Below, in pieces: positions 1 through 64,000 of a stretch of 64,000 nucleotides of DNA. The stretch lies in contig OZ243927.1 of NCBI GenBank assembly GCA_965213925.1, positions 3,840,001-3,904,000 of the forward strand, written 5' to 3'. The notes under the pieces were generated by a model, which did no database searches, was not told where the DNA came from, and saw only the letters and a list, made by a program, of their open reading frames with translations. Origin of the DNA: Trueperaceae bacterium (lineage in GTDB: Bacteria; Deinococcota; Deinococci; Deinococcales; Trueperaceae). Made by a program: the position numbers and the translations under genes. The number at the start of each line of letters is the position of its first letter. Position 1 is the first letter of the stretch.

Positions 1-211
1 TGTGAACACGGCAGCCGAGGAAGGTTTAGACGCCTTTTTAACGGGAGAGCCCAAGCACGAGGTTTTCTACGATTCGTTTGAGCAAGGCATCAACGCCCTT
101 TTCGCAGGGCACTATATGACCGAGACCGTCGGGGTGAGTTTATTAGCGGACAAGTTGGAGCAAGAGTTCGGTCTCGCCACCGAATTTATCCTTTTACCGA
201 CTGGACTATAA
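1..211 (+). CDS. Nif3/YbgI-like dinuclear metal-centre protein, C-terminal part (truncated by window start)
   Basis: C-terminal motifs LTGEPKH and AGHYMTET typical of NIF3 family. Confidence 0.85.
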   Translation, partial: VNTAAEEGLDAFLTGEPKHEVFYDSFEQGINALFAGHYMTETVGVSLLADKLEQEFGLATEFILLPTGL

Positions 212-262
212 AAATGATTAAAGATAAAAGAGGAAAGACAAAAGGTGGCCTCTTATCATTCT

Positions 263-907
263 ATGGCTAAAGGCTTTTTCATCGCCTTCGAAGGTCCAGA
301 AGGGAGCGGCAAGTCTACGCAGATTCGGCGGCTAGCGGAGAAGTTAGAAGGGGTCGGGCGTAATTTCGTCGTAACCAAAGAGCCAGGGGGGACGCCTGCA
401 GGGGATGCCATTCGCACCGTACTTCTCGACCCTGGCTTGAGAATTGACCCTTTACCCGAATTTTTGCTCTACTCCGCGAGCCGCGCGCAGCATGTGGAAG
501 AGGTCATCAAACCTGCTTTAGACGCGGGCAAGCTCGTTATCAGTGACCGCTTCGCGGGGGCGTCGGTAGCGTATCAGGGGTACGGGCGGGGGCTCGAGCT
601 TCCCTTCATCCGGGAGTTGACCTCTCGAGTTACCAATGGCATTCACCCTGACCTCACGCTCCTTTTGGATATGGAGCCGGAAAGAGGTTTGGAGCGCGTC
701 GCAAAGAGGGGGCACAAGGATAGGCTCGAGCGAGCCGACCTCAGTTTCCACCGGGAGGTGCGTAGAGGGTTTTTAGGGCAAGCGAAAGAGGACGAAAGCT
801 GGATCGTGCTGGACGCGGAGCAGAGCGAAGAGGTCGTGACCAAGATGATTTGGGACGCGCTCAATGAGCGATACATCGGGAAGAAGGGGACGTTCGGACA
901 ACGCTAA
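263..907 (+). CDS. tmk: Thymidylate kinase
   Basis: FIAFEGPEGSGKST P-loop, TKEPGGT, DRF..S.AYQG; ATG at 263 preferred over GTG 245. Confidence 0.95.
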   Translation: MAKGFFIAFEGPEGSGKSTQIRRLAEKLEGVGRNFVVTKEPGGTPAGDAIRTVLLDPGLRIDPLPEFLLYSASRAQHVEEVIKPALDAGKLVISDRFAGASVAYQGYGRGLELPFIRELTSRVTNGIHPDLTLLLDMEPERGLERVAKRGHKDRLERADLSFHREVRRGFLGQAKEDESWIVLDAEQSEEVVTKMIWDALNERYIGKKGTFGQR

Positions 908-982
908 AGATAGCGCCGCACCCGACCGAACAGGTGAACTCCAGGCTAGAAGAAGCACAGCTAAGGCTATGCTACAGCAGAA

Positions 983-1015
983 AAGCAGCTTCTCCCGCTA
1001 AGGAAGAAGCTGCTT
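983..1015. terminator. Hairpin between convergent tmk and tRNA-Asp
   Basis: AAGCAGCTTC...GAAGCTGCTT inverted repeat with adjacent A-run (U-run on minus strand). Confidence 0.65.
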
Positions 1016-1019
1016 GATA

Positions 1020-1095
1020 TGGCGGAGCCGACGGGATTTGAACCCGCGACCTTCTGCGTGACAGGCAGATATGCTAACCGCTACACTACGGCTCC
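1020..1095 (-). tRNA. tRNA-Asp (GTC)
   Basis: Reverse complement GGAGCCGTAGTGTAGCGGTTAGCATATCTGCCTGTCACGCAGAAGGTCGCGGGTTCAAATCCCGTCGGCTCCGCCA: cloverleaf, GTC anticodon, encoded CCA. Confidence 0.97.
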
Positions 1096-1313
1096 ACGCT
1101 CTGCAAGAGACAAGTATAAAGGCTGCGTTCGCGGCTTGTCAACATAGGGCGTCACCTCTATTCCGCCAAGGGCGCGACATTACAAGAGGTCGAAGAAAGG
1201 GCGAGGGCGCAGAAGAAGCGGATACAGCTTTGAGAAGGCGGCAGTTAAAGACGTTTGCATCCTCCTTTCCATATTGACCTTCCTCACTACACCGTTAGAT
1301 AAAAAATGACTCA

Positions 1314-1435
1314 TGTCATTCTGAGCGGAGCACAGCGGAGAGAAAGAATCTCGCCTTGCAATCTCGGCTAGCCGAGATTGCAAGGCGAGACCCTTCGACA
1401 ACCGGGCTTCGCCATACTTCGTGAACAGGGTGACA
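1314..1435. repeat. TGTCA...TGACA-bounded palindromic repeat element (REP/MITE-like), copy 1
   Basis: Terminal TGTCATTCTG / CAGGGTGACA; perfect 42-bp internal palindrome 1349-1390; homologous to 10145-10264 in opposite orientation. Confidence 0.8.
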
Positions 1436-1466
1436 ACAGTGTCACAAAACCTAGCTGACACTGTAC

Positions 1467-1919
1467 CTACCGCTTCTGCCGAAAGTTCTGAATCTTCGCT
1501 GTAAGGATGAAGTCGCCGTCATAGAGGTAGAATTCTTGCAGCTCCAAACCTTCCACCTGCTGATTCATGAGCGCCTGGATGTCTAAGAGCACCCTCGGCT
1601 CGCGCTCGCCGCGCTGAATAAGGACGCCCTCGGGCAGCGGGATGCGCTCGGTGATGAGGTTGAGGAGGCGGTGTAGAGGAATTATAAAGACGTTCGTAGC
1701 GAGGTCGAAGGTGGCGACGCCCGCCGCGAAGCTGCGGAAGGTCAGCTCGAGCCTCACCTTAGGCGCAATCCGGTGCAGCGTCTGGGGCAAGGAGGTCTTG
1801 GGGTCGATAGTCACGTGAATGGTGTTGCCCCGCGCGATGATGCGCTCGATTTGTGGCGGCAGCGGCTTGCCGCTGGTGGCAAGGTCGATGGCTTCGGGAA
1901 AGGGTAAAACGAGTTGCAT
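1467..1919 (-). CDS. Hypothetical protein
   Basis: 150-aa ORF with plausible composition, no recognisable motif. Confidence 0.65.
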   Translation of the reverse strand: MQLVLPFPEAIDLATSGKPLPPQIERIIARGNTIHVTIDPKTSLPQTLHRIAPKVRLELTFRSFAAGVATFDLATNVFIIPLHRLLNLITERIPLPEGVLIQRGEREPRVLLDIQALMNQQVEGLELQEFYLYDGDFILTAKIQNFRQKR

Positions 1920-2123
1920 CTAGCGTTCTCCGTTTTGAATCCTATAGCGGTGTAAGTTGGGAAGGCGTGCGGATTGTTTGAGCAGCTCCAGAGCGTGCCG
2001 AGACGGTTGAGCGCAGAGACTATCTCCGAGCGCGCATACTTATCAACGTTCTCCTCAGCGAGCGTGTCTTCAACCCGTTCCGACCGGCGGGAAACTTGAG
2101 ACACTTGCTATTTTAGCGTAAGT

Positions 2124-2966
2124 CTAACGCCACCGCCCTAATGCCCTAGCGACCCTCGAGTCGAGTCTGTCAAAGTCCTCTTCGGTCACGTCCACCAAAG
2201 ACTTTTCCAAGAGGTGCGCTAAGTAGCAGCGCGCGGCGCTCTCTAGGTGCGGCTTGTAGGTCGGGTCGGCGAGCACTTGCGGGAGGAGTTCTTGGAGCTT
2301 CTCTTTGAGGTAGCTCCTAGCGAGATAAACCGCCACCTGCCTTTCGTCGCCACTGAGCAGCGGCGTCGCGTGAGCGGGGTTGACGGCGAGTTGATGGCTC
2401 GAGCGTTGGACCAGTCGAGACTCGGCGTAGCGCTTGCAGACGGTGCAGAGCGCGCCGTCCTCTATCAAGGTGTCGCAGATGACGCAGGGCGTCCAGCCCT
2501 CAGCTAAGCGCCTTGAGCGGTACGCGAGCATCGCTTTGGCAGCCTGCATGGTGGGTCTGGAGAGGTCGTCGGGCAAATCTAACGCGCCGAGTTGCCGCGC
2601 GAGCGTGGCGAGGGCTTTGGGGTCGACGGGCGCTTCGGCGGGCTTCTCTTCGGGTGCGTCTGGCGCGGCGGGTCGCCCCACCCGAAAGCGCACCTCTTTC
2701 ACGTCCTTCACGCCGAACTTCGCCCGGTACACGTTCAGAAACTTCTGCCGCTGAAAGCTCAGGTGCATCGCCGTCTCCGAGTCCGGCACCTCCACGAAGA
2801 GCGTGCCGTCCTGGACGCTCCGCGCAGTGGTGAACCTCGCGACGTTCGCGCCGACCACCTGCGGCCATAAGAGCACCGCCTCGGCGCGTCTGACGCCGCG
2901 CCGCATCCCGCCGCGCTTAAAGACTTCGGCGAGGACGTCAGCGACGTTGCTCGGCTTATTCGCCAT
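2124..2966 (-). CDS. DUF721/DciA-family protein with Zn-ribbon (CxxC-x8-CxxC)
   Basis: WPQVVG...ARFTTARSVQDGTLFVEV DUF721 pattern; CVIC...CTVC; overlaps recF 3' end. Confidence 0.8.
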   Translation of the reverse strand: MANKPSNVADVLAEVFKRGGMRRGVRRAEAVLLWPQVVGANVARFTTARSVQDGTLFVEVPDSETAMHLSFQRQKFLNVYRAKFGVKDVKEVRFRVGRPAAPDAPEEKPAEAPVDPKALATLARQLGALDLPDDLSRPTMQAAKAMLAYRSRRLAEGWTPCVICDTLIEDGALCTVCKRYAESRLVQRSSHQLAVNPAHATPLLSGDERQVAVYLARSYLKEKLQELLPQVLADPTYKPHLESAARCYLAHLLEKSLVDVTEEDFDRLDSRVARALGRWR

Positions 2967-4008
2967 GATCTAACCCCACACTGACCTGACCCCCTGATAC
3001 GAAAAAATGCTTCACCGCGTGCGGCGGCGCTTCGGTGCCGCTCACCAAGGCTTGCGGCGTATCTGCGGCGAGCGAGAGCAAGAACTCGCGGCGTCCCGCG
3101 TCGAGTTCGGCGGTGAAGTCGTCGAGGAGCAAGACGGGCGCTTCGCGGTGCTTCTCATTCAAAAGTCTGTACTCGGCGACGCGCAGGGCGAGGGCGGCGG
3201 TGCGGGCTTCGCCCCTCGAGCCGTACGTCTGCACGCTGTAACCGCCGAGCGTCAACACGAGGTCGTCGCGGTGTGGTCCGACTACGGTGACGCCGCGGGC
3301 GCGTTCTTCGTCTTCGCTCGCAAGGAGCGCTGTTTCTAAGTCCGGTCCGTCCGCGCTCGCCAAGTTCACACCGAGTTCTTTGTCCTGCCCCGAAATCTCC
3401 GCGTAGCTCGCCCTTGCAATCTCCCGGATGCGCCCGACCGCCCGCTCCCTCAGCGCCATGATTTCACCCCCAAGCTCGACAAAGCGCTCCGTCCACACGC
3501 TCAGGCTCGGGTCGAATCGTTTAAGGCTCGCGTTGCGCTGTTCCACCACCCGATTATACTCGCGGCTGAGGAGCGCGTAGCGGTACGAGAGGCGGCTCAA
3601 GAGCGAGTCGAGGTAGTGCCGCCTCGAGGCGGGCGAGCCGTGGACCATGTCGGCGTCCTCGGGCGTGATGAGCACCGCCGCCGCGACTTTGGCGAGGTCG
3701 AAGGTGCGCACGTTCTGCCCGTCCAAGCGGATGACTTTTCGCCCCGGCGCGAGCCCGACTTGCGTGGTGCTGACCCCGTCCTCGCGCTCAATCTGCGCGC
3801 TCACGAAGCCCTCCTCTTCGCCGATGCGCACCGTCTCGGCGATTTTGCCGCCCGGCAGTTCGCCCGTGCAGCCCAGATACGCCGCCTCTAACACGTTCGA
3901 CTTGCCCGCCGCGTTGCGCCCGACGACGGCGTTGATGCCTGGTGAGAACTCGAGCCTCGGCGTGAGCAGATTGCGGTAGTTGAGTTGCGACAGCGACAGC
4001 AAGAGCAC
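2956..4008 (-). CDS. recF: DNA replication/repair protein RecF
   Basis: NYRN, GRNAAGKSN Walker A, GPHRDDL, GSRGE, PVLLLDD. Confidence 0.97.
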   Translation of the reverse strand: MLLLSLSQLNYRNLLTPRLEFSPGINAVVGRNAAGKSNVLEAAYLGCTGELPGGKIAETVRIGEEEGFVSAQIEREDGVSTTQVGLAPGRKVIRLDGQNVRTFDLAKVAAAVLITPEDADMVHGSPASRRHYLDSLLSRLSYRYALLSREYNRVVEQRNASLKRFDPSLSVWTERFVELGGEIMALRERAVGRIREIARASYAEISGQDKELGVNLASADGPDLETALLASEDEERARGVTVVGPHRDDLVLTLGGYSVQTYGSRGEARTAALALRVAEYRLLNEKHREAPVLLLDDFTAELDAGRREFLLSLAADTPQALVSGTEAPPHAVKHFFVSGGQVSVGLDHGE

Positions 4009-4334
4009 GGCGTAGTTTAACCGAGAAGAGGAAGTAAAGCGTAGGAGTATTTAGGCGTTACCTATCTTGATTCTTACTTCGGTAGTGGATCAAGGTCGAA
4101 TGACGCGCCTCATGAACGGAATTCAACTCCCACTAGCAAACAAACCTTGTTCATAGTCAGTGAGCATTTTAGAGAAAGCCGCTACCCTTACTTCTTTAGT
4201 CTTGCTCTTTGCTTCCCTATTCTTTGTTCAGTTAGGATAAACAGCTTTTAACCCCTTCTAACCCATTCGAAAAATGACGCGGCGTGCGTGAGAAGGCTCA
4301 AATCGTATAAGGCTCGTTTCCAAAGGGGTGTCCT

Positions 4335-4658
4335 ATGCGCAAGCTCATCGTTCCTGCGATGGCGCGTTTGCTGCGCAAGTTCGGTTGGGAAGGGCAGCGC
4401 GTCTACCGTCACCCCGACGGCGAAGTGTGGCGCGAGTCTGCCCTCGACGCGGAGGTGAACGTGCCTGACTTCAACGACCCGCGTTTACCTGTGGGTACTC
4501 AGTTCTTCGGAGAGCTTTACCTCTTGGACGAGGACTCGAGGGCGTTGCAGCGGGAGCTTCGCGACGTTTGGGCACGCTACGCGGACAAGGTCGAGCGAGA
4601 TAGTCCGGTCCACAAAAAGTACGCTTTAGAGGTCGCGTTTTTGAAGCTCGAGCCTTGA
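4335..4658 (+). CDS. Hypothetical protein (resembles C-terminal half of Deinococcota winged-HTH regulators)
   Basis: 107-aa ORF with AAGGGG RBS; family resemblance is from memory only. Confidence 0.45.
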   Translation: MRKLIVPAMARLLRKFGWEGQRVYRHPDGEVWRESALDAEVNVPDFNDPRLPVGTQFFGELYLLDEDSRALQRELRDVWARYADKVERDSPVHKKYALEVAFLKLEP

Positions 4659-4704
4659 ACCAAGCGCTGCACAAGTTTGGATAGAGCCGCGCCTTCCCAC
4701 CACG

Positions 4705-4956
4705 CTACGGACGTGGATTGCGCCCCTCTCGCCAGCCCCCGTCCGCGCCACCCGCCCAGTAGTGCACGCCGCCCGGACGTGTCTGCAACACCTCGACCAC
4801 CGTTTCTAGCGGGATGCGGTAGGCGAAGCGGGTTTTGAGGTACCACAGCTCGAGCGCCCCTTTTAACCTTTCTCTGCTCTGATTCAAGACGCCTAAACGT
4901 TCCGCGTAGACGAGCGAGCGGTTGATGGCGAGGTCGAAAAGCGCGTCTCTGGGCAC
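4705..4956 (-). CDS. Small hypothetical protein
   Basis: GTG start immediately after tyrA stop (GAGGATGAC-GTG); ALELWYLKTRFAYRIPL core. Confidence 0.65.
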   Translation of the reverse strand: MPRDALFDLAINRSLVYAERLGVLNQSRERLKGALELWYLKTRFAYRIPLETVVEVLQTRPGGVHYWAGGADGGWREGRNPRP

Positions 4957-4957
4957 G

Positions 4958-6046
4958 TCATCCTCGCCCCCTCGCCTCGTAACCCGCCGCTGTGAGCGCG
5001 CGCGTCCCCTCCCTGAGTTGCGCCTCGTCCTCGAAGGCGAGCCGCACCGCGCCGCCCGCTTCGCGGATGCCCAGCACTTCGATGTCCTTGATGTTGACAC
5101 CCGCCTCGCCCAGCGCCCTCGTGATCTTGGCAAGCTCCCCGGCGCGGTCAGGCACGGCGATGACGACCTCGAAGCGGGCGGGCAAGAGACCGCGCTTGAC
5201 GATGGGGAAGCTGTCGCGGGTGTGCTTGGCGGCTTCAGCTTGGTCTAACATATCGTTGGGCTCGTCTAAAAGGGTTTCCAAGCGCCCCAACTGAGCCCGG
5301 AACCGCTCTAAGGTGCGGCGGAGCGCCGCTTTGTTGCCTACGACCATGTCGCGGCTCATGCGCGGGCTACCCGACGCCACGCGGGTCAGGTCGCGAAAAC
5401 CGCCCGCGGCGAGGAGCATCATGAGGTCGCGGTCGTCGTCCTCGGCGATGAGTTGGGTTAGAGCGACGGCGGCGAGGTAAGGAACGTGGCTCACGGCGGC
5501 GACCAAGCGGTCGTGTTGGGCGGGGTCGGTTTGAATCGGCTTCGCGCCTAAGTGGGTGACGAAGGTTTGGACGCGCCCGAGCGCCTCAGCGTCCGTCGTT
5601 TCGTCCGGCGTCAAGACCCACACCGCGTTTTCCAAAAGCGCCGCGTCCGCGTTCTGCACGCCAATGCGCTCGCTCCCCGCCATCGGATGCCCGCCGACGA
5701 AGCGCAGGTCTCTGAGCGCCGCGCAGATGTCCGCCTTGACGCTGCCGACGTCAGAGAGGATAGTTTGAGGGCTTAAAAACGGCTCGAGCCCTCTGGCGAG
5801 CGGCACAATCGTTTTGGCGGGCGACGCGAGGATGACGAGGTCGACTTCTCGTAACCAAGCGCCGGGGCGAAGCTGCGCCTCGTCGATCACCCCTAAACCG
5901 ACCGCAGCTTCTAACGCCGCCGGGTCTCGGTCTAACCCGATCACCTTGTTCGCCAAAAACCGCTGACGAATCCCCAGGCCTACCGAACCACCGATAAGCC
6001 CGACGCCAGCGATGGCAACGGTGTTGAAGAGGGACTTGGGACGCAT
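4958..6046 (-). CDS. tyrA: Prephenate dehydrogenase with C-terminal ACT domain
   Basis: GVGLIGGS, DVGSVK, GGHPMAGSE, HD...SHVP, GGFRDLTRVA; ACT motif PDRAGEL. Confidence 0.93.
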   Translation of the reverse strand: MRPKSLFNTVAIAGVGLIGGSVGLGIRQRFLANKVIGLDRDPAALEAAVGLGVIDEAQLRPGAWLREVDLVILASPAKTIVPLARGLEPFLSPQTILSDVGSVKADICAALRDLRFVGGHPMAGSERIGVQNADAALLENAVWVLTPDETTDAEALGRVQTFVTHLGAKPIQTDPAQHDRLVAAVSHVPYLAAVALTQLIAEDDDRDLMMLLAAGGFRDLTRVASGSPRMSRDMVVGNKAALRRTLERFRAQLGRLETLLDEPNDMLDQAEAAKHTRDSFPIVKRGLLPARFEVVIAVPDRAGELAKITRALGEAGVNIKDIEVLGIREAGGAVRLAFEDEAQLREGTRALTAAGYEARGRG

Positions 6047-6058
6047 AAAAGAAGGTTA

Positions 6059-6147
6059 AAGGACTGAGGACTGAGGTGAAAGAGAGCTTTCTCTTAGCCC
6101 CTCCGCTTTGCGGAAACTCACGTAACAGTCCTTTTCTCTCAGTCCTT
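6059..6147. repeat. GACTGAG heptamer inverted-repeat element
   Basis: AAGGACTGAGGACTGAG ... CAGTCCTT, CTCAGTCCTT; same unit at 17240-17284. Confidence 0.6.
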
Positions 6148-7179
6148 CTAAAGCTCCTTCCCTACCGCCGCCACGACCCCGCGAAGCTGACCCATCAACC
6201 CCGCAAACTCCGCGCCATTAAGCTGCTGCGCCGCGTCGGACTTGGCGTTTTCGGGCTCGGGGTGGACTTCGACGATGAGACCGTCCGCGCCCGCCGCAGC
6301 GCCCGCAAGCGCCAAAGAGGTCACGAGGCTGCGCCGCCCCGCCGCGTGGCTCGGGTCGACCCAGACGGGCAGGTGCGTCAGCTCTTTGAGGACGGGCACG
6401 GCGGACACGTCCAGGGTAAAGCGCGTGGAGGTCTCGAAGGTGCGGATGCCGCGCTCGCACAAGACCACGTTGGGGTTGCCCTGCGAGAGGATGTATTCGG
6501 CGGCTTGCAGAAACTCGCTGATGCTCGTCGAGATGCCACGCTTAAAGAGCACGGGCTTGCCCGACTTGCCGACCTCGGCTAAAAGCGCGAAGTTCTGCGA
6601 GTTGCGCGCGCCGAGCTGAAACATGTCGGCGGTTTCCCCGACGACCTCGACCAGCTCGGGCGCGGTGACTTCCGTGACGATGGGCATCCCGGTCTCTTGA
6701 CGCGCTTGCGCCAAAATCTCCAAACCCGCTTTGCCCAGCCCTTGGAAGGAGTAGGGGCTCGTCCTCGGTTTGAACGCGCCGCCGCGCAGGACGCGCGCGC
6801 CGTGCTCCTTGGCGATGTGCGCCGCGCTCACCGTTTGCTCGACGTTTTCGACGCCGCACGGTCCCGCCGCGACGGTGAAGCGTCCGTTGCCCGTCGCCAC
6901 GCCACCTTTCGCTGCCTCGCCGATCATCACCTCGGAGTCGTCGTGGCGAAATTCGCGGCTGGCGAGCTTGAAGGGTTTAGTGATGGCTAAAACATTGTCG
7001 ACGTGGTTGAACCCGCGCAGATGCTCGCGAATATCCGTGGTCGGGGCAGGACCGATCGCGCCAATCAGCGTGCGCGACTCGCCCTGGCTGATGTGCGGGG
7101 TAAAGCCCAAGCTGCTGACCTCTTCTAAGATTCGCTCGATCGCCGTTTGCGGGGCGTTTTTCTCCATGACAATAACCAT
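6148..7179 (-). CDS. aroF: DAHP synthase (class I-beta, N-terminal regulatory domain)
   Basis: AGPCGVE, RGGAFKPRTSPYSFQGLG, GARNSQNF, CERGIRTFE, DPSH. Confidence 0.95.
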   Translation of the reverse strand: MVIVMEKNAPQTAIERILEEVSSLGFTPHISQGESRTLIGAIGPAPTTDIREHLRGFNHVDNVLAITKPFKLASREFRHDDSEVMIGEAAKGGVATGNGRFTVAAGPCGVENVEQTVSAAHIAKEHGARVLRGGAFKPRTSPYSFQGLGKAGLEILAQARQETGMPIVTEVTAPELVEVVGETADMFQLGARNSQNFALLAEVGKSGKPVLFKRGISTSISEFLQAAEYILSQGNPNVVLCERGIRTFETSTRFTLDVSAVPVLKELTHLPVWVDPSHAAGRRSLVTSLALAGAAAGADGLIVEVHPEPENAKSDAAQQLNGAEFAGLMGQLRGVVAAVGKEL

Positions 7180-7291
7180 GCTGAACTCCTGTACTCGTCG
7201 TAGGTGAGTAGCCCGCGCGAGGCTCGAGGTCCTTCACGAACCTTCCTTGCGCCGACCTACTCAATGTTGATGGATAGCTGCAGGAGACCTC

Positions 7292-7360
7292 TTAAAGATA
7301 ATCCGCCGAGAGGTCATCCGCGCATTGCCGAAAGCTCATATAACCATAGCCATCGTCCAC
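7292..7360 (-). CDS. Putative aroF leader peptide (MDDGYGYMSFRQCADDLSADYL)
   Basis: GGAGG SD 7 nt before GTG; 3 Tyr + 1 Phe codons; lies between promoter and aroF. Confidence 0.6.
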   Translation of the reverse strand: MDDGYGYMSFRQCADDLSADYL

Positions 7361-7392
7361 AGAACCACCTCCCTTGTGCGTAAGCATGAGAA

Positions 7393-7420
7393 ACTCTATC
7401 AGATTTTCGGCGTGTGTCAA
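7393..7420 (-). promoter_or_regulatory. sigma70-type promoter for aroF-tyrA
   Basis: TTGACA-N16-TAGAGT with TGn extension. Confidence 0.65.
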
Positions 7421-7629
7421 GCTGGTAAAGATGAACGCTGCGCGCGGTCTCAGCAAAGGGTTAAAAAACTATCATGAGCCGTGCGTAAACTTTGGGGTGG
7501 ATGGTCTTCTTTTGGTCTACATTTTTTGGTGTATGTCGGCGTAGCTGCGTCACATCTAAGGCGTAGCCATGTCAGACGCCTTTCGTACCCGCTAGGATGA
7601 CCACAAACCTCACGATGACGGGAGACACA

Positions 7630-8895
7630 ATGAGGTCATACATAACGAACCGGAGCGCCGCGGCGCTCCTTCTCTGCTTGGGGCTCACCGCGCTACTCAG
7701 CGCGTGCTCGGACGTAACGGACGAGGGCACGAAACCGAACGACGCTTCCTTGACCGGGCAGACGGTGGACGAGAGGTTGCTCGAGCTTAACCGCGACACT
7801 GAAGGCTTCGGCGGCTTGTTCTATGGTGAGGACGGCACGCTCAACGTTTATATGAAGCGCGGCGAAATCAGGGCGCTGTCGCGAGAGACGCTGCGGACCA
7901 CCTTCGCGGACTATTTGGCGCGTCCCATACGCGGCACGCTGAGCGTGCAAAAGAAGCGTGAGATAAACGTTTTAGAAGGGGATTACAGCTTTAGAGAGTT
8001 GCTCGAGTGGCGCTCGGAGGTTGACGCGCTGGGGCTCGAAGGTGTCGTTCTCACGGACGCGGACGAGCGCCTCAACCGCGTGCGCGTCGGCGTGACGGGC
8101 GCAGCAGTGAAGGCTGCGCTCGAAGCGCGATTAGGCGCGCTCGGCATCCCTAAAAAAGCGCTCGTGATCGAGAAAGTCGCACCGTTTAAGACGGCGGCGA
8201 GCTTGCGCGGCGACGTTCGTCCGCTCGTGGGCGGCGTCGAGATAGGCTTCAGCGACTTCGTCTGCACGCTCGGGTTCAACGCCTCGCGCCGCGGCGAGCG
8301 CGGCTTCGTCACCAACTCGCACTGCACGGACGAGCAAGGGGGGGTCGAAGGGACGCGCTACACGCAAGGGAGCGGCAGGGTCGGCACGGAACGCGCTGAC
8401 CCTAAGTACGGTGACATCAAGAACTGCCCACCGGGGCGCGACTGCCGCCTGAGCGACAGCGCCTTCGTAAAGGTGAGCGGGGCGAAACGCACGGTCGGCG
8501 GCGTCGCGCGCACGTCCAGTCAGAACGACTTTTCAAACCCCGACCTGAGGATAGCCGGGCAGCTCGAGATCGCGGGCGAAGAAGCGACCTCGTTTAGCGG
8601 CGAAGAACTCGACAAGATAGGACGCTCGACGGGCTGGACCTACGGCGACGTCGAAGAGACCTGCGTCACCGTCGACGTGTATGACGAAAACGGCGACACC
8701 GGGCTCACGCTGCTCTGCCAAAACATCATCGAGTCGGGTATTAAAAGCGGCGACAGCGGCGCGCCTGTGTTTCGTTTTGCAGGCGGGGGCAAGGTCTACT
8801 TGCGCGGTATCCTTTGGGGCGGTGACGGCGCGGCGTTCGTCTTTAGCCCCATCGACCAGGTTCGCAAGGAGCTGAGGGTCTCTGATACGTATTGA
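7630..8895 (+). CDS. Lipoprotein S1 (chymotrypsin-like / alpha-lytic-type) serine protease with pro-domain
   Basis: Lipobox LSAC; CTLGF, TNSHC (His), DSA (Asp), GDSG (Ser); GGAG RBS before ATG 7630. Confidence 0.85.
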   Translation: MRSYITNRSAAALLLCLGLTALLSACSDVTDEGTKPNDASLTGQTVDERLLELNRDTEGFGGLFYGEDGTLNVYMKRGEIRALSRETLRTTFADYLARPIRGTLSVQKKREINVLEGDYSFRELLEWRSEVDALGLEGVVLTDADERLNRVRVGVTGAAVKAALEARLGALGIPKKALVIEKVAPFKTAASLRGDVRPLVGGVEIGFSDFVCTLGFNASRRGERGFVTNSHCTDEQGGVEGTRYTQGSGRVGTERADPKYGDIKNCPPGRDCRLSDSAFVKVSGAKRTVGGVARTSSQNDFSNPDLRIAGQLEIAGEEATSFSGEELDKIGRSTGWTYGDVEETCVTVDVYDENGDTGLTLLCQNIIESGIKSGDSGAPVFRFAGGGKVYLRGILWGGDGAAFVFSPIDQVRKELRVSDTY

Positions 8896-8904
8896 TACGA
8901 GGTT

Positions 8905-8936
8905 GCACGGCTTAGTTTTGCAAACTAAGCCGTGCC
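8905..8936. terminator. Hairpin after protease gene
   Basis: GCACGGCTTAGTTT...AAACTAAGCCGTGC. Confidence 0.6.
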
Positions 8937-8979
8937 CGTCCGTGACGGCAAGTTAAAACGTCCTCCGTAGGGATAAGTA

Positions 8980-10110
8980 ATACCAACCTGAAAGAATCAT
9001 GTCACATTCAATAGCTCACCGAGTTGCGAGATACCGAAGTGCCACCAAGGGAAGTTGGTGAGGAGTTCTAAACGTTCCTTGTCAGTAGTGAATTGCATGA
9101 GCACCTGCGTCAGTGCCTCGTGCAAAGTGTCAATGGTATCGAAACATCGGTTGGCGAGTAGGCGGCGGAATTCTAAGAACCAGCGCTCGACGGGATTGAG
9201 TTCGGGGCTAAAAGGAGGTAGAGCTACTGGGATGATGTTGTCAGGCACATCGAGGTCATGTTTAATGTGCGCAGGAGCGTTGTCCCTTAGTAAGAGGATC
9301 AAGTCATCGGGGTAGGTTTGGCTGAGTTCGCCCAAGAAGACTTCGTAACAGTCGCCATCAAGTCTTGGGAGATAAAGACTGCAACTTTCGCCGGTCATAG
9401 GCTCAACAGCGGTGTAAAACCAGCTCCATTCGTACTTGCGCTGCACAGTGCAAGGGGGTCTCACCCCACGAGGACAGTAGCGACGTTTGTGCCAGTTGAT
9501 CAATCCGAAGCGGGCCTCGTCCATTGCAAAAACCCTGACGTGGGCGTACGCCTCCTTATGCTTGGGAAGGTGCGCGTTTAGCCGCTCAGCGAAGTTTTTT
9601 TGAACTCGTTTTGAACTAAAGTATCCGCCTTCTCGTGGCGGGGTCTGCCTACTTTGGCTTTGATCTGGTGACGCTTGAAGAGTTTGAGCAGACTGCTATC
9701 GTCGCAGTACACGACACCGTGCTCAGCCACTAGCTCACGCGCTTGCGGATAGGTCGCTATATCTCCTTGGCGCAAAGCTTCATCAAGCGCTTGCCACGCC
9801 TTAGCCGTCATCCGTTCAGGCGCACCTGTTGACTGACCGGGTTTCTCCAGCAGTGCGTCTAGCCCTGAGTCGTAGTAGCGCCGCAGCCACCTTTGGCAGT
9901 GGCGGCGGCTGTAGTGGACCTTCTGCGCCGCTCGCTCAACGCTCGTGACTTCTTCTGTTTTGAGGATGCGCAGCAGTCTCAAGCGGGTCCCAATCACGCT
10001 GTTGCGGTGCTTCGCCTCCAGCGCCTTTAGCTCAGCTTCGCTCTCTTTGATTAGTGTCTCGTAATCCCGTCGCATCTCGCTATTGTGTCACAGTTTATTC
10101 AGGTTGGTAT
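8980..10110 (-). mobile_element. IS630-family insertion sequence
   Basis: Terminal IRs ATACCAACCTGAA / TTCAGGTTGGTAT (imperfect to ~27 bp); flanking AAGTA direct repeat; two-ORF transposase. Confidence 0.92.
8997..10075 (-). CDS. IS630 transposase (HTH orfA 9578-10075 + DDE orfB, joined by -1 frameshift)
   Basis: DEARFG, DNAPAH, PPFSPELNPVE; slippery AAAAAAAC at 9594-9601 joins frames without a stop. Confidence 0.9.
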
Positions 10111-10144
10111 AAGTACATCGTTAAGTAAGGAATGCGACACTGAC

Positions 10145-10264
10145 GTCACCCTGTTCACGAAGTACGGCGAAGCCTGGTTGTCGAAGAATCTCGTCTTCCA
10201 TTCCCAACTAGCCGAGAATGGAAGAATGGAAGACGAGACCCTTACGCATTCGCTCAGGGTGACA
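10145..10264. repeat. Palindromic repeat element, copy 2
   Basis: GTCACCCTG...CAGGGTGAC termini; GTCACCCTGTTCACGAAGTAYGGCGAAGCCYGGTTGTCGAAG shared with copy 1. Confidence 0.8.
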
Positions 10265-10330
10265 TCAGTAAGAAGACATCAATACTTTGTTGACAATGTA
10301 GTAAGTCATGCAATTCCGTATAAGCAGCCC

Positions 10331-11914
10331 TTAGTCCGAGGCTGCGCCCGCTCGGGCGGGCTTGACGGCGTTCTCGCCGTCCGGCTCGGGGATACTGGGC
10401 GTGGGGTGGCGTGAGGTCTGCTCGAGGCTGTCCAAATCTAAATGCCCGCGCATAAAGCGCTTCGTGGCGTCCTTGAAGGGTTGAAAATCCCAGTGAGTCT
10501 GCCGCCCCTGCTCCAAGGTCTCGAAGATGAAACGGCGGCGCTGCTGGCTCGAGACGACCGCTTCGTGGAGCGCGTCTACGTCCCAACGCTGCGCGACCTC
10601 TTCGTAAAAAGACCGGCGGAGGTCGGTGAACTGGTGCTTGTCGGCTAAATTCGTGCGCTCGAGCGGGTCAGCCTCCACGTCGAAAAGCTGCTCGGGGTCG
10701 GGCGGGCTGTAGATGTATTTATAACGTCCGCGCCGAATCATGAGCAGCGGCGCGACTGCGCCTTCGCCCAGCATCTCGCCGTAGACGGTGCGCTCTACCG
10801 CGGCATCTTCGGTGCCTTCTAAAAGGGGGAGCAAACTCTGACCCTCCAAGGGCGATACGTAGTCCGTCACCCCGCCCGCCAACTCGGTCAGCGTCGGCAG
10901 CATGTCCACGAGCGACACGTTTTCCGCGACGCGCTTGGGGTCGAAGCGCCCTGGCGCGTGAACCAGGAGCGGTATCCGCGCCGAGGGCTCGAAGAAGGAC
11001 ATCTTGTACCAGAGCCCGCGCTCGCCCAACATCTCGCCGTGGTCCGCCGTAAAGAGGACCAGCGTGTTCTCGCGCAACCCCGTTCTTTCCAACGCCTCGA
11101 CGAGTTGCCCGACCTTGTCGTCGATATAGCTGATCATGCCGTAGTAGGCGCGGCGCGCGCGGCGTACCCGCGCGGGCGTCTGCGCGTAGTCGCCTAGCGC
11201 GCACACCTCGTAGAGCCGCCTGCTGTGCGGGTCGAGTTCGTCGTAGGGCAGCGCCGGGATGCTCGGCAGGTCGATCTCGTCCTCGTCGTACCGGTCCCAG
11301 TATTCCGAGGTGATCGCGAAGGGGTCGTGCGGGTGGGTGAACGAGACGTTCAGGAAGAAGGGCCGCGGGTCCGGGCTGCGCGCCAAGTCGTAAATCTTGC
11401 GCACGGAGCGAAAGGCGACCTCTTCATCGTAGTCGAGCTGGTTGCTCGTCTCGCACACGCCCGCTTGCACCACGCTCAAGAGGTTGTGGTACCAAGGAAA
11501 GCGCTCCTTCCGCGTCCAGTCGGGCGTCCAACCGAAGTCCGAGGGGTAGATGTCGGTGGTGAGACGCTCCTCGAAGCCGTGCAGCTGGTCCGGTCCGACG
11601 AAGTGCATCTTGCCCGCTAAAGAGGTCGCGTAGCCCGCCCTGCGCAGGTAGTGGGCAAATGTAGGCGTGTCGGCGGCAAGTAAGCCAGCGTTGTCGAACG
11701 CGCCGTTTTTGGAGGGGAGCTGTCCCGTGAGCATGGACGCTCTGGAGGGGCAACAGAGCGGGCTGTTGCAGTACGCATTCTCGAACACGACGCCCTCCTC
11801 CGCCAACGCCGAGAGGTGCGGCGCTCGGACGACGGGATGACCGTAAAAAGGCAGCGCAGAGGCGGCGAGTTGGTCCGCCATGATTAAAACGATGTTCGGG
11901 GGGTCGGTGTTCAC
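10331..11914 (-). CDS. betC: Choline sulfatase
   Basis: PNIVLIMADQ, sulfatase CCPSRAS, GKMHFVGPDQLHGFEERLTTDIYP, GERGLWYKMSFFE, C-terminal WDFQP. Confidence 0.93.
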   Translation of the reverse strand: MNTDPPNIVLIMADQLAASALPFYGHPVVRAPHLSALAEEGVVFENAYCNSPLCCPSRASMLTGQLPSKNGAFDNAGLLAADTPTFAHYLRRAGYATSLAGKMHFVGPDQLHGFEERLTTDIYPSDFGWTPDWTRKERFPWYHNLLSVVQAGVCETSNQLDYDEEVAFRSVRKIYDLARSPDPRPFFLNVSFTHPHDPFAITSEYWDRYDEDEIDLPSIPALPYDELDPHSRRLYEVCALGDYAQTPARVRRARRAYYGMISYIDDKVGQLVEALERTGLRENTLVLFTADHGEMLGERGLWYKMSFFEPSARIPLLVHAPGRFDPKRVAENVSLVDMLPTLTELAGGVTDYVSPLEGQSLLPLLEGTEDAAVERTVYGEMLGEGAVAPLLMIRRGRYKYIYSPPDPEQLFDVEADPLERTNLADKHQFTDLRRSFYEEVAQRWDVDALHEAVVSSQQRRRFIFETLEQGRQTHWDFQPFKDATKRFMRGHLDLDSLEQTSRHPTPSIPEPDGENAVKPARAGAASD

Positions 11915-12163
11915 TCCGTCACCCTATCAGAACCACCGAGGTCGGACCCGTTTTCAGGGCTATGAAATTTTTCTCATCTCGTTTATATTACGTTAATACA
12001 TGAGCGAGTTTTTATGAAGAGTGAAAACGCCGCGCGGGATAACGGACGGTGAGCGTGAACGGAATGAAACCTTTTCGGTCCTTTCGTCACGCTCAGCAGC
12101 TTAGTAAACGTAGCGATTTTACACGCCTTTTAGACGTAGGCTGAGCGGCGATAGGAGCTTGAC

Positions 12164-13213
12164 GTGACGAAGACGAAACGCATCGACTGGATCGACTACG
12201 CCAAAGGCATTACTATCATACTGGTCGTCTTTCATCACGCGATTGGGACGGACCCGGTCTATGAGAGCGGCCTCGGCAACGCGCTGCAAGACTTTAACGA
12301 GCTGCTTATCTACTTCCGCATGCCCTTCTTTATCTTTATCGCGGGCCTCTTCATCAAGAAGGCTTTGGACTCTGAGTTAGGGAGCTTTCTCGAGAAAAAA
12401 GTTTTCCATTTTCTCTACCTCTACGTGCTGTGGTCGCTGATCAAGACGCTGCTCGTGCCGGTCGCTATTAACCTGGCGCAGGGCGACGTAGGGGTAGCGC
12501 TCGGGCTTATCGACCCTCAAAACTTCGTGGGGATTTTTATCTCGCCCCCCGACACGCTCTGGTTTATCTACGCGCTGTTCATCTTTTTCGTGGTCATGCG
12601 GCTTTGTCGCCGGGTGCCGTTTCCGGTCATCTTCGCGGTTGCCGCGCTCATCTACGTGTTCTCCACCACGGCTCACGGCGCGACCCCGCCCTTCTACCAG
12701 CGCATCGGGCACCTCTTCCCCTTCTTCGTGCTCGGCTACTTCGGCTCGCTACACGTGCGCAGGTTCGCCGAAGAGGTCAAGCCTTACTTTCTGCTGGTCG
12801 TGCCCCTGTACGCGCTCACGGCGTGGTGGCTGTTAGCGGCGAACATCGGCGCGGACGTGCTCATCTTTGGAGCTGAGCTGCTAGGGATTACAGCGGGGGT
12901 CGTCAGCGCCAAGCTCATCGCGACCTTAGGAGACAGCTCACTTCGCACCATCAAGTACGTCGGCGCGCACTCGCTCGCCGTCTATCTGGGGCACTTCTTC
13001 CCCATCCTCCTCGTCCGCACGCTCGCCGAACGAGGGCTCATCAGCGCCGAGCAGCTCGGGCTCGGGCTCGAGTTCACGCTCGGTATCCTTTTGCCCATCC
13101 TTCTTTTCAAGCTGAGCCAGCGCTACGGCTGGATGTGGCTCTTCCGCATGCCCGAGGCTTGGCGCGTGCGCCGCCGCGCGCCTGAGCTGGGGGGTAGTCT
13201 CGAGGGTCGGTAA
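12164..13213 (+). CDS. Acyltransferase-3 family membrane protein
   Basis: RIDWIDYAKG...LVVFHH, FRMPFF..IAG, LWFIYAL; multiple TM segments. Confidence 0.88.
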   Translation: MTKTKRIDWIDYAKGITIILVVFHHAIGTDPVYESGLGNALQDFNELLIYFRMPFFIFIAGLFIKKALDSELGSFLEKKVFHFLYLYVLWSLIKTLLVPVAINLAQGDVGVALGLIDPQNFVGIFISPPDTLWFIYALFIFFVVMRLCRRVPFPVIFAVAALIYVFSTTAHGATPPFYQRIGHLFPFFVLGYFGSLHVRRFAEEVKPYFLLVVPLYALTAWWLLAANIGADVLIFGAELLGITAGVVSAKLIATLGDSSLRTIKYVGAHSLAVYLGHFFPILLVRTLAERGLISAEQLGLGLEFTLGILLPILLFKLSQRYGWMWLFRMPEAWRVRRRAPELGGSLEGR

Positions 13214-13245
13214 AGGAAGGTAGACCCGCGCTCCCATCTGCGCTG

Positions 13246-14259
13246 CTAATGCGTCCACGCTTCCAGTAGCTGAGTTTCGAATTCCGAACTGAAGCCCGCC
13301 TGGAGCGTCTTGTCCTGTGCCTTTCTCCAAAGCAGTGTGTCCTTCGCCGTATCAAAGCTAGACCGGAACTGAAGCCCCCGAGCGAGCGCTTTCGAGCTGT
13401 CCACCTTCGCAAAAGGGATTTGATCCTCCGGAAACCAGAGCGGACGCGCCTCCTCTTCAACGTGAGTGAGTTGCTCGCGTAAGAAGTCTTCGCCTGCCCA
13501 AACAAGGTCGACATCTGTCTGAGGAGAATTATCAGTTACCTCCCTAGCCGCTCGCAAGCAGGCGTCGAGCACGTCCTTTAGAGAGTCCTCCCGCCCCGGT
13601 CCGACTGCGTTATAAACGCCGGTCAGCGGCGAAGCGTGAGCTGGGTCTAGCGAGCGGACGAGCCACGCGGCTAAGTCTCGAGCGTCGGTGAACTGCACGG
13701 GGCGCTCGGGGTCGCCGGGGGCGAGGACGGGCTCTCCGTCCGAGAGGGCGCGTAGGAACCGCATAGGCCACCACGTAAAACGGTCCGTCGGGTCTCTAGG
13801 TCCGACCATGATGCCGGGTCGAACGATCATGAGGCTGCCGCTGAAGTGTTCCCTAAGCGCTCCTTCGCACGCCAGCTTCCGAAGGCTGCGTGCTTGCAAG
13901 GGGTCGTCACTGGCTGGGTCGCCCTCGCGTCTGAGCGGCGCAGCTTCGTCCACGGTGTCGGGTCCGTCAGGATGGTAGTTGCTGATGCCCGAAATGTAGC
14001 CGTAAGCGGAAACCTTGCCGGAGAGAAGTTGCGCCATCTTGGTGACCGCCCCAGGGTCGCTGAAGGTATCGACCACCGCGTCCCAAGTGCGACCTTTTAA
14101 GGCTGACACGTCGTCTTTGCGGTCGCCTTCGAGCGCCTCGACTTCAAGCTCGCTCTCGCCTTCGCGGTTAAACGTAGTCACGCGGTGGCCGAGCGCTACC
14201 GCTTGAGCCACCACGTGAAAGCCGAGAAAGCCCGTTCCGCCCAGTACGAGTAGGTCCAC
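13246..14259 (-). CDS. NAD-dependent epimerase/dehydratase family protein
   Basis: LVLGGTGFLG, RPGIMVGPRDPTDRFTWWP, QFTDARDLA; GTG start right after rhlE stop. Confidence 0.85.
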   Translation of the reverse strand: MDLLVLGGTGFLGFHVVAQAVALGHRVTTFNREGESELEVEALEGDRKDDVSALKGRTWDAVVDTFSDPGAVTKMAQLLSGKVSAYGYISGISNYHPDGPDTVDEAAPLRREGDPASDDPLQARSLRKLACEGALREHFSGSLMIVRPGIMVGPRDPTDRFTWWPMRFLRALSDGEPVLAPGDPERPVQFTDARDLAAWLVRSLDPAHASPLTGVYNAVGPGREDSLKDVLDACLRAAREVTDNSPQTDVDLVWAGEDFLREQLTHVEEEARPLWFPEDQIPFAKVDSSKALARGLQFRSSFDTAKDTLLWRKAQDKTLQAGFSSEFETQLLEAWTH

Positions 14260-14260
14260 G

Positions 14261-15532
14261 CTAACTCCCCTTCTTCGTGGACTTACGCCGCTGCGAACGC
14301 TGAGCACCCGATTGCCCTTTCGCCTCTCCCGGGCGCGGCGAACTGCCGCGCTTAGGAGGGCGGTTGCGCCGAGGAGGGCGGGGCGCTCGGTCGTCTGAGG
14401 TGCTTTGGTGACCTTCGTAGACGAAGGTGTCCAAGGTGACGCGCCCTATCCGCTCCCCGAGTGAACGCTCGATGGCGCGGACCGCGCTCTCGTCGTCTGG
14501 CGTGACGAAGGTGAAGGCTTCGCCCGTGCGCTCGGCGCGTCCGGTCCGCCCGATGCGGTGGGTGTACGCCTCGGGCGTGTCGGGGATGTCGTAGTTAATG
14601 ACGTGCGAAATGCGCGACACGTCGATCCCTCTCGCGGCGATGTCGGTCGCGACCAAAACGTGAAAGTCACCTCGCTTAAAACCGTCCAGCGCCTTTTGCC
14701 GCTTGTTTTGCGAGAGGTTGCCCTGGAGTGAGGTGGCGAAGAAGTTGTCCTTGTCGAGCTGCGCGGCGAGGCGTTTTGCGCCATGCTTCGTGCGGGTAAA
14801 AACGAGCGCTGAGCGCGTGTCATGAGCGCGCAAGAGGTGCTTGAGCATCGCGGTCTTTTGGTGACGCGCCACCGGGTAGAGGGCGTGCGTGATGGTTTCA
14901 GCGGGCGCAGCTTGCCCGACCTCTACGGTGACGGGGTTCGTCAAGATACTCTTGGCGAGCTGCCGCAGCGCGTCCGGCATGGTGGCGGAGAAGAGGAGGC
15001 GCTGCGCCCCCTTAGGCACGCGCTTGACGATGGACCTAATCGCGGGCAAGAAACCCATGTCGAACATGTGATCCGCCTCGTCCAAGACGAGAACCTCTAA
15101 CTTAGAGAGGTTCGCATTTTTGCGCTCGAGGTGGTCTAAAAGCCGCCCAGGACACGCCACGATGATTTCGGCGTTGCCCTTTAGGGCGCGTATCTGCGGC
15201 GTCATGCCGACGCCACCATATATGGTTGCGCTCCGCAAATTCGTACCCTTGCCAAGCACGCGAATCTCGCCATTAATCTGCTCCGCAAGTTCGCGCGTCG
15301 GCGCGACGATGAGCGCCCGGATGCGCCCCCTCGGACCGTCTTGCAGGCGGTTGAGAAGAGGTAGGGCGAACGCGGCCGTCTTGCCCGTACCCGTTTGCGC
15401 CAAGCCTAAAACATCCTGGCCGTTTAAGACGGGCGGTATGGCCTGTTGCTGAATAGGGGTGGGCGTGCTGTACCCTGCGGTTTTTAGCCCGGCGGCGACG
15501 CGCGGGTGAAAGTTGAATGATTCAAATGACAT
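14261..15532 (-). CDS. rhlE: DEAD-box RNA helicase (RhlE-like)
   Basis: Q motif, AQTGTGKT, PTRELA, DEAD, SAT, ARGID, HRIGRTGR. Confidence 0.9.
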   Translation of the reverse strand: MSFESFNFHPRVAAGLKTAGYSTPTPIQQQAIPPVLNGQDVLGLAQTGTGKTAAFALPLLNRLQDGPRGRIRALIVAPTRELAEQINGEIRVLGKGTNLRSATIYGGVGMTPQIRALKGNAEIIVACPGRLLDHLERKNANLSKLEVLVLDEADHMFDMGFLPAIRSIVKRVPKGAQRLLFSATMPDALRQLAKSILTNPVTVEVGQAAPAETITHALYPVARHQKTAMLKHLLRAHDTRSALVFTRTKHGAKRLAAQLDKDNFFATSLQGNLSQNKRQKALDGFKRGDFHVLVATDIAARGIDVSRISHVINYDIPDTPEAYTHRIGRTGRAERTGEAFTFVTPDDESAVRAIERSLGERIGRVTLDTFVYEGHQSTSDDRAPRPPRRNRPPKRGSSPRPGEAKGQSGAQRSQRRKSTKKGS

Positions 15533-15764
15533 GGGAGTCCTTCCTGGCAAACTTTCAGCCAAGTCGCACCCTTTGACCTTACAAGTAAGCGAGAGATAGT
15601 GTACAGCATGGCGGCGAATCGGTGCGCCTCGTGGCTTACGGCACCAAGACGCTCATGCTGCTTTAGTCGTTGAAGTCCTTCTAAAACTTAACGAAGCTAC
15701 CGAGCATTTTTGCATAAGCAGGATTTTTGCCTCGGTGAGACGTAAACCTCACCACATTTATATT

Positions 15765-16370
15765 TCACCAAATCTCTGCTAGCTCGAGCACAAATCCCGC
15801 CAACACCCCTGTTCCTACGACCTCTTGGGGGTGCTCGAGTTCTTCTACGCCATCCGCTGTATAGATGTAAACGCGCTTCTCTTGCGGGTCGATGAGCCAG
15901 CCCAACTCTGCGCCGTTCTCCATATACTCCTGCATCTTTTCTTTGACAACCTCTAAGCGGTCTGTCGGTGAACGAAGCTCCAGCACGAAGTCAGGACATA
16001 GGGGCGGATACTTCTCCATTTGTTTGTGTGTCAGCGTTTCTAGCTTTGCTTTGCTCACCCATGACGTGTCAGGTGAACGAACCGCACCGTCAGGTAAGCG
16101 AAAACCTGTGGAGGAATCAAACGCCTCGCCTTGAGCATTCTCCTCTGCCCACTGTCCGAATTTCATAGCAAACTTAAAATTGCGGCGTCCTGTATTTCCT
16201 CCTGTGGGCGGCATGACGATAAGGTCTCCTTCGGCGCTGAGTTCCATGCGGAGGTCTTGGTTCGCTTGAGCGAGATCGAAAAACGTGTCGGCGTCAAGCT
16301 TACCTAACGTGTCAAGCCGCATCACCACGTAGGGATATTCAGGTTTAGAAGAAACAGGTTTGATAGCCAT
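15765..16370 (-). CDS. Uma2 (DUF820) family endonuclease
   Basis: DSSTGFRLPDGAVRSPD, CPDFVLELRSPTD, KMQEY..NG..LGWLIDP; AGGAG RBS. Confidence 0.92.
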   Translation of the reverse strand: MAIKPVSSKPEYPYVVMRLDTLGKLDADTFFDLAQANQDLRMELSAEGDLIVMPPTGGNTGRRNFKFAMKFGQWAEENAQGEAFDSSTGFRLPDGAVRSPDTSWVSKAKLETLTHKQMEKYPPLCPDFVLELRSPTDRLEVVKEKMQEYMENGAELGWLIDPQEKRVYIYTADGVEELEHPQEVVGTGVLAGFVLELAEIW

Positions 16371-16464
16371 AGTTGCTCCTAGCACCTCTATTTTAGCACC
16401 TCTTCACCTCAACCCTTTTTCAGACCGAGTCTACAAGGTGTTAAGCTCGAGCTAAACTTACGGT

Positions 16465-17247
16465 ATGCTCCCCGAAACCTCTTCAGCGAACTTAGACCTC
16501 CTTTCTGCGCCAAACTTGAATGTGCCGCACGGCTTCACAACGCGAGGCGGCGGCGTGAGCGTGTCTCCTTACGACAGCCTCAACTTAGGGCTGAGCAGCG
16601 GCGACGCGAGTGAGAGTGTCGCGGAGAATCGTCAGAGAGTTTTAGCCGCGTTCGGCGTAACAAAGGGAGAGGTCTGCGCCTTTCATCAGGTGCATAGCGC
16701 CCGCGTGATTGAGGGCTACCCAACTTGGTTCGAAGAGGAGGCGGACGCTTCGGTGACGGATGACCCGAATTTGCTCCTTGTTATTAGCGTAGCGGACTGC
16801 TCGCCGCTCTTGTTTCATGACCCGGTGAAAGAGGTCGTGGGGGCGGCGCACTGTGGCTGGCGCGGGACGGTTAAGGGGATGGCGCAAGAGGTCGTTCGGC
16901 GGATGAGGGAGCTTTACAACTCCGACCCGAAAGACATCCGCGTCTCTATTGGACCAGGTATCAGCGCGGCGCGCTATCAAGTCGGCGAAGAGGTCGTGCA
17001 AGCATTTGTAGACGCAGGTTTTCCTGAATCTATCTCCTACCCCGATAATGAAGGTCGCTATCGGCTGGACATTGCGGCGGCGAACCGTTGGACGCTAGCG
17101 CAAGCAGGTGTCCCCTCGGAAAATATCTGGACCTCAGACTGGTGCACCTACAGCGACCCCACGCGCTTCTATTCGCATCGGCGCGACGCGGGCAAGACGG
17201 GGCGGCACTGGGCGGCGATAAGGCTAGGTGAAAGAGAAAAGGACTGA
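16465..17247 (+). CDS. pgeF: PgeF/YfiH family protein
   Basis: FTTRGGGVS, SLNLG, QVHS, ADC, AAHCGWRG, FYSHRR. Confidence 0.92.
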   Translation: MLPETSSANLDLLSAPNLNVPHGFTTRGGGVSVSPYDSLNLGLSSGDASESVAENRQRVLAAFGVTKGEVCAFHQVHSARVIEGYPTWFEEEADASVTDDPNLLLVISVADCSPLLFHDPVKEVVGAAHCGWRGTVKGMAQEVVRRMRELYNSDPKDIRVSIGPGISAARYQVGEEVVQAFVDAGFPESISYPDNEGRYRLDIAAANRWTLAQAGVPSENIWTSDWCTYSDPTRFYSHRRDAGKTGRHWAAIRLGEREKD

Positions 17248-17284
17248 GGACTGAGAGAAAAGAATATACTCAGTCCTCAGTCCT
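17240..17284. repeat. GACTGAG heptamer hairpin (possible terminator)
   Basis: AGGACTGAGGACTGAG-N13-CTCAGTCCTCAGTCCT perfect 16-bp stem overlapping pgeF stop. Confidence 0.7.
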
Positions 17285-17314
17285 CTTCATGACTTTCGCG
17301 CGGTAGACTGTTCT

Positions 17315-17929
17315 ATGGAACGCTTACTAGAAACGATGCGCCGTCTGCGCGCGCCGGACGGGTGTCCGTGGGATAAAGAGCAGACGCACGAGTCGCTGAG
17401 ACCTTATCTGCTCGAGGAAGCTGCCGAAGCCGTAGACGCTATCTCGTCGGGTAACGACGCGGCGATAGCGGACGAACTCGGTGATGTTTTATTGCAAGTT
17501 GCCTTTCACGCGGTGATTGCTGAAGCGGACGGGCGTTTTGACTATAACGCGGTTGAAGACGCCATCGTCGCTAAATTGATTCGGCGGCATCCGCATGTTT
17601 TTGCGGACACGAAGGTGGATGGTGCCGATGAGGTCTTGACGAACTGGAGGGCGATCAAAGCGGAAGAGAAGCGCAAGGAAGGGGCGAGTGAGGTCTCACC
17701 GGCTGAGAACGTGCCGCGCTCGTTACCTGCTTTGATGCGGGCGCATGAGCTTGGTAAAAAGTTGGGCTGGGCGAAAGGGTCGAAAGAAGAGGTCGAACGC
17801 TCAGCGGACAAAGAGGTCGGGGAGTTGCTTCTCGCAGTGGTGGATTATGCCAGAGCTGTGGGCGTCAATCCAGAAGTGGCGCTCCGCGAAGCGGCGGACG
17901 CTCGGGCGCAAGTTGAGGTGGCTACGTGA
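17315..17929 (+). CDS. mazG: MazG-family nucleoside triphosphate pyrophosphohydrolase (second domain reduced)
   Basis: GCPWDKEQTHESL..YLLEE, DELGDVLLQV, KLIRRHPHVF. Confidence 0.9.
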   Translation: MERLLETMRRLRAPDGCPWDKEQTHESLRPYLLEEAAEAVDAISSGNDAAIADELGDVLLQVAFHAVIAEADGRFDYNAVEDAIVAKLIRRHPHVFADTKVDGADEVLTNWRAIKAEEKRKEGASEVSPAENVPRSLPALMRAHELGKKLGWAKGSKEEVERSADKEVGELLLAVVDYARAVGVNPEVALREAADARAQVEVAT

Positions 17930-18537
17930 GCGCCAACGCGACCTCTAATGCGACCTCTAACGTGTCCGAGTTGTCGGCTGATGAGGTCATCTCGAGGCTC
18001 AAAACCAACCTCAAACATTTTGAACGCGAGACGATGACGATAGACGGCTTTCGCCAAGCGGCGGTGCTCGTGCCGCTACTACGCGGACCAAACGGCTTCG
18101 AACTGCTCTTTACAGTACGCGCCGCGACACTCGCAAACCACGCCGGGCAGATTTCCTTTCCGGGCGGGCGCAGTGACCCCGGCGAAACGTTGGCGCAGAC
18201 CGCCCGCCGCGAGACCTTAGAAGAGGTCGGTTTGCGCGTAGAAGAAGATGACCTTTTGGGCGAACTGAGCGAGTTGCCCTCGCCTGCACGTTACGTGGTG
18301 ACGCCCATTGTCGGCGTGGTGGACTGGCCCCAACCCTTGACGCTCAACCGCGCCGAGGTCGAAGAGGCGTTCACCGTGCCGCTGAGCGAACTGCGCGCCT
18401 TAAAGCCCCGCACCGAAATCCGTTATCTGGAGGGCATGGAACGCACCCTCTTCTACTACCCCTGGCGAAACCGCCTGATCTGGGGCATGACGGGCAACGT
18501 GCTCAAGAACTTTTTGGACGTTTTGGAGGCAGATTAG
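17926..18537 (+). CDS. Nudix hydrolase, CoA pyrophosphatase type
   Basis: AAVLVPL, HAGQISFPGG, ARRETLEEVG, IWGMT. Confidence 0.9.
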   Translation: MSANATSNATSNVSELSADEVISRLKTNLKHFERETMTIDGFRQAAVLVPLLRGPNGFELLFTVRAATLANHAGQISFPGGRSDPGETLAQTARRETLEEVGLRVEEDDLLGELSELPSPARYVVTPIVGVVDWPQPLTLNRAEVEEAFTVPLSELRALKPRTEIRYLEGMERTLFYYPWRNRLIWGMTGNVLKNFLDVLEAD

Positions 18538-18660
18538 GGAGCAATGAGGAACGAGCAGAAAGGAAGCAATGAGCAATGAGTTAAAACCAAAGTCTTTCCA
18601 CTCATTGCTCATTGCTTTCAACTGTCTTTTTCTCATTGCTTTTAACTCATTGCTCCCCTA
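18535..18660. repeat. GCAATGA heptamer inverted-repeat cluster
   Basis: Several GCAATGAG followed by several CTCATTGC; related clusters at 29868 and 31553. Confidence 0.75.
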
Positions 18661-18730
18661 GCGTGGTAGCCTTTTTTATGCACCGAGGGCGGCGAGATGT
18701 TCTATTAACCCATTTAGAGTCGAGCGACAC

Positions 18731-20227
18731 GTGAAGCGGCGCGACTTCAGGGTGGTGCGCGACAAGAAGGGGGGCGACAGGGAGAAGTACGCCTTCACGC
18801 TGGGCGCGGTGGTCGAGTCGCTCCAGGGCGTCGGGATGCCGACCGACGAGGCGATTGCGGTGGCGCGGCAGACCGAGAAGCACCTGCGCAACGAGGGCGA
18901 GAAGAACGTGGCGCTGGGTGACTTAGTAGCTTATGTGGGGCGCGTGCTCGAGAAAGACTTCGGCGCTGACGTCGCTGAACGTTTCGCGCAGCAAACTCCG
19001 CCCTTCGTGCCGATTATGGTGGTACTAAAGGACGAGCAGACACCCTTCTCGAGGCGCACCCTCGCCAAATCCCTGCAAAAGCTGGACTTCTCCTTTAAGG
19101 ACGCCCACGCCGTCGCCAGCCAAGTCGAGCAGACGCTCCGCACGAGCGGGTTCGAAGTAGTTTCGGAGCGCGAGCTGATGCAGCAGGTCGCGCTGAGTTT
19201 AGAGGCGCTTTTAGGTCGCGCCGCACGTATGCGCTACGAGGCGAAGACGGAGCAGCCGGGCGAACTCATCGTCTTGGAGCCTAACGGGGCGCGCTTTCCG
19301 TACTCGAGGGGCATCTTAGCGCAATCCCTAATGGCGGTGGGGCTCGGTCCCGAATTGTCGCATCAGCTCGCCAAACGCGCCGAGAACGCGCTCTGGCGCA
19401 GGGGCAGGCGCGAGGTGGCGCGCGAAGAGGTGCGCCGCACCGTCAAGCTCTTGCTCTTGCAAGAAGCGGGCGAGGAGTTCGCTCGCCGCTACGAGCTGCT
19501 GCGGAACGTGCGCCGCCCCGACAAGCCCATCGTCGTGCTCATCGGCGGCGCGCCGGGGGTCGGCAAGTCGAGCCTCGCTTCGGAGCTTTCGTACCGGCTG
19601 GGCATCCCGCGCATCGTCTCGTCGGATTCGGTGCGGCAGGCGCTACGCTCGCTCATTAGCGCGGAGCTGAGCCCGGCTTTGCACGCCTCGAGCTTCTCCG
19701 CGTGGCGCGCCGAGCTGCTCCCGAGCGAACTCAAAAACGCCAAACCCAAACGCAAGCGCGTGGTGCGCGGCTTTCAGCGGCAGGTGCAGCAGCTCACCAC
19801 CGCGCTCCTAGCCATCCTAGACCGCAACATCGAGGAGGCGACCTCACTGGTCGTCGAAGGCATCCACCTGGTGCCGGGTTTTATGCCCTTAGCCGAGCGC
19901 GAAGGCGCGACGGTGGTCGAACTCGTCTTGCACGTCACCGACGAGGAGAAGCACCGCAGCTACTTCGGCGTGCGTGAGTTGCAGACGCGGCAGCGGCGCA
20001 GCAGCGAGGCGTATCTAGCGCACTTCGACGAAATCCGCATCCTGCAGAACTTCATGGTCGAACGCGCCGAAGAAGAGGGCGTTCCCGTCGTTGAAACGAA
20101 CGACTTCGACCAGGCGGTCGAGCAAGCTATCGAGCTTATCTTAAATGCGGTCTTAGCCGAACGCGCCGAGCCTCTAGCTGACGAGTTGGAGGCGTTGGGG
20201 CGCGAGGTCAACGCGGGCGGCGTTTAG
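18731..20227 (+). CDS. ATP-cone-containing 2-phosphoglycerate kinase-like protein
   Basis: Three repeats of (P)F/YSRxxLxxSL-type ATP-cone pattern; IGGAPGVGKS, SSDSVRQALR, VVEGIHLVP. Confidence 0.8.
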   Translation: MKRRDFRVVRDKKGGDREKYAFTLGAVVESLQGVGMPTDEAIAVARQTEKHLRNEGEKNVALGDLVAYVGRVLEKDFGADVAERFAQQTPPFVPIMVVLKDEQTPFSRRTLAKSLQKLDFSFKDAHAVASQVEQTLRTSGFEVVSERELMQQVALSLEALLGRAARMRYEAKTEQPGELIVLEPNGARFPYSRGILAQSLMAVGLGPELSHQLAKRAENALWRRGRREVAREEVRRTVKLLLLQEAGEEFARRYELLRNVRRPDKPIVVLIGGAPGVGKSSLASELSYRLGIPRIVSSDSVRQALRSLISAELSPALHASSFSAWRAELLPSELKNAKPKRKRVVRGFQRQVQQLTTALLAILDRNIEEATSLVVEGIHLVPGFMPLAEREGATVVELVLHVTDEEKHRSYFGVRELQTRQRRSSEAYLAHFDEIRILQNFMVERAEEEGVPVVETNDFDQAVEQAIELILNAVLAERAEPLADELEALGREVNAGGV

Positions 20228-20304
20228 GCAGGACAGCGCCGTGCCCCCTCATATTTTGTTAATTCCCTCAAAGGAATCAGCCTCGCCGCGCTAGGATAGA
20301 GAGC

Positions 20305-21240
20305 GTGTTGCGTTTTATTCTCTTCATCCTCACCGGGCTTCTTCTCCTCACGTCGCTCAGCGGCGCGGAAGAGGTCGTTTCGCTGCCGCGCACCGTGCTA
20401 GGCACCCTAAACCCTGAGCTGTTCGACGAGGCGAGCGGGGTCGCGGTGTCGCAGCGTTTTCCGGGTCGGCTCTACCACGTGAACGACTCGGGCAGTCGCG
20501 GCTTCAACTTCTTCTATACGGACCTTGACGGAACTGATTTGGGCGAAACTCAAATTAACGATGTAAAGCGCGCGGGCAAAGACGTCGAGGAGTTGACGCT
20601 CGGACCGTGCGGCGAGCTGAGCTGCCTCTACATAGGCAACATCGGCGACAACCAGCGCGAGCGGAAGAATATCGACGTGGTGTACGTCGCGGAAGAGGAG
20701 GTGTACGAAAAACGCACCGACTTCTGGAAACACCTCAAGCTGATCTTTCCCGACGGCCATCACGACGCCGAAGCGATGGCGGTGCATCCGAACGGCGACC
20801 TCTACATCCTCACGAAGTCGTGGCGCGCCTACCTGCTCGTCCCGGCTCCGGCGCGGCTCTACAAGATTTCTCACGAGCGCATCGCGGCTGCGCCCGACGC
20901 CGAGCCGCAGACGCTCACTTTCGTCGGCGAGCTGGACCTCGTCAAACTCGGCGACAGGATCTTGGGTAGCGTCGCGACCTCGATGGACATCGCGCCTGAC
21001 GGCAGCAAACTTCTAATCCTGACCTATTGGGGCGCTTTGGAGTTCTACACCGACCTCTCCAAGAAACCGCTAAAAGACAGTGACGCGTTGGTCAAAGGGC
21101 GAGACTACGCCGTGCTTGACATCGCGCCGCTCCCGCAGCAAGAAGCGGTGGCGTACCTGCCGAACGGACGCGACTTCATCTACACGACGGAGCAGCGTAT
21201 CGACTATAAAGTTGCTGAAATCGCTAAGGTCGAAAGGTGA
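20305..21240 (+). CDS. Secreted hypothetical protein (probable beta-propeller)
   Basis: Signal peptide; EASG, HVNDSG, IGNIGDN, DAEAMAVHP, QQEAVAY repeats. Confidence 0.7.
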   Translation: MLRFILFILTGLLLLTSLSGAEEVVSLPRTVLGTLNPELFDEASGVAVSQRFPGRLYHVNDSGSRGFNFFYTDLDGTDLGETQINDVKRAGKDVEELTLGPCGELSCLYIGNIGDNQRERKNIDVVYVAEEEVYEKRTDFWKHLKLIFPDGHHDAEAMAVHPNGDLYILTKSWRAYLLVPAPARLYKISHERIAAAPDAEPQTLTFVGELDLVKLGDRILGSVATSMDIAPDGSKLLILTYWGALEFYTDLSKKPLKDSDALVKGRDYAVLDIAPLPQQEAVAYLPNGRDFIYTTEQRIDYKVAEIAKVER

Positions 21241-21274
21241 AACGAGAGGTCGCGAACGACCTCTCGTTCGGCGT

Positions 21275-22987
21275 CTAGTCGTAAGAAGCGTTCACCACAC
21301 CGTACGCCGCATGCTCGTCGCTGGGCAGGGGCACGTGCTCCGGTCCCTCGATGAGCTTGGCGAGGTGCGCTTTAAGCGCGTCTAGCCCTTGACCTGAAAC
21401 GGCGGAGACGCTCAGCGCGTCGTAGCGCTCTTCTAATTGGCAGAGCGTCGTTTGGTCCGCTAAATCGGCTTTATTGAGCACGACGGTACGTTCGACCTCG
21501 AGCCCCAACTCGTCCAAAATACGGTTCACGGCGTGCGCCCTGTCGGGTGCGCCCGGCGTCGCCGCGTCCACGACGTGCACGAGGATGTCAGCGTCGTGCA
21601 ACTCCTCCAAAGTGGCGCGGAAGGCGTTCACAAGCTCGTCCGGCAGGTCGCGGATAAACCCTACTGTATCGGTGTAGAGGACTTTCGCGCCCCACTCGCC
21701 CAAGGCGGGCAGCCAGCCTTCACGGGTGGTCGGGCGGAGCGTGGCGAAGAGCTTGTTTTGGCTCAACACTTCGGACTTCGAGACCGCGTTGAAGAGCGTA
21801 GATTTGCCCGCGTTCGTGTAGCCGACGAGAGCGATCACCGGCACTTCGGACTGCGTGCGCCCCTTGCGCTTCTCGCTGCGTCGTTTGGAGATGTCGTCCA
21901 CTTCTCCCTCCAACGCCGTGATGCGGTCGCGGATGCGGCGGCGGTCGACCTCGAGCTTCGTCTCACCGGGACCTCTCGTGCCGATCCCGCCCCCCAGTCG
22001 GCTCATCGCCTGCCCTCGCCCGGCTAGCCGCGTCACCTGATACTGAAGCTGCGCCAGCTCGACTTGCACCTGCGCCTCGCGCCCCTGCGCGTTCTGCGCG
22101 AAGATGTCCAAGATGAGCTGCGTGCGGTCTAAGACCTTGAGTTTGGTCTCCTCGGCGATCTCGCGCGCCTGCGCGGGGTTGAGTTCGCGGTCGAAAATCA
22201 AGAGGTCGGCGTCCTCGTGGTACGCCTTTGAGACCAGCTCCTGCAGCTTGCCGCGCCCAATGAGCGTGCGCGGGTCGGGACTGCTACGCTGCTGCTTGCT
22301 CATCACAGCGACCGTCGCGCCGGCGCTCCTGGCAAGTTCGGCGAGTTCGTCCAAGCGGGCGTCGCTCTCAAAGGCGCTCTCGCCCGTGTTGAGCCCGATC
22401 AACACCGCGCGCTCTTGTGAGGTGCGCGTGGTCTCGCGGGCGTTCGCGCTTCGCGCCAGTTCCTCTTCCAACGAGCGGATGAGGTCTAAGATGTCGAGCC
22501 CTTCCGCCTCGCGGATGCGCATGGGCGGCTCGACAAGCCAGTCCTCTTCCGAAGAGGTCGGCGGCGCGACTTGGGCGAAATGCACGTCGCCGAGTTCCGT
22601 GCTGCCCTTGCTGTTTTCGAAAACGTCCACCGCGATCACCGCGTCTAAGCGGTTCAGAAAGAGCGCCGAGAGGTCGCCCCCTGAGAGCCCGCCCGGTTTG
22701 AGGTGCGTGTGGATGAGCCGCAGCCCATAGAGGCGTGACTCGGCTTCGCCCGCGAGCGGGGGTAGCGGCGTCTCTTGCGCGTCACCTACCGCGACGGTGA
22801 CGACGCGCCCGCGTCTATCGACTAAGACGGAGACGGGTTTGTTCAGTTCGAGCGACAGCTCGCCCAAGGCTCGTGCGAGTTCTAGGCTCACCGCCATGCT
22901 CGGCTCTAATTTGCGGCGGTAGAGGTTGCTGAGGCGTTTGACTTGATTCTTTTTGAGACCTGAGAGTTTGCCGTGGACTTTGTTAAT
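21275..22987 (-). CDS. hflX: GTPase HflX, long form; probable ATT start
   Basis: GIGTRGPGETKLE, GYTNAGKS, LFATL, DTVGF, NKAD; GAGGAG 6 nt before ATT AAC AAA GTC CAC GGC. Confidence 0.93.
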   Translation of the reverse strand: MNKVHGKLSGLKKNQVKRLSNLYRRKLEPSMAVSLELARALGELSLELNKPVSVLVDRRGRVVTVAVGDAQETPLPPLAGEAESRLYGLRLIHTHLKPGGLSGGDLSALFLNRLDAVIAVDVFENSKGSTELGDVHFAQVAPPTSSEEDWLVEPPMRIREAEGLDILDLIRSLEEELARSANARETTRTSQERAVLIGLNTGESAFESDARLDELAELARSAGATVAVMSKQQRSSPDPRTLIGRGKLQELVSKAYHEDADLLIFDRELNPAQAREIAEETKLKVLDRTQLILDIFAQNAQGREAQVQVELAQLQYQVTRLAGRGQAMSRLGGGIGTRGPGETKLEVDRRRIRDRITALEGEVDDISKRRSEKRKGRTQSEVPVIALVGYTNAGKSTLFNAVSKSEVLSQNKLFATLRPTTREGWLPALGEWGAKVLYTDTVGFIRDLPDELVNAFRATLEELHDADILVHVVDAATPGAPDRAHAVNRILDELGLEVERTVVLNKADLADQTTLCQLEERYDALSVSAVSGQGLDALKAHLAKLIEGPEHVPLPSDEHAAYGVVNASYD

Positions 22988-23246
22988 GAGACACTCCTCG
23001 GTGGCAGGTATTGTCCGGTCGCAGGCGACCCAAGAGGACAGGGCTTCGCTTAGCATTCACCACGGACAATACCTGCGTGACTAAATTAGTAGCTGTGAGA
23101 GCTAAGCAGTCTCGTTGCTCTTCCGACTTGGAAGAACAACCTGGATGAATTGAGTTTTCTAAAGGGAAACCAGCAGAAGAGGGGGCGGCAAAGCCCAGCG
23201 CAGCGAGAGACAGAGCCTTTATGATCGGCTCCTCTGAAGTGCGGGC

Positions 23247-23276
23247 TTAAAAGCCAAAAGTCAACCTCTTGATCAT
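23247..23276 (-). CDS. Putative hflX leader peptide (MIKRLTFGF)
   Basis: TATAAT at 23286-23291, 9 nt before ATG; 10-codon ORF at start of ~290-nt 5' region. Confidence 0.45.
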   Translation of the reverse strand: MIKRLTFGF

Positions 23277-23370
23277 GATGGGTCTATTATAGCGCATTTT
23301 TGATGGGCAAGGGTGCAAAGATGAACTTTTCCGTTCCTTAGTGTTGATGGGCTTGCTAGGCTGCGAGGTA

Positions 23371-24198
23371 GTGAAACGGTTCCTTTTGATCTCCTTTTTG
23401 CTCCTCTGCAACTTTGCTCAAGCGCAGACTGTCTCGGCGATTAAGCGCGCAGGAGCGACCTTCCCCTCGCTGCAAGAGGTGGCGCGGGCGGCGGGGTACA
23501 GCTCGAGCGCGAGCGCGGGCGGCTTGACCGTGCGTGCGCCAGCGGGCATCCTCACGGTATTCGTAGGTTCGCCCGACGTGCTGTGGCAGGGTGCTCAAGG
23601 CAGACGGCAAGAGGACAGCGCCAGCCTCTCTGCGCCGGTCGCCGAAGGGTGGTACGCGCCGCCCGACGCCTTTGCGCTCCTCAATATTAAGGTGACTGAG
23701 GAGAGCGTGACGTTACCTGATGGAAAAACGTTGCGTGTGCGGGTTCGCACGCCCTCTTTACCGCGTCAGAGCAACAATGCAGAGGTCATTTCGTTGGGGC
23801 GCGGGGTGTCGGGGTTGATGCTGTACGGACGGGGTCCCACCCGCGCCGAGACCTCTTTACTCTTAGTCGACGCCGGACTCCTCTCCCTCGCCCTGCCGAA
23901 CGAACGCCTCGCTCTGGACGGGTTTTTAGACGAGGTAGAAGGCTATAGACCGCTCTACTTCGTCGCCAGCTCGCTCGCGCCGACCTCTTGGCAAGCCGAC
24001 GTGACCTTCTCGCAAGGAGGGCAGCGCTTCACGGCGAAAGCTCCTTTTAACCTGAGCGTTTTAGAAGGCGACACGGGACAACTGAGCCCGGACGCCCCTG
24101 CTTCGGGCGTCATTTTGCTGCCGCAGTGGGTCAGCTTGCGCGAACCTCTCTCGGTGAGTTGGATGGGCGCGGTGGGAAACTTTCAGTTTCGGCGCTGA
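23371..24198 (+). CDS. Secreted hypothetical protein
   Basis: Signal peptide MKRFLLISFLLLCNFAQA; no recognisable domain. Confidence 0.65.
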   Translation: MKRFLLISFLLLCNFAQAQTVSAIKRAGATFPSLQEVARAAGYSSSASAGGLTVRAPAGILTVFVGSPDVLWQGAQGRRQEDSASLSAPVAEGWYAPPDAFALLNIKVTEESVTLPDGKTLRVRVRTPSLPRQSNNAEVISLGRGVSGLMLYGRGPTRAETSLLLVDAGLLSLALPNERLALDGFLDEVEGYRPLYFVASSLAPTSWQADVTFSQGGQRFTAKAPFNLSVLEGDTGQLSPDAPASGVILLPQWVSLREPLSVSWMGAVGNFQFRR

Positions 24199-24414
24199 CG
24201 TCCTCCGTATTTCTACGCTATCTCTACGCTTTGTTACACGAGTGACTGTGCCACTTCTCCCGTGCGAAACATCGAGTTTAGACCTCTTCTGTAGTGATGC
24301 CAACCGCGCGACGCTTGCCTAAGTAAGAACACGCCGAGACACCTCACACCCTCTTCGTATGTCTACCGACGCACCCCCATTTTCTCGTCTGCTAGACTTG
24401 ACTTTGGCATGAGC

Positions 24415-24569
24415 CATCCTTCAGGGCGGGGCGAAATTCCCCACCGGCGGTGATCGCAACGCTTAGATGAGTCTGCGTCAGTCCGCGAAGCCTGAATAAC
24501 CTAATTCCTTCAGGCCCGACTCGGTGAAAACCCGAGACCGACGGTTACAGTCCGGATGAGAGAAGGAGG
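24415..24569 (+). ncRNA. FMN riboswitch (RFN element)
   Basis: TCAGGGCGGGGCGAAATTCCCCACCGGCGGT...GTCCGCGA...GGTGAAA...CCGACGGTTACAGTCCGGATGAGAGAAG, upstream of rib genes. Confidence 0.96.
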
Positions 24570-24751
24570 ACGCTAGTCTGTACCTGCAGGCTAGTGATAG
24601 ATATGTATGTACCTAGACAACTGGGTATTTTGTCGTGTCGTCAGAAGAGGCTGCGCGGCTTTTTAACAAGGCTCGAGCGTTCGACCTGGATACGCGGAGT
24701 CTACTCGGCTGCGGTCTTACCCTATGCGCCGCGTTACTCGGAGAGACGCCC

Positions 24752-25246
24752 GTGAAGCGCGTAGAAGCTGACCTCATCACGAAAGATTTGAAGGTTGCGG
24801 TGGTGGCGACGCGCTGGAATCACTTCATCGTCGACCGTTTAGTCGAGGGGACGCGCACGGCGTTCGTGCAGCACGGGGGGGATGACGATAAGCTCGAGCT
24901 GTTCATCGCTCCCGGCTCCTTCGAGCTGCCTTTAGTCGCCCAGAGGCTCGCCGCAACAGAAAAGTACGACGCCATCGTCTGCCTCGGCGCGGTGATTCGC
25001 GGCGCAACGGACCACTACGACTTCGTCGCGGGCGGCGCGAGTTCGTCTCTCGCCAGACTCAACCTAGACGCGGGCGTGCCCGTCGCGTTTGGCATTCTGA
25101 CGACGGACACCATTGAACAAGCGATCGAGCGAGCCGGAACGAAAGCGGGCAATAAAGGTGTGGAAGCCTTGTTAGCTGCTGTCGAAACTGCCAACTTGCT
25201 GCGTAAAATCGACGCGCTAGAACAGTCAGAACAAGAGGTGGATTAG
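24752..25246 (+). CDS. ribH: 6,7-dimethyl-8-ribityllumazine synthase
   Basis: RWN, PGSFELP, GAVIRGATDHYD, PVAFGILT, RAGTKAGNKG; GGAG RBS before GTG 24752. Confidence 0.95.
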   Translation: MKRVEADLITKDLKVAVVATRWNHFIVDRLVEGTRTAFVQHGGDDDKLELFIAPGSFELPLVAQRLAATEKYDAIVCLGAVIRGATDHYDFVAGGASSSLARLNLDAGVPVAFGILTTDTIEQAIERAGTKAGNKGVEALLAAVETANLLRKIDALEQSEQEVD

Positions 25247-25960
25247 ATGTTTACGGGCATCGTAGAAGAGGTCGGTCAGGTCGTCAAGGTCGAAGAGGTC
25301 GCCCGAAGAGCGGGCAGCGACGTGCGCGTTAGCGTTCAAGCAGAAGAGGTTTTAGAAGGTCTAGCGCTAGGTGACTCTATCGCAGTTTCAGGTTGCTGTC
25401 TTACAGTCGTGGCGCACAGCGCCGACACCTTTGCCGTCGAACTTTCCAAAGAGACGGTGGCAAAAACCGCGCCTCGTTGGCGAGCGGGGGCGCGGGTCAA
25501 CTTAGAGCGTGCCATGAAAGCCTACGGCCGTTTCGGAGGACACATGGTCAGCGGACATGTCGAGGCGCTAGGCGAAGTTTTAGACGTCCGCAAAGAAGCG
25601 GGCGCGTTCGTCATCACGGTTCGAGCCGACGCAAAACTTGCGCGTTACCTTATCCCTAAAGGAAGCATCACGGTAGACGGCGTGAGCTTGACGGCGGTGG
25701 ACGTGGGCGGTCCAGCTGGCTCCGATGCTGAGCTATCCGCGAACGAATTCACGCTCTGGCTTATTCCGCATACCTTAGAGGTCACGACGTTGGGCGAGTT
25801 GGAGAGCGGAAGCAAGGTCAACTTAGAGGCTGACCTTGTTGCGAAATATTTAGAGCGACTCACGCTTATGCGCGACGCGGAAGGAACAGCGGACGAAACG
25901 AAACAGAAGCGTCCGAAAAAAGAGAAGCGGGACCCAGGGAAGAGCCACTATGTCGCCTAA
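25247..25960 (+). CDS. ribE: Riboflavin synthase
   Basis: [45 protein letters not shown]. Confidence 0.96.
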
Positions 25961-27173
25961 TATGTCGCCTGAACATCCTGATCTCTCCTCTATCCCTGAC
26001 ATCCTGACTGACCTACGAAGGGGCAAGCCCGTCATCATCGTAGACGATGAAGACCGTGAAAACGAGGGCGACCTCATCGTTCCGGCGGAAACGGTCACGT
26101 CCAAGATTATCGCCTTTATGATTCGGCATACAGGCGGCGTGATCTGCCTGGCTATGGAAAACGCTTTAGCCGACCATTTAGAGCTGCCGCCGATGGTACG
26201 ACACAATACGGCGCGGCGCAGCACGGCGTATACGGTCTCCATTGAGGCGCGTGAGGGTATGGATACAGGCATCTCCGCGAAAGACCGCGCCACCACAATT
26301 CTTGCGGCGGTGAAAGAAGGCGTGACCGCCGCCGACCTCGCTCGCCCTGGTCACGTCTTCCCACTTCGTGCAAGAAATGGCGGCGTTTTGCGCCGCGCGG
26401 GACACACCGAAGCGGCGGTAGACCTCGCGAAGTTAGCAGGCTTCAAACCTGCCGGGGCCATCAGCGAACTCATCCACGACGACGGCGAGATGATGCGCCT
26501 GCCTGCGATTTTAGAGTTCGCTAAGGAGCACGACCTCAAGGTCGGGACGATTGCCGACCTCATCGCCTACCGCTTGCGCGGCGACGGTTTCGTCAAGCGC
26601 GTCGCCTCGGCTAAGCTCCCGACGCCCTGGGCGACGTTTACCCTGCACGGCTACCAAGATGAGGTCAACCCCACCGAACACCTCGCGCTTTCCCTCGGTG
26701 ACGTGCGCGGCGAGGAGCCCGTCTTGGTGCGGATGCATTCGGAGTGCATGACGGGCGACGCCTTACACAGTTTGCGCTGTGACTGCGGCTTTCAGCGCGA
26801 CGCCGCTCTAAAGATGATCGCTGATAAAGGACGCGGCGTGTTGGTCTATCTGCGCCAAGAGGGGCGCGGCATCGGACTGCTCAATAAAATCAAAGCTTAC
26901 GCGCTGCAAGATGAGGGCTCGGATACGGTGGAGGCGAACGAGCAGTTGGGCTTCGCGCCCGACCTTAGAGACTACGGTGTCGGGGCGCAGATGTTGCACG
27001 ACTTGGGGGTGGCGCGGCTCGAGCTACTCACCAACAACCCCCGCAAAGTCGTCGCGCTAGAGGGCTACGGCATCGAAATCGCCGGGCGCGTGCCGCTCCA
27101 CGTCGGCGAAAATCCGTACAACGAGCGCTATTTGGCGACGAAGGTGGAGAAGTTGGGGCATCTGAGCGATTAG
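25950..27173 (+). CDS. ribBA: Bifunctional DHBP synthase / GTP cyclohydrolase II
   Basis: [56 protein letters not shown]. Confidence 0.96.
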
Positions 27174-27191
27174 CCGAGGATTAGACCTAAT

Positions 27192-27527
27192 ATGAGCAGA
27201 CCTCTTTATATTTACGTGGATGTTGACGAAACGCTGGTCAGAAATTATGGCGCGAAACGTATACCTATGCCGAGTGTTATCAAGCACGTCAAAAACCTCC
27301 ATGAGCAGGGCGCGGTTCTGTACTGCTGGAGTTCTGGCGGTGCTGACTATGCCCGTGATTTCGCTAGGGAGCTGGGTATCGAAAGTGCCTTCGAAGCGTT
27401 CTTGCCTAAACCTCAGATCTTGCTTGATGACGTGAAGCTCGCAAACTGGCGTATTTTGAAAGAGATTCACCCGAATGCCTGCGAAGGTTATTTGCTCGAG
27501 GACTATCGCTCACTCCTCTTCGGTTGA
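27192..27527 (+). CDS. Minimal (capless) HAD-superfamily hydrolase
   Basis: YVDVDETL motif I, WSSGG motif II, KP and LLDD motifs III/IV. Confidence 0.75.
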   Translation: MSRPLYIYVDVDETLVRNYGAKRIPMPSVIKHVKNLHEQGAVLYCWSSGGADYARDFARELGIESAFEAFLPKPQILLDDVKLANWRILKEIHPNACEGYLLEDYRSLLFG

Positions 27528-27624
27528 GTAGGGGCGGGTTTGAAACCCGTCCCTATACAGCGCCGCTAGACATTCACATATGAACGCAACGTGACGTAGG
27601 GGTGATTCATGAATCACCCCTACG
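27528..27624. repeat. Pair of GTAG-tagged REP-like palindromes
   Basis: GTAGGGGCGGGTTTGAAACCCGTCCCTA (27528) and perfect GTAGGGGTGATTCATGAATCACCCCTAC (27596-27623). Confidence 0.8.
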
Positions 27625-27651
27625 CAACTCGGTTCGTACTAAACGGAGCGC

Positions 27652-29223
27652 CTAGTCGCTCGCGCCCTGACTCGCCCCTTGCAACTGCTGCCGCTCCGCC
27701 TGCGTCTTGATTTCGCCGCTTTGGATGCGCTCCCAGTAGGAGTTGAGCGCCGTCTTGATTTCAGGCGCGAGAATATAGAGCCCGATGACGTTCGGGAGAG
27801 ACATGAGGAAGATCATCGAGTCGGAGAAGGCTAAGACCGCGTCCAAGCTGATAGTTGCGCCCAAAACGACGAACACGCAGAAGATGGCTTTGTAAATGTT
27901 CTCTTTCATCGCGCCCTCGCCGAAGAGGTACGTCGTCGCTTTCACGCCGTAGTACGACCACGAGAGCATGGTGGAGAAGGCGAACAAGATCACGGCGAGC
28001 GCGAGGATGTAGGGGAACCAGCTTATGTTCGCCGCGAACGCCGCCGAGGTGAGTTGCACGCCGCCCAGGTCGCCTTGGGTGTAGACCCCGGTGATCACGA
28101 TAATGAGCGCCGTCATGGTGCAGACGACAACCGTGTCGATGAAAGGCTCGTGCAGCGCGACCAAGCCTTCGGTAATAGGCTCATCCGTTTGCACGGCGGA
28201 GTGGGCGATGGCTGAGGAGCCAAGACCCGCCTCGTTGGAGAACGCGGCGCGGCGGAAACCCTGGATGAGCACGCCGACGAAGCCGCCCGTGATGCCTGCG
28301 CCCGTGAACGCGCCCGTAAAAATCGCGCCGAACGCCTCCGGAATCTGTTGGTAGTTCGCGATGAGGATAACCAGCGCCGCGAGTACGTACGTGATGCCCA
28401 TGAAAGGCACGATTTTCTCAGTGACCTTCGCGATGCTCTTGATGCCGCCGATAATGACGATACCGATAAGAATTGCCACGATGATGCCGAAGAGCCAGCC
28501 CTTGTCCGCCCACCAGGACGCCTGGTCGCCTGTGACATTGACGAGCTGCTGAAACGCTTGGTTTGACTGAAAAGCGTTGCCACCCCCGAGTGACGCGCCG
28601 ATGCAGCAGATGGCGAAGAAGGTCGCTAGACCCTTACCTAGCCCCTCTCTTCCCTTGCCCGCCAATCCCTTGCTGAGGTAGTGCATCGGTCCGCCCGAGA
28701 CGCTGCCATCCTCGTTCTCGCGGCGGTACTTGACGCCTAGTGTGCACTCGACAAACTTCGTCGCCATGCTAAAAAGTCCAGCGACGATCATCCAGAAGGT
28801 CGCGCCCGGTCCGCCTAGTGAAATGGCGACCGCGACGCCCGCGATGTTGCCCAATCCGACGGTGCCCGAAAGCGCCGTAGCGAGCGCCTGAAAGTGCGTG
28901 ACCTCGCCCGCGTCGTCTTTGTTGTAGTAGTCACCGCGGATGAGCCGCCACGCCTGCGGGGTGGAGCGGAAGTTGATGAAGTTGAAGTAAAAGGTGAAAA
29001 AGATTGCCGCGACGATGAGCCACACGACGATGATAGGTAGTTCTGCGCCGCCGCCTATCGGAATAGCGAAGAAGACGATGGCGGAGAGGAAGTTGGCGGC
29101 GGGCGAGAGCACGTTGTTGATGGCTGCGTCGATGCCACCCCCGCCCTCCTCTTCCTGTGCAAACGCGGCTGCCATCATAAGCAGGCTCAGTAATACTGCA
29201 AGTAGTCTGTACGAATGTTTCAT
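27652..29223 (-). CDS. Alanine/glycine:cation symporter (AGCS family)
   Basis: FQALATALSGTVGLGNIAGVA, GGPGATFWM, FSNEAGLGS, PFIDT; GGAGG RBS before ATG 29223. Confidence 0.93.
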   Translation of the reverse strand: MKHSYRLLAVLLSLLMMAAAFAQEEEGGGGIDAAINNVLSPAANFLSAIVFFAIPIGGGAELPIIVVWLIVAAIFFTFYFNFINFRSTPQAWRLIRGDYYNKDDAGEVTHFQALATALSGTVGLGNIAGVAVAISLGGPGATFWMIVAGLFSMATKFVECTLGVKYRRENEDGSVSGGPMHYLSKGLAGKGREGLGKGLATFFAICCIGASLGGGNAFQSNQAFQQLVNVTGDQASWWADKGWLFGIIVAILIGIVIIGGIKSIAKVTEKIVPFMGITYVLAALVILIANYQQIPEAFGAIFTGAFTGAGITGGFVGVLIQGFRRAAFSNEAGLGSSAIAHSAVQTDEPITEGLVALHEPFIDTVVVCTMTALIIVITGVYTQGDLGGVQLTSAAFAANISWFPYILALAVILFAFSTMLSWSYYGVKATTYLFGEGAMKENIYKAIFCVFVVLGATISLDAVLAFSDSMIFLMSLPNVIGLYILAPEIKTALNSYWERIQSGEIKTQAERQQLQGASQGASD

Positions 29224-29288
29224 CCATGACCTCCTATAAAAACTATGACCTACCTGTGCCGCGTGAGAGAGGGGTGCTGAGGCGTATA

Positions 29289-29717
29289 TCAAGGAACAAC
29301 CGTTACGGGGACGGGCGCAACCTGCAATATCTTATTGGTAATGCTGCCAAAAATCGCGGTTTCGAACCTCGTTCTTCCATGCCTTCCTATATAAATCTGA
29401 CTCGCCCCTTCCTCTTCGGCAACCTCCTTAAGAATGTTCGCCACATGACCAAAGTGCACCGACGTTTCGACGTCGACCTCTCTAGCTAAGCGCTCTTTAA
29501 GGGGCGTAAGGACGCTGTTGGCTCGCTCCTTCTCCTCTTCGCGGTCTTTGTGGCGCGTCTCAAGCTCTTCGGGCGTCAAAAAGGAATAGTTAGACCACTC
29601 GATCACCGCTGCAAGGTGCAGCATTGCACCTGTTTGCGCAGCGTGCTTAGCGGCAAAGTTCGCAGCGCGTTCGGCGTACTCACTACCGTCGATGCCAACT
29701 AATAAAGTTGCAGCCAT
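29289..29717 (-). CDS. Universal stress protein
   Basis: LLVGIDGS, IGRHG...FGSIT, PVPVTVVP. Confidence 0.92.
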   Translation of the reverse strand: MAATLLVGIDGSEYAERAANFAAKHAAQTGAMLHLAAVIEWSNYSFLTPEELETRHKDREEEKERANSVLTPLKERLAREVDVETSVHFGHVANILKEVAEEEGASQIYIGRHGRTRFETAIFGSITNKILQVAPVPVTVVP

Positions 29718-29867
29718 CTTTACCTCCTTTAGCCCAGTGTGTTGTAAGGAAGCGATTGTAAGGTGGGCTAATTTCGGTACTTTAACATAATCTTCACGAA
29801 AGGGGTCAATAGGTCGGGTTTGACTCGAGATGCCCTGAATACGACCTGAATATCTTTACAGTAAAGA

Positions 29868-29942
29868 AGTTGAAAGCAATGAGTGAAACTCTTTAGACTC
29901 ATTGCTCGCCGTTCGCCCAGCTCGACTGGGTTACTCATTGCC
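29868..29942. repeat. GCAATGA-family inverted repeat
   Basis: AGTTGAAAGCAATGAGT...ACTCATTGC (x2). Confidence 0.65.
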
Positions 29943-29990
29943 ACAAATGTGGTTTGACTCACCTCGCCAATTTTATGTCATGCTAGTGCT

Positions 29991-31544
29991 ATGACCTTCC
30001 AAGAGCGGCGCATCGCCGAGGGCTTTCTCTTTACCGACTTCTATCAGCTCACGATGGCGCAGCTTTACTACCGCATGGACTTACACGAGAAACCCGCGCA
30101 GTTCGACCACTTCTTCCGCGAGTACCCGGACTACGGTACGCATCAGGCGGGCTTCTGCGTGAACGCGGGGTTGGGCTGGCTACTCGACTGGATGAACGAG
30201 GCGAAGATTACGGACGAAGAGGTCGAGCACTTGCGCGCACAGAAGGGGCGCACCGGAGCGCAGCTCTTTAGCGACGACTTTTTGGCGTGGCTACGACAAA
30301 ACGGCATGTTCGAGAGCTTGACCCTGCGGGCGGTTCCCGAGGGGCGCGTGGTGCATCCGCACACGCCTTTGACGGTAGTGGAAGGACCCTTAATCATCGC
30401 GCAGCTTTTAGAGACGGCGCTCTTGGCGCAACTCAATTATCAAACGCTCATCGCGACAAAAACGGCGCGCATCAGAGACAGCGCGAGGAGCGGGCTCCTT
30501 TTGGAGTTCGGGATGCGCCGTGCTCAAGATAAAGGTGCGAACGCGGGCACGCGAGCGGCGCTGATTGGCGGCGCGGATTTCAGTTCGAATACGGGGGTCT
30601 CGAGCGTCCTGGGCTATCCCCCCAAAGGCACCCACGCCCACAGCATGGTTCAGGTTTTTATGGCTTTAGGCATGGGCGAAGAGGACGCCTTTCGCGCCTA
30701 CGCGGAGACCTACCCCGACGAGTGCTTGCTCTTGGTGGATACGGTGGACACGCTCCACAGCGGCGTGCCAAACGCGATTAAGATTTTTGAAGAACTCGAG
30801 CGCAAAGGGCACAAGCCAGCGGGCATCCGCCTCGACTCAGGTGATTTGGCGTACTTGAGCATTCAAGCGGCAAAGATGCTCAATGACGCGGGCTTTTCCG
30901 AGGTGCCGATTGTGCTCTCGAGCAACCTAGACGAACTCGTCATCTGGCAGATTTTAACGCAGGTCGCGCAGGAAGCGTCCTCGTATGGCGTAGACCCAGA
31001 CGCGCTTATGGCGCGGCTTACCTACGGCGTCGGCACACGGCTCATCACCTCAGAGGGTGATCCCTCGCTAGGCGGCGTTTACAAACTTGTATCTATACGC
31101 GACGAGGGCGAGTGGCGACCCGCTATCAAAGTCTCAGACTCGCCCGCCAAGACACCCAACCCCGGCAATAAGAGCCTCTGGCGCGTCTACGATGCGCGGG
31201 GCAACGCGACAGCGGATTTAGTCGCGCTGGCTGACGAAACGCTCCACGAGGACGAACGCTTGTCGCTCTATCATCCCTCAGACGCCACGAAACGCCGCGC
31301 TCTGCGCCCGGAAAACGTGAGCCGCGTCGAACCTCTTCTCGTCAACGTGCTCGAAGAGGGCAAGCTCGTTTGCGACCTCCCCGACATCGAAGGAATGCGC
31401 GAACAGCGCGAGCAGGACGTGGCGCACCTCAACTCGGGGGTGAAGCGCCTAGTCAACCCACACATCTACCACGTCTCGCTGACGAAGAAACTCTATGACC
31501 TCAAGCAAAATTTGATTGCGTCGGTGTCGGATAACGGGCATTGA
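29991..31544 (+). CDS. pncB: Nicotinate phosphoribosyltransferase
   Basis: [46 protein letters not shown]. Confidence 0.94.
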
Positions 31545-31552
31545 GAAGAAAT

Positions 31553-31626
31553 AGTTGAAAGCAATGAGTTGAAAGTAAAAGGCGTTTGGTTTTCCACTTT
31601 CAACTCATTGCTCGGAACTCGTTGCT
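31553..31626. repeat. GCAATGA-family inverted repeat / possible terminator
   Basis: AGCAATGAGTTGAAAGT...ACTTTCAACTCATTGCT 17-bp stem. Confidence 0.7.
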
Positions 31627-31756
31627 GTCCTCCATGTGTACCAAATAGGGCCTCAGCAACAGGCCCCGCGTCACCTTTTGGCTATAGTGTCCCTGTAACA
31701 ACGCGATAGAAACGTGTTAGAGGTTGCTCTACATTTAAGAACAAGAGGAGGCAGAG

Positions 31757-32935
31757 ATGAAAGCAGTTATTGCGTCAGCAGTCCGCACCCCTTTCGGATC
31801 ATTTCAGGGGGTTCTTTCCCCGCTCAAGGCGTCTGAAATCGGTGCCGCCGCGATCAAGGAGGCGGTGCGCCGCGCCGGGGTCGAAAACGACCACGTGGAT
31901 ATGGTCTATATGGGCAACGTGCTCCCCGCAGGTATGGGGCAAGCGCCCGCTCGCCAAGCCACGATCTACGCCGGGCTCAGCGAGCACACGCCGACTGTGA
32001 CGGTCAGCAAGGTCTGCGGCAGCGGCATGGAGTCGATTATTCAAGCAGCGAGAGCGGTGATGGTCGGCGACGCCAACGTCGTCGTCGCGGGCGGCATGGA
32101 GTCGATGACGAACGCGCCTTACCTCGTTCCCGGTGCTAGGGGCGGCTTAAAGATGGGCGACAAGCAACTCGTAGACCACATGGTCAATGACGGTTTATGG
32201 GACGTCTACAACGACAAGCACATGGGCGCGTGCGCGGAGATGTGCGCCGATAAGTACAGCTTCAGCCGCGAAGACCAGGACGAATTCGCCACAGCGTCTT
32301 ATGAGCGCGCAGCCAAGGCGAACAAGGACGGCGGCTTCGACGACGAGATGGTCTCGGTTGAGGTCACGGGGCGCAAGGGCGACGTTACCGTCATCTCCGA
32401 GGACGAGGAACCTTCAAAGCTCAACAACGATAAAATCTCTAAACTTCGTCCGGCTTTTAAGCGTGACGGCGGCAGCGTCACGGCGGCGAATGCCTCGGGC
32501 ATCAACGACGGAGCAGCGGCGGTTATCGTCACCTCGGACGAATACGCGAAGGCGAACGGGATGCCTATCCTTGCAACCATCGAAGGCTACGCCGCTAACG
32601 CGATTGACCCCGAGTGGTTCACCATCGCTCCAGTTGGCGCGATGAAGAAGCTCTTTGAAAAAACAGACAGCAAGCCTGAAGATTATGGGCTCTATGAGGT
32701 CAACGAAGCCTTTGCCGTGGTGAGCATGGCGGCGATGGAGGAGTTTGGCATCTCGCACGATCAGCTCAACGTGCACGGCGGCGCGGTAGCGCTCGGTCAT
32801 CCCATCGGCGCGTCCGGCACGCGCATCGTGGTGACGCTGCTGCACGCGATGAAGCAGCGCGATCAGGAGCGCGGTATGGCGTCCATCTGCATCGGCGGCG
32901 GTGAGGCGTTGGCGATGGCGGTGGCGCTCGCTTAA
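31757..32935 (+). CDS. Acetyl-CoA C-acetyltransferase (thiolase)
   Basis: KVCGSG, GGMESM, NEAF, GHPIGASG, CIGGG. Confidence 0.95.
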   Translation: MKAVIASAVRTPFGSFQGVLSPLKASEIGAAAIKEAVRRAGVENDHVDMVYMGNVLPAGMGQAPARQATIYAGLSEHTPTVTVSKVCGSGMESIIQAARAVMVGDANVVVAGGMESMTNAPYLVPGARGGLKMGDKQLVDHMVNDGLWDVYNDKHMGACAEMCADKYSFSREDQDEFATASYERAAKANKDGGFDDEMVSVEVTGRKGDVTVISEDEEPSKLNNDKISKLRPAFKRDGGSVTAANASGINDGAAAVIVTSDEYAKANGMPILATIEGYAANAIDPEWFTIAPVGAMKKLFEKTDSKPEDYGLYEVNEAFAVVSMAAMEEFGISHDQLNVHGGAVALGHPIGASGTRIVVTLLHAMKQRDQERGMASICIGGGEALAMAVALA

Positions 32936-32955
32936 AAGCTCACTTTCTAGCTGTT

Positions 32956-32990
32956 GAGGGCGGACGAAAGTCCGCCTTCTCTTTTTCTTT
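32956..32990 (+). terminator. Intrinsic terminator after thiolase
   Basis: GGCGGAC-GAAA-GTCCGCC followed by T-rich tract. Confidence 0.75.
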
Positions 32991-32993
32991 CGG

Positions 32994-34043
32994 TTAGCGC
33001 AGCACAAGCGTCGCTCGAACGGGTAGATGATCAGACGCCAGTTTAGGTCCGCGTTCAACCTCGGCAATGTCAAAGGCGTCGCTGTACCAGATGTAGTCGA
33101 GTCTTAGCAAAAGAGGTACAGGTAGACCGCTCTGCAATTCAGCCGGCCATGTGTTCCCCCAACCTACACCCGCTGCGCGAAAAGCGTCTTGCATAACCTC
33201 AGCGACACGCCCATAGGTAGCAGCATGTTGGCTCATATTGAAGTCGCCTGTGACGACGTAAGGCAAAGACTCCTGCCGTAACGAGTCGATGAGGAGACCA
33301 ATCTGCTGATTTCTGATGGTGTCGTCGTACCTCGAGAGGGCGTTGACCTCAAACCAGGGGAGGGAGGAAAAGCGAGGCTCGCCGATAGGCCAGCGCAAAT
33401 GCACGTTGTAAAGCGCGACACTGCGCCCATCAATCTTTATCTCTATGCGTTGTATTTTTTCTGTGCCTACACTGCTCATCTCGGTGAGAGGGTAACGGGA
33501 CAGTACCATCTTCCCCCAAGCTTCCGGTTGGCTTACTTGATGAGGATAGGCCTCGAGCAGCGCGGGCGCACCTTTGGTATACGACTCGGGAACCTCTTGT
33601 AAAGTCACAATATCGGCGTTTAGCGTCCGCAACCAAGCCTCGAGCCCGTCAGGATTGGCTCGCATGTTGTAGGTGACGACCTCGAGCCTAAGCCCCTCAG
33701 GTACATCTCGAGGACCAAGTGAGAGAACAGGACCAAACCACAGAAGTCCTACGACGCCAAGCCAAGAGGTCAGCACAAACCCTAAATGCCAACGTTTAAG
33801 CCAAGCCGCAGGTAGAGCTGCGACTAGAGGCACGAAGAGAAGAGGTGCAAAAGTGTTGAGGAGCGACAGCCACCAAAGGCTGTCCCCGAAACTGAAACGT
33901 AAGACGAGGTAGAGACAGAGCGTGCTCAGGTAAATGTAAAGAACAGTGCGTAGCACAAGCAAGCCTAGCTTTTCGGAGCGTGTGATACGGATTCCGCTAT
34001 ATTCCCTATCACCGAGAAAAGCGTTCGATGATAGTCCATACAC
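32994..34043 (-). CDS. Membrane-anchored endonuclease/exonuclease/phosphatase (EEP) family protein
   Basis: N-terminal TM helices; TYN, LQE, GDFN, LDYI, SDHLP; start uncertain. Confidence 0.85.
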   Translation of the reverse strand: MYGLSSNAFLGDREYSGIRITRSEKLGLLVLRTVLYIYLSTLCLYLVLRFSFGDSLWWLSLLNTFAPLLFVPLVAALPAAWLKRWHLGFVLTSWLGVVGLLWFGPVLSLGPRDVPEGLRLEVVTYNMRANPDGLEAWLRTLNADIVTLQEVPESYTKGAPALLEAYPHQVSQPEAWGKMVLSRYPLTEMSSVGTEKIQRIEIKIDGRSVALYNVHLRWPIGEPRFSSLPWFEVNALSRYDDTIRNQQIGLLIDSLRQESLPYVVTGDFNMSQHAATYGRVAEVMQDAFRAAGVGWGNTWPAELQSGLPVPLLLRLDYIWYSDAFDIAEVERGPKLASDHLPVRATLVLR

Positions 34044-34209
34044 TCCATCAGTATATTTTTCCTACTCGCAGAGGAGTCCTCAACCGGGCGTATCATGCCG
34101 TTAATTATTGCTTGCATTAGCTATTCGTTGATGTTACCACCGGTTGAAGACTCTTTCGCTCGGATTGATTCGCTGACATGCGTGAATCAATCGGAATTCG
34201 TATGAGAGG

Positions 34210-34920
34210 TCAAACTTTATCCGGCATCCGCCCCTGCTGAATCGCCTCCGCCACCGTCCCCGGCAAACCCCACGCCACGATGTCAAACGCAACCGCGGCA
34301 AAGTCGTACTCGACCTTATCCATCGAAACCTCGACTGAGCCTTCGCCGATATCGAGGAGCGCGTAATCCGCCCCCGGCTCACCGTTGAGTGACAAACCGA
34401 CCGAGCCCGGATTGATGATCCAGCCCATCGGCAGCTTTTTGTAGAAGGGGACGTGCGTCTTGCCTGTCGCGAGAATCGTGCAGCGGTATTCCTCTAAAAG
34501 CTTGGTCAGCCCGATGACGTCTTGGTCTAAGTCGAGGCGTCCGCCGCCGAGCGTGCTGTGAAAAAAACGCATCCTGCCCACGGGCGTATTGATGCGCTGC
34601 TGTGAGGGGAGGTTGCGCAAGAAGTCGATGTGGCGCGGCTCGATGACGGTGCGCGTCCACTCCAAAATCTCATCGGCGACGCCGGCTCGCTGCTTCTGGG
34701 GTTTAGCGAAGTCAAACGCAATCTGCTCGTCGGCTGCGCCGAGCGTGCACATGGCCCCTTCTTGGCGCAAGAGGTCGATGGTTTCGTTGGGCGAGGGACC
34801 GTAGCCGACCAGATCGCCCAAGCAGACAATGGTGTCTGCGCCCCTATCTCTAAGCACGGCTAAAACCGCCTCGAGCGCCAAGATGTTCGCGTGAACGTCG
34901 CTGATAACTCCTAAAATCAC
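34210..34920 (-). CDS. Metallophosphoesterase (YfcE-like)
   Basis: ISDVHAN, LGDLVGYGP, INPGSVG; GNHD replaced by GAAD and GHTH by GKTH. Confidence 0.85.
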   Translation of the reverse strand: MILGVISDVHANILALEAVLAVLRDRGADTIVCLGDLVGYGPSPNETIDLLRQEGAMCTLGAADEQIAFDFAKPQKQRAGVADEILEWTRTVIEPRHIDFLRNLPSQQRINTPVGRMRFFHSTLGGGRLDLDQDVIGLTKLLEEYRCTILATGKTHVPFYKKLPMGWIINPGSVGLSLNGEPGADYALLDIGEGSVEVSMDKVEYDFAAVAFDIVAWGLPGTVAEAIQQGRMPDKV

Positions 34921-35237
34921 GGGCTCAGTGTAGCATTAGATAACCTAAATTACTTAAAAATGTAGGGAACTTCTCAAAGCGGCAAGCAGAAACTGTATGC
35001 TCCCCTCTTCCCCTCGAGCCACACACCTCATAACCTCATCGACGCGCCCATCACATTCGCTCCAACCCAGTGCGCCGTCTCAGGCTAGGCGCTATATTAG
35101 GTTTTGATTTGCGGTCTGTGGTATTTTTCGCATTGAGCGAGGTAGTTTAGAGTGCACATGCGAGCGGGGACCTCTCTGAACGCACCTTACTATTCGCAGC
35201 AAACCTAGCTGAATTTGGATTTGAAAGGGGAACTCAC

Positions 35238-36272
35238 ATGAATAACGCAGCTTCAAAATTTCGTCTGGTGGTACTGGCACTTCTGCTCAGCTTCGGCGTG
35301 GTGGCGTGCGGAGGCGGCGGGGGTGGCTCGGAAGAGAGCGGCTCGGGAGCTGAAAACACAGAAGGCGTTAGCGACGCAGAGGATACAGCGGACGCAGAGG
35401 TCGCAGACGCTGCGGAAGAGGGGGGCGCGGCGACGGGCGGCGCAACAGGGGGCACAACTGGAGGTGCGGCGACAGGCGGCGCGGCAACTGGGGGCGGCGC
35501 AGGTGGTGTTAGCGGCGCGGCGGCTGGAGCGGCTGGTGCAGCGGGCGCGGCGGCTAGTGCGCTGACTGGAGACGGAACGGGTGGCGCAACCGGTGGGATG
35601 GCGACGGGCGGCGCAACCGGAGGTGCGGCGACAGGGGGTGCAACAGGGGGTGCAACAGGCGGCGCGGCGACGGGCGGCGATGAGACAGGTGGTGGCATAG
35701 GTGAGGCTATTTCAGGCGCAGCAGCGGCGGCAGCGGGCGCAGTAGGGGGTGCGGCAGCGGCGGCCGTTGACGCCGTGACCGGTCAGGATTCGGAAACGGG
35801 CGGCGGCGCAACAGGGGGCGGCGCGACAGGGGGCGCAACCGGAGGTGCGGCGACAGGGGGTGCAACGGGTGGCGCGACAGGCGGTGCAGCAGCGGGTGGT
35901 GCGGCTCAAGAAGGTCAAGTCACCGTCAACCTCTCTAACGAGAGCAACACCGCTTGGATCGTGACCTCGGTTGACGGCGGCGACAACGTCGCTGAACTGG
36001 ACACGCAAAACCCTACCCTCAGCCTGACGACGGGTCGGCGCTACATGTTCGAGACATCCGACGGTCCCATCGACTTTCGTGACGAGAGCGGCAGCTTCCT
36101 CCTCGCGCAGGGGCAGCCTCAAGGAACGTTAGAGGACAGCTCGGAGGTCAACTTCACCGATGAGGGCGGCAGTGTGATGTTTACGCTCACGCCTGAACTT
36201 GCCGAACAACTGGCGACGTACTCGAGCACCATTTACCCCGCGATGAGCGGCAGCGTCGAGGTCAGTCAGTAA
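35238..36272 (+). CDS. Lipoprotein with Gly/Ala/Thr low-complexity repeat stalk and C-terminal cupredoxin-like domain
   Basis: Lipobox VVAC; >20 GGA(A)TG-type units; C-terminal NPTLSL...RY.F...YSSTIYPAMSG. Confidence 0.75.
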   Translation: MNNAASKFRLVVLALLLSFGVVACGGGGGGSEESGSGAENTEGVSDAEDTADAEVADAAEEGGAATGGATGGTTGGAATGGAATGGGAGGVSGAAAGAAGAAGAAASALTGDGTGGATGGMATGGATGGAATGGATGGATGGAATGGDETGGGIGEAISGAAAAAAGAVGGAAAAAVDAVTGQDSETGGGATGGGATGGATGGAATGGATGGATGGAAAGGAAQEGQVTVNLSNESNTAWIVTSVDGGDNVAELDTQNPTLSLTTGRRYMFETSDGPIDFRDESGSFLLAQGQPQGTLEDSSEVNFTDEGGSVMFTLTPELAEQLATYSSTIYPAMSGSVEVSQ

Positions 36273-36309
36273 AGAACTGAAGAAACAACCATTTGGAACC
36301 ACTGAGTAG

Positions 36310-36342
36310 GCTCGAGGCTGCGCAAGGTCTCGAGCTTTTTTT
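36310..36342 (+). terminator. Intrinsic terminator
   Basis: GCTCGAG...CTCGAGC followed by T6. Confidence 0.7.
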
Positions 36343-36523
36343 GGGAACGATTCATGGAAATACCGCCGAACGCTGGCGCTAGGCGAGCGTAGCTTCAACG
36401 CGGTTGCACGGTCTCTCAGCACAATGTAAGTGTTATCTATCTGGCGAGGCTGGTGCTCCGAGAAACTGCGTACATCGTCACTAGCTGCTAGCAGCCTATC
36501 TATGTGATAGACTCCTCTTCGCT

Positions 36524-37378
36524 ATGCGCGTCGGTATGATTTCTCAACTTCTCTGGGCTCGCTACGGCGACCTGTGGGAAAGACTCCTCACGGGAGTGGG
36601 GACAGAGGTGCAGCGCGCCGCACCCGAAGAGGTCGCAAAGGCTTTGCAAGATGAGCGCTTAGGCGTCGTTTCCGGCTTCGCCTTCAAGCTCGCCGCCGCC
36701 GAAGCGCTGGCGTTTGAGAATGCCGACGTCATCCTCGCACCCGAACTTAACCCCAACACCGACTCGTTACGCGGCAGCGGGCAAGACCCGTTTATCTCGA
36801 GCTTCCCCGAGGCGTTAAGCACCTCTGTAAGCGGCTTGCCACCCATCCTAAGCGTACCTGCGTCATTAGAAGGCAATGTAGAAACGCTCGTCATCAGCAC
36901 CCTTCATACGCTCACTAGGGACCCCGCCTTAGTGCGGCGCGTGTGGGAGCGGCAGCGCTCCTCGGCGAGAGCGCCCAAAATAGCCGAACCGCGCTGGCGC
37001 GTGCGCCCGTCAGAGGGCGGAACTGTAGGCGTCATCGCTCAGCCCTGGTTGCTGCGAGAAGAGGTCATGAGAGCGGCTTTAGGAGAGACGGAAGTGCACG
37101 TCGTCTCGCAGAGCCAGTTGGACCCCGCCATGCTCCGCGCCGAAGGATCGCGCGTGGACGAACGCCTCATTCCCACCGACAGCGAAGTGTTGGGGGCGGC
37201 GCGTTACTTAGGTCGCAAGGGCAGCGTGAGCAAGCTCCTGATGATTGCAGACGCATCCTCCGGGGCAGATGCTTGGCTCGTAAGGCGGGTGCAGAAGTTG
37301 ACGCACAAACCCTTCGAGGCCGTCTACCTTCAAGATAGTTTAGAACCGGACGCCCTCACCTCTGCGTTCTTGTCCTAA
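36524..37378 (+). CDS. Hypothetical protein (possibly DUF2229/CoA-activase-related fold)
   Basis: N-terminus MRVGMISQLLWARYGDLWERLL resembles the DUF2229 start pattern; weak. Confidence 0.6.
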   Translation: MRVGMISQLLWARYGDLWERLLTGVGTEVQRAAPEEVAKALQDERLGVVSGFAFKLAAAEALAFENADVILAPELNPNTDSLRGSGQDPFISSFPEALSTSVSGLPPILSVPASLEGNVETLVISTLHTLTRDPALVRRVWERQRSSARAPKIAEPRWRVRPSEGGTVGVIAQPWLLREEVMRAALGETEVHVVSQSQLDPAMLRAEGSRVDERLIPTDSEVLGAARYLGRKGSVSKLLMIADASSGADAWLVRRVQKLTHKPFEAVYLQDSLEPDALTSAFLS

Positions 37379-37696
37379 ATGCCGCTACTTGCCGCCGTCA
37401 TCACTGCGCTCTACGCTTTCGTCAACGCTTTCGGCGCGTGGATAGTTATTCGGCGTAAACCTTGGGTCGCGGGGCTCTTTATGCTCGCCGCCGCCGTGCT
37501 GATGGTCGCCGCCGCCGCGACGGTTTCCTCTATCCCTTATACGAGAGTGATTCTCGCCGCCGGCCTGGTGATGGCGTCCGCGACCTCGTTACTCAACGCT
37601 CAGGTCGTGATAGGCAAAATAGAGGCAAAAAACCATGTGATTCGCGCTGCAGTTGCTACCGGTATCTACCTCTTGGTAAACGCAGCAGTAGGATGA
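37379..37696 (+). CDS. Small membrane protein
   Basis: Four hydrophobic segments; ATG abuts upstream stop. Confidence 0.7.
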   Translation: MPLLAAVITALYAFVNAFGAWIVIRRKPWVAGLFMLAAAVLMVAAAATVSSIPYTRVILAAGLVMASATSLLNAQVVIGKIEAKNHVIRAAVATGIYLLVNAAVG

Positions 37697-37758
37697 TGCG
37701 CCCGCTCGAGTCCAACCGGCTAAAAGCCGCTTTTTTGCTTGGGACGTATTCTCGTACC

Positions 37759-37822
37759 TTGACCCTCTCACGGCGCCATGCTAGAGTTTGCAAAGTTATC
37801 GCTTACACTGCATAACTAATCA
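37759..37822 (+). promoter_or_regulatory. argG promoter with tandem ARG-box-like operators
   Basis: TTGACC-N17-TAGAGT; TGCAAAGTTATCGC (37789) and TGCATAACTAATCA (37809) 20 bp apart. Confidence 0.65.
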
Positions 37823-37831
37823 AAAATTCGT

Positions 37832-37876
37832 ATGCTATCTATCGTACCCTTAGCCAGCCGCGCCCGACGCCGTTAA
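37832..37876 (+). CDS. Putative argG leader peptide (MLSIVPLASRARRR)
   Basis: 4 Arg codons in last 5 sense codons (CGC GCC CGA CGC CGT TAA), between promoter and argG. Confidence 0.6.
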   Translation: MLSIVPLASRARRR

Positions 37877-37986
37877 AACCGCCCCAGCGGTCCTTTCGTC
37901 GTGTTGTGCGGGCCGTCTCACTTGGCTAGGGATATCCGTCGTTACCTCAATCCAAAGTCACACCGGTATATCAAGAGGAGAAGATA

Positions 37987-39210
37987 GTGAAGAACAATGC
38001 TCAGGTTAAAAAGGTCGTCCTCGCTTACTCGGGCGGGCTCGACACGTCGGTTATTTTGCACTGGCTTAAAACCCACCTCAGCACCGAAGTCATCGCGTTT
38101 ACCGCCGACATCGGTCAGGGTGAAGAGGTCGCGGAGGCGAAGGCGAAGGCGCTCAAGACGGGCGCGGTGAATGCTTATGCAGACGATCTCACCGAAGCGT
38201 TCGTCACCGACTTCGTCTTCCCAGTGCTGCGTTCCGGTGCGACGTATGAGGGCTACTACCTCTTAGGCACCTCATTCGCCCGCCCACTTATCGCCAAGCG
38301 GATGATCGAAATCGCCAAACGCGAAGGCGCGGACGCGGTGGCGCACGGCGCGACGGGCAAAGGCAACGATCAAGTGCGCTTCGAACTTTCCTCTTACGCC
38401 TTAAACCCCGACATCAAAGTGATCGCACCCTGGCGCGAGTGGGATTTGAAGGGGCGCGAAGACTGCGTCGCGTACGCCGAAGCGCACGGCATCCCTGTTC
38501 CCGTCACCAAAGAAAAACCTTATTCGACGGACGCCAACCTCTTTCACACCTCTTACGAAGGCGGCGTTTTGGAAGACCCATGGGCGGAAGCCCCTAAAGG
38601 GATGTGGCAGCGCACCGCCGACCCGGAAGACGCGCCGGACACGCCGCAGACCCTAGAGATCGACTTCGAAGCGGGCAATCCTGTCGCGATTGACGGCGAA
38701 CCCCTCTCCCCCGTTGCTCTCTTACAGCGCGCCAACGAGATTGCAGGCAAACACGGCGTCGGGCGCATCGACATCGTGGAGAACCGCTTTGTCGGCATGA
38801 AGTCGCGGGGCTGCTACGAGACGCCCGGCGGCACGCTCCTCTATCACGCCCACAAAGCAGTGGAGTCCTTGACGCTCGACAGGCAGGTGCTGCAACTCCG
38901 CGACGAACTCGCGCCGAAATACGCAGGAATGGTCTACAACGGCTTCTGGTACGCGCCCGAGCGGGAAGCGCTACAAGGGATGCTGGACGAGATACAAAAG
39001 CCCGTTACGGGTACGGTCAAGCTCAAGCTCTACAAAGGCAACCTCACAGTTTTAGGACGCAAGTCGCCCAACAGCCTCTACCGCCAAGACGTCGTGACGT
39101 TCGAAAAGGACGACGTCTACCACCAGGGCGACGCCGACGGCTTTATCAAACTGAACGCCCTGCGGCTGCGCATCGCGGCGCAAGCGGGGAAAGAGCCTGT
39201 CAACTCGTAA
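37987..39210 (+). CDS. argG: Argininosuccinate synthase
   Basis: [40 protein letters not shown]. Confidence 0.97.
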
Positions 39211-39337
39211 AAGAGGTTTTTTCGAAGGTGTCCCGTTTTGTGTATACATGGAAATTGATTTTCGTCTCTTACAGACATTGCGCCACCATATGCACAAAAC
39301 GTGGTACACCGCCGTTTTTAAGGTAAAGGAGAAAAGC

Positions 39338-39808
39338 GTGGCACTCGTACCACAAGAACGCTCACAGCAAAAAACAAGAGGGCAAGCCGCTAAGGTGAGG
39401 CTTGCGGAACTAGAGGACGCTCCAAACGTCGCGCAATTTCTCGGTGAGGTTAGGGAAGAATCCACAACGCCTGAAGAGGTCGAAGTAAACCTCGAGCAGG
39501 GCGGCGCACTCCTCCTAGAGGGTTCAGGCACGCTGCTCTGCGCGCTTTTGTGGCTCGAGACCCCGCACGGCTGGACCCTGGAGCAACCCGCCGTAGCGGA
39601 AGCGTACCGCGACCAAGAGCTGGACCGCTGGGTCCTGACGAAGTTGGAGGCGTTGGCGATCAGGCGCAACATCCCCTTTCTTAGAATGAAGCTCAGGGAC
39701 GAAGCGCTGCTCGCCTACTTCGGGCGCATGGGGTATCGGCTCGAGGCGGGACGTGACCTCTTGCTGAGTAAGCGCGTCGGGGGAACGTGGCAGACGCAAG
39801 GAGCCTGA
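39338..39808 (+). CDS. GNAT-fold protein (degenerate acetyl-CoA motif)
   Basis: VRLAELED start, AVAEAYRDQELDR in motif-A position, YFGRMGY; AAGGAG RBS before GTG. Confidence 0.65.
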   Translation: MALVPQERSQQKTRGQAAKVRLAELEDAPNVAQFLGEVREESTTPEEVEVNLEQGGALLLEGSGTLLCALLWLETPHGWTLEQPAVAEAYRDQELDRWVLTKLEALAIRRNIPFLRMKLRDEALLAYFGRMGYRLEAGRDLLLSKRVGGTWQTQGA

Positions 39809-40004
39809 ACTTCTGAATATATTTACATGAATTATACAAAAAGCTAAATATGGCAACCTTTTGTCAACCTTCGACCTCTACAATGAAAGTAACCTCACTC
39901 GGACAGGAGGAGAAGGTTGCTTTCTTGCGACTTTTGCGCCGCTTGTACACCCTGCTGGTTGGAGGATGCAACATAAATAGGAGGGCGTGCGAAAGCCTCT
40001 TCAC

Positions 40005-40039
40005 ACAGTACTACTGACTGTCGGTAGTACTGTTATACT
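40005..40039 (+). promoter_or_regulatory. Palindromic operator plus -10 box of leaderless TA operon
   Basis: ACAGTACTACTGAC-T-GTCGGTAGTACTGT (14-bp arms, 1 mismatch) then TATACT 6 nt before ATG. Confidence 0.75.
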
Positions 40040-40045
40040 TGCAGC

Positions 40046-40453
40046 ATGGACAGCGTGAAATGGAAGCTCAAGGCGTATCTGGAGCACCACAAGCTGAGCG
40101 CGTATGCGCTCACGAAGGCGACTGACCTCTCCCCGAACACGGTTTATACCATCGCAAGAGGAGACACGAATCAGGTTAGGCTCGAGACACTTGCGGGGCT
40201 TCTAGGGGGGCTGCGCAAACTTACGGGGCGTGAGGTGAGCTTAGAAGACGTGCTCGAGCATGAATACCGGCCCGAGTCTGAGGAGAACGCCTTAGAGCGT
40301 GAGCATGCGTTATGGGAGAGCGCCCTTTTAGAGGCGAGCGGCAGCCCGGTGCATGAACCTTATGACTGGGGTGACGTTAGTCCTGAGACGCTAGGCGAAC
40401 CCCTACGCTACATCGAAGGTCGAGGCTGGGTAGAGGGCGACGAGCGTGGCTAA
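40046..40453 (+). CDS. XRE/Cro-type HTH antitoxin
   Basis: LSAYALTKATDLSPNTVYTIARG HTH; acidic C-tail PYDWGD; overlaps toxin start. Confidence 0.75.
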   Translation: MDSVKWKLKAYLEHHKLSAYALTKATDLSPNTVYTIARGDTNQVRLETLAGLLGGLRKLTGREVSLEDVLEHEYRPESEENALEREHALWESALLEASGSPVHEPYDWGDVSPETLGEPLRYIEGRGWVEGDERG

Positions 40454-40811
40454 CGCACCGCAGATCGGCGAGGTTCTACTCGCACGCTTGCCCAGACACC
40501 TCCCTTCCGGGCACGAGCAGGAGGGAACGCGCCCGGTGATTGTCGTTGGTGAGCCTGAGCGCGTCGGCTCGTCGCGCTTTCCGCAGGTCGTTGTTGTTCC
40601 CGTGACCTCTCAGGTCGGCGCATGGTCACAGGGTAGCGGGCTCTACCTAGCTCTTGAAGCAGGCGCGGGTGGACTGACGCGAAACTCGGTGGTGATGCTC
40701 GACCATGTGCGCGGCATAGATGCAAAGCGCATCATGCGGCGTTTGGGCAGGCTGAATCAGGACGAGTACGCACCTATCGCGCAGAGCGTAGGGACGATGT
40801 TCGGCTTGTAA
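40446..40811 (+). CDS. PemK/MazF-family toxin
   Basis: GHEQEGTRPVIVV, VVPVTS, SVVMLDHVRGIDAKRI. Confidence 0.92.
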   Translation: MANAPQIGEVLLARLPRHLPSGHEQEGTRPVIVVGEPERVGSSRFPQVVVVPVTSQVGAWSQGSGLYLALEAGAGGLTRNSVVMLDHVRGIDAKRIMRRLGRLNQDEYAPIAQSVGTMFGL

Positions 40812-41436
40812 TGTCTTTTCAGCTCTAAAGAAAACCCCCATCTCTCCGTTTCAGGCCTGAAATCTGGTTATTGAGAACATGAACGATTTGAAGATGACGC
40901 CACAAGAGGTAAACGCAATCAATCGTAACAATGAACACTCCGTGAACGTAAGAGCGTGAAAAACAGAACGTCCTATGTGCTTCTGTACAGCGTTCTGCAC
41001 GCTTTTCCGGCACCATGAGGCGTGATGAGGCGCGCTTTAGAATCTCTACTCAGCAACGTGTGTGGGCGGATGCGCAGACGCACCTTCGTGCCGCTCGTGA
41101 CGCTGGGCTACGCGGTGCTCTTCGTGCCTTTTCTGCTCGCTACCATTGCGCCGGGGCTCGTTTTACTCGAGCTAACCCCCGCCCTCACCACGCTTTTAGC
41201 GGTTATCAACTTCGCCGCGCTCGGCTTTGTCTACGTTGCGACGGCTTTTGTCGCGGCGAAGCGGCTTCAAGATATGAACCAGTCGGGCAAATCTGCCGTT
41301 TTGACCCTCTTACCCGGCGGCTTTCTCCTGTTACTATGGATAGCCACGCAGCCACCCGTCGATAGCGAGCGCGGAGGCAACCGCTACGGGCGTAACCCGC
41401 GCGTGGCGTGGGGAGCAACCCAGCGGGAACAAAGAG

Positions 41437-42891
<1,455 letters not shown>

Positions 42892-42926
42892 CGCAAGTCT
42901 AGCCCATTAGGAAGGTCCCGAGCGGC

Positions 42927-45900
42927 TTACTCCACCGTGACGATGAAAGGCGTTTCGAAGGTGGCTCTGGCATTCTCGTCGAAGCTTGCGATCGTGTTGT
43001 CTAGCGCGACGGGCGTCGAATTCGAGTCCGGCGCGATGTCGCCTGCGCCGTAGTTGTCGCCGCCATAGATACCTGCGTAGAGGTTGACGGTCGTACCGGC
43101 GTCCGGCTGCCCTTCAAAGCCCAGCACCGTCCAAGGAATCGCAGCTTCGGTGGTGAACGCGGGCGCACTGCCCGCTGTGGCGACGGGGTAGCGCGCGGTC
43201 AGGCGGGTCACGTCAGTATCAGAAGCGACGTCGTAGAGCTGCGCGTCTTGTCCTTCGAACTGCGAGAGGAAGAAGTCGACGGGCTCGCTAAAGGTGACGA
43301 GGCGCGGCAGCGTACTGAAATTTTCCGCCGACGCGCTGCCGCCCTCCATTGCGTCTAGGTAGAGGATGACGAAGTTGCCCGACGCCCGGTAGGTGTAGCC
43401 GAGGTAGAGGTAGGTCTCGTCATAGTCTACGAGCAGCGCCTCGAAGTTGTTGTCGGGTCCGAACACACCTTCGCTCGGGCTTTGTAGTGACGTCGCCGGC
43501 TCCGTCCAGTCAGAGAGGTCGCCGTCGATGACGTACTCCGTAACCCCGGTCTGCGCAGGTTCCAGAGAGAAATCCACGTTTTCGGCGGGCGCGGTGGCGT
43601 CTTGGGTGGCGTCGTTCAGACCTGTCCTCGAGGCGGTAAGCGTCGTGCTCTCCCCCGTCGGAAAGGGCAGGTAGTAAGACCCGTCGGAGAAGGTGAAGGC
43701 GTAATAAGCGGCTGGATTAGCTGACGACTCCACGAGCACTGTGCTGAGCGGTGCGCCTTCCGAAGTAACGGTGCCTTGAATGGCGGCGTCAGGCACGGGC
43801 GTAACGATGAAGTCGTAAACGCCTTCGTAAGTTAGCTCAGCTTCGTCAATGAGCAGGGGGCGGTTCGTCGTGCCGGAGAGTCCGTCCTCGTAGCCAGCAT
43901 TCTTCGCGTTCGGCGCGTCGTTGGAGAACTTAAAGGAGATTTCGCGGAGCAAGGGAAGCTCCAGCGTCGTCCTGTAGAAGCCGCGCTGACCCTCCACGGG
44001 CGTCATCGGGTACTCCAACTGCTCACCCGTGTCGAAGCGGCGGATTTCGATGTCGGCGCTACTCCCTTGCGAGCGGGCGTCCACGGTGAAGGTCACTTGG
44101 GCGGTGGCATCGGGGTCTGGCGTGGCGGTGACCGAAGTGCCGTCCGACTCGCGCCCGTCACTGTCCACCGTGACCACGTTGAACTCGTAGGAGGTGCCGT
44201 TCTCGAGCGTGTAAACCACGGCTTCGGACGCCGTCACGCTGGTGAACTGCCCAGCTTGAAATTCTCCACCTTCCGCCCGGTAGAGCACGCGGTAGCCGAC
44301 AGCCGCATCGTCTTCGACGGGCGTCCAACTGAGCTTGACCGCGCCGTTACCCGGTAGCGCGGAGAGGTCGGTGACGTTAGCTAGGTCGGGGTTGCTGCCG
44401 CCGCCTTGCCCCGCCTCGGCGCTCAGCGCGAGCAGCGTGCGCGCAGGAATCGTCCCGACGAGAAGTCCGTTTTGCAGACTCAAGGGGTTGTCGCGCCCGG
44501 TCACTTCGCTCAGGGCTGCGCCGTCTGCAAAGGTTCCTAAGAGCGGTACGCCGTCAGCGGGTAACGTTGAGAGGTCGATGGCTTCGTCCGAGTTGTTAAG
44601 CACCGCCACAACGGGCTGTTCGCCCTCTAGGGTGCGGCGGTAGGCTAAAATTTGCGTCCCCGTATTGCTCGGCTGCGCCAACACCTCATGTGCGCCTCGC
44701 GTAAGGGCAGGGTAAGCCGCTCTCGCCTCGGCTAACGCTGCCAAGCGCTCATCCAAGGAGGAGTCCGCCAAGCGGGAGAAGTCCATATCTGCACGGTTGT
44801 CGGGGTCGTTGCCCCCTTGCAAGGCGATCTCCGTGCCGTAGTAGACCATCGGATGACCGCGCGAAGTGTAGATGAGCGAAAGCCCTAGGTCCAGGCGCTC
44901 TTGCGCATTTTCGTACGAAACACCTTTGTTTTGCGAAACCGTCACGAACCGCGCCACGTCGTGGTTGTCCACAAAAGTCGTGAGGCGCGTAGGCTCATCA
45001 TAGGCAGCGTCCTGCGCGAAGATATCCGCCACGCCGTCCAAGTTTCCGTCCGGTCCTGAAAGTTCCTCGTTGATCGCGTAATGTAGTGGGAAGTCGAACA
45101 GGGAGGGAATGCCGATGTCGTTCTGATATTTGGCGATGAGCCCTACGTCACCGCTAAAGACCTCGCCTACCGTCCAGATGCGCTCGGGGTCGCCCGCGCC
45201 GCCCGGCGCGAAGAAGTCCTCCCAGTAGAAGTCGGGCACGTGCTTGACCGTGTCCATGCGGATGCCGTCAATGCCGATTTCTTCGACCCAATAGCGCACG
45301 GTTTCATCCAAGAAGGGCGGCACCTCTTCGTTCGCTTGGATGAAGTCGGGCAGCTCGGCGAGAAGACAGGCTTGCTCGTTCGGGGCGGCGTCGGTGTAAC
45401 AGATGGGCTCGTCACGCAGCCACTCGGGGCGCGTCTCCATCATCGTTGAGCCGTAACCTGTGTGGTTCACGATCATATCTTGGATGATCTTGATGTCGTT
45501 CTCGTGGGCGGTGCGCACGAGCGTCTTAAGGTCGTCCAAGGTGCCGAAGTGCGGGTCGGTGCGCAAGAAGTCCTCCGCCCAGTAGCCGTGAAAGCCCGCG
45601 AAGGGTCCCTCGTCTTGAAAGAACTCAAAGTTATCCATAAGAATCGCGGGGACCTGGTAGTACACGGGCGAAATCCAGATGGCGGTGAAGCCAAGCTCAC
45701 CGAAGTAGCCCTCTTCTATTTTCTGCGTGATGCCCGCCCAGTCGCCGCCGTGCCAGAGGCGTTCGTTGCTGAGGTCGGCTTCGTCGAAGGCATCCGGACG
45801 CGCCGCGCCATCGTCGTTGCTGGGGTCGCCATTGTTGAAGCGGTCCGTGAAGGCGAAGTAGATGTTCTCGTCGCGCCAATCCACCCCTTCAATGCGCTGA

Positions 45901-46382
45901 GGCTTGGCGGAGTCGGGCTGGACACCCTCTAGCTCGAGCGTCAAAGTTCCCGACTCGCTCACGTTACACGCCACACTCTCTTGCGCGGTGAGCGTGCCCG
46001 ATAAGGTATCGGTGAGGATGAGGTCAGCGTCTAGGGTCGCCTCGACATCACCCGATAAGGTCGCTGTGCCCGTAACGGTTTCACCTGAAACTGTCCCCTC
46101 GAACGGTCCTGACGCCATCAGTCCTGTCTGCCCGCTGACGAGCGAGAGCGTCCCACTCAGCGCGTCACCTTCTCTCGTGAAGCTAAGCTCGCTGACGACG
46201 AAGGTGTCGATTTCGCAGAGTTGAAAGGGAACTTCGGAGGCTCGCCACACCTGCGCGGCGTCCCCCCCTACAGGGTCGTTCACAGTATTTTGAGGCGTTA
46301 GACCGCACCCAGCGAGGGCGATAATTAAGGAGAAAATCGCGGCAAACCGATAAGACCTGCACCCAGCTATGAACTTTTTCAT
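42927..46382 (-). CDS. Multidomain GH13 alpha-amylase-family lipoprotein (GH13 + FN3 + accessory beta domains)
   Basis: Lipobox LAGC; DRFNNGD, HGYW, NHTG, GIRMDTVKH, GEVF, FVDNHD; FN3 VKLSW...GYRV. Confidence 0.9.
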   Translation of the reverse strand: MKKFIAGCRSYRFAAIFSLIIALAGCGLTPQNTVNDPVGGDAAQVWRASEVPFQLCEIDTFVVSELSFTREGDALSGTLSLVSGQTGLMASGPFEGTVSGETVTGTATLSGDVEATLDADLILTDTLSGTLTAQESVACNVSESGTLTLELEGVQPDSAKPQRIEGVDWRDENIYFAFTDRFNNGDPSNDDGAARPDAFDEADLSNERLWHGGDWAGITQKIEEGYFGELGFTAIWISPVYYQVPAILMDNFEFFQDEGPFAGFHGYWAEDFLRTDPHFGTLDDLKTLVRTAHENDIKIIQDMIVNHTGYGSTMMETRPEWLRDEPICYTDAAPNEQACLLAELPDFIQANEEVPPFLDETVRYWVEEIGIDGIRMDTVKHVPDFYWEDFFAPGGAGDPERIWTVGEVFSGDVGLIAKYQNDIGIPSLFDFPLHYAINEELSGPDGNLDGVADIFAQDAAYDEPTRLTTFVDNHDVARFVTVSQNKGVSYENAQERLDLGLSLIYTSRGHPMVYYGTEIALQGGNDPDNRADMDFSRLADSSLDERLAALAEARAAYPALTRGAHEVLAQPSNTGTQILAYRRTLEGEQPVVAVLNNSDEAIDLSTLPADGVPLLGTFADGAALSEVTGRDNPLSLQNGLLVGTIPARTLLALSAEAGQGGGSNPDLANVTDLSALPGNGAVKLSWTPVEDDAAVGYRVLYRAEGGEFQAGQFTSVTASEAVVYTLENGTSYEFNVVTVDSDGRESDGTSVTATPDPDATAQVTFTVDARSQGSSADIEIRRFDTGEQLEYPMTPVEGQRGFYRTTLELPLLREISFKFSNDAPNAKNAGYEDGLSGTTNRPLLIDEAELTYEGVYDFIVTPVPDAAIQGTVTSEGAPLSTVLVESSANPAAYYAFTFSDGSYYLPFPTGESTTLTASRTGLNDATQDATAPAENVDFSLEPAQTGVTEYVIDGDLSDWTEPATSLQSPSEGVFGPDNNFEALLVDYDETYLYLGYTYRASGNFVILYLDAMEGGSASAENFSTLPRLVTFSEPVDFFLSQFEGQDAQLYDVASDTDVTRLTARYPVATAGSAPAFTTEAAIPWTVLGFEGQPDAGTTVNLYAGIYGGDNYGAGDIAPDSNSTPVALDNTIASFDENARATFETPFIVTVE

Positions 46383-46490
46383 ACGTGAGATTAACATGGT
46401 TCGCTCGGAAGAGGTAGCGTCAGCTCTTCATGAATGTCTCTGTAGATTTTGAGAAGATCAAGATATGTAGATTCAAATGTCTATAAAGCG

Positions 46491-47360
46491 TCAACTCGTG
46501 ATGAATTTATTGAAGCAAGCCATGTCTACTTCATAAACTATTTTTGGGTGCAGACCAAGCTCGACTTTCTCGAACATCTCAATAAGCTTTGTGCCGTCAA
46601 CTAATTCAATCTGCGGGGCTCCATCGCGATTGGCTTCTTTCGTCGCTTCAGCCGTGAAGGTGCCTGTTGTTAGGATTGTGCCCTTCTCCGCGCGCCCGAT
46701 CATCGCGTTCCTAAAATCGCCTACCTGGGACCTCGAGACTGATCCCTTATAACGCTTGCACTGAAAAAGCACTTTGAAACTTACAAAGAGGTTAAGCTCC
46801 AATACGCCGTAACCATCAATGCCACCGTCATGAGAAGCGCCCGTCACCTGAACGTTTTCGAATCCGTGTTCGCGCAAAAGCTCGCGGCAGATTCGCTCAA
46901 AACCTGATGGGGGAAGTTCGCGGAGTATTTCGAGCAAGCTGAGCGACGTTTCTTGCTCGTACTCTTCCGGGGCTTTCTCCTCTTGTTCTCGGATGACCTT
47001 ACTGTTCGCCTTCGCCTCTCTTGCTCTGCGGTGAATCTCCACCCACTTGAGAAAAAGCTCGCGCGATTGGTCTCTGTTGAGCGTTGTGTGTTTACCTTTT
47101 TCAGTTAGCTTCCACGTCCCATATTTAGATGAGTCGAGCAATCCTTCCCAAACAAGATGCTGCCTCGCCCACGCGACTTGATTGTGGAAGCGGCTCGCAC
47201 CTGACTTTAGGGTTTCATCTAACGTCTCGTTACTCAGATCGAGATTCTCCGCAATCTTGCTAGAGACCTCTCGAGGTTTGCCAGAATCCCCCAAATCTCT
47301 CAGCGCATTCAAAACAGGACCGAACCACTTCACGAACTCAGCTTGCTTTTTTCTCGCCAT
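46491..47360 (-). CDS. mrr: Mrr-family type IV restriction endonuclease
   Basis: Mrr N-terminal RFHNQVAWAR; catalytic DGGIDG...QCKRY; IELVDG. Confidence 0.9.
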   Translation of the reverse strand: MARKKQAEFVKWFGPVLNALRDLGDSGKPREVSSKIAENLDLSNETLDETLKSGASRFHNQVAWARQHLVWEGLLDSSKYGTWKLTEKGKHTTLNRDQSRELFLKWVEIHRRAREAKANSKVIREQEEKAPEEYEQETSLSLLEILRELPPSGFERICRELLREHGFENVQVTGASHDGGIDGYGVLELNLFVSFKVLFQCKRYKGSVSRSQVGDFRNAMIGRAEKGTILTTGTFTAEATKEANRDGAPQIELVDGTKLIEMFEKVELGLHPKIVYEVDMACFNKFITS

Positions 47361-47444
47361 ATCGGTCTTAATTGTACAACGTTAGCTTTATCTAAATCAC
47401 AAAAAAGGACGCCCGCAAGCGCCCTTCTCGAGAGATAGACTAAA

Positions 47445-47675
47445 CTACGATTTCTCTACCCAATCCCCATTCTCATTCTTCTCGTACTTCTGCTCCACCG
47501 CCGACCACGCCACCCTATGCGACACCTCTTCACGCGAGGCGTCCCCTCGGCGGTCCTCGGGGTCTTCGTACTGCTCCCAAGCACTGTTATACGCCGACTG
47601 GTAAATCTCTTGGGCGTGCTTGGGCAAATTATCCGTTACGGAGTCAGGCAGCTCGCTCCGCTTGTCGTAGGGCAC
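47445..47675 (-). CDS. chaB: ChaB-family protein
   Basis: MPY....LP..V...LPKHAQEIY..AYNSAW, HRVAWSAV..KYEK. Confidence 0.92.
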   Translation of the reverse strand: MPYDKRSELPDSVTDNLPKHAQEIYQSAYNSAWEQYEDPEDRRGDASREEVSHRVAWSAVEQKYEKNENGDWVEKS

Positions 47676-47676
47676 C

Positions 47677-48537
47677 CTAGCCTCCTATCACGGTACCGCC
47701 GTTAGGATGCAGCGTCTGCCCGGTGATGTAAGAGGAATCGCTTGAGGCTAAAAACACGTAGCAGGGCGCAATCTCTTCGGGTTGACCGGGCCGACCTAGC
47801 GGCACGTGCTCGCCGAAGCCTTCGACCTGCTCGGGCGGAAAGGTCGCGGGGATGAGGGGCGTCCAGACCGGGCCGGGCGCGACCGAATTGACGCGGATAT
47901 TTTTGGACGCGAGGTTCTGTGACAGCGCGCGCGTGAAGGAGACAATAGCACCCTTCGTCGAGGAGTAGTCGATGAGCGTCGGGTTCCCTTGAAAGGCCGT
48001 GACCGAGCAGGAGTTGACAATGGCGTCGCCTTCGCCCAGGTGCTGCAGAGCCGCTTTGCTCATGAAGAACATGCCGAAGATGTTCGTGCGGAAGGTGCGC
48101 TCGAGCTGCTCCTTGCTGATGTCGGTCAAGCTCTCGCACATGTGCTGTTCGCCGGCGTTGTTCACCAAGACGTTGAGCTTGCCGTACTCGTCCACCGTCT
48201 GCTGCACAGCCTGCTGTGCGAAGCTCTCGTCGCCCACATCGCCTTTGATGGCGAGGCAGCGCTTGCCTTCGGCCTCAACAAGGTCTTTAGTGTCGTTAGC
48301 GTCGTTGTCCTCTTCCAGGTAGACGATAGCGACGTCTGCGCCTTCTCGCGCGAACAAAACAGCTACCGAGCGCCCGATGCCGCTGTCGCCGCCCGTAATA
48401 AGGGCAACTTTGCCGTTCAGCTTGCCGCTCCCCTGACGTTCCGGTTGCGTCGTCTCGGGTTGCGGCGTCATCGCCTCTTCGCTGCCGGGTAAGGACTGGT
48501 CCTGGGCGGGTGGTGACTTGTGTTGGTCGTCGCTCAT
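47677..48537 (-). CDS. SDR oxidoreductase (general stress protein type)
   Basis: TGGDSGIG, NNAG, YSSTK, APGPVWTPLIP. Confidence 0.92.
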   Translation of the reverse strand: MSDDQHKSPPAQDQSLPGSEEAMTPQPETTQPERQGSGKLNGKVALITGGDSGIGRSVAVLFAREGADVAIVYLEEDNDANDTKDLVEAEGKRCLAIKGDVGDESFAQQAVQQTVDEYGKLNVLVNNAGEQHMCESLTDISKEQLERTFRTNIFGMFFMSKAALQHLGEGDAIVNSCSVTAFQGNPTLIDYSSTKGAIVSFTRALSQNLASKNIRVNSVAPGPVWTPLIPATFPPEQVEGFGEHVPLGRPGQPEEIAPCYVFLASSDSSYITGQTLHPNGGTVIGG

Positions 48538-48748
48538 GCTGCTTCCCCCTTGGTTGTAACTAGATTAGGATGCGGTCTCGGGGCGCACTGCTACTGTCTT
48601 CAATCGTTGAAACTGAAGCACCGCATTTTGAATTCTTTAGCGAGGTGTCCGTCTTGCCCCAACACCCGTTATATGAAAAATTTCGCGTTCAAACCGTAGC
48701 ATAGCGTGGTAACTCGCGTAAGTGCTGAGTTGGGGCATGCGTACTGCG

Positions 48749-49549
48749 TCAGCTTGCTTGCGCCGTCGAAATGATCTCCTCATCCTCCTCTTTATCCGTG
48801 AGGACGCTGCGCATCAGGAAGCCGTAACCGATGATGCCGATAGCGGCAAACGAGAACCACTGTAAGGCGTAACCTAAGTGCGAGCCTCCGCTGAGTTCGG
48901 GGGGCGCAGGGGAAACCGGAAGTTGGGAGGATTGTTGTGGCGTCTGTCGGTTGAGTTCGAGGTAGATAGGCTCGAGTCTATACGGCAACTGTTTCTCCAA
49001 CCGCTCCGTATTGACGAAGAAAACGGCGTCGAGTTCACCCTCAAGCGGGTCTTTCGGACCGAATCCCACCGGCTGCTCCTGCGTCGGGAAGAGAACACCC
49101 GTCACGCTGACCTCTCCGGTAGGCGGCGCAGCTTGGGCGATGGGTGGCTCGTCGAGGTCGAAAGGAACCCAACCTCTATCGACTAAGAGGGCTCGGTTGT
49201 CGTTCAGTATTAAGGGCGTAAGGACGTGGTAGCCGGGCTGTCCGTCCAGGGCTCTCGAGCGCAGCAGCACCTCGTTCTCCGCGTCGAAACGCCCCGTTAC
49301 CTCAGTGCGACGATACGCGGCGGCGTCCTCCACCGCTTCGGGTGCGGTGAGGTCGTACGCCTCTTTCAAGCGGCCAAAAGGTTGCGGCGCAGCCTCTAGG
49401 CGAGACTCTAAGAGGGTGTTGTAAGTTTGGCGCTGGTCTAAGCGTCTGAGCTGCCATAAACCCAAACTAACGAAAAGCACAATGAGCGAGAGGGCGAGTA
49501 TATGCCCGGCTATCCAGCGCGGTGTGAAGAGTTGTCTGTAGCGTTCCAT
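48749..49549 (-). CDS. SURF1-family protein
   Basis: LGLWQLRR, GYHVLTPL, VDRGWVP, HLGYALQWF. Confidence 0.92.
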   Translation of the reverse strand: MERYRQLFTPRWIAGHILALSLIVLFVSLGLWQLRRLDQRQTYNTLLESRLEAAPQPFGRLKEAYDLTAPEAVEDAAAYRRTEVTGRFDAENEVLLRSRALDGQPGYHVLTPLILNDNRALLVDRGWVPFDLDEPPIAQAAPPTGEVSVTGVLFPTQEQPVGFGPKDPLEGELDAVFFVNTERLEKQLPYRLEPIYLELNRQTPQQSSQLPVSPAPPELSGGSHLGYALQWFSFAAIGIIGYGFLMRSVLTDKEEDEEIISTAQAS

Positions 49550-49561
49550 AGCTCCTAAAGA

Positions 49562-49600
49562 GAGAGGGCTGCACAGAATTCGGTTCCGTGCAGCCCTCTC
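49562..49600. terminator. Hairpin after oxidase subunit I/III gene
   Basis: GAGAGGGCTGCAC...GTGCAGCCCTCTC 13-bp stem. Confidence 0.65.
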
Positions 49601-49625
49601 GTGAATGTCACTTAGCGGTGGGCGG

Positions 49626-52391
49626 CTAGTTGCCCGGCGCGCCCTGCGGGTCTTCTTGAATGTTTTGCTCGGAGTTAGGGACAGGCTCCTCGACGGTTGG
49701 CGCTGCCGTTTCTCCAGTGGCGGGCGGCGCAGTTTCGGCGGGAGCGGACTCGTTGGTTGGCTCGACCGACTCGACCTCGGGTCCAGGCGTGACCGTCTCG
49801 GGGCGTCCCGGCGAGGTCTGCGCGGGCTTGCCAGGGCCGCCTGCGCCGGGAATGGTGGAGTCGGGAATCACAGGAATACCCCTTTCAGTTGCGCCCGGCG
49901 TGTCGGGTACGAAAGAGTCTTCCATATAGACCGCGAAGGGGTCGGTGACGTTGACGACTTCGCTCGGTCCTTTGTAGAAGATCGGCAAAACGTAGACGAA
50001 CAAGAGGACGAAAATCCACACCACATCGACCATGTGCCAGTACGCAACGGGGGCAGAGACGCCCGCGTGAATCTTAGGCGAGTACGCGCCGCGCATCCCT
50101 CTAACGAAGGCGACCGCCAACATAAAGAGCCCGATAACCACGTGGAGCATGTGTAAGCCCGTGATGGCGAAGAAGGCGGAGTAGTAGAGGTTCTCGCGCG
50201 GGTCGATGTGGGAAATAATCTCAGCCCACTCGATGCCCGTAATCCCCAAGAAGATCGCGCCGAAGCCGAGCGTCGCGGCTAAGAGACCTAAGAAGGTCTT
50301 GCGCTTATTGTGCATGAGGTCGTGGTGGGCGACGTGAACGGTGATCGAACTCGAGACCAAGAAGAGCGTGTTGAGGAGCGCCAGCGTCACCGAAGGTAAC
50401 TCTTCAGGGAAGGCGAAGCGTCCGGTGAAGTAGAGGTAGAAGTACGCGGAGAAGACCATTGCGAAGAGCGCAGCTTCCGAGCCTAAGAACCAGTACGTCG
50501 CCATCATGCCGTTGCCCATTTTGGTGCGGTTATGGTGCTCGACCTCTAACTCGACCTCTTCGCTCTCAAAGGCTTGCTCTCCCGCCCATAGCACCATCGC
50601 GAAGAGCGATATGCCCAAGCCTACGATCCAGAGCGGTCCTTGCATGACCAACCCGGCTAGGAAGACCGTCAGCCCGACCGAGGTGATAAAGGGCCAAATG
50701 CTCGGTTTCGGCAGGTGAATGTCAGAGGGACGCAAGGTCGCCTCTTCACCAACGGGCCACAAACCCATCTTCTGCCAGTCGTACAAGGGGCGCTCACTGC
50801 GGAATTCGGTGGGGAGTTCGACGCCGAAATTGTATTCGGCGGGAGGGCTGGTGGTGGCCCACTCGAGCGTATAGCCGTACTTCCAGGGGTTCGGTCCGGC
50901 GGTTTTAGGTCCGCGCAAACTTACAACGACGTTGTAGATGAAGAGCAAGAAGCCCGCTGCCAACATGACCGAGCCCAAGGACGAGAGCCCGTTCCAAATC
51001 TCCCAGCCGATGCCCTCGGCGTAGGTGTAGATGCGGCGCGGCATACCCAAAAGACCTAGGATGTACTGTGGGAAGTACGTCACCATGAAGCCCACGAACC
51101 AGAGCCAGAAGAGCCACTTGCCCATGCGCTCGTCCAAGAACTTGCCCGTCATCTTAGGGAACCAGTAAAAGGTGCCCGCCATGACGATGAAGATGGAACC
51201 GCCGATCAGCACGTTGTGAAAGTGCGCCACGACGAAATAGGAGTCGTGCATCTGCCAGGTGAAAGGCACGATAGCGAGCGCGACGCCCGAGATGCCGCCG
51301 ATGGTGAAGAGAAAGATAAAGCCCAAGGACATAAGCATCGCCGTGTTGAAGACGATTTTCCCCTTCCAGATCGTGGCGAGCCAGTTGAAAATCTTCACGC
51401 CTGTAGGCACCGCGACGAGCATCGTGGTGAAGGCGAAGACCGAGTTCATCAGCGGGCTACCCATCGAGGTGAACATGTGGTGCGCCCACACGAGGTAGCT
51501 GACCAGAGCGATACCCATCGTCGCGCCCGCCAGTGCGGTGTAGCCGAAAATCGGCTTGCGCGTGAACGTAGGCAAAATTTCCGAGACGATGCCGAACCAG
51601 GGCAGCACCATGATGTAGACCGCTGGGTGCGAGTAGAACCAGAAGAGGTGCTGGTACAAGACGGGGTCGCCGCCGATGGCAGGGTTGAACAAGCTGATAC
51701 CAATGGTGCGGTCCAAAAAGGTCATCATCGTTGCAGCGGTGACGCCGGGCGTCGCCAAGACCTGTAAGAACGAGGTGGCGAGAATCGTCCAGCCGAACAT
51801 CGGCAGTTGCCGCCAGCCCATGCCCGGCGTGCGGAGGTTGACGATGGTGACAATGAAATTGATACCCGCAAAGATGGACGAGAAGCCGACGAGCTGCAAG
51901 CCTAAAATCCAGGTGTCCATCCCTGCGCCGACCTGATAATCCGAACTCGAGAACGGGAAGTACGACACCCAGCCGCCCTCGGAGAAGCCGCCGAAAAGCG
52001 GCGCGGAGTAGATCAGCAAGCCGCCGAAGAGGTACAACCAGTACCCGAAAGCGTTCATGCGCGGCAGCGCCATGTCCCGTGCGCCGATCATCAGCGGGAT
52101 GAAGTAGTTGCCGAACGCCGCCGCGATGGGGATGATGAACAAAAACTGCATCGTCGTGCCGTGTGCCGTTAAGATTTGGTTATAGAACTCGCCTACGAGC
52201 ACGTCCATGTTCGGGCGCGACAACTGCAAGCGGATGAGAAGCGCTTCGATGCCGCCAATGCCGAAGAAGACAAAGGCTGTAATGAGATACATCAGCCCGA
52301 CTTTCTTGTGGTCAACGGTCGTTAAGAGGTCTAGCCAGACGGGTTTAGAGCGGCCCTCCTGCGCGCTCTGCCCTGCGGAAATACTGCTCAT
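49626..52391 (-). CDS. Cytochrome c oxidase subunit I+III fusion (caa3, type A2) with Pro/Glu/Thr-rich tail
   Basis: HGTTM, FWFYSHPAVY (YS motif), WAHHM, VAHFH; subunit III SEAALF, TGLHMLHV, YWHMVD. Confidence 0.95.
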   Translation of the reverse strand: MSSISAGQSAQEGRSKPVWLDLLTTVDHKKVGLMYLITAFVFFGIGGIEALLIRLQLSRPNMDVLVGEFYNQILTAHGTTMQFLFIIPIAAAFGNYFIPLMIGARDMALPRMNAFGYWLYLFGGLLIYSAPLFGGFSEGGWVSYFPFSSSDYQVGAGMDTWILGLQLVGFSSIFAGINFIVTIVNLRTPGMGWRQLPMFGWTILATSFLQVLATPGVTAATMMTFLDRTIGISLFNPAIGGDPVLYQHLFWFYSHPAVYIMVLPWFGIVSEILPTFTRKPIFGYTALAGATMGIALVSYLVWAHHMFTSMGSPLMNSVFAFTTMLVAVPTGVKIFNWLATIWKGKIVFNTAMLMSLGFIFLFTIGGISGVALAIVPFTWQMHDSYFVVAHFHNVLIGGSIFIVMAGTFYWFPKMTGKFLDERMGKWLFWLWFVGFMVTYFPQYILGLLGMPRRIYTYAEGIGWEIWNGLSSLGSVMLAAGFLLFIYNVVVSLRGPKTAGPNPWKYGYTLEWATTSPPAEYNFGVELPTEFRSERPLYDWQKMGLWPVGEEATLRPSDIHLPKPSIWPFITSVGLTVFLAGLVMQGPLWIVGLGISLFAMVLWAGEQAFESEEVELEVEHHNRTKMGNGMMATYWFLGSEAALFAMVFSAYFYLYFTGRFAFPEELPSVTLALLNTLFLVSSSITVHVAHHDLMHNKRKTFLGLLAATLGFGAIFLGITGIEWAEIISHIDPRENLYYSAFFAITGLHMLHVVIGLFMLAVAFVRGMRGAYSPKIHAGVSAPVAYWHMVDVVWIFVLLFVYVLPIFYKGPSEVVNVTDPFAVYMEDSFVPDTPGATERGIPVIPDSTIPGAGGPGKPAQTSPGRPETVTPGPEVESVEPTNESAPAETAPPATGETAAPTVEEPVPNSEQNIQEDPQGAPGN

Positions 52392-53544
52392 TGATCACCT
52401 CTCGAGGTCAGAGAATTAGCGTCTATAGTGGTGGTGTTCGGTGCTGTTTCAGGTGCTGCGGCGTCCTCTAGGTCCATCATGGAGCGCACATCAACGTCAG
52501 GTAAGGTGAGCGTCTCGAGATACGCCGTCAACGCTTCCGCTTCCTCCTGCGTCAAGCCTAAGTTGGGCATCGCGACGCCCGGCTTGACCGTATCGGTGTA
52601 GCGGAGCCAGCGGATCATATTCTCGGGGGTGTTCTCCAACATCCCCGCCGCGATGCTCGTGCGGCTGCCGATGTGCGAGAGGTCCGGGCCGACGCGGTTA
52701 TAGGTATTCACACCCTGCACCGCGTGGCAGTTGACGCAGCCTTTCGAGATGAAGAGCTGGCTGCCCTCTTGCACCAATGGGCTCTGCGCGGACACCTGCG
52801 TCGCGACGGTGGCGGGCTGCTTCGCTGCAACCGCCCAAGCATTGTATTGCTCTTGGGACATCGCCACGACGCGCAGGCGCATGTTCGCGTGCGAGTCGCC
52901 GCACAGCTCGGCGCACTGACCGTAGTAAACGCCTTCTTTTTCAGCCGTGAAGTAGAGCGTGCGTTTGTTGCCGGGAATAAGGTCCACCTTGCCCGCCATC
53001 TGCGGAATCCAGAAGGAGTGCATCACGTCTTCCGAGGCGAGGTTGACCTTGACGGCGCGTCCTACGGGGACGACCAACTCGTTCGCGGTGACGACCTCTT
53101 CGTCCAAGTACGCCATTTCCCACCAGAACTGCTTACCAACGACGTTCACTTCGATGGCGTCGTCGGGAGCGGAAATCGCGTCGAGGTTGTAGATAGAGCC
53201 CAAGGTAGGCACGAGCAACACAGCTAAGATAATCAGAGGAATGACGGTCCAGGCGACCTCGAGCTTCAAGTTGCCGTGCGTCTGCGGCGGCTCTTCGTCC
53301 GAATGCACGTCGCGGTCACGAAACGCGCCGACGATGCCCGCGATCATGAACGCGGTGACGATGATCATCACAAAGGTGCTGAAACCGACGACGAGCCAGA
53401 ACAGCCACGCGATCTCCTCCGCCTGCGGCGACGCTGGGTTAAGGATATTGGGCAGCGACGATAGAGCCCCGTAGGGTCCCTCGTCCGTCGCCGCTAACGC
53501 GAGCGGCAGCGCTAATAAAAAGGTAAAATTTTGAAATATTTCAC
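52388..53544 (-). CDS. coxB: Cytochrome c oxidase subunit II fused to cytochrome c; 1-nt frameshift in signal peptide
   Basis: CuA HSFW...CAELCGDSHANM; heme c CVNCH; RBS-linked GTG at 53544 is out of frame at T5 run 53517-53521. Confidence 0.92.
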
Positions 53545-53555
53545 AAACACTCCCG

Positions 53556-54476
53556 TTACAGTGAGGTGAAGGCGCGGTCCAGCGCCATCGTCAAGAAGAT
53601 TAGGGCTAAGTACGACATCGAATATTTGTAGAGGCTTAGGGCGGTAGGGCGGTCGATTGGCTGGTCGTTACGCACCAACACGAAGAGCCGCGCAACACGT
53701 ACGAGTAACACAATATTCAGCAACAAGGCTGCAAGAAAGTACGCAACGCTGAACTCGTGAAGCGCGAAAGGGATGATCGTCAGTACGGCGGTGAGCACCG
53801 CGTACATCACCATCTGCATGACGGTCGCTCGCTCGCCGATCACCACTGGAGCCATCGGCACGCCCACCGCCGCGTAATCATCCTTAATCATGAGCGCTAG
53901 CGCCCAGAAGTGGACGGGCGTCCAGAGGAAAACGAGTCCGAACAAAAACCACGCCAGGAGGCTCAGCTCGCCCGTGACCGCCGCCCAGCCGACGAGGGGC
54001 GGAATCGCGCCCGCCGCGCCGCCGATAACGATGTTCTGCCAGGTGCTCCTCTTGAGCCACATCGTATAGATAATGACGTAGAAGGCGATGCCCGCCCAGG
54101 AGAGGAGCGCCGCTAGAACGGTCGAGGTGAGCGCGATGATGACGAACGAGCCGAGCGTGAGGACCGCAGCGAAGAGAAGCGCGTGCGAGTTTGAGATCAC
54201 CGATGTGACCGTCGGGCGCTTCGCGGTGCGGCGCATCCGCACGTCGATATCGCTGTCGTAGACCATATTGAAGACACCCGCCGCGCCCGCCGACATGTAG
54301 CCGCCCACAAGCACACCGAGCAGCGGGACAATTCCAGGAAAACCCCGCGCCGCCACGAACATCGCGCCGACTGTCGTGAAAAGGAGCAAGCTGATAACTT
54401 TGGGTTTGGTCAGCGTAACATAGTCGCGCCAGGTAGCTCTAGCGATTGGAGCGGGTTGTATTTGTGGTTGGCTCAT
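53556..54476 (-). CDS. ctaB: Heme o synthase (protoheme IX farnesyltransferase)
   Basis: LTKPKV, NMVYDSDID..M.RT..RP, NIVIGGAAGA.PPL.GW, WTPVHFWAL. Confidence 0.95.
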   Translation of the reverse strand: MSQPQIQPAPIARATWRDYVTLTKPKVISLLLFTTVGAMFVAARGFPGIVPLLGVLVGGYMSAGAAGVFNMVYDSDIDVRMRRTAKRPTVTSVISNSHALLFAAVLTLGSFVIIALTSTVLAALLSWAGIAFYVIIYTMWLKRSTWQNIVIGGAAGAIPPLVGWAAVTGELSLLAWFLFGLVFLWTPVHFWALALMIKDDYAAVGVPMAPVVIGERATVMQMVMYAVLTAVLTIIPFALHEFSVAYFLAALLLNIVLLVRVARLFVLVRNDQPIDRPTALSLYKYSMSYLALIFLTMALDRAFTSL

Positions 54477-55540
54477 CTCACCGCTTTCTTGGCGTATGAC
54501 TTGGTGGAGGGTTCGGCTCGAGGATTGAATGAAGGATGAGTAACGGTGACGGGGCTTCCTAAAGCGTAGATACCCAGCGCCGCGAGTAGCCCGAAGGCGA
54601 GCACGGCGGTGAAGAGGTGCGCGAGCTGTAAGACCGTAGGCGCGAGAAAGGCGAGGTTGGCGCTGCCGATGACGAGCTGAACGATATAGACGCCGAGCAG
54701 CGCTTGGGCGAGCCGCTTCGCCTTGAGCACGGGCTTGAGCCACCAGCTCAGCCCCAAGCTCAGGAAGAGGTACACACCGACGGTAATCGCGATGAGCGGG
54801 TGCAGGATGCGCAAACGAATGAGGAGGTGCGAGGATGCGTCGAAGTCAGCGGCGAGACCCGCCGCGAGACTTTCAGAAGGGAACATCGTGTTGCCCATCG
54901 CCGCGATGCCGCCTGAAAAGCTCAGCACGAGCATCCCGACCAAACCGACGCCGAGCACGGTGGCGAGCATTCCTTGACCGCGCAGTTTAGGTAGTCCGAG
55001 TGTTCTATCTCTGGCGTAGACGAGCGTCGCGGTAAGCGCCCCGACGAGGAGCAGCGAGTTGACCAGGTGAGAGGCGACCATGAGACCTCTTCCTACCGTC
55101 GCGTTGTCACCCGTCAAGCCGAGCAGCACCGTCGCCGCGCCTAAAAGAGCTTCAAAGATGAGAAAGACGAACGAAGCGAGCGCCGCACCCCACAGCGCGG
55201 GTCTTTCTTTGCGCATGCGCCACGCGGCGATGAGGAGCCACGCACCGATAAGGAGCGCGCCGAGCGAGAGCAGACGGTGGGAGAACTCGATGAGCGTTTC
55301 GGTACTGGGCGCGAGCGGCACGACCTCACCGTTACAAAGGGGCCAGTGGCTGCCGCAACCCGCCCCAGAGCCCGTTGCACGGACGACTGCGCCTTGCAGA
55401 ATCACGATGAGGTTGACGCCTAGCGCTGTCCACGCCAGCGTACCCATAGAGACCCCTGCACGTAGACGCTTCAACACGCGCTCCTTCTTTGTATTTGTCT
55501 TAACATCTCTTACTCCCTCTATAAAGCTACGCCAACGCAT
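54473..55540 (-). CDS. ctaA: Heme a synthase
   Basis: GAVVRATGSGAGC..HWPLC, IEFSHR, conserved His; start uncertain. Confidence 0.9.
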   Translation of the reverse strand: MRWRSFIEGVRDVKTNTKKERVLKRLRAGVSMGTLAWTALGVNLIVILQGAVVRATGSGAGCGSHWPLCNGEVVPLAPSTETLIEFSHRLLSLGALLIGAWLLIAAWRMRKERPALWGAALASFVFLIFEALLGAATVLLGLTGDNATVGRGLMVASHLVNSLLLVGALTATLVYARDRTLGLPKLRGQGMLATVLGVGLVGMLVLSFSGGIAAMGNTMFPSESLAAGLAADFDASSHLLIRLRILHPLIAITVGVYLFLSLGLSWWLKPVLKAKRLAQALLGVYIVQLVIGSANLAFLAPTVLQLAHLFTAVLAFGLLAALGIYALGSPVTVTHPSFNPRAEPSTKSYAKKAVR

Positions 55541-55860
55541 CTCAATACCCTCGTATCTTAATACCTTAGTATACGAACTCAGACGCCACTCACCTCTAGG
55601 ACAATTGTCCCCTCCCGCACCCGCTAGCGCGTGTTTATGATAGAGCTTTTGGCGTGTTGGGGACTCTATCTTAGAGGCTCATGCTCGAGCCCGACGTAGG
55701 GTCAAGCGTACCATTTGCTTACTCAGCTATCATGACGCGGGAGCACGTTTCTCAAGGTTCACGTCAGCTTACGCTTACCCACCTCAAAACACAGGTCACA
55801 GTCCTCTTTGCAAGAATTCAAAGTGTGCAATACTCTGCCTAACACTCTCTAGGAGGCACT

Positions 55861-56385
55861 ATGCTCTTACCTCTGCTGCTCTCATCGGTTGCTGCTGGTT
55901 TTATCGCCACCTCGGTCATGGTCTTTTTTCTCTACTTGCCGCTCACCTGGAATGGAGAATTTTATGACGTGCTGGGCGCATTAGGCTCAGCGATCACGCG
56001 GCAAGTCGATGGACGTTCGCGTTTTCTAGGTAGCATCATCTATTTCGCGGGCGGCATCCTCTTCTCTATCTTTTACGGCTGGGTCGTCATGGCGCTCATG
56101 ACCTCGGGCTTTCCCGTGCCTGAACTTATTATCTTTCCGAGCTTCCCGGTCGAAATCAACCTCTTCTATCCGATCCTCGGTCTTGCGCTTGGTTTAGGTC
56201 ACGGTATCTTGGTCGGCTTTCTGGTGACAATCGTCGTTATTGAGCACCATCCTTTAGAAAGGTTTCGCGAGCGTTTTATCCTCGTTATTTCACAGATTAT
56301 TAGTCACATCGCCTTCGGCGTCACCGTGATGTTCTTTCAGCATCAGTTTTTACAGCTTTTCTTCAACATAGGAAGCAACACCTAA
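55861..56385 (+). CDS. Hypothetical membrane protein
   Basis: AGGAGG RBS; 4 hydrophobic segments with His residues. Confidence 0.75.
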   Translation: MLLPLLLSSVAAGFIATSVMVFFLYLPLTWNGEFYDVLGALGSAITRQVDGRSRFLGSIIYFAGGILFSIFYGWVVMALMTSGFPVPELIIFPSFPVEINLFYPILGLALGLGHGILVGFLVTIVVIEHHPLERFRERFILVISQIISHIAFGVTVMFFQHQFLQLFFNIGSNT

Positions 56386-56395
56386 ACCCTTCGCA

Positions 56396-57097
56396 ATGCG
56401 CCTCCTCGCTGTTCTCGCCCACCCTGACGACGAACTCGGTTGCGTCGGCACGCTCGCGAAGCACGCGGCGCGGGGCGACGCCGTCAAGCTCGTCTGGACG
56501 ACCCACGGCGAGTTGGCGAGCCAGTTCGTAGAAGAGTCTGAGGAGGAGGTGCGCCGCGTCCGGCAGGAGCACGGGGCGTGGGTCGCGCAGAAGTTGGGGG
56601 CGAGCTATCAGTTTTTCGACATGGGGGACTCGAGGCTTACGGGCAGCCGCGCCGAAGCCTTGGAGCTAGCGCGGCTCTACGCCGAGTTTAGGCCTGACGC
56701 CGTCGTCACCTGGAGCGACGACCACCCGCACCCCGACCACCGGATGACCGCCAAAATCGCCTTTGATGCAATTACGCTGGCGCGAATTCCGAAAATTCTC
56801 AATGAAGGCTTAGGAGACGACGCTCAACTCGGGGCGCACCGCAAGAGCGTGCGCTTCTACCAGTACCTCTCCTTCGCCTCGCCGACGCGCTACCCTACCG
56901 TTCACGTGGACACGTCCGAGCACATCAGCGTTGCGCTAGACGTCTTCAGGCTCTACCGCGACTTTTACGGCTGGACGCTCACCGCCGAACAGTTCGAGCG
57001 GAGCCGCGCCAATCGGGGGCGAGAGGTCGGGGTGGCTTACGCGGAGGTCTTCGAGGTGCGCGGGCGCTACGCGCCGCCACTGGATTATCTTCACTGA
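56396..57097 (+). CDS. PIG-L/LmbE-family deacetylase
   Basis: AHPDDE, TTHGE, HPHPDH. Confidence 0.9.
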   Translation: MRLLAVLAHPDDELGCVGTLAKHAARGDAVKLVWTTHGELASQFVEESEEEVRRVRQEHGAWVAQKLGASYQFFDMGDSRLTGSRAEALELARLYAEFRPDAVVTWSDDHPHPDHRMTAKIAFDAITLARIPKILNEGLGDDAQLGAHRKSVRFYQYLSFASPTRYPTVHVDTSEHISVALDVFRLYRDFYGWTLTAEQFERSRANRGREVGVAYAEVFEVRGRYAPPLDYLH

Positions 57098-57306
57098 ACG
57101 CGCTCATCCCTAGACGATCTAAAGCGTACGGGTATACTTAAAAACGCACTGGGTGCTAAATTGACGTGACCAATATTAAAGGGAGGCACACGCCTATCTC
57201 ACGCAGGTTCGTCATGATAGACGCATCAGATGTGCTTGCTTGAGGAGCGTCTGGCTGTTAGACTAATACGGTTTGCTCATAGGTTCACTGTCTATGAGCG
57301 ACGCTG

Positions 57307-58389
57307 TTGGAGGACGGAACTGTGATGACGCGCGCTTTAAGTTTATCGCTCCTGCTACTTCTCGCGACCTCATTCGCGCAGGAGACGGGTGACCTCACTA
57401 CCGAGGAGCTGTTGCAACAAGGAGATTTCTACTACGCTAGGGGCGACTGCTTAACGTCACAGTACCTCTTTCAGCGAGCGCTAGAGAAGGAACCGGACAA
57501 TGCAGACGCGATGCTCGGCAAGGGGCGAGCACTCGTCTGCCAGGGCGCGCTAGAGCTGGGCATCGAAGAGTATCAGAGCGTCCTCGACGCCCATCCCGAC
57601 CAGTTAAGCGCATATATCCAGCTCGCCAACGCTTATAGGGAGCAGTACCAAAGTGACCCGGAGCGCTACGCGGGCAGATTGGGAGACGCTTTAGACCTCT
57701 TAGAGCGCGCTGAAGAGATGGGAGAGAGCAACGCGGCACTGAGTAACACGAGGGGCGTGCTGCTCTACGAACAGGGCAACATGGACGGGGCGCAAGCAGC
57801 CCTCGAGAACGCCGTCGCGTTAGAGAGCGACAACGCCAGCTACCAAGCGAACTTGGGCGCGGTGTACCGCAGTGCCGGCGAACTAGAAGAGGCGCTCATC
57901 GCGTTTAAGCGCGCGGTGGTGCTGCAACCCAACAGCGCGAGCTTTCGCAACGACTTGGGGGATATCTACTTCAAGCTAGAACGCTGCGAGGACGCCGAGT
58001 TCGAGCTGCGCCAAGCGGTCGAAATTGACGAGAACTTGCTCGAGGCGAACTTTAACCTCGCGCGCACGCTCTTCGACTGCGGCGAGGTCAGCGCGTCGGT
58101 CCCTTACTTTCAAAAGGTGATCGACATCGACGCGGTCTCGCTGCCGCCCGCCTATACATACTTGGCGAGGGCGTATATCCAGCAGAGCCAACTCGATAGA
58201 GCCGTTACCGAGGCGACCAAGGGCGCACTCTTGCCCCCCGCCAACGCAGAAGCCTACTACTGGCTCGGTCAAGCCTACGAGATACGTGGCGGCGCGGACG
58301 ACCTAGCGAAAGCTAGAGATGCTTACGAACGCGCTTTAGAGATCGACCCCGACTTTGCATCGGCGAGAGAGGCATTAGGTCAACTTTAG
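57307..58389 (+). CDS. Exported tetratricopeptide-repeat protein
   Basis: Signal peptide; multiple TPR patterns (AYYWLGQAY, AYERALEIDP); start 57307-57325. Confidence 0.88.
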   Translation: MEDGTVMTRALSLSLLLLLATSFAQETGDLTTEELLQQGDFYYARGDCLTSQYLFQRALEKEPDNADAMLGKGRALVCQGALELGIEEYQSVLDAHPDQLSAYIQLANAYREQYQSDPERYAGRLGDALDLLERAEEMGESNAALSNTRGVLLYEQGNMDGAQAALENAVALESDNASYQANLGAVYRSAGELEEALIAFKRAVVLQPNSASFRNDLGDIYFKLERCEDAEFELRQAVEIDENLLEANFNLARTLFDCGEVSASVPYFQKVIDIDAVSLPPAYTYLARAYIQQSQLDRAVTEATKGALLPPANAEAYYWLGQAYEIRGGADDLAKARDAYERALEIDPDFASAREALGQL

Positions 58390-58510
58390 GGTTATTCTAT
58401 AGAGTTGACTTTTTAGAGTTGACAACAGGGTCGCTGCGGCAGCGGGATGTCCGCACTGACCCGCAATCTCTACACAAAATTTTCGCTCAACGTCCCGCTT
58501 TGGAGGCTGT

Positions 58511-59443
58511 ATGTCGTATTTGGGAATGAAGCAACTTTTAGAGGCTGGGGTTCACTTCGGTCACGAAACGAAGCGTTGGAACCCCAAGTTCAAGCGTTAT
58601 ATCTTCGCGGAGCGCAACGGTATCTTCATTATCGATCTGCAAAAGACGCTCGTCGAATCAGATAAAGCCTTTAACTATCTGCGCGAAGTCGCGGCGAGAG
58701 GCGGCACGATCCTCTTTGTCGGCACCAAGAAGCAGGCCCAAGAGATTTTGGCGGCGGAGGCGAAGCGCTGCGGGATGCCGTACCTCAACGAGCGTTGGTT
58801 GGGCGGCACGCTGACGAACTTTAAGACGATCCGCAGCCGGGTCGAGCGTCTCAAGGAGTTGGAGAAACAGTTCGAGGACGAGAGCATCTTGCGCTACGGC
58901 AAAAAGGAGCAGATCGAACTCGGCAAAGAGCTGCTGCGTTTACAGCGTTACTTGGGCGGCATCAAAGAGATGAGCCGCTTACCCGACGTGCTCTTCATCG
59001 TCGATCCGACAAAGGAAGCCATCGCGGTGCGCGAGGCGAATAAGCTCGGCATCCCCGTCGTCGCACTCGCCGACACCGACTCCGACCCCGACGTGCTCGA
59101 TTACATCGTGCCCGGTAACGACGACGCGATCCGCTCTATTCAGCTCGTCACGGCGCGCCTAGCCGACTCGATTGTCGAGGTGCGCGGCGGCGCTCAAGCA
59201 GAGAGCGAAGCGCCGAGCGAAGAGGTCCAGGGCGAACAACGCGAAACGCTGCCTACCCCGCTCTCTTCACCAGAGCGTACCATCGCCGAAGCGGCTCAGC
59301 GCGGCGGTCAGGGCAGTGGTGGTCAGCGCAGTGGTGGTCAGCGCAGTGGTGGTCAGGGCAGTGGTGGTCAGGGCAGTGGAGAAGCGGCGCAAGAGGCTCA
59401 AGCTGCGCCCGCAGCTGAGCAAGAAGACACGCAACCCGCTTGA
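58511..59443 (+). CDS. rpsB: 30S ribosomal protein S2 with long C-terminal tail
   Basis: [28 protein letters not shown]. Confidence 0.98.
59303..59377 (+). repeat. 15-nt tandem repeat x5 within rpsB
   Basis: GGYGGTCAG(G/C)GCAGT encoding [10 protein letters not shown]. Confidence 0.9.
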
Positions 59444-59574
59444 CCTGAAGCTAGACCGGTACACAACCTTGCAGGGCGACGCCGAGACTTTGGGAGAGTC
59501 TCGGCTGAGCGCTGACGATAAGTCAGAGAAACAAGACTGAGAAATACAAAGAACCATACTGAAAGGGGAATACC

Positions 59575-60872
<1,298 letters not shown>

Positions 60873-61212
60873 TTTGGATATCGATTTCATCATGGTTTTA
60901 ATTTGCGCTTAGCTTAATGTCGGACAAGCTCTGTGACGCGATATAGTAGGTGATACGGTTTCCGGTTAAATACGAAATGTTTATTTCGTACTTGACCCGA
61001 GTGTAACGAGTTGAAAAAAACACGGATTCTGATGAGTTTCACGAAGTACTCCCGACTCCGCAGAAGCGCGTAGCGTCGGGAACGGAAGAAACTCTGCAAG
61101 AGTTTATGCAGTCATCAATCGAAATCCGTATAAAGCATAGCTCGAGTTCTCACGGCTGCGCGCCTCACCGCGCTTCTCTTGAGACAACTCGAGCCAAAGA
61201 AGGAGGCATAAG

Positions 61213-61767
61213 GTGCAAACAGTTCTTAAAGAGACGCGGCAGCGCATGGATAAAACGCTAGAGGCGTTCGAGCAAAACATCGGTATGGTGCGCACCGGAC
61301 GCGCTAATCCTGCCATCTTGAACCGTGTCCAGGTCAACTACTACGGCAGTTCGACGCCCTTAAATCAGCTCGCGAGCATCTCCAGCCCGGACCCACGTAC
61401 GCTCCTTATCTCGCCCTACGACAAGAGCGCCGTCGCCAACATTGAAAAAGCGATTCGCGACAGTGACCTGGGCTTTAATCCGAGCAATAAAGGCGACAGC
61501 ATCTTTATCAGCGTGCCGCAGCTCAACGACGAGCGCCGCCGCACGCTCGTTAAAACGACGAAAACAATGGCGGAAGAAGCCCGCGTCTCGGTGCGCAACA
61601 TCCGCCGCGACGCCAACGATGAGCTTAAAGAGATGAACAAAGAGAACCTCTTGACCGAAGACGACTTGCGTCAGGGCGAGAACGAAGTGCAGAAGATTAC
61701 AAACGACTACATCGGTAAAATTGACGCACGAGTCAAGTCCAAAGAAGAGGACATTATGGCGGTTTAG
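61213..61767 (+). CDS. frr: Ribosome recycling factor
   Basis: RTGRANP, YYG, ARVSVRNIRRD; AGGAGG RBS. Confidence 0.97.
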   Translation: MQTVLKETRQRMDKTLEAFEQNIGMVRTGRANPAILNRVQVNYYGSSTPLNQLASISSPDPRTLLISPYDKSAVANIEKAIRDSDLGFNPSNKGDSIFISVPQLNDERRRTLVKTTKTMAEEARVSVRNIRRDANDELKEMNKENLLTEDDLRQGENEVQKITNDYIGKIDARVKSKEEDIMAV

Positions 61768-61913
61768 GCGCACAAGTAGGGAGAAAAATAGCCAACGGAA
61801 GGGATGAGAATAGAGGCGACTTTATTCTCATCCCTTTTCTCTTTCTTCTTCATCCCAACAGATAGCGCTAGGTGCGACTCCTTTCCTCCGCTCGGGTTAA
61901 GCTCTCTTTACTT

Positions 61914-62789
61914 ATGTTTGGTCTCAACTTCCACCTGCCCTACCCCCGCGTGACCTCGAGCTTCTTCGGCTTCATCGCCGCACTCATTATCATGTGGGTA
62001 GGCTTACCCCTTTTAGCCCCCGCCTATCTCGTTTTGTCACTCGTTGCGCTGCAAGAATACGCCGTGCTGATGAACCTGCGCGGTATCCCGATTCGGCGGC
62101 GCAGCCTGTGGGTGGCGACGGTCTTAACGCTGCCCGCCTCACTGCCGGTCACTTACGAGGGACTTTTCAACATGCAACCCCTCTTCGACGGCATGAGCTG
62201 GCGCGAAGCGCTTTTAGGCCTGCTCGCGCTCTACCTCATCGGCTTAGAGGTTATCCGTCCGAACGACCGCTCGGTGCAGAGCGTGATCTACTCGCTGTTT
62301 GGCTACTTCTATATTCCTTGGCTTTTAGGTTACGGTATCACCTTGCGCTACACGCCCGACGGTACTTTGGGGCTCTGGTACCTGATGCTGCCTATCTTAG
62401 CGATCTTCGCGAGCGACACAGGTGCATACGTCATCGGCAAGTTCTTCGGGCGTCAGAAGCTCGCGCCGCAGGTGAGCCCAAACAAGACGCTCGAGGGGGC
62501 TTTCGGCGGTCTCGGCTTCGCGGTCTTTATCGTCTCGGTCACGACCTACAGTTTAGAAGCTATCTCGAACTTGCGCATCGATATCTACGACACGATCCTT
62601 TTTAGCATTTTGGTCGCGAGCGCGGCCCAACTCGGCGACCTCTTCGAGTCGCTCATCAAGCGCTGGGCAGGCGTTAAAGATGCTGGGTTTTTCTTGCCGG
62701 GGCATGGCGGCGCGTTGGACCGCATCGACGGGATGCTCTTCGCGGTGCCGATTACGTATTACTTCGTGACGTTTGTGATTTTGAGATAG
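61914..62789 (+). CDS. cdsA: Phosphatidate cytidylyltransferase
   Basis: SDTGAY, SPNKTLEG, GDLFESLIKR..GVKD, PGHGG.LDRID. Confidence 0.95.
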   Translation: MFGLNFHLPYPRVTSSFFGFIAALIIMWVGLPLLAPAYLVLSLVALQEYAVLMNLRGIPIRRRSLWVATVLTLPASLPVTYEGLFNMQPLFDGMSWREALLGLLALYLIGLEVIRPNDRSVQSVIYSLFGYFYIPWLLGYGITLRYTPDGTLGLWYLMLPILAIFASDTGAYVIGKFFGRQKLAPQVSPNKTLEGAFGGLGFAVFIVSVTTYSLEAISNLRIDIYDTILFSILVASAAQLGDLFESLIKRWAGVKDAGFFLPGHGGALDRIDGMLFAVPITYYFVTFVILR

Positions 62790-62802
62790 TGTTTAGCGTC
62801 AT

Positions 62803-62830
62803 AAAAAAGCCGTCCCTTAAAGGGACGGCT
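62803..62830. terminator. Terminator between convergent genes
   Basis: A6-GCCGTCCCTT/AAGGGACGGC. Confidence 0.7.
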
Positions 62831-62852
62831 AAACTGATGGTGCTCGGGAAGT

Positions 62853-64000
62853 CTACTCTACCCCTACCGGACGGAGGAGGACGATTCCCTGATCGTCCGT
62901 GCCCTTGCTCTCATCGAACTCGGAGATGTAGAGATTGCCGTTTGTCGTATCCTCGACGAGGTCGATAGGATCGCTGAAGTCATCCAAGTCGTCGGGCGTC
63001 TCCGCTTTGCTGATGTCGTTATTAGGACCACTGGGGTCGAGTACCAAAATGTCATCCTCGTTGCTGTAGCGAGCGATGAGCAACTTGCCTTGGAGCGCTC
63101 CGTCAAAGTTGTCGCTCTTATATTCGATGACACCGTTGGGTGATTTGTTCTTGTCGAAGTCGTAAGCGAAGCCACGGTAGTCAGGATCGGGGTCAGTATC
63201 GCTCTCGTAAATGTCGACTTGTGCCGCGCTATCTCGGTAGTTGCCACCGCCGTTAAGAATCCATTCGCACCGCTTAGGATTGGGGTGACCGTAGTAGCCG
63301 CCTTCCTCGACGCGGAAGAGGAAGTCACTCTGCACTTGCTTTTCGACCAACCAGCCGTCGGTTTGGTCGCTCACATACTTGCCGTCCACGTCGCCCGGAC
63401 TATCCAACACGGGACCGCTATAGCCGTCGCAAACGCCCGCGTCAAGCCCGGAGAGGTCGTAGCGCGGCACGATGCCGCCCAAGTTGGAGCCGTTCGTCGG
63501 CACGTATAACTCGCCGTTCGAGTGCCAAACGAGGTCGTACGCATTACGGATGCCGCTGCCAAAAACGGTAAGCGGCGCACCTGGAGCGAACGGGTCGTAC
63601 GGATTGTCAGTATCTTCAGTCTGAACATCGAGGGGAGGTGACGACACGGCGCTGATGTCGAAGCGCAGCGTCGCAGCGGTGAGGAGTTGCTCTTCGCGGT
63701 AGTTCCAGGCGCTGTCAGGCGCACCCATCGCGGAGTTGCTGCCTTGATTGAAGTACAGTACGCCGGGCTCGGCGGGATTGAACGCGACGCTATTCGTGAC
63801 GTGGTCTTTAGACGAGCGTGGCAGTCCGACTACGTAGTCTTGAACAGTCCCTAAATCGGGTCCGCTGAGGCGTGTAATCTTACCGCTCCAGGGCTCATTG
63901 ATGTTTTTTAGTTTGAATTCAGGGTCGACGTAAGTGTGGCTCACCCAAGCAATCAGATTGTCTGCTGTCGCCGAGGGGTCAAAAGCGAAGCCGATGAGCA
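62853..64000 (-). CDS. Glucose/sorbosone-dehydrogenase-like beta-propeller protein (5' end beyond window)
   Basis: DHVTNSVAF, GIRNAYD, GGYYGHP; frame open to window end. Confidence 0.7.
   Translation of the reverse strand, partial: LIGFAFDPSATADNLIAWVSHTYVDPEFKLKNINEPWSGKITRLSGPDLGTVQDYVVGLPRSSKDHVTNSVAFNPAEPGVLYFNQGSNSAMGAPDSAWNYREEQLLTAATLRFDISAVSSPPLDVQTEDTDNPYDPFAPGAPLTVFGSGIRNAYDLVWHSNGELYVPTNGSNLGGIVPRYDLSGLDAGVCDGYSGPVLDSPGDVDGKYVSDQTDGWLVEKQVQSDFLFRVEEGGYYGHPNPKRCEWILNGGGNYRDSAAQVDIYESDTDPDPDYRGFAYDFDKNKSPNGVIEYKSDNFDGALQGKLLIARYSNEDDILVLDPSGPNNDISKAETPDDLDDFSDPIDLVEDTTNGNLYISEFDESKGTDDQGIVLLRPVGVE

Follow-up and report, generated by a model that had tools for sequence, protein, structure and literature searches.

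A conserved tyrosine-codon leader upstream of aroF-tyrA in a Trueperaceae bacterium, probably a ribosome-mediated attenuator

Introduction

The classical leader-peptide transcription attenuators are trpL and pheL of Escherichia coli, and in other phyla, tRNA charging is sensed upstream of aroF or tyrS by the T-box riboswitch. Surveys in which the Gelfand and Lyubetsky groups compared attenuators across genomes might include leaders from Thermus or Oceanithermus. The trp attenuation scheme, with its competing pairings, is summarized in PMC4007540, and Table S9 of the same source contains 14 putative leaderless leaders of Deinococcus deserti, including Deide_18471 (DAHP synthase) and Deide_00051 (tyrS). 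An attenuator tested by mutation is Ms5788A of Mycobacterium smegmatis, a polycysteine leaderless small ORF (bioRxiv 10.1101/834739). In Acholeplasma, the uORF candidate uORFC-13-1 precedes aroF (PMC8632094), whereas attenuation of the E. coli aroF-tyrA operon is a hypothesis dating from 1980 (cited in PMC8632094 and PMC2659441). Judging from these sources, tyrosine-codon-counting leader attenuators are poorly documented, those in print being the D. deserti predictions and the 1980 E. coli hypothesis. Here, we analyse a leader upstream of aroF-tyrA for which the original prediction had proposed Tyr/Phe sensing and attenuation at the level of translation.

The leader and the aroF-tyrA operon

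The operon lies within a 64,000-nt stretch of DNA from a Trueperaceae bacterium (contig OZ243927.1), hereafter called the window (Table 1). A contig of a public run, possibly from the source sample, is identical to the window over positions 6900-7600. The promoter, the Shine-Dalgarno (SD) element, the 22-codon ORF with Tyr5, Tyr7, Phe10 and Tyr21, and the stems of the original prediction are all present where it had placed them, as is the exact complementarity between CTCCTG and the aroF SD; its statement that no U-tailed terminator separates the leader ORF from aroF also proved correct. On the minus strand, the -35 box TTGACA occupies positions 7420-7415 and is separated by 16 nt from the -10 box TAGAGT at 7398-7393; this is the only promoter-like site in the region 7000-7700, for which shuffles predict 0.4. 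The SD of the leader, AAGGGAGG (7375-7368), is followed after 7 nt by the GTG at 7360, and the ORF closes with a TAA stop codon (7294-7292). Overlooked in the original prediction was an in-frame ATG at 7387, which opens a 31-codon ORF (7387-7292, minus strand). The arms of the two stems, read on the minus strand, are TGAGTAG (7263-7257) and CTACTCA (7211-7205), and GACCTCT (7315-7309) and AGAGGTC (7292-7286).

Structurally, the leader is unexceptional: the leader stretch folded alone is no more stable than its shuffles (z -0.17), and Rfam yielded no family for the window at E up to 1, apart from one chance snoRNA match. The case made below is therefore built on comparison and conservation. Searches of Pfam and NCBIfam with the 22- and 31-residue leader peptides, which as short queries are insensitive, returned no family at E up to 1. 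A T-box riboswitch was considered and rejected, given that no match was obtained in the window (E up to 1) or, at gathering score, in nine homologous loci. As for the neighbourhood, a divergent 432-codon ORF (7597-8895, plus strand) has a lipoprotein-like N-terminus and is protease-like by eye, with no match in NCBIfam; behind it, two ORFs (8997-10075, minus strand) resemble, again by eye, a split IS630-type transposase.

Table 1. Features of the leader and the downstream operon, in window coordinates.
Feature	Position	Strand	Basis
aroF-tyrA promoter, sigma70-type, TTGACA-16-TAGAGT, extended TG	7393..7420	-	matching -10 box in 63 of 67 homologous leaders
Candidate leaderless start codon ATG	7385..7387	-	5 nt past the -10 box; frame shared with GTG
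Internal SD of the leader; also region 1, able to pair with region 2	7367..7375	-	Gly codons kept; pairing predicted
SD-led leader ORF, 22 codons, peptide (M)DDGYGYMSFRQCADDLSADYL	7292..7360	-	translation of the window ORF
Sensor codons Tyr5 (TAT)-Gly6-Tyr7 (TAT)	7340..7348	-	Tyr/TAT conservation among 67 leaders
Predicted anti-RBS strand	7332..7357	-	7357-7345 against aroF 7180-7168; 7338-7332 against the 3' side of the SD, 7189-7182
Region 2, 3' half of the leader ORF	7308..7321	-	predicted to pair with region 3 or region 1
Region 3, holding CTCCTG (7286-7281)	7280..7293	-	predicted partner region 2 or, after a ribosome has moved into region 2, the aroF SD
Spacer stem-loop, bringing the leader and the aroF start together	7205..7263	-	probability about 0.9 in most folded states
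aroF Shine-Dalgarno CAGGAG	7186..7191	-	sequence
aroF, 3-deoxy-7-phosphoheptulonate synthase, 343 aa	6148..7179	-	PRK08673, 457 bits, above cut-off
tyrA, prephenate dehydrogenase, 362 aa	4958..6046	-	best match PRK06545, 4e-82, under cut-offs

Conservation of the leader ORF and its tyrosine codons

Across 364 genomes of the phylum, 147 encode an AroF of this type at E up to 1e-100, and the upstream DNA was read for 119 of these: 66 from family f1, to which the window belongs, 20 from f3 and 33 from f4. Excluded from this set were 23 f4 genomes, four partial f1 matches and one unpublished genome (G329). The last is included as one genome in several totals, among them the 147 given here and those of the looser-pattern scan and the rho count below, but none of our claims depends on it. 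We infer that f1 corresponds to Trueperaceae, f3 to the Oceanithermus group, f4 to the Thermus/Meiothermus group and f2 to the Deinococcus group. The strict search pattern, RTG-GAN-GAY-GGN-T, has the D-G positions built in and admits either Tyr or Phe at the first sensor codon. It was found upstream of aroF in 48 of the 66 f1, 19 of the 20 f3 and none of the 33 f4 genomes. The uORF of the original prediction thus recurs before aroF-tyrA in two families (f1 and f3), with the motif GGx[A][V/M][D/E]DGY-G-Y; of the 86 relatives read in these families, 67 carry it, and being related they are not independent samples.

Codon 5 is Tyr in 66 of the 67 leaders and is spelled TAT in 62 of them, whereas TAT accounts for 24% of the Tyr codons in this genome and for 256 of 1666 (about 15%) in twenty 20-kb control regions. 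A second Tyr, likewise not prescribed by the search pattern, is located at codon 7 in 50 leaders and at codon 8 in 16. By contrast, Phe occurs once within residues 1-7 of the 67 leaders (26/1043 at later positions), and a Tyr among the final four codons is restricted to the window leader. Of the proposed Tyr/Phe sensing, the Tyr half is accordingly retained and the Phe half abandoned; Phe and Trp were both rejected as the sensed amino acid because their codons are not conserved among the 67 leaders. When [DE][DE]G[YF] was searched for with no start codon specified, the codon preceding the 68 matches was GTG in 45 and ATG in 23, a restriction expected of a start codon rather than of a Val residue. 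Codons 2-3 show synonymous and D/E variation.

SD-shaped Gly codons at positions -4/-3 (GGA, GGG or GGT, followed by GGT or GGG), which the search pattern does not demand, are present in 67 of 67 leaders, with GGT at -3 in 62. The invariant Gly-Gly, along with the D/E-D-G that precedes Tyr despite synonymous variation and the duplication of EDGY in a derived leader (L242), could alternatively denote a sequence-specific arrest peptide, of which TnaC is an example, with GGxx[V/M][D/E]DG-Y sensing free tyrosine or a pathway metabolite in the ribosome tunnel. However, the shape of the Gly codons is that of an SD, one leader (L009) keeps the SD without the glycines, the D-G positions belonged to the search pattern, and twelve variants retain just a Tyr-containing ORF. 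Furthermore, stalling is predicted to turn the genes on, which would fit shortage of tyrosine rather than excess. An arrest peptide appears very unlikely to us.

The 19 aroF genes lacking the strict motif include 12 preceded by a leaderless ORF with Tyr, two by a short ORF without Tyr and five by none. Several departures from the common form were observed. Five leaderless leaders (L010, L071, L076, L080 and L084) carry a single TAT in an R-R-Y context and resemble the D. deserti tyrS leader (PMC4007540, Table S9). In genus g12 (L036, L049, L050, L053, L061, L065 and L067), a subgroup has a longer leader with a conserved T-Y-[IT]-[RW]-P-A-V-A-R tail, which places a Tyr some ten codons ahead of the stop; several members have a decayed DDGY motif and internal SD, as if the sensor had moved. 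In genus g37 (L052, L055, L070, L075, L077 and L083) and in L073, the leader has been lost, with either a -10 box kept without a Tyr ORF or aroF directly following the upstream gene. A different leader ORF, rich in Phe and Tyr and in some cases Trp, precedes aroF in 33 of 33 f4 loci (L012, L017-L019 and L102-L130); one f4 subgroup has a GC hairpin followed by a U-tract, that is, a classical terminator, and the other a GC hairpin beside the SD with a weak U-tract. Our literature searches found no description of these f4 leaders.

Two in-frame candidate start codons

An ATG behind the -10 box is found in 63 of the 67 leaders, in frame with the internal start in 62 of these. The spacing between the two starts in the 63 leaders is 30 nt in 45, 45 nt in 11 and 33 nt in four, whereas spacings of 27, 51 and 28 nt were seen in one leader each; tyrS-linked copies (see below) add 24 and 39 nt. 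Counted by hand rather than derived from a tree, eight of nine lineage-level length changes are multiples of three (P about 0.001 at a chance of one third each). The upstream ATG is missing in four leaders and out of frame in one, a form seen again in metagenome contigs, and several other leaders have lost the internal SD while keeping the leaderless ORF. The survival of leaders with just one start implies that either start can apparently serve alone. In this genome, the ATG codons of long ORFs peak 5-7 nt past a -10-like hexamer (43, 77 and 45 versus 5-24 for the remaining spacings); the 5-nt gap of the window leader is the shortest among the 63 yet falls within this peak. The leaderless -10-to-start spacing published for the phylum is 6-7 bp (PMC12340547). 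Judging from the conservation of the two candidate starts and the Tyr codons, the leader ORF is real.

Genes preceded by the leader

A scan for the exact pattern in one genome per species, covering 185,579 species, gave 51 matches, 48 of which are within 450 nt upstream of aroF and three upstream of tyrS. With a looser pattern, 80 of the 364 phylum genomes matched, never twice in a genome, and the reversed control pattern matched once. None of the 125 f2 genomes contained the looser pattern, and two f4 matches to it were treated as chance since they do not adjoin aroF, tyrA or tyrS. The reading of regions upstream of tyrS covered 29 genomes out of the 123 in the families that gave a tyrS match, together with pattern-picked loci, and revealed seven clear copies of the leader and one derived copy. 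The latter (L242) carries the duplicated EDGY unit and five TAT codons, with a hairpin and a U-rich stretch downstream. The genomes with tyrS-linked copies lack an aroF match at E up to 1e-100, and tyrA is present elsewhere in all five of those tested. Among 40 distinct metagenome matches, 36 precede aroF, three are cut off by contig ends and one (L285) precedes a start that by eye is tyrS-like; none of the 40 lies before a recognisably unrelated gene. No leader was seen before the tyrS or the second DAHP synthase gene of this genome.

That tyrosine is the amino acid sensed is supported most strongly by the occurrence of the leader before two tyrosine genes that are unrelated to each other. 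By this comparative evidence, the leader is a tyrosine element, Phe10 and Tyr21 of the window leader not being conserved, and it very probably functions as a translated sensor of Tyr-tRNA. Neither that exclusive linkage nor the fixation of Tyr as the rare TAT codon nor the conserved frame would be expected in the absence of conditional control, i.e. if the leader were constitutive and merely loaded ribosomes, or if a conserved RNA- or protein-binding site had an incidental frame. Such explanations would nevertheless accord with the family-wide structural switch not being found (see below), and a role as translation antennas has been suggested for leader genes (PMC4833913); the gaps between leader stop and gene start are, however, mostly 30-244 nt here, as opposed to the 10-11 nt peak given in that source. 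Overall, we regard the lack of conditional control as highly improbable.

Predicted folding of the leader transcript

To follow a ribosome along the leader in silico, the RNA 7387-7145 was folded with the footprint forced open codon by codon. In the free RNA, the prediction joins the upstream part of the anti-RBS strand to the aroF start at 13 of 13 positions, counting G-U (Table 1), and sequesters CTCCTG in a hairpin of regions 2 and 3 (2:3). The probability of the anti-RBS helix, 0.97-0.99 in the free RNA, falls to 0 when a ribosome occupies Tyr5 or Tyr7. The predicted cost of opening the aroF start, 15.6 kcal/mol in the naked RNA, decreases to 9.3 at Tyr5 and 7.8 at Tyr7 but is 13.7-19.8 at codons 11-22, including 16.1 at Tyr21, and 13.6 at the stop codon. 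The ranking of these costs was the same whichever of four footprints, three interval definitions and two transcript 5' ends was used. Among dinucleotide-shuffled leaders, a switch as large was obtained in 1/150 and a start as closed in 7/150. Pairing between regions 1 and 2 (1:2) is predicted in some ribosome-position states.

Region 2 includes a 15-nt block that is identical in the single same-genus homologue, in which regions 2, 3 and 4 are kept but the spacer has diverged; the sequence of the spacer stem-loop is poorly kept even within the genus. In this homologue, the opening cost is predicted to drop from 10.1 kcal/mol in the naked RNA to 6.0 kcal/mol at Tyr5, whereas under a Tyr7 stall with a short footprint the SD would stay paired; the anti-SD logic of region 3 is predicted to be alike. 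The aroF gene of a same-genus locus (L014, genome G002) has two frame changes, which are probably assembly indels.

The reading that we favour, with a probability of about 0.62, is that the Tyr-codon leader before aroF-tyrA is a ribosome-mediated attenuator in which a stall at Tyr5/Tyr7 would uncover the aroF start. The transcript would begin at or beside the AUG at 7387, and ribosomes would enter either leaderless or at the SD-led GUG, in one frame. When tyrosine is plentiful, ribosomes would pass quickly and the segment with the Tyr codons would pair with the aroF start and SD, shutting off translation, while the CUCCUG strand would act as a second lock on aroF whenever a ribosome occupies the 3' half of the leader. 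When tyrosine is short, a ribosome waiting at UAU would cover the sensor segment, region 2 would hold CUCCUG, and aroF-tyrA would be translated. Provided that the leader is a Tyr-tRNA sensor, occlusion of the RBS is the probable output in this genome. Translational attenuation as originally proposed is thus retained in so far as folding predicts control at the aroF RBS, but the predicted route differs, leading through Tyr5/Tyr7 and another anti-RBS strand.

In the original prediction, a Tyr stall masked CTCCTG and thereby freed aroF. A sensor of this kind, with a Tyr/Phe stall directly covering CUCCUG as the sole anti-SD, draws on a six-base complement that is real and of which the genus mate retains a 10-base version. 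The pairing is present in the minimum-energy fold of 7385-7170, and its predicted probability is 0.75-0.99 with a ribosome at codons 11-20; it is, however, 0.00 in the naked RNA and 0.01 at Tyr5. Phe10 is not conserved. Tyr5 and Tyr7 are 55-60 nt away from CUCCUG, and only Tyr21 is close by. With a stall there, the cost is 14.8-16.6 kcal/mol depending on the footprint (interval -18..+10), and Tyr21 was rejected as a sensor codon given that it is found in the window leader alone among the 67 and that aroF stays closed in the model. We therefore consider the route via CUCCUG alone to be extremely improbable.

Regulatory outputs in relatives

The attenuator favoured for the window does not extend to a single family-wide RBS switch, which was rejected because most f1 and f3 leaders show none in folding. 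Stalling at Tyr makes the aroF start easier to open by >1 kcal/mol in 11 of 48 f1 and 2 of 19 f3 leaders (median 0), and with the whole 5' part covered, 18 of the 48 f1 leaders are more open and nine less open, compared to six and five, respectively, of the 19 f3 leaders. In 46/48 f1 but 0/19 f3 leaders, complementarity between the sensor segment and the aroF start extends to 11 or more of the 13 positions, and in 30 of the 48 f1 leaders it exceeds that of 95% of 88 control starts. The Tyr-codon:aroF-start helix is dominant in 7/48 f1 free RNAs and in 19/48 in some state. Covariation in this helix was looked for and discarded, the 12 C-A mismatches among 48 matching independence; the 18 f1 aroF genes without the strict motif open with the same codons as the motif-bearing ones. 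The free folds of 45 of the 67 leaders show region 1 paired to the 3' half of the ORF, but sequence-specific 1:2 pairing was likewise discarded, as it surpasses composition-matched shuffles in only four of 48 f1 leaders and one of 19 f3 leaders. A further candidate, a small hairpin in which GCC-RTG at the internal start would pair with codon 3, was dropped because it displays no clean covariation. In two loci (L016 and L101), the leader stop lies at +16 and -3, meeting or overlapping the aroF start, which suggests translational coupling as an additional output.

The spacers between leader and aroF point to a further possibility. They contain more C than G in 46 of 48 f1 leaders and in all 17 f3 leaders that have a spacer (63/65), with a median C skew of 0.217 (n=65) versus 0.000 in 58 control upstream regions, although the latter contain untranscribed promoter DNA. 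T runs are scarce (8/67 aroF leaders), and rho was found in 117 of 128 family genomes, in 108 above cut-off. The same tyrosine sensor might hence be read out by Rho-dependent termination, with C-rich RNA past the Tyr codons loading Rho unless a ribosome or structure hides it. For the window, this output seems unlikely: the only exceptions to C-richness are the window spacer (28 C, 29 G) and that of its genus mate (15 C, 19 G), and the window spacer is predicted to form a stable stem-loop. In addition, C-richness could mirror pairing with the G-rich region 1, and a ribosome at codons 5-7 would leave the spacer mostly bare, which gives the wrong sign unless structure intervenes. For many relatives, Rho is the more likely output, and it could add polarity in the window. 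Loss of Rho in the genus was rejected as a cause of the RBS output, since both genus mates carry intact rho. The rho gene of this genome (G000:C1:1304255-1305493, outside the window) is broken into four pieces and shows three frame changes, of which one falls at an A run; with rho intact in both genus mates, the splitting is likely due to assembly indels.

U-tailed hairpins follow four tyrS-linked copies (L207, L225, L237 and L285). For L237 and L285, the terminator is predicted to fall to 0.18 or less under a Tyr5 stall, whereas a Tyr7 stall switches it fully only if the 5' cover is extended over the SD; elongating ribosomes have been reported to have longer 5' footprints over SD sites (PMC3673220). 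The terminator of L285 is predicted to be low also with a ribosome at the stop codon, and L207 and L225 are predicted to switch weakly, if at all. We consider it likely that the sensor is a portable module with a lineage-dependent output, namely, RBS occlusion here, an intrinsic terminator in some tyrS copies and possibly Rho in most others.

A more elaborate version of the sensor would involve two ribosomes. A leaderless ribosome entering at the 5' AUG would melt the hairpin that hides the internal SD, and that SD would double as attenuator region 1, kept off region 2 either by the 16S anti-SD of the ribosome at the fifth codon or by a second ribosome queued 30 nt behind; the same cassette would have been connected to RBS occlusion, an intrinsic terminator and a Rho site as its three outputs, and would have moved between aroF-tyrA and tyrS. 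The 30-nt spacing of the starts in 45 of 63 leaders, the fixed SD-to-Tyr distance and the need for SD cover under the Tyr7 stall in L237 and L285 are consistent with this scheme, which we put forward tentatively and consider rather doubtful as a whole.

Comparison with known systems

The original prediction knew of no such control in Deinococcota. This holds for the present sequence family, but not for the general idea, which is already in print for the phylum with the D. deserti leaders of DAHP synthase and tyrS (PMC4007540, Table S9). As far as consulted, PMC2659441, PMC11109978 and PMC4833913 do not describe the window leader, and literature searches for a DDGY-type leader motif, in which coverage of subscription papers was thin, found no description. 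The family is a well-bounded case open to testing, and its natural variants number more than 70, among them lineages with one of the two starts retained. It would allow one to ask whether ribosomes that enter leaderless and ribosomes that enter at an SD act together on the same regulatory ORF, whether a switch can be operated by rRNA-mRNA pairing and in what way a sensor becomes connected to other outputs and genes.

With trpL and pheL, the leader shares cognate codons and, by prediction, competing 1:2, 2:3 and 3:4 pairings, and L237 and L285 fit that scheme down to the U-tailed hairpin; the window leader differs in having no U-tailed terminator, just two sensor codons and two candidate starts. 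The Acholeplasma uORF, from another phylum, has Phe codons and an intrinsic terminator, and its description in PMC8632094 includes no shared motif. The f4 leaders occupy the same operon position, with a 5'-proximal ATG in 33/33, but encode different peptides (FGY, FYYP and YFYW types) followed by a GC hairpin, and they have no internal DDGY motif.

The D. deserti leaders and the present one, all predicted, belong to the same phylum and have in common a short ORF at the mRNA's 5' end, aromatic codons and the same target classes (PMC4007540, Table S9). By eye, there is no sequence likeness between them, and Deide_18471 has Phe, Tyr and Trp codons, whereas leaders of the window type are Tyr-only. 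Moreover, the 14 D. deserti leaders are, as presented in PMC4007540, all leaderless, none of them SD-led, and are proposed to act on transcription. Mechanistically, the best match and the closest tested mechanism appears to be Ms5788A, in which, as predicted here, the ORF is leaderless, RNA containing the sensor codons pairs with a downstream RBS, and a stalled ribosome blocks the duplex (bioRxiv 10.1101/834739). Whereas Ms5788A has eight consecutive C-terminal Cys codons, the window leader has two mid-ORF Tyr codons, an internal SD with a second start and an extra 2:3 hairpin.
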